Shown piece by piece: positions 1 through 14,396 of a stretch of DNA of 14,396 nucleotides. The stretch lies in the NCBI GenBank assembly GCA_005191425.1, contig SUPR01000088.1:1-14396 (forward strand), written 5' to 3'. Source of the DNA: Candidatus Helarchaeota ASGARD archaeon Hel_GB_B (GTDB taxonomy: Archaea; Asgardarchaeota; Lokiarchaeia; Helarchaeales; HEL-GB-B). Each line of letters starts with the position of its first letter. Positions within the stretch are counted from its first letter, which is position 1. The position numbers were made by a program, and so were the translations under genes. Under the pieces are notes generated by a model, which was not told where the DNA came from, did not search any database, and was given only the letters and a program-made list of their open reading frames with translations.

Positions 1-16
1 TTATATAAACAAAATT

Positions 17-28
17 TTAATTAACTAA
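17..28 (+). promoter_or_regulatory. Possible TATA-like element upstream of the JAMM gene
   Basis: TTAATTAACTAA ending 21 nt before the ATG at 50; shares ATTAACTA with elements upstream of maf and the histidine kinase. Confidence 0.3.
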
Positions 29-49
29 GAAATTTATCTATAAATTATA

Positions 50-775
50 ATGGAAATACCAAATGTTCAAATTTATCCATTAGCTGTTTCAAAAATAATT
101 AAACACAGCATTTTAAGTCCAAATAAAGAAATAGCTGGTTTTTTAATAGGTTATGTTAATAACGAAAATAAATTGATAATTACAGATGCACTACAAGGAA
201 GGCAATATGGAAATTCGGTCCATGTTATTATTGAAGATATAGAATTAGCTAAAGCAGCAGAAAAACTTGAATCATTTGGACTAGAAGAACAAATAGTTGG
301 TTGGTATCATTCACATCCAAATATGGGCGCGCATTTTTTTTCCATGACTGATGTAGCTACACAAAATAGATATCAGATGTTTTTACCACAAGCAGTAGGG
401 TTTGTTATTGACACTTCTAAATTTCAAAGGTCAAGTGATCTAAATAATCTTGATTTAAAATGTTGGAAAGTAATAGGAAATCAAGCCATTAATATAGAAT
501 ATAATATTATTACTGATCCAACTGAATGTTTAAATAATATATTATCACATTCTATTAATTATCCGCCATATATCCATGAAATTTCACCCCTAATTAGTAT
601 GTTAATCTCTCAAATTGGTGGAGCACTTGAAAAAGTTGAATACGTCCCAAATATTATTAAAAAAGTAGGAGCATCAATGACCATAAATGGAACATATAGC
701 AATAAAATCTTGATACAGACTTTAATATTAGGAATGTTTATTTTATTTACAGTTCTATTTTTAATTAAATTATAA
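50..775 (+). CDS. MPN+/JAMM (Mov34/Rpn11/CSN5-like) zinc metallo-isopeptidase with a C-terminal transmembrane anchor
   Basis: KEIAGFLIG (catalytic E27) and VGWYHSHPNMGAHFFSMTD (H87, H89, S98, D101) match the JAMM motif; the following DVATQ..YQ....AVGFVID resembles Rpn11/CSN5. The last 22 residues (ILIQTLILGMFILFTVLFLIKL, nt 707-772) are hydrophobic. Confidence 0.9.
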   Translation: MEIPNVQIYPLAVSKIIKHSILSPNKEIAGFLIGYVNNENKLIITDALQGRQYGNSVHVIIEDIELAKAAEKLESFGLEEQIVGWYHSHPNMGAHFFSMTDVATQNRYQMFLPQAVGFVIDTSKFQRSSDLNNLDLKCWKVIGNQAINIEYNIITDPTECLNNILSHSINYPPYIHEISPLISMLISQIGGALEKVEYVPNIIKKVGASMTINGTYSNKILIQTLILGMFILFTVLFLIKL

Positions 776-776
776 A

Positions 777-1181
777 TTAATCAGCTAATTTTATTGTTAC
801 TTTAATACTCATTGGTATTTTTTTTAAGAAATTGTCGATGTCATCAAGGTTTAACAAATTTCCAATTACATTAACTCGACTAAATGTTTGCTCCAAATCA
901 TCAAAAAAAATTACTAATTCATCACCTAAAGCTTGATATGCAATTTCACCTTTTTTCACGGTCATTGTTTTTTTCTCCCATCCTGCATTTATTTTTATAC
1001 CGATGACCAATCTATTCTTATCTAAAACGATACCCCTCTCAACTATGGGTAATTTTTCAATTATTTTCCGAATAATTAAAGGACCTAAAACAGTCTTTAA
1101 TTTTCCTTTAATAACTCGCTTTTCCCTTCCTTTTTCCATAATAAAATCAATAAGATATTCTGATTGTGCTATATTACTCAT
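777..1181 (-). CDS. Cyclophilin-like fold protein (TM1367/DUF369-like, Cyclophil_like)
   Basis: GEIAYQALGDELVIFFDD...SRVNVIG matches the family pattern G[DE]IAYWPPG..[LI]CIFF...S.VNVIG. The track start at 1196 is TTG; I prefer the ATG at 1181, which has GAGGAA 7 nt upstream. Confidence 0.72.
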   Translation of the reverse strand: MSNIAQSEYLIDFIMEKGREKRVIKGKLKTVLGPLIIRKIIEKLPIVERGIVLDKNRLVIGIKINAGWEKKTMTVKKGEIAYQALGDELVIFFDDLEQTFSRVNVIGNLLNLDDIDNFLKKIPMSIKVTIKLAD

Positions 1182-1188
1182 TATTATC

Positions 1189-1194
1189 TTCCTC
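1189..1194 (-). promoter_or_regulatory. Shine-Dalgarno-like site for the cyclophilin-like gene
   Basis: Minus strand reads TTGAGGAAGATAATAATG, with GAGGAA 7 nt before the ATG at 1181. Confidence 0.5.
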
Positions 1195-1214
1195 AATAAA
1201 GGGTTTTAAACATT

Positions 1215-1409
1215 TTATGATAAAAATTGAATTTGAGTTAATTTATCCATAATTTCTACTAATTCTCGTTCAATTTCATGTTTCTTTTTATTAAAATCCT
1301 CGATATTTAGTTCATTATTTTTTAATTTATTTTCTAGTTCCTTGTACATTTTAATTAATTCATTTTTTCTTTTTAAAAGGCTTTTTTTCATTTGGATTGG
1401 AGTTTTCAT
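1215..1409 (-). CDS. Small helical-hairpin/coiled-coil protein with a SHOCT-like motif, function unknown
   Basis: 64-aa ATG-started ORF with amphipathic heptad pattern; ELENKLKNNELNIEDFNKKKHEI resembles SHOCT-type L..L...GEIS.EEF...K..L. Co-oriented and 33 nt upstream of the cyclophilin-like start. Confidence 0.6.
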   Translation of the reverse strand: MKTPIQMKKSLLKRKNELIKMYKELENKLKNNELNIEDFNKKKHEIERELVEIMDKLTQIQFLS

Positions 1410-1744
1410 GATATTTCATTTAAATAAATATAATTTTATTGAATAAATTTTAATAGTATTTTAAGGTTATGATTAAACTCAATAATTTTATAATTTTTAG
1501 TTTCAAGAAATTTGACAATATTATGAATTACAAATTAAATTTTTAATTTATATCAATATAAAAATTTATTCTATAGACCAAATTATAAGTAAAACATTTA
1601 TTATACAAAAATTTAATTTTAAAATTTAATATTAAAGTTGTTTTAAATTAGATATATGCTTTCTTATTAGTATATAAATAATTTTTTGTTAATTGTATTA
1701 GAAATTTATTCTAAAATTTAAAAATATCGTTTTAATAAAGAAAT

Positions 1745-2335
1745 TTACCTGAAATATTTTTCCAAATCTTTATTTTTCTCCAAATCTTTCATCCAATTAA
1801 CAAAACCAAACTTATATTTGTCAGGTCTTAATGTTATTATTCTATTTAATATTTCTACGGCTTCATTTATTTTTACTTCAGAAGTATCAAGTTCAAATAT
1901 GATATTTTTTGGATATTTATTCAAGGCATAATTAGTACATATACCCAGGATTTCTGCAGCCACGTTCTCATTTATTTTTTCTTGCGAATAATTTTTCATT
2001 TTCAGTCGTTTTTCAAGTATATAAGGGTGTGTTCTTAAAATTATAATTATGTCCACTAAATCAGTGGGGATAATATCAGCATAATGACTTTCAATTATCA
2101 ACTTTTTATCTGAATTTAAAATGATTTTTTTTAATTTAGGGACAATCTTTTTAGTTTTTGTTATTAAAGTATCTCTATTGTTATCTTTTTCAATAATTAA
2201 ATTATTTTTTATTGCAAAATCACCGATATTTAAAACATTTAAACTTAGTTTTTTGCCGAGTTCCAAACTCAAACATGTTTTTCCAGTTCCAGGTGTTCCT
2301 GAAATAAGTATAGCTTTTTTTGACACTAAAAACAC
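1745..2335 (-). CDS. Adenylate kinase AK6/Fap7/hCINAP family (P-loop NMP kinase/ATPase)
   Basis: Walker A ILISGTPGTGKT, Fap7-type hhhE-S-H motif LIIESHYAD, LRTHP..LEKRL..K.YS.EKI.EN..AE, C-terminal VNW. Starts at GTG (2335, or the in-frame GTG at 2326). Confidence 0.92.
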   Translation of the reverse strand: MFLVSKKAILISGTPGTGKTCLSLELGKKLSLNVLNIGDFAIKNNLIIEKDNNRDTLITKTKKIVPKLKKIILNSDKKLIIESHYADIIPTDLVDIIIILRTHPYILEKRLKMKNYSQEKINENVAAEILGICTNYALNKYPKNIIFELDTSEVKINEAVEILNRIITLRPDKYKFGFVNWMKDLEKNKDLEKYFR

Positions 2336-2340
2336 TATTT

Positions 2341-2350
2341 AAAAAAAGAA
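2341..2350 (-). terminator. U-tract terminator-like sequence between ino1 and AK6
   Basis: Minus strand TAA-TTCTTTTTTT immediately after the ino1 stop. Confidence 0.4.
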
Positions 2351-3412
2351 TTAGTTTGGTTTTCTGCCTGCAATGAAGTCTTCAAGCCAGACACGGCTCT
2401 CTTGGATAGTAGTCTTCTTTGGTGGACTTTTAAATCCATATGCTGACACACTTTCTAATGGTCCAGTGATTTTACGATCTAAAGCCAATTTTACACCACG
2501 GATTACATCGGTGAGTATAGCGAAACCATTTGGAGAATCGACTGTAGAAAGTCTAATGTCTATTTTTATTGGTGCATTTCCAAAAATCGACCCTAAAATC
2601 CAGAAATAAGAATCACGCGTATTTCCCAAAAAATCGACATAATCCGTTGAACCAGCTACTAAAGGAAATTCGTATGGTAATTGAGATTTAACTGCTTCTG
2701 TCTTATAAGTCCTTTTAATTTTTCGGGCGCGTTCAAGCGCATTAAGCGACTCATTTCCACCTCCGACGTCCAGACAATAACTTTCCTTAACTTTAACGCC
2801 CCTGTCAGTTAGAATTTGTAGTATATTTTTGTGTAAAATCGTGCTCCCAATTTGGTTCATTATGTCATCTCCAGCTACAGGGAGCCCTGCCCCTAAGAAT
2901 TTATTGGTAAATTCGGGGTCACAGGCAATTGAAGTTGGTGTGGTATTAATAAGAGCACATCCTGCTTTTAATGCACAATCGGCGAAATACTTGGCTGCTT
3001 CTGGTGCACCACTAGGTACCATTATAATTAGAATATCGGCGCCTGAATCCTTTAATACTTGAATTACATCTACCTCTGGAGATTCATCAATTTTTAAGAT
3101 ATCTTGCATTTTCTGACTTAGTCCGTCAAGCAATTTAGCCTTTTGAACGATAATGCCAGTATCTTCAATGTCTAAAAGTTTCATTGTATTATTAGGTGGT
3201 GCAAAAATTGCTTTAGATAGGTCTGCTCCGACTTTCCCTTTAACAGTATCAAATGCTGCAACAAATTCAATATCATCTACAGTATATTGGCCGATATTTT
3301 CATATATCAAGCCCAGACCATCATTCTTTTCTTGTTTATAAAAATATACACCTTGGACTAATGCAGAAGCAAAATTTCCTACTCCAGCTATTGCTATTTT
3401 TATTTTTGCCAT
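2351..3412 (-). CDS. ino1: myo-inositol-1-phosphate synthase family protein (short bacterial/archaeal type), divergent active site
   Basis: KIAIAGVGNFASALVQG Rossmann motif, EFVAAFD, K.VG.DLS.AIFA..NNT, GDDI..Q.G.T..H, DSPN and KSPP match the short Ino1 type. The track start at 3421 is TTG; the ATG at 3412 (MAKIK) is preferred. Confidence 0.9.
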   Translation of the reverse strand: MAKIKIAIAGVGNFASALVQGVYFYKQEKNDGLGLIYENIGQYTVDDIEFVAAFDTVKGKVGADLSKAIFAPPNNTMKLLDIEDTGIIVQKAKLLDGLSQKMQDILKIDESPEVDVIQVLKDSGADILIIMVPSGAPEAAKYFADCALKAGCALINTTPTSIACDPEFTNKFLGAGLPVAGDDIMNQIGSTILHKNILQILTDRGVKVKESYCLDVGGGNESLNALERARKIKRTYKTEAVKSQLPYEFPLVAGSTDYVDFLGNTRDSYFWILGSIFGNAPIKIDIRLSTVDSPNGFAILTDVIRGVKLALDRKITGPLESVSAYGFKSPPKKTTIQESRVWLEDFIAGRKPN

Positions 3413-3515
3413 AGTTATCAAGTCCCATTTTTGTTTTTAATTTTATTTTAAAATTTGTGTTCTTTGTTATAACATATTTAATTAATATTTTAATTCATAA
3501 TAATTTTACCTCATT

Positions 3516-3523
3516 ATTATTAA
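3516..3523 (+). promoter_or_regulatory. Possible TATA-like box for dinB within the divergent ino1/dinB promoter region
   Basis: ATTATTAA ending 30 nt before the dinB ATG. Confidence 0.3.
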
Positions 3524-3552
3524 GAATAGAAATCATCTTTATTATATAGAAA

Positions 3553-4641
3553 ATGGACCAAACTCGAATTATTTTTCATATAGATATGGACTCATTTTAT
3601 GCTAGTATAGAAATTCGTGAGAATCCGGATTATAAGGAATTACCTTTGGTAGTAGGAATTGGACCAAATATTAGAAAGTTTAAGGGTGTAGTATCTACAG
3701 CTTCGTATAAAGCAAGAGAATATGGGATATATTCAGGTATGTCTTTAGGGCAAGCAGTTAATAAATGTAGGGATTTAGTTATAGTTCCAGCAAGGATTTC
3801 TTTTTATAAACAAATTTCAAATAATATTATGAAAATATTAAAGAAATATGCAGATAAATTTGAACAAATTAGCATTGACGAAGCATATATTGATGTTTCA
3901 AATAGAATTAAAGATTTCAATGAAGCTAAAAATTTAGCAAATAGAATTAAAAGTGAGATATATATTAATGAGAAATTGACATGCTCTGTAGGAATTGCAC
4001 CAAATAAGACCATCGCAAAAATTGCGTCTGGTTATAACAAACCCTCAGGAATTACCATTGTATATCCTAGCAAAATTAGAGAATTCTTAGACCCTCTATC
4101 GGTTAAAAAAATTCCGGGAGTTGGTATTAAAATTCAAAAAATATTAGAACAACATAATATAAGGACAATTAAAGACCTTACTAAAACTAAAAAATTTGAG
4201 ATGATTAAACTGTTAGGTAAAGTTGGGGGGAAAATATACGATATTGCTATTGGAGCTGAAAATACTGAAGTGAAACCTCGTAATCACCGGAAATCAATAG
4301 GTATTATAAGGTCTTTTGAAAATGCTACGAATGATTTATCGATTATCCATGATAAACTAAAAAGTTTATCCCAATTACTTTTTGAAAACTTAATTGTTAA
4401 ACAATTAAAATTTAAGACTATTGGGATAATATTAAGATTTGATGATTTTTTGATAATAACTCGAAGTAAAACTTTAAAAAATTATGTAAATGATTATAAC
4501 TCATTATTTGAAAATGCAAAAACTCTTTTAGATAATATTTTTGCAAAAGATAAAAGAAAAGTAAAGAGAATTGGTATTAAGGTTTCTAATTTAAAAAAAA
4601 TAAAGAAAAACAAATACGATTTAACAGACTTTTTTAATTGA
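3553..4641 (+). CDS. dinB: DNA polymerase IV (Y-family, DinB/Dpo4/Dbh)
   Basis: IFHIDMDSFYASIE, GVVSTASYKAR.YGI.SGM, ISIDEAYIDV, TCSVGIAPNKTIAKIAS, HhH V..IPGVG, little-finger RKSIG...SF. The C-terminal KYDLTDFF (nt 4612-4635) resembles a PCNA-binding PIP box. Confidence 0.96.
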   Translation: MDQTRIIFHIDMDSFYASIEIRENPDYKELPLVVGIGPNIRKFKGVVSTASYKAREYGIYSGMSLGQAVNKCRDLVIVPARISFYKQISNNIMKILKKYADKFEQISIDEAYIDVSNRIKDFNEAKNLANRIKSEIYINEKLTCSVGIAPNKTIAKIASGYNKPSGITIVYPSKIREFLDPLSVKKIPGVGIKIQKILEQHNIRTIKDLTKTKKFEMIKLLGKVGGKIYDIAIGAENTEVKPRNHRKSIGIIRSFENATNDLSIIHDKLKSLSQLLFENLIVKQLKFKTIGIILRFDDFLIITRSKTLKNYVNDYNSLFENAKTLLDNIFAKDKRKVKRIGIKVSNLKKIKKNKYDLTDFFN

Positions 4642-4752
4642 ACGCCCATGTTTTTAAATATAAATGAAATATTAGAAGATAAATTATTATAAATTTAAAA
4701 ATCAATTTATTCCGATAAAACTTTTTAATTTTCAACTACAATCTATCTTTTA

Positions 4753-6213
4753 ATGACATCGTTAAACAGTTTATTTTTCCCAAGAAGCATCGCAATTATT
4801 GGAGCAAAAAAAGGACTTAATTTTGGGTCTGCATTTTTTATTCATGGGCTTAAAGTTTTAGGATATGAAGGAGAAATATATTATGTTAATCCATATCATG
4901 AAGGAGAAACAATTTATGATAGAAGGATTATCAAGTCATTAGATGAGGTCAAGGAGCCCATTGATCTAGTATATTCTTGTATAAAGGCAGAATTTGTCCT
5001 TGAACTTGTTCGACAATGTGTTGAACGAGGAGACAAATTTCTAGTAGTTTTTACGAGTGGTTTTTCAGAACTTTTAACAGAAGATGCAATTAAACTTGAA
5101 CGGGAAATTTTGAATATTGCAAGAAATAGCTCTACTCGTATAATTGGACCAAATTGTTTAGGTCCATATTGTCCGAAGAGTAAAATAGGATGGGATACTG
5201 GGTATCCACCACCAAGTAAAATTGGAAATGTTGCATTTGCATCTCAGAGTGGAGGTCATGCGTCTAATCTTCTTAGAGCATCTTCTGGTAGAGGATTTTA
5301 CTTTTCAAAAGGAATATCTTTTGGTAATCAGATAGATGTAAATTGCTTAGATGTATTAGAATACTATGAAGAGGACCCAGATACAGATGTAATAGCATTC
5401 TATTTAGAGTCCACAGGTTCAGCTAATGGGAATAAATTTTTTAAAAAATTAAGTGAAACGACATTAAAAAAGCCGGTAATTATCTGGAAAGGAGGACAGA
5501 CCGAAACTGGAAATAAGGCAACTGCATCACATACTGGTGCAATAAGTGGGTCTTTAACAATTTGGAAAAATATGATAAAACAAGCTGGAGCAATTTTTAC
5601 AGAAGATTCAGAACAATTTTGGGATATGATACATTTAATGGCAATTTTTATACCTAATAAAACATTAAGACCGCTTACAAATCTTGGCGTTTTATGTCCT
5701 GGGGGAGGAAATTCTGTTGAAATTACAGATACAATTACTAGAAATGGACTACAGGTTCCTTTTTTATCGCAGGAAACTCAAAATAAACTTAATGACTTAT
5801 TACCCTCGGTAAATACGTCAGTTAAAAATCCAGTAGATTTAGGAGCAGTTGGACTGATGGATAATATATTTTTATCAACAATAAAATGGTTATCTGAAGA
5901 CCCTAATGTAGATGTTATTATCAATTTTCAACCAATAGATTGGCTCTCAAATATGGAAGAAAATATGGGAAAAGGTTATGTTAAGTCCACTGCTAGGACA
6001 CTTGGAAGGACAAAAAAACATTTAACTAAACCATTAATTCAAATATCACCAATTTTCAGAATGACCGAAAAAGTAGGTCGCGTTGCACTTGATTTTATCG
6101 AGGTCTGTAGACAAAAAGGTATTCCAGTATTTCCTTCAATTAAACGAATGGTCTGGTCTCTAATTAAATATAATGAATATATAAAGTTTTTATCAGACCA
6201 TAAAAGTTTATAA
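4753..6213 (+). CDS. ADP-forming acyl-CoA synthetase / acetate-CoA ligase alpha subunit (CoA-binding protein)
   Basis: LFFPRSIAIIGA, YYVNP, VVFTSGFSE, RIIGPNCLG, FASQSGG, SFGNQIDV, KPVIIWKGG, phospho-His motif ASHTGA (H260), GGG.SV...D, KNPVDLG. No ATP-grasp domain. Confidence 0.88.
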   Translation: MTSLNSLFFPRSIAIIGAKKGLNFGSAFFIHGLKVLGYEGEIYYVNPYHEGETIYDRRIIKSLDEVKEPIDLVYSCIKAEFVLELVRQCVERGDKFLVVFTSGFSELLTEDAIKLEREILNIARNSSTRIIGPNCLGPYCPKSKIGWDTGYPPPSKIGNVAFASQSGGHASNLLRASSGRGFYFSKGISFGNQIDVNCLDVLEYYEEDPDTDVIAFYLESTGSANGNKFFKKLSETTLKKPVIIWKGGQTETGNKATASHTGAISGSLTIWKNMIKQAGAIFTEDSEQFWDMIHLMAIFIPNKTLRPLTNLGVLCPGGGNSVEITDTITRNGLQVPFLSQETQNKLNDLLPSVNTSVKNPVDLGAVGLMDNIFLSTIKWLSEDPNVDVIINFQPIDWLSNMEENMGKGYVKSTARTLGRTKKHLTKPLIQISPIFRMTEKVGRVALDFIEVCRQKGIPVFPSIKRMVWSLIKYNEYIKFLSDHKSL

Positions 6214-6230
6214 AATCAATAAATTAAATT

Positions 6231-6245
6231 AAAAAATTTATATAA
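6231..6245 (+). promoter_or_regulatory. BRE/TATA-like element upstream of the M28 gene
   Basis: AAAAAA-TTTATATAA, purine run then canonical TATA, about 100 nt before the ATG at 6346. The AT-rich context lowers specificity. Confidence 0.35.
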
Positions 6246-6345
6246 TAGGTTTTATTTTGTATTAAATTAATTTTTTTTTATAGAATTTAATATTATTTTT
6301 ATTATCTATCAAAAAGGATAAAAATAAACAAATTATTTTCTAATT

Positions 6346-7569
6346 ATGTTGTCTTCAAAATTTTCTGGCGAAAAAGCATTTGAATTTTTAAAAGAAATTG
6401 ATTTTCCGCGTAGAACTGGTAGTGTGGGTAATAAAAAAGCCTTCGAAATTATTACCGAAAAATTAGAAAAGTTTGGCTATAAAATTGAAGTAAATAAATT
6501 TAGATATACTCATTCATATGTAAGAGAATTATTGCTTTATAAATTAGGAATAACAATATTCTTTTTTCTCACGGCATTTCTGGCGTTAATTGCTTATTGG
6601 TCAGACCCAATTAGTAAAATCATTTTTCTACTTATTTCCATTATAAGTGCAATTATTACAATTATTTTGTTGCTTTTCAATTTTTTTAATAGAATAAATC
6701 ATTATTTAAAAGAAAAGTTTCTTGAAGAACTACCATCAGAAGAAACCTATGAACTCCCAGAGGCTTCTAATATTATTATTGAAAAACGACCTAAGAAAAA
6801 GTCAGATTTACATGTCATTATAGGCGCGCATTATGATTCTATTAGTATAAATTTCAATTTTCTTTTCTATACAATAATTTATTTAATATCCGGAATTGGA
6901 ACATTGTTTGTTAGTGTATATTATATTTTTCTAGATATTTTTCTAATTGGTTCCACTTCAATAACTATGATAAATTACGGAATAATCATTGGACTTATTT
7001 TATCTAGTGTGGTATCAGTGTCTTTATTATGTTGGCTTAATGTGAAATTAAAAAATGAATCTCATGGTGCATCAGATAATGGAAGCGGTGTTTCTATTCT
7101 AATTGAATTGGCTAGGATCTTGAAAGATTTTGAATTAAATTTTAACCTAACTTTAATCTTTTTTGGAGTAGAAGAAGAGGGACTACTTGGGTCAATAAAT
7201 TATGTAAAATTAAATTTAGAACAATTTAAAAAAGAAAAAATTATGATGATTTCATTGGACACATTAGGGACTTCAGGAAAACTAAAATATGCCAGTGGAC
7301 ATGGTCTTAAGAAGAAATATAGTCCGGAATTAATTAAAAAATTGAAAGAAGCTGCAGACCAAGTAAATGTTAAAATCATACCTCAATGGCTCCCGTATCC
7401 AAGTAGCGACCATGCACCTTTTGTTTTTCATAATATTAGCGCCACTCAAATTTTTAAAAATTTAACAATAGCAAATACAGTCCAGGATACTATTGATAGA
7501 ATAGATATTAATTCATTAGAAGAAACAGGAAAAATTCTCGTTCAATTTTTAATGAATTTAAATACTTAA
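6346..7569 (+). CDS. Integral-membrane M28-family metallopeptidase (4 TM segments)
   Basis: GAHYDS (H162, D164), GASDNGSGV (D244), FFGVEEEGLLGS (E276, E277), SLDTLG (D305), SSDHAPF; four long hydrophobic stretches. The final His ligand position reads Asn (ANTVQDT). Confidence 0.88.
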   Translation: MLSSKFSGEKAFEFLKEIDFPRRTGSVGNKKAFEIITEKLEKFGYKIEVNKFRYTHSYVRELLLYKLGITIFFFLTAFLALIAYWSDPISKIIFLLISIISAIITIILLLFNFFNRINHYLKEKFLEELPSEETYELPEASNIIIEKRPKKKSDLHVIIGAHYDSISINFNFLFYTIIYLISGIGTLFVSVYYIFLDIFLIGSTSITMINYGIIIGLILSSVVSVSLLCWLNVKLKNESHGASDNGSGVSILIELARILKDFELNFNLTLIFFGVEEEGLLGSINYVKLNLEQFKKEKIMMISLDTLGTSGKLKYASGHGLKKKYSPELIKKLKEAADQVNVKIIPQWLPYPSSDHAPFVFHNISATQIFKNLTIANTVQDTIDRIDINSLEETGKILVQFLMNLNT

Positions 7570-7583
7570 CTTTATTTATAATC

Positions 7584-7595
7584 TTCTTTTTTTTT
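7584..7595 (+). terminator. U-tract terminator-like sequence after the M28 gene
   Basis: TTCTTTTTTTTT 14 nt after the stop, in a convergent intergenic region. Confidence 0.5.
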
Positions 7596-7617
7596 AATTA
7601 TATTCAATAAAATTTAT

Positions 7618-7629
7618 AAAAAATAGAAA
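7618..7629 (-). terminator. U-tract terminator-like sequence after the histidine kinase gene
   Basis: Minus strand TTTCTATTTTTT beginning 1 nt after the stop. Confidence 0.45.
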
Positions 7630-7630
7630 T

Positions 7631-10600
7631 TTATCTTGCAATAAGTAACGGTGCTTTCTTTAATGGTAATCTGAAAATAAATTTAGTCCCTTTTCCAATC
7701 CCGTCGGATTCTACCCATATTTTTCCTTTGTATGAATCCACGATTTTGTAACAAATAGTAAGTCCTAGTCCCATACCTTTTTTATTTAATGCTCTACTTT
7801 CTTCCAATTTTCCAAATCTTGAAAATAATTTAGGAATATCACTTTTCTTAATTCCGATTCCATGATCAATAACAGAACAAGTCCAATTATCATCATCAAT
7901 TTTAGATATAATTTCAATTTCGCTATTATCATAAGAGAATTTGATTGCATTGGATATTAAATTTCGTAATAACCGAAGTATTTGTTCTTGATCGAAAACA
8001 ACTTCAATATCAGGGAGATAAATGTCCTTAATACGGAGGTTCTTTTTTTCTAATTCTACTTTAAAATCTTTTTTAAGGATATTAATGATTGTACTTACCC
8101 TAAATCTATTGTTTTTCAAAATTATAACATTAGCTTTTAATTTATAATAATTGAGAATTTCATTAATAAGGTTCTCTAATTTTTTTGCATTTCGATAAAT
8201 AGTTTTTATATCTTCTTTCTCTTCATTTGATATATTTTTTGATTTCAATAATAATTCAGAGAATCCTTTTATTGCTATAAGAGGTGTCCTGAATTCATGA
8301 GCTGCATCTGCAAAAAATTCATCTTTTAATTGGTCTATTTTTTTCAATTCCTCATTTTGGGCGCGAATTTGTTCTAAAAGTTGGTTCCGCTCTTTTTCTG
8401 CGATTTTACGTTCCGTAATATCCCGAATAATACCTATAGCTGCCCATTTTCCTTTAATTTTTAATTTTGAAACAGATAATTCAATAGGAATAGAATTTCC
8501 ATCCTTCTTAATTGCGACTAATTCTAATGGTTTGCCAAAAACTCGGCCTTCGCCACTCTCTACAAATTTTTTAAACATTTCCTTAAATTTTTTATAACTT
8601 TTTGGAGGAGCAAGGATTTTATGTAAATCTTTTCTATAGATTTCATCAGCTGAATATCCGAAAATTCGTTCAGCTACCGGATTCCAGAAATTAATTAAAC
8701 CATTATGGTCAATTGTAATTATTGCATCAGCAGCAGAATTCGAAATAGACCTGAATTTTTCTTCACTTTCTTTTAAACTTTGTTCATATAAATGTAATTT
8801 TTGTTCAGCCTCAATTCTTTCAGTTATGTCCCTTGAAATTACAATCAATTTTTCTTTACCGTCAGAATCAATAAATTTTCTACCACTTGATTCAAGCCAC
8901 CGATATTCACCTGACTTTTTTCTGAACCTTAATTGAGTTTTCCATATACCAGTCTTTCTAAATTCATCAGTAGCTTTTTTCAAAGTATTATAATCATCTG
9001 GATGAATAAATTTAATAGGAGGTTGACCAATTATTTCATCTTTTGTATAACCAGTTAATTTATAATATACTTGACTGTTAATAAATTCATGTTCCCATTT
9101 TTCGTTATAAATCGCAATCAAATCATTAGCATTTTCGGTTATTAAACGATATTTCTCTCGAGATTCTTTTAATTGTTGTTGAATGATCTTTACACTGGTA
9201 ATATCTTGTAGCCAGACCCTTGTCTTTACTTTTTTACCATTCTGAAATTTGTCGATTTTTTTACCATAGACCCATTTTATATTTCCATCTTTATTAATGA
9301 GTCTAAATTCAATTATTCGTTCACTACATCTATCTGATGAATTTTTCCCTTCTTTTTCGCTAACAGTTTCAAAAAGTTTCTTACGATCTTCAGAATAAAT
9401 TAATTTTATAAACGAATCCATTTTATATAATTCTTCAAAAGAATATCCAGTAAGTTTTGACATTTCTGGATTTATATATGAAATTTGACTATTAACTAGG
9501 TCGACTTCGATTATAGCAACGGGTGCAGTTTCTAAGATATCCCGGAGATATAATTCAGATTTTTGAAGTTTTGATTCAGCTTCTTTTTTTTCTGTTATAT
9601 CATTATATACTGCTACTATTTCACCCGTACTTAATTTATATACAAAATTCTCACGCCAAGAGGCACGCATTCTATTATCTTTATATAAATTAATTGGATA
9701 ATTCTCAGATTTTCCAGTTTTCCAAACGCGTTTAAATACATCTAATAATCCAAATTCTTTTATTCCAGGAAAAACCTTTGTGACATCTTTACCAATAATA
9801 TCTTCCCTTTTAATATTTTCTATTTTCTCAGCCATAGAATTGAAATCTTTTATAATAAATTTGTTTCCATTGTCCTTTACTTCATAGATTGCTACCCCGC
9901 TGGTCATTTTTTCAAAAAGGTTTCTATACTTCTCTTCAGAAACAAGTAATTTATTTAAAACTCTATTTTTTTCCGTTCTATCAATCATTCCTATAAAAAT
10001 AGCTGGAGAACCATTGAAATTGATTTTTCTAAAGAAAAGATCGACCCATTTAATTTGATTTTTATGCGTAATAATTTTATAATTCGGAATTTTATAATTA
10101 TTTGTTTGTTTTGCTAAAAATGATTCAAATTGTTTTTTAATTTGACTCGACTTTTCGTAATCTAATTTATCTAACAAATTTATTATAGAATATTTCTTAA
10201 TTTCTTGCATAGGATATTTAATTAGGTTCAAAAAAGTTTTGTTTGCATAAACAATATATTCATCCTGAAAAATTCCAATTCCTATAATTACATTTTCAAT
10301 TATATACCTGAAATCTTTGGTCGATGAATTTAGGTCATAAGCGATGTTTTCAATTTTCTTTTCTAAAAAGAAGTTGTTTTTAATTAAATCTCTATTAAAA
10401 TTATTAAAAAGATAAATAGATATTAATGCAAAAATAGACCCGAAAAAATATACAAATCCAATAATAATCTGATTTATCTCATAATAACCACACAAAACTA
10501 AAAAAACATTAAGCAAATATCCAACCGAAAAAAAAGCGGTCAATACAGTAAGTATATAATAATATTTTTTAATTTTTAAATTTTTGATTTTCGTTAATAT

Positions 10601-10681
10601 TTTAATTTCTAACCCAGTAGCGAATAAAAGAAAAATAAAGCCTAAAATACTGCAAATGATACAAGTCAAACAAAAATTCAT
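7631..10681 (-). CDS. Membrane-bound multi-PAS sensor histidine kinase (3 TM, 5 PAS, HisKA, HATPase_c)
   Basis: Three N-terminal hydrophobic helices; five PAS/PAC units ending IDRTEK, NDITEKK, QDITSVK, RDITER, RDITERK; H-box FFADAAHEFRTPL, N-box LLRNLISNAIKFS, G1 VIDHGIGI, F-box LFSRF, G2 GMGLGLTIC. No receiver domain. Confidence 0.95.
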   Translation of the reverse strand: MNFCLTCIICSILGFIFLLFATGLEIKILTKIKNLKIKKYYYILTVLTAFFSVGYLLNVFLVLCGYYEINQIIIGFVYFFGSIFALISIYLFNNFNRDLIKNNFFLEKKIENIAYDLNSSTKDFRYIIENVIIGIGIFQDEYIVYANKTFLNLIKYPMQEIKKYSIINLLDKLDYEKSSQIKKQFESFLAKQTNNYKIPNYKIITHKNQIKWVDLFFRKINFNGSPAIFIGMIDRTEKNRVLNKLLVSEEKYRNLFEKMTSGVAIYEVKDNGNKFIIKDFNSMAEKIENIKREDIIGKDVTKVFPGIKEFGLLDVFKRVWKTGKSENYPINLYKDNRMRASWRENFVYKLSTGEIVAVYNDITEKKEAESKLQKSELYLRDILETAPVAIIEVDLVNSQISYINPEMSKLTGYSFEELYKMDSFIKLIYSEDRKKLFETVSEKEGKNSSDRCSERIIEFRLINKDGNIKWVYGKKIDKFQNGKKVKTRVWLQDITSVKIIQQQLKESREKYRLITENANDLIAIYNEKWEHEFINSQVYYKLTGYTKDEIIGQPPIKFIHPDDYNTLKKATDEFRKTGIWKTQLRFRKKSGEYRWLESSGRKFIDSDGKEKLIVISRDITERIEAEQKLHLYEQSLKESEEKFRSISNSAADAIITIDHNGLINFWNPVAERIFGYSADEIYRKDLHKILAPPKSYKKFKEMFKKFVESGEGRVFGKPLELVAIKKDGNSIPIELSVSKLKIKGKWAAIGIIRDITERKIAEKERNQLLEQIRAQNEELKKIDQLKDEFFADAAHEFRTPLIAIKGFSELLLKSKNISNEEKEDIKTIYRNAKKLENLINEILNYYKLKANVIILKNNRFRVSTIINILKKDFKVELEKKNLRIKDIYLPDIEVVFDQEQILRLLRNLISNAIKFSYDNSEIEIISKIDDDNWTCSVIDHGIGIKKSDIPKLFSRFGKLEESRALNKKGMGLGLTICYKIVDSYKGKIWVESDGIGKGTKFIFRLPLKKAPLLIAR

Positions 10682-10766
10682 CTAAATTACACCAATTTAA
10701 ATTGCATTTATTTTTTGGTATTTAGATTCTTATTGATTCATCATAAATATTCATTCACTAAGGGGA

Positions 10767-10777
10767 TAGTTAATAAT
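10767..10777 (-). promoter_or_regulatory. Possible TATA-like element upstream of the histidine kinase
   Basis: Minus strand ATTATTAACTA, identical to the 11-mer upstream of maf, 86-96 nt before the ATG; an SD-like GGTGT lies just before that ATG. Confidence 0.3.
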
Positions 10778-10864
10778 GTCATAATTAAGAATTATTGAAA
10801 ATCTTTTGAAATTTTATAGAACATTTTAGAAAATAAGTGAAATATTAGAAATTCAAAAATTAAT

Positions 10865-11932
10865 TTAATATTTTAATTTAGGTGATTTATTCAAAAGTAA
10901 ACATTTGTCCTTTTTTACAATTAAAGTATCTTCAATTCTGACTCCACCAAAATCTGGAAGATAAATACCGGGTTCGATGGTTATCACATTATTTATTTCT
11001 AATTTATTATTATTTCTAAAGGAAATAATAGGGTCTTCGTGGACTTCTAGCCCAACTCCATGACCTAAAGAGTGGTTAAAATATTTACCGTAATTTGCGC
11101 TTGTAATTATAGACCTAGCTATATTATCTAGTTCATTTGCTTTTAAGCCGGATTTACAACGCCGTTCAGCTTCTTCTTGAGCGTGGAGGACAAGGTTGTA
11201 TATCTCTTTTTGTTTTTCAGAGGGGGTCCCAACAATTACTGTTCGACTTGTGTCTGAAACATAGCCAGAAAATTGAGCGCCTAGGTCGATAATAACAAAA
11301 TCGCCTTTTTTAATTTTATGCTTAGTTGTTGTTGCGTGAGGAAATGCAGATCTTATACCTGATGCAACTATTGTATCAAAAGGTATTGGTTCAGAACCAT
11401 TCTTACGCATTTCGTATTCTGCGAGAGCAGCGACTTCAAGTTCGCTTATTCCATCTCTAATTGATTCAATTGCTTTTTCCATACCAATATCTGCAATTTT
11501 TGCGGCTTCTTTTAAGAATTCTAGTTCATCATCTGTTTTAGTTTTCCTTAATTTTTTTATCATTGATTCTTTATTTAGATATTCAATTTCATGTGAATAT
11601 TTAGTTAGGTCATCATAATCCTTTTTTGTCAAATAATCTTCTTCTATTCCAATTCGTTTCAATTTTAATTTATGTAATACCCTTGAAATTGCTTCAATTA
11701 CTAGTTCTTGAGCTGGAATTTTTTTTACGAGACAATTTTTAGCAACTAACTTAGCTTCTTCATATTCTAATTCCGGGACAAATAGAAGCGGAGTTCCTTG
11801 CGATTGCACAATTAATCTTGCTATGGATTGCGTAATAAAGCCTGTAAAATATTGAACATTTATTGGATTGTATATCAAATAAGCATCAATGTCATTTTCT
11901 TGAATTTCAGATTGGAGAATTTCTATTTTCAT
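10865..11932 (-). CDS. pepQ: Xaa-Pro dipeptidase/aminopeptidase P (M24B, prolidase-like)
   Basis: Creatinase-like N-domain; FDTIVASG.RSAFPH, IDLGAQFSGYVSDTSRT, HSLGHGVGLEVHE, TIEPGIY, GGVRIED metal-ligand motifs. The track start at 11941 is GTG; the ATG at 11932 is preferred. Overlaps the 3' end of maf. Confidence 0.93.
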   Translation of the reverse strand: MKIEILQSEIQENDIDAYLIYNPINVQYFTGFITQSIARLIVQSQGTPLLFVPELEYEEAKLVAKNCLVKKIPAQELVIEAISRVLHKLKLKRIGIEEDYLTKKDYDDLTKYSHEIEYLNKESMIKKLRKTKTDDELEFLKEAAKIADIGMEKAIESIRDGISELEVAALAEYEMRKNGSEPIPFDTIVASGIRSAFPHATTTKHKIKKGDFVIIDLGAQFSGYVSDTSRTVIVGTPSEKQKEIYNLVLHAQEEAERRCKSGLKANELDNIARSIITSANYGKYFNHSLGHGVGLEVHEDPIISFRNNNKLEINNVITIEPGIYLPDFGGVRIEDTLIVKKDKCLLLNKSPKLKY

Positions 11933-12524
11933 TTTGATCACTTTTTACCATTAATTTCCAAATATCGATATTTAAGTTATTCAACAATGTATAGAATTTA
12001 AAAATCGGAAACCCCATTACATTAAAATAACAACCATCAATTTTTTCAATAAATATACTGGCTAAACCTTGAATTTTATATGCTCCAGCGGCGTCATAGG
12101 GTTCATTGGTCGATATGTACCTTTCAATCTCTTCATTTGAAATTTTTCTCATTTTAATTGCAGTTTTTTCAAATCCAGATATTTCCTGGTATTGATTAAT
12201 ATTTTTTATAATAGCTAATCCTGTATAGACATAATGAATTCTATCAGATAATTTTAATAATATTTTTCTTGCATCTTCTTTATTCAATGGTTTACCAAAT
12301 ATTTTATCAGAATATACAATTGTGTCTGCTCCAATAATAATACCTTTCTTCCTTTTTGAAATAGTTCTCGCTTTTATTAATGCAATTTTTCTAACGAATT
12401 CTTCAGGAGAAAGATTTTCATCTAATTTTTCATTAATGTTAGGAGGAAGGACTATATGAGATATATTTATTTGATTTAAAAGTTGAGACCTTCTAGGACT
12501 TTTACTTGCAAGAATAACTTCCAT
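11907..12524 (-). CDS. maf: Maf family nucleoside-triphosphate pyrophosphatase
   Basis: ILASKSPRR, NE, KA, GADT (catalytic D67), GKP, H.VYTG, AGAY.IQG, I.GCYFNV.GFP. Confidence 0.95.
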   Translation of the reverse strand: MEVILASKSPRRSQLLNQINISHIVLPPNINEKLDENLSPEEFVRKIALIKARTISKRKKGIIIGADTIVYSDKIFGKPLNKEDARKILLKLSDRIHYVYTGLAIIKNINQYQEISGFEKTAIKMRKISNEEIERYISTNEPYDAAGAYKIQGLASIFIEKIDGCYFNVMGFPIFKFYTLLNNLNIDIWKLMVKSDQNENRNSPI

Positions 12525-12544
12525 AAAGTTGAAAATATCGTTTT

Positions 12545-12555
12545 TAGTTAATAAT
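12545..12555 (-). promoter_or_regulatory. TATA-like box for a probably leaderless maf-pepQ transcript
   Basis: Minus strand AAAAATTATTAACTA; TTATTAA sits at -30 to -24 from the maf ATG, preceded by an A-rich BRE-like run. Confidence 0.45.
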
Positions 12556-12578
12556 TTTTATGGATAAAAAGTAAAAAA

Positions 12579-12968
12579 TCAATTATTAGATTTAAAAGAG
12601 AGATATCCATTCGATTTTAATAGAAATAATGTTAAATTAGCACTCACAAGGTCATAAATACTAGCGCCTATTAGCATTACCATTAATGAATTTATAGTTA
12701 TTGCAGCATAAATCTCAAATATTGGCATTATATATCTCAATAATAAAGAAGCTATCAAAATAATTTGATATTTATCAAGGTCTCTGGCTGAATAGAATAA
12801 AAGGAATCCTAATAAAGCGAGACCAACTCCAGCTAATTGATTTGGAAGTGGAATTGTATTTAAATTTAACATTTCAAAAACTGGCGTTATGAAAATCAAT
12901 GAAATTCCAATTACTACCTCAATTATTCCACAAAACTTTATAAAAAATTTTAGAAATTTTTCATACAT
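12579..12968 (-). CDS. Small 4-TM membrane protein of unknown function
   Basis: Four hydrophobic segments with G..E...G and G..L...G patterns and intramembrane R78/D106; a loose resemblance to DUF4345-like proteins is unverified. SD-like AAGTGA upstream of the ATG. Confidence 0.7.
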   Translation of the reverse strand: MYEKFLKFFIKFCGIIEVVIGISLIFITPVFEMLNLNTIPLPNQLAGVGLALLGFLLFYSARDLDKYQIILIASLLLRYIMPIFEIYAAITINSLMVMLIGASIYDLVSANLTLFLLKSNGYLSFKSNN

Positions 12969-12992
12969 AATTAATTCACTTGTAAGATTTCT

Positions 12993-13006
12993 ATTTATTA
13001 ATAAAT
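12993..13006 (-). promoter_or_regulatory. Palindromic TATA-like box upstream of the 4-TM gene
   Basis: ATTTATTAATAAAT is a perfect 14-bp palindrome 25-38 nt before the ATG at 12968. Confidence 0.35.
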
Positions 13007-13144
13007 TATTTCTTAAAAAAGATTAAATTAATTCATAAACTTTATGATAATTATTACTTTATTTTTTCAGTTTAAAATTTTCAGAATTTTTTTTGAAATT
13101 AATTCAAAAATTGAATTCATCTAAAAGAATAATAGAATAATAGC

Positions 13145-13158
13145 AAAAAAAATAGAAA
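13145..13158 (-). terminator. U-tract terminator-like sequence after the dGTPase-like gene
   Basis: Minus strand TTTCTATTTTTTTT 23 nt after the stop. Confidence 0.45.
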
Positions 13159-13181
13159 CTATAGTCATCAAAATATTTATT

Positions 13182-14360
13182 TTATGGTAGCCTTTTAATT
13201 TCAGGTAATGTTATTTTCTTATACAAATCAATAAAATATGAATCGGTCATTCCAGATATGAAATCTATCACAATTAATTCGTAGTCAGTATTTTTTAAAT
13301 ATTTAGGACCGATATAATTTATATGGTCTTTAAAAATTTCAGAATTTTTATTATTTTTATTCAATTCATTAAGAAAATATTCAAAAATAGTATAAAACAT
13401 GTTTTTTAATTTATTTTTTTCGACAGCGGTCTTAATTTTTGGATTTTCATATATTTTTTTGTAATTGAAATTCTTTAACTTTATTAGCGCATTTCCAATA
13501 TCTTTAGAATAACTAATAAAGTCCATATCTTTGCTATTTTCTATTAAATCTAATACTAAATTATTAATAATATCTCGATTATTATCCCCTAAAATATTTT
13601 TAATCTCATTAGGAATTTCATCGCGTTTTATAAATCCAAGGATAATTGCATCTTCTATATCTCTCCCAATATAGCTAATAGTATCGACAAAACGTACTAA
13701 ACATCCTTCTAAAGTAAATGGACGAATTCTAAAATTGTTACTTTTTAAAATTTCAGTTATTTCTTTATCAAATATTTCAAATGTCTTGGACCTATTAGGT
13801 GAGATAGATATTTCATTTATTTCACCATTATGACATAGGATTCCATCAAGGACTTCTAATGTTAAGTTAAGTCCATTTGCATTTGTTTCGTCATGTTTAC
13901 GTTTCTCTAATTTATCAAGTTCCCTAACACTTTGGACATTATGTTTAAAATGAATGTTATAAAATTTTTTACTAATTTCATCTAAAATTGTTTCTCCTGT
14001 ATGTCCAAATGGGCAATGACCTATATCATGTCCTAATGCAATTGCTTCTATTAAATCACTATTTAGACCTAGTACTCGCCCAATAAATCTTGCAATTTTA
14101 GATACCCATTGCACATGCATTACTCTATGGGTTATATGATCGTTTTTTATTAAATAAAAAACTTGAGTTTTATCAATATACCTTCTATATGCGTTTGAAT
14201 GTAGTATTCTATCTGCATCTCTTAAAAATCTTGGTCTAATATCATCTTCTTCTGGAATTCTACGGATTCCCTGCGAATTTTTCCGTGCTAAATTCTTTTT
14301 AAGATAAATATCTTCGAATTCATTTATTCTTCTCTTAATTTGAGAAATTAACTTATCCAT
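13182..14360 (-). CDS. dgt: HD-domain deoxyguanosine triphosphate triphosphohydrolase (dGTPase-like, short type)
   Basis: R..F.RD.DRILHS.AYRR...KTQVF, HR..H, LGHDIGHCPFGHTGE, FKHNVQSVR, LNLTLEVLDGILCH, TLEG.LVRFVDTISY..RDIEDA, DFISGMTDSY. HD metal ligands and the D..ISY tyrosine are intact. Confidence 0.9.
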   Translation of the reverse strand: MDKLISQIKRRINEFEDIYLKKNLARKNSQGIRRIPEEDDIRPRFLRDADRILHSNAYRRYIDKTQVFYLIKNDHITHRVMHVQWVSKIARFIGRVLGLNSDLIEAIALGHDIGHCPFGHTGETILDEISKKFYNIHFKHNVQSVRELDKLEKRKHDETNANGLNLTLEVLDGILCHNGEINEISISPNRSKTFEIFDKEITEILKSNNFRIRPFTLEGCLVRFVDTISYIGRDIEDAIILGFIKRDEIPNEIKNILGDNNRDIINNLVLDLIENSKDMDFISYSKDIGNALIKLKNFNYKKIYENPKIKTAVEKNKLKNMFYTIFEYFLNELNKNNKNSEIFKDHINYIGPKYLKNTDYELIVIDFISGMTDSYFIDLYKKITLPEIKRLP

Positions 14361-14396
14361 AAAATTTTACCTTGATTGTACCGATTTTGATAGTTT

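Follow-up and report, generated by a model that had tools for sequence, protein, structure and literature searches.

The window analysed here, a stretch of 14,396 nucleotides from a Helarchaeota genome, opens with a gene that encodes a JAMM metalloprotease domain followed by a hydrophobic C-terminus, which raises the question of whether this archaeon edits ubiquitin directly at its membrane. To our knowledge, the JAMM deubiquitinases characterised so far are all soluble and are brought to membranes by partners. The reading that we favour, as a reasonably probable one, is that the protein is an Rpn11-type zinc isopeptidase, fixed in the cytoplasmic membrane by a C-terminal transmembrane helix and acting on the organism's own ubiquitin. 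On this reading, the cell would trim or remove ubiquitin at the inner face of its membrane, and no JAMM-family deubiquitinase before this one would have carried a transmembrane anchor of its own. The open-access full texts searched (including PMC6043591, PMC5654768, PMC11188069, and bioRxiv 2023.07.25.550441) do not describe any archaeal JAMM or Rpn11 with a transmembrane anchor.

The open reading frame proposed in the preliminary description proved to be real and yields a protein of 241 residues, which comprises the following parts:

50..775, + strand: complete gene for the predicted tail-anchored, Rpn11-like JAMM protein (241 aa, stop codon at 773-775), from the ORF list and translation
50..514, + strand: MPN/JAMM catalytic domain, residues 1-155, from Pfam JAB, the PDB sequence search, AlphaFold2 (AF2), and Foldseek
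128..130, + strand: codon of the catalytic Glu27, invariant in alignments A1 and A2 and within the predicted ubiquitin interface
200..238, + strand: Ins-1 segment, residues 51-63, by alignment to the Ins-1 of CsRpn11 and ScRpn11
308..316, + strand: His87-Ser88-His89 zinc-binding motif (HSHP), by invariance; His87 and His89 lie within the predicted interface
341..352, + strand: Ser98 to Asp101 of the JAMM motif; Ser98 and Asp101 are invariant, and residues 98-101 lie within the predicted interface
518..631, + strand: two C-terminal helices, residues 157-169 and 172-194, from AF2 secondary structure, at the position of H4/H5 of CsRpn11
641..691, + strand: low-confidence, variable tether, residues 198-214, with pLDDT below 50
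701..769, + strand: predicted C-terminal transmembrane helix (tail anchor), residues 218-240, from a Kyte-Doolittle (KD) value of 2.63 and an AF2 helix

The identical 241-residue protein is recorded on 13 contigs, whose sources include ENA, JGI, NCBI, and Logan. The flanking genes encode MmeI-type restriction-modification, GFO/IDH oxidoreductase, cyclophilin-like, AAA_18, and inositol-1-phosphate synthase proteins, and Rfam and tRNA scans found no RNA genes in the window.

The catalytic domain belongs to the JAMM/MPN+ metalloproteases. Residues 5-113 match the Pfam family JAB (PF01398) with an E-value of 2.8e-18 and a score of 66.3 bits (cut-off 22.5). The JAMM set reported earlier as complete is indeed intact: E27, H87, S88, H89, S98, and D101 are all invariant in a 7-sequence orthologue alignment (A1), and E27, H87, H89, S98, and D101 are likewise invariant in a 45-sequence alignment (A2). 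The best matches in the PDB sequence search were the CsRpn11 entries 6fjv and 6fju (E 2e-27; 2.2e-27 for 6fjv), followed by yeast Rpn11 (5e-14) and CSN5 (3e-10). The CsRpn11 alignment spans residues 5-141 with just two single-residue gaps, and the previously noted Ins-1-like segment aligns with the Ins-1 of both CsRpn11 and yeast Rpn11. The AF2 model of the catalytic core has a pLDDT above 96; in Foldseek, which returned at least 292 matches at E <= 0.001 with the best 50 all being MPN proteins, ranks 1-5 are occupied by CsRpn11 (TMt 0.82-0.89). Judged by sequence and model, the enzyme is of the CsRpn11 type, its predicted fold being nearest to CsRpn11, Rpn11, and CSN5. The window protein is a predicted zinc isopeptidase, for which we infer the activity and substrate, as well as the insertion route and topology, discussed below.

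CsRpn11 of Candidatus Caldiarchaeum subterraneum (PDB 6FJU, 6FJV, 6FNN, 6FNO) is a soluble monomer of 202 aa, is encoded inside a Ub-E2-E1-RING operon, and was experimentally shown to process ubiquitin; the role of Ins-1 and the helices H4/H5 were described in the same study, and CsRpn11 itself has neither Ins-2 nor the lid-docking elements (Fuchs et al., 2018, PMC6043591). The window protein shares with it the catalytic set, Ins-1, the absence of Ins-2, and two helices past the core. It differs in being ~40 residues longer and in ending in a conserved predicted transmembrane helix, unlike a soluble cytosolic enzyme, and its gene lies outside a Ub-E2-E1-(RING) operon, away from all ubiquitin genes.

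Assignment to the Rpn11/CSN5 type, as the preliminary description had it, holds for the fold and has to be narrowed to the CsRpn11 type. Eukaryotic Rpn11 (PSMD14) and CSN5 share with the window protein the MPN+ fold, the JAMM motif, and Ins-1, and in the model discussed below the same groove takes the ubiquitin tail. Unlike these proteins, which are soluble, the window protein lacks Ins-2 as well as the N-terminal lid helix and the long C-terminal helices used for bundling, and no MPN- partner adjoins its gene. Since Ins-2 and the N-terminal helix that anchors eukaryotic Rpn11/CSN5 in the lid are missing, it is not a lid-type subunit. In the MPN tree, the eukaryotic proteins group in a clade of their own (99*), which excludes the window protein, and the relation of the archaeal clades to eukaryotic Rpn11/CSN5 is left open at the basal forks. 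The same features bear on a quite improbable alternative, namely that the protein might serve ERAD-like membrane-protein quality control together with Cdc48/PAN and the 20S proteasome, rather than ESCRT sorting or precursor maturation. Its homology to Rpn11, which strips ubiquitin at the proteasome, speaks for such a role, and by analogy a membrane location would adjoin such substrates; however, the three missing elements are those that dock Rpn11 into the lid, and no unfoldase or proteasome gene was found nearby in any locus examined.

The protein had also been proposed to be either a membrane-tethered deubiquitinase or a desampylase. The former is partly supported, by the motif, the fold, the conserved tail, and the pathway genes, whereas the latter is disfavoured: the NCBIfam desampylase model NF041370 gives 21.8 bits, where the cut-off is 130. 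The similarity to PfJAMM1 (5lda) reaches an E-value of 0.22 only.

What follows the catalytic domain was initially regarded as a ~70-residue linker, of which only residues 198-214 are modelled as disordered. Residues 157-194 form the two helices listed above, with pLDDT values declining from 90 to about 71-75. D156, just ahead of the first helix, and C160, N163, and H167 within it are invariant among the close orthologues of A1. Conserved columns are absent from A1 at residues 198-214, where the length is variable.

The C-terminus carries a single hydrophobic helix, as claimed. The top 19-residue KD window (2.63) falls within residues 220-239, no other such window before residue 216 exceeds 1.0, and AF2 predicts a helix at 218-240 (pLDDT 84-92), after which one residue remains; the transmembrane assignment was made from hydropathy and AlphaFold only. 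The absence of a signal peptide also stands, the KD scan having found no hydrophobic N-terminus. The protein has the properties of a tail-anchored protein, i.e., one predicted transmembrane helix <=~30 residues from the C-terminus, none elsewhere, and no signal peptide. A strict form of this pattern fits 8 of the 2438 ORFs of at least 150 aa in the same genome (0.33%), two of them being the window gene and its copy on contig C48.

The tail is retained by orthologues while its sequence drifts. It is present in all six close orthologues (46-53% identity) and in 5/7 genomes of the order Helarchaeales; of the 30 best loci in a sample of 201 Asgard genomes, 29 have it. Since it is conserved, it is not a frameshift artefact. 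Among the 173 best-scoring MPN cores, 44 are tail-anchored and another 30 are bitopic. The combination of JAMM domain and tail anchor is the common form of the enzyme in many Asgard families and is not unique to this genome. The distribution is nonetheless uneven. Family f30, which belongs to the same order, has a soluble form of 297-302 aa, and some lineages can therefore do without the anchor; two families of the same class (f2 and f3) are missing a close orthologue, with only weak matches in 2/40 and 1/3 genomes, respectively. The bitopic form (JAMM, transmembrane helix, ectodomain) was not recovered from 61 genomes of the same class at E <= 1e-20.

These data also bear on the possibility, in our estimate a very slight one, that the C-terminal helix is buried in a protein-protein interface, for example in a helical bundle, and that the protein is soluble within a complex. 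Rpn11 and CSN5 do assemble bundles by their C-terminal helices (PMC6043591), and the call of a transmembrane helix has the basis given above. However, the uncharged stretch of the tail-anchored homologues (median 24 residues) extends to the final residue in 57/73 of them, with tail KD values of 2.0-3.2. The free drift of the sequence with hydrophobicity kept fits a lipid-facing helix better than a specific interface, and the sister clades contain both bitopic and polytopic membrane forms.

Membrane anchorage being the preferred reading, the helix would anchor the enzyme in the cytoplasmic membrane, from which the catalytic domain would reach into the cytoplasm on a tether of ~60 residues. Because there is no signal peptide and a single residue follows the helix, post-translational insertion is expected, probably through the genome's GET3/TRC40-like ATPases and Get1/EMC3-type insertase. 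The GET3/TRC40/ArsA family TIGR00345 is represented by four proteins above the cut-off, and one EMC3/TMCO1/Get1-type protein is present.

The remaining components anticipated by the preliminary description, i.e., ubiquitin, E1, E2, RING, and ESCRT genes, were all found as well. A cluster on contig C128 encodes a UEV-Vps23 protein, a RING finger (27.0 bits, just under the cut-off of 27.3), ubiquitin, an E2, a Ub-fused E1, and two Snf7 proteins. The ubiquitin precursor ends in GG-SPKN. There is no JAMM gene in this ubiquitin-ESCRT cluster, and the window gene, which is located on another contig, has no adjoining ubiquitin, E1, or E2 gene. In favour of a link to ubiquitin, a related membrane-bound JAMM of 522 aa, with the order JAMM, transmembrane helix, ectodomain, is encoded inside a JAMM-ubiquitin-E2-E1 operon on another metagenomic contig (L083), on which an actin gene is also found. 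The window protein is a concrete candidate for the missing deubiquitinase of the cluster, and would place a step of ubiquitin maturation or removal at the membrane. Its most likely substrate is the organism's eukaryote-like ubiquitin: the enzyme would cut the SPKN extension after the Gly-Gly of the ubiquitin precursor, and would strip ubiquitin from proteins located at the membrane, e.g., cargo of the neighbouring ubiquitin-ESCRT pathway or its components.

When residues 1-160 were modelled together with zinc and the ubiquitin precursor, the complex scored 0.87 and the best control 0.01; this mark is attained by 58/80 solved complexes and by 2/110 mismatched pairs. The runs share at least 92% of contacts, and the partner pLDDT is at least 90. 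The modelled ubiquitin tail (residues 70-81) lies on E27, Ins-1, H87, H89, and S98-D101, with Ins-1 residues 56-61 contacting ubiquitin residue 75. Since the CsRpn11-Ub and Rpn11-Ub complexes have been solved, the high score may show likeness only.

The choice of ubiquitin as the substrate has to be weighed against a conceivable though unlikely alternative, in which the enzyme is membrane-anchored and active on another modifier or a non-ubiquitin substrate, such as another ubiquitin-like protein (Ubl) or the C-termini of membrane proteins. The separation of the window gene from the ubiquitin genes is in line with this alternative, as is the presence of several Ubl and E1 genes in the genome: the repertoire comprises six ThiF matches and three ubiquitin-family matches, and includes a Ubl ending in GGS on contig C90, a UFM1-like cluster on C20, and a Bil-like operon. 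About six further JAMM proteins appear active; one of them, a soluble protein of 147 aa encoded on C17 with an E2 gene 0.9 kb away, could mature the ubiquitin in place of the window protein. In other Asgard classes (Baldr-, Odin-, and others), moreover, the orthologue is found beside two proteins of unknown families, of ~400 aa and ~260 aa, and not beside ubiquitin genes. On the other hand, within its own genome the window protein is the closest relative of the ubiquitin-specific CsRpn11; other modifier systems have their own adjoining JAMM (on C20, the JAB gene adjoins ThiF), whereas the canonical ubiquitin cluster has none; the desampylase score is far under the cut-off; and the complex model with ubiquitin is confident, though it may reflect solved complexes of homologues.

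A new observation is that the two-gene partner cassette of the other Asgard lineages was not recovered here: blastp and profile searches found neither the ~400-aa nor the ~260-aa gene in the genome under study, nor were they found in the 43 same-class genomes sampled. The search for the ~260-aa partner is effective, since the same profile matched 84 of the 201 genomes of the phylum.

The nearest functional analogy to ubiquitin removal by a membrane-anchored JAMM enzyme is provided by AMSH, AMSH-LP, and Sst2, which are JAMM deubiquitinases acting at membranes in a ubiquitin-ESCRT setting. AMSH is recruited to membranes by contacts of its MIT domain and SBM with ESCRT proteins and has no transmembrane helix. 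Its similarity to the window protein is weak and confined to the core (E 4e-5 to 1e-4), and the window protein lacks both the MIT domain (Pfam finds MPN families only) and the linkage-selecting, zinc-binding Ins-2. Cytosolic catalytic domains held by one transmembrane helix, as predicted for the window protein, are known in USP19, which has a tail-anchored ER isoform, and USP30, which has an N-terminal anchor in mitochondria; these are unrelated, papain-like cysteine enzymes of the USP fold, known only from eukaryotes, whereas the window protein is an archaeal zinc metalloprotease.

The ubiquitin and ESCRT genes of Asgard archaea are thought to be the source of the eukaryotic sorting and degradation systems. 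A rather doubtful extension of the present analysis is that the anchor is ancestral in the Asgard Rpn11-like deubiquitinase, and that soluble Rpn11, CSN5, AMSH, and BRCC36 descend from a tethered enzyme after loss of the anchor. If so, the archaeal forerunners of eukaryotes would at first have removed ubiquitin by a membrane-bound activity tied to ubiquitin-ESCRT sorting, with the anchor lost upon recruitment into lid-type complexes. The enzyme is small and the same genome supplies its own GG-SPKN ubiquitin, and therefore the central claims are checkable by ordinary biochemistry.

The copy on contig C48 (P0003) is 53% identical to the window protein. Its reading as a paralogue is unsafe and was rejected, because C48 repeats the upstream gene order (AA kinase, M20 peptidase, OTCase, 137-aa ORF, ~265-aa ORF, GFO/IDH, JAMM), a genome of the same genus (G206) has a single copy of the JAMM gene, and the contamination of the genome bin is 4.9%. 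The C48 copy more likely belongs to a co-binned related population.

The JAMM gene (positions 50-775, plus strand, 241 codons) is encoded in a window that represents an entire contig, C172, of a bin of 3.54 Mb and 182 contigs (93.7% complete, 4.9% contamination). A JAB/MPN domain is recognized at residues 5-113 of its product (Pfam; E 2.8e-18, 66.3 bits versus a cut-off of 22.5). The complete catalytic JAMM set announced in the preliminary description (E27, H87, H89, S98, and D101) was found as claimed, and its residues do not vary among seven close orthologues or across an alignment of 45 more distantly related sequences; the protein is almost certainly an intact enzyme. The seven close orthologues also share C138 (464-466), D156 (515-517), C160 (527-529), and H167 (548-550) without exception, whereas these four residues vary in the wider family. 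An AlphaFold2 model obtained with the 45-sequence alignment as input (mean pLDDT 88) contains the following segments.

Residues 1-155: MPN core (pLDDT > 96)
Residues 157-169 and 172-194: two post-core helices
Residues 198-214: low-confidence stretch
Residues 218-240: C-terminal helix (pLDDT 84-92)

Thus, the linker of ~70 residues described previously is, in this model, mostly a helix pair that is shared with CsRpn11, the Rpn11 homologue of Candidatus Caldiarchaeum subterraneum, and only ~17 residues form a flexible tether.

The sole strongly hydrophobic stretch of the protein is its extreme C-terminus (Kyte-Doolittle mean 2.63, residues 220-239), whereas the N-terminus is not hydrophobic, which agrees with the proposed C-terminal helix and lack of a signal peptide. 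The identical protein is recorded on 13 contigs (those displayed originate from ENA, JGI, NCBI, and Logan), and an assembly frameshift as the source of the tail is therefore excluded. Nor is the tail lost in the close orthologues: all six (242-251 aa, 46-53% identity over the alignment) retain a hydrophobic C-terminal helix, the sequence of which drifts, with only I226 and F230 invariant. An orthologue was found in each of the seven genomes of the same order; the tail is present in families f1 and f29, and a soluble form of 297-302 aa takes its place in family f30. The f30 orthologues (loci L120 and L121; genomes G204 and G203; proteins P0022, P0025, P0028, and P0034) have the same MPN core, with the tether and transmembrane (TM) helix swapped for a soluble C-terminal extension of ~130 residues, and represent a natural anchor-swap usable as a comparison.

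Profile matches at E <= 1e-15 were obtained in 93 of the 201 sampled genomes of the phylum, and 29 of the 30 best loci encode a tail-anchored product. A profile search over 1.84 billion representative proteins yielded 2910 matches. The 173 best-scoring MPN cores (166 from these matches and seven from the same genome) comprise 44 tail-anchored, 30 bitopic (JAMM domain, one TM helix, and a large C-terminal ectodomain), 4 polytopic, and 91 soluble proteins. The source names of the anchored members include Helarchaeota, Baldrarchaeia, Odinarchaeota, and Promethearchaeota, and their annotation is only Mov34/MPN/PAD-1 or RPN11. An uncharged stretch (median 24 residues) reaches the last residue in 57 of 73 anchored homologues; a tail-anchor-like pattern occurs in only 8 of the 2438 larger ORFs (0.33%) of the AT-rich genome that contains the window. 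The tail is real and selected, and both the architecture and its conservation are well established. The C-terminal helix very probably serves as a membrane anchor, and its use as an interaction element that does not anchor the protein is highly improbable. No description of a TM-anchored JAMM or Rpn11 in archaea was found in the open-access full text searched. The protein is an anchored variant, from Helarchaeales, of the known Rpn11-type enzyme kind.

Among solved structures, the closest relative by sequence is CsRpn11 (6fjv/6fju, E 2e-27), followed by yeast and human Rpn11 (~5e-14 to 3e-12), CSN5 (3e-10), and then BRCC36 and AMSH. CsRpn11 structures also occupy the top Foldseek ranks (TM-score 0.82-0.89 on the target). 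The desampylase option is disfavored: JAMM1, the desampylase of archaea, gives hardly any match (E 0.22), and the score obtained with the NCBIfam desampylase model is 21.8 bits, the cut-off being 130. CsRpn11, a soluble monomeric enzyme of 202 aa, processes both the precursor and the conjugates of the ubiquitin from its own operon; neither Ins-2 nor the elements that dock eukaryotic Rpn11 into the lid are part of it (PMC6043591). Since its alignment with residues 5-141 of our protein contains only two single-residue gaps, the latter has Ins-1, as originally suggested, and is devoid of Ins-2. The Rpn11/CSN5-type assignment of the preliminary description is narrowed to the CsRpn11 type. A proteasome- or Cdc48-coupled quality-control role appears improbable. 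In a quick maximum-likelihood tree of the 173 MPN cores, the protein belongs to a starred clade of seven anchored proteins nested in a group of 67 rows (support 92), 39 of which are anchored. Bitopic proteins make up most of a separate clade (100*), and eukaryotic Rpn11 and CSN5 group together in a clade of their own (99*); because its basal forks lack resolution, the tree permits no statement of ancestry.

The genome check proposed earlier revealed ubiquitin, E1, E2, RING, and ESCRT components. A ubiquitin-ESCRT cluster on contig C128 of the bin comprises the following proteins, the first four of which are encoded at positions 58414-61708 (loci L013 and L018).

UEV-Vps23, 258 aa
RING finger, 76 aa (27.0 bits, just below the Pfam cut-off of 27.3)
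Ubiquitin, 82 aa, with SPKN after Gly-Gly
E2
Ubiquitin-fused E1
Two Snf7 proteins

A second ubiquitin-like protein (Ubl), with the C-terminus GGS, is encoded on contig C90 (3399-3653). The genome has nine MPN matches, all of them outside C128, and hence the protease required for the tail of the ubiquitin precursor must be encoded on another contig. Two proteins are candidates for this step: the window protein, which is closest to CsRpn11, and a soluble 147-aa JAMM on contig C17, located ~0.9 kb from an E2 gene; other MPN genes accompany other systems, e.g., a divergent MPN gene adjoining a ThiF-type E1 on contig C20. With respect to tail-anchor insertion, four proteins exceed the GET3/TRC40/ArsA family cut-off, and one protein is of the EMC3/TMCO1/Get1 type.

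An operon and a complex model provide direct hints of ubiquitin as a target of membrane-bound JAMMs. A JAMM-ubiquitin-E2-(Ub-E1) operon on a different metagenomic contig (L083:3425-7117) begins with the gene for a bitopic JAMM of 522 aa (N-terminal MPN domain, one TM helix, and a large ectodomain at the C-terminus); actin is encoded on that contig as well. The ~30 bitopic JAMM proteins form a well-supported clade of their own. The complex of residues 1-160, zinc, and the ubiquitin precursor of the same genome was modeled with a score of 0.87, the highest value among three controls being 0.01. Of 80 solved complexes, 58 attain this mark, as do 2 of 110 mismatched pairs. Contact agreement between runs is at least 92%, the partner pLDDT is at least 90, and the ubiquitin tail (residues 70-81) is placed along E27, Ins-1 residues 56-61, H87, H89, and S98-D101. 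Since CsRpn11-Ub and Rpn11-Ub complexes are already solved, this result may only reflect likeness to them. Ubiquitin is the favored substrate, with reasonable likelihood, and another Ubl or a non-ubiquitin substrate is rather unlikely.

The observation made in the preliminary description is confirmed and its interpretation is supported in part, function and location being inferred. The protein would be synthesized in the cytoplasm, its C-terminal helix would be captured by a GET3-like ATPase, and insertion would proceed via a Get1/EMC3-type insertase. The MPN domain would be kept on the cytoplasmic face, tethered by the two helices and ~17 flexible residues, where it would trim the ubiquitin precursor, remove ubiquitin from membrane-proximal conjugates, or both. 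This chain as a whole is somewhat more plausible than not. The protein is proposed as a built-in counterpart of AMSH, which serves eukaryotic ESCRT sorting, and an anchored JAMM is of interest with regard to how ubiquitin signaling at membranes arose.

No ubiquitin-system genes were found near the JAMM gene, either in the window or on the longer contigs with the identical protein. The gene order on the latter is a GFO/IDH oxidoreductase, an MmeI-type restriction-modification gene, JAMM, and a convergent cyclophilin-like gene located one base past the JAMM stop, followed by a 64-aa ORF, an AAA_18 kinase-like gene, and inositol-1-phosphate synthase. This order is repeated in two other Helarchaeales contigs (L078 and L079), one of which (L079) lacks the MmeI gene. 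The 95 bases upstream of the JAMM gene are very AT-rich with TATA-like words, which fits a putative promoter of its own.

In other Asgard classes, two conserved proteins of ~400 and ~260 aa that match no Pfam family precede or neighbor the anchored JAMM:

L082:5923-8660: tight three-gene operon of both genes and JAMM
L080:4575-6566: Baldrarchaeia-type locus
L081:3334-5331: third cassette locus

Neither was found in the genome under study by blastp and profile searches. This cassette is not an obligatory partner of the anchored enzyme, since none of the 43 genomes sampled from the same class has the ~260-aa family (the same profile matches 84 of 201 genomes of the phylum) and since family f8, in which 42 of 43 genomes encode the ~260-aa partner, is without a close anchored JAMM.

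A second anchored copy (P0003, 244 aa, 53% identical) is encoded on a 7-kb contig of the bin (C48:5786-6520, plus strand, locus L085), the gene order of which duplicates the region upstream of the window JAMM gene. Its interpretation as a paralogue was rejected as unsafe, and C48 was probably co-binned from a related population, because the gene order is repeated, the same-genus genome has one copy only, and the same JGI sample contains more than one Helarchaeales population, several in all.

Other genes at the locus are as follows.

L009:7164-9905, just 5' of the window start: MmeI-type restriction-modification gene, 913 aa
1215-1409, minus strand: 64-aa ORF, no Pfam match
7631-10681, minus strand: cytoplasmic histidine kinase, 1016 aa, with multiple PAS, HisKA, and HATPase_c domains
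10865-11941, minus strand: M24 Xaa-Pro peptidase
11907-12524, minus strand: Maf nucleotide pyrophosphatase

The MmeI-type gene is an inserted defence gene; it separates GFO/IDH from JAMM here and in L078 and is absent from the syntenic L079 and from C48. The Helarchaeales loci L009, L078, and L079 each have a predicted gene of 64-65 aa in the position of the 64-aa ORF; a 335-bp intergenic stretch follows this ORF, in a region of ~20% G+C. The position of the histidine kinase is conserved in related contigs. The Maf and M24 genes overlap by 35 bases and probably form one transcription unit.
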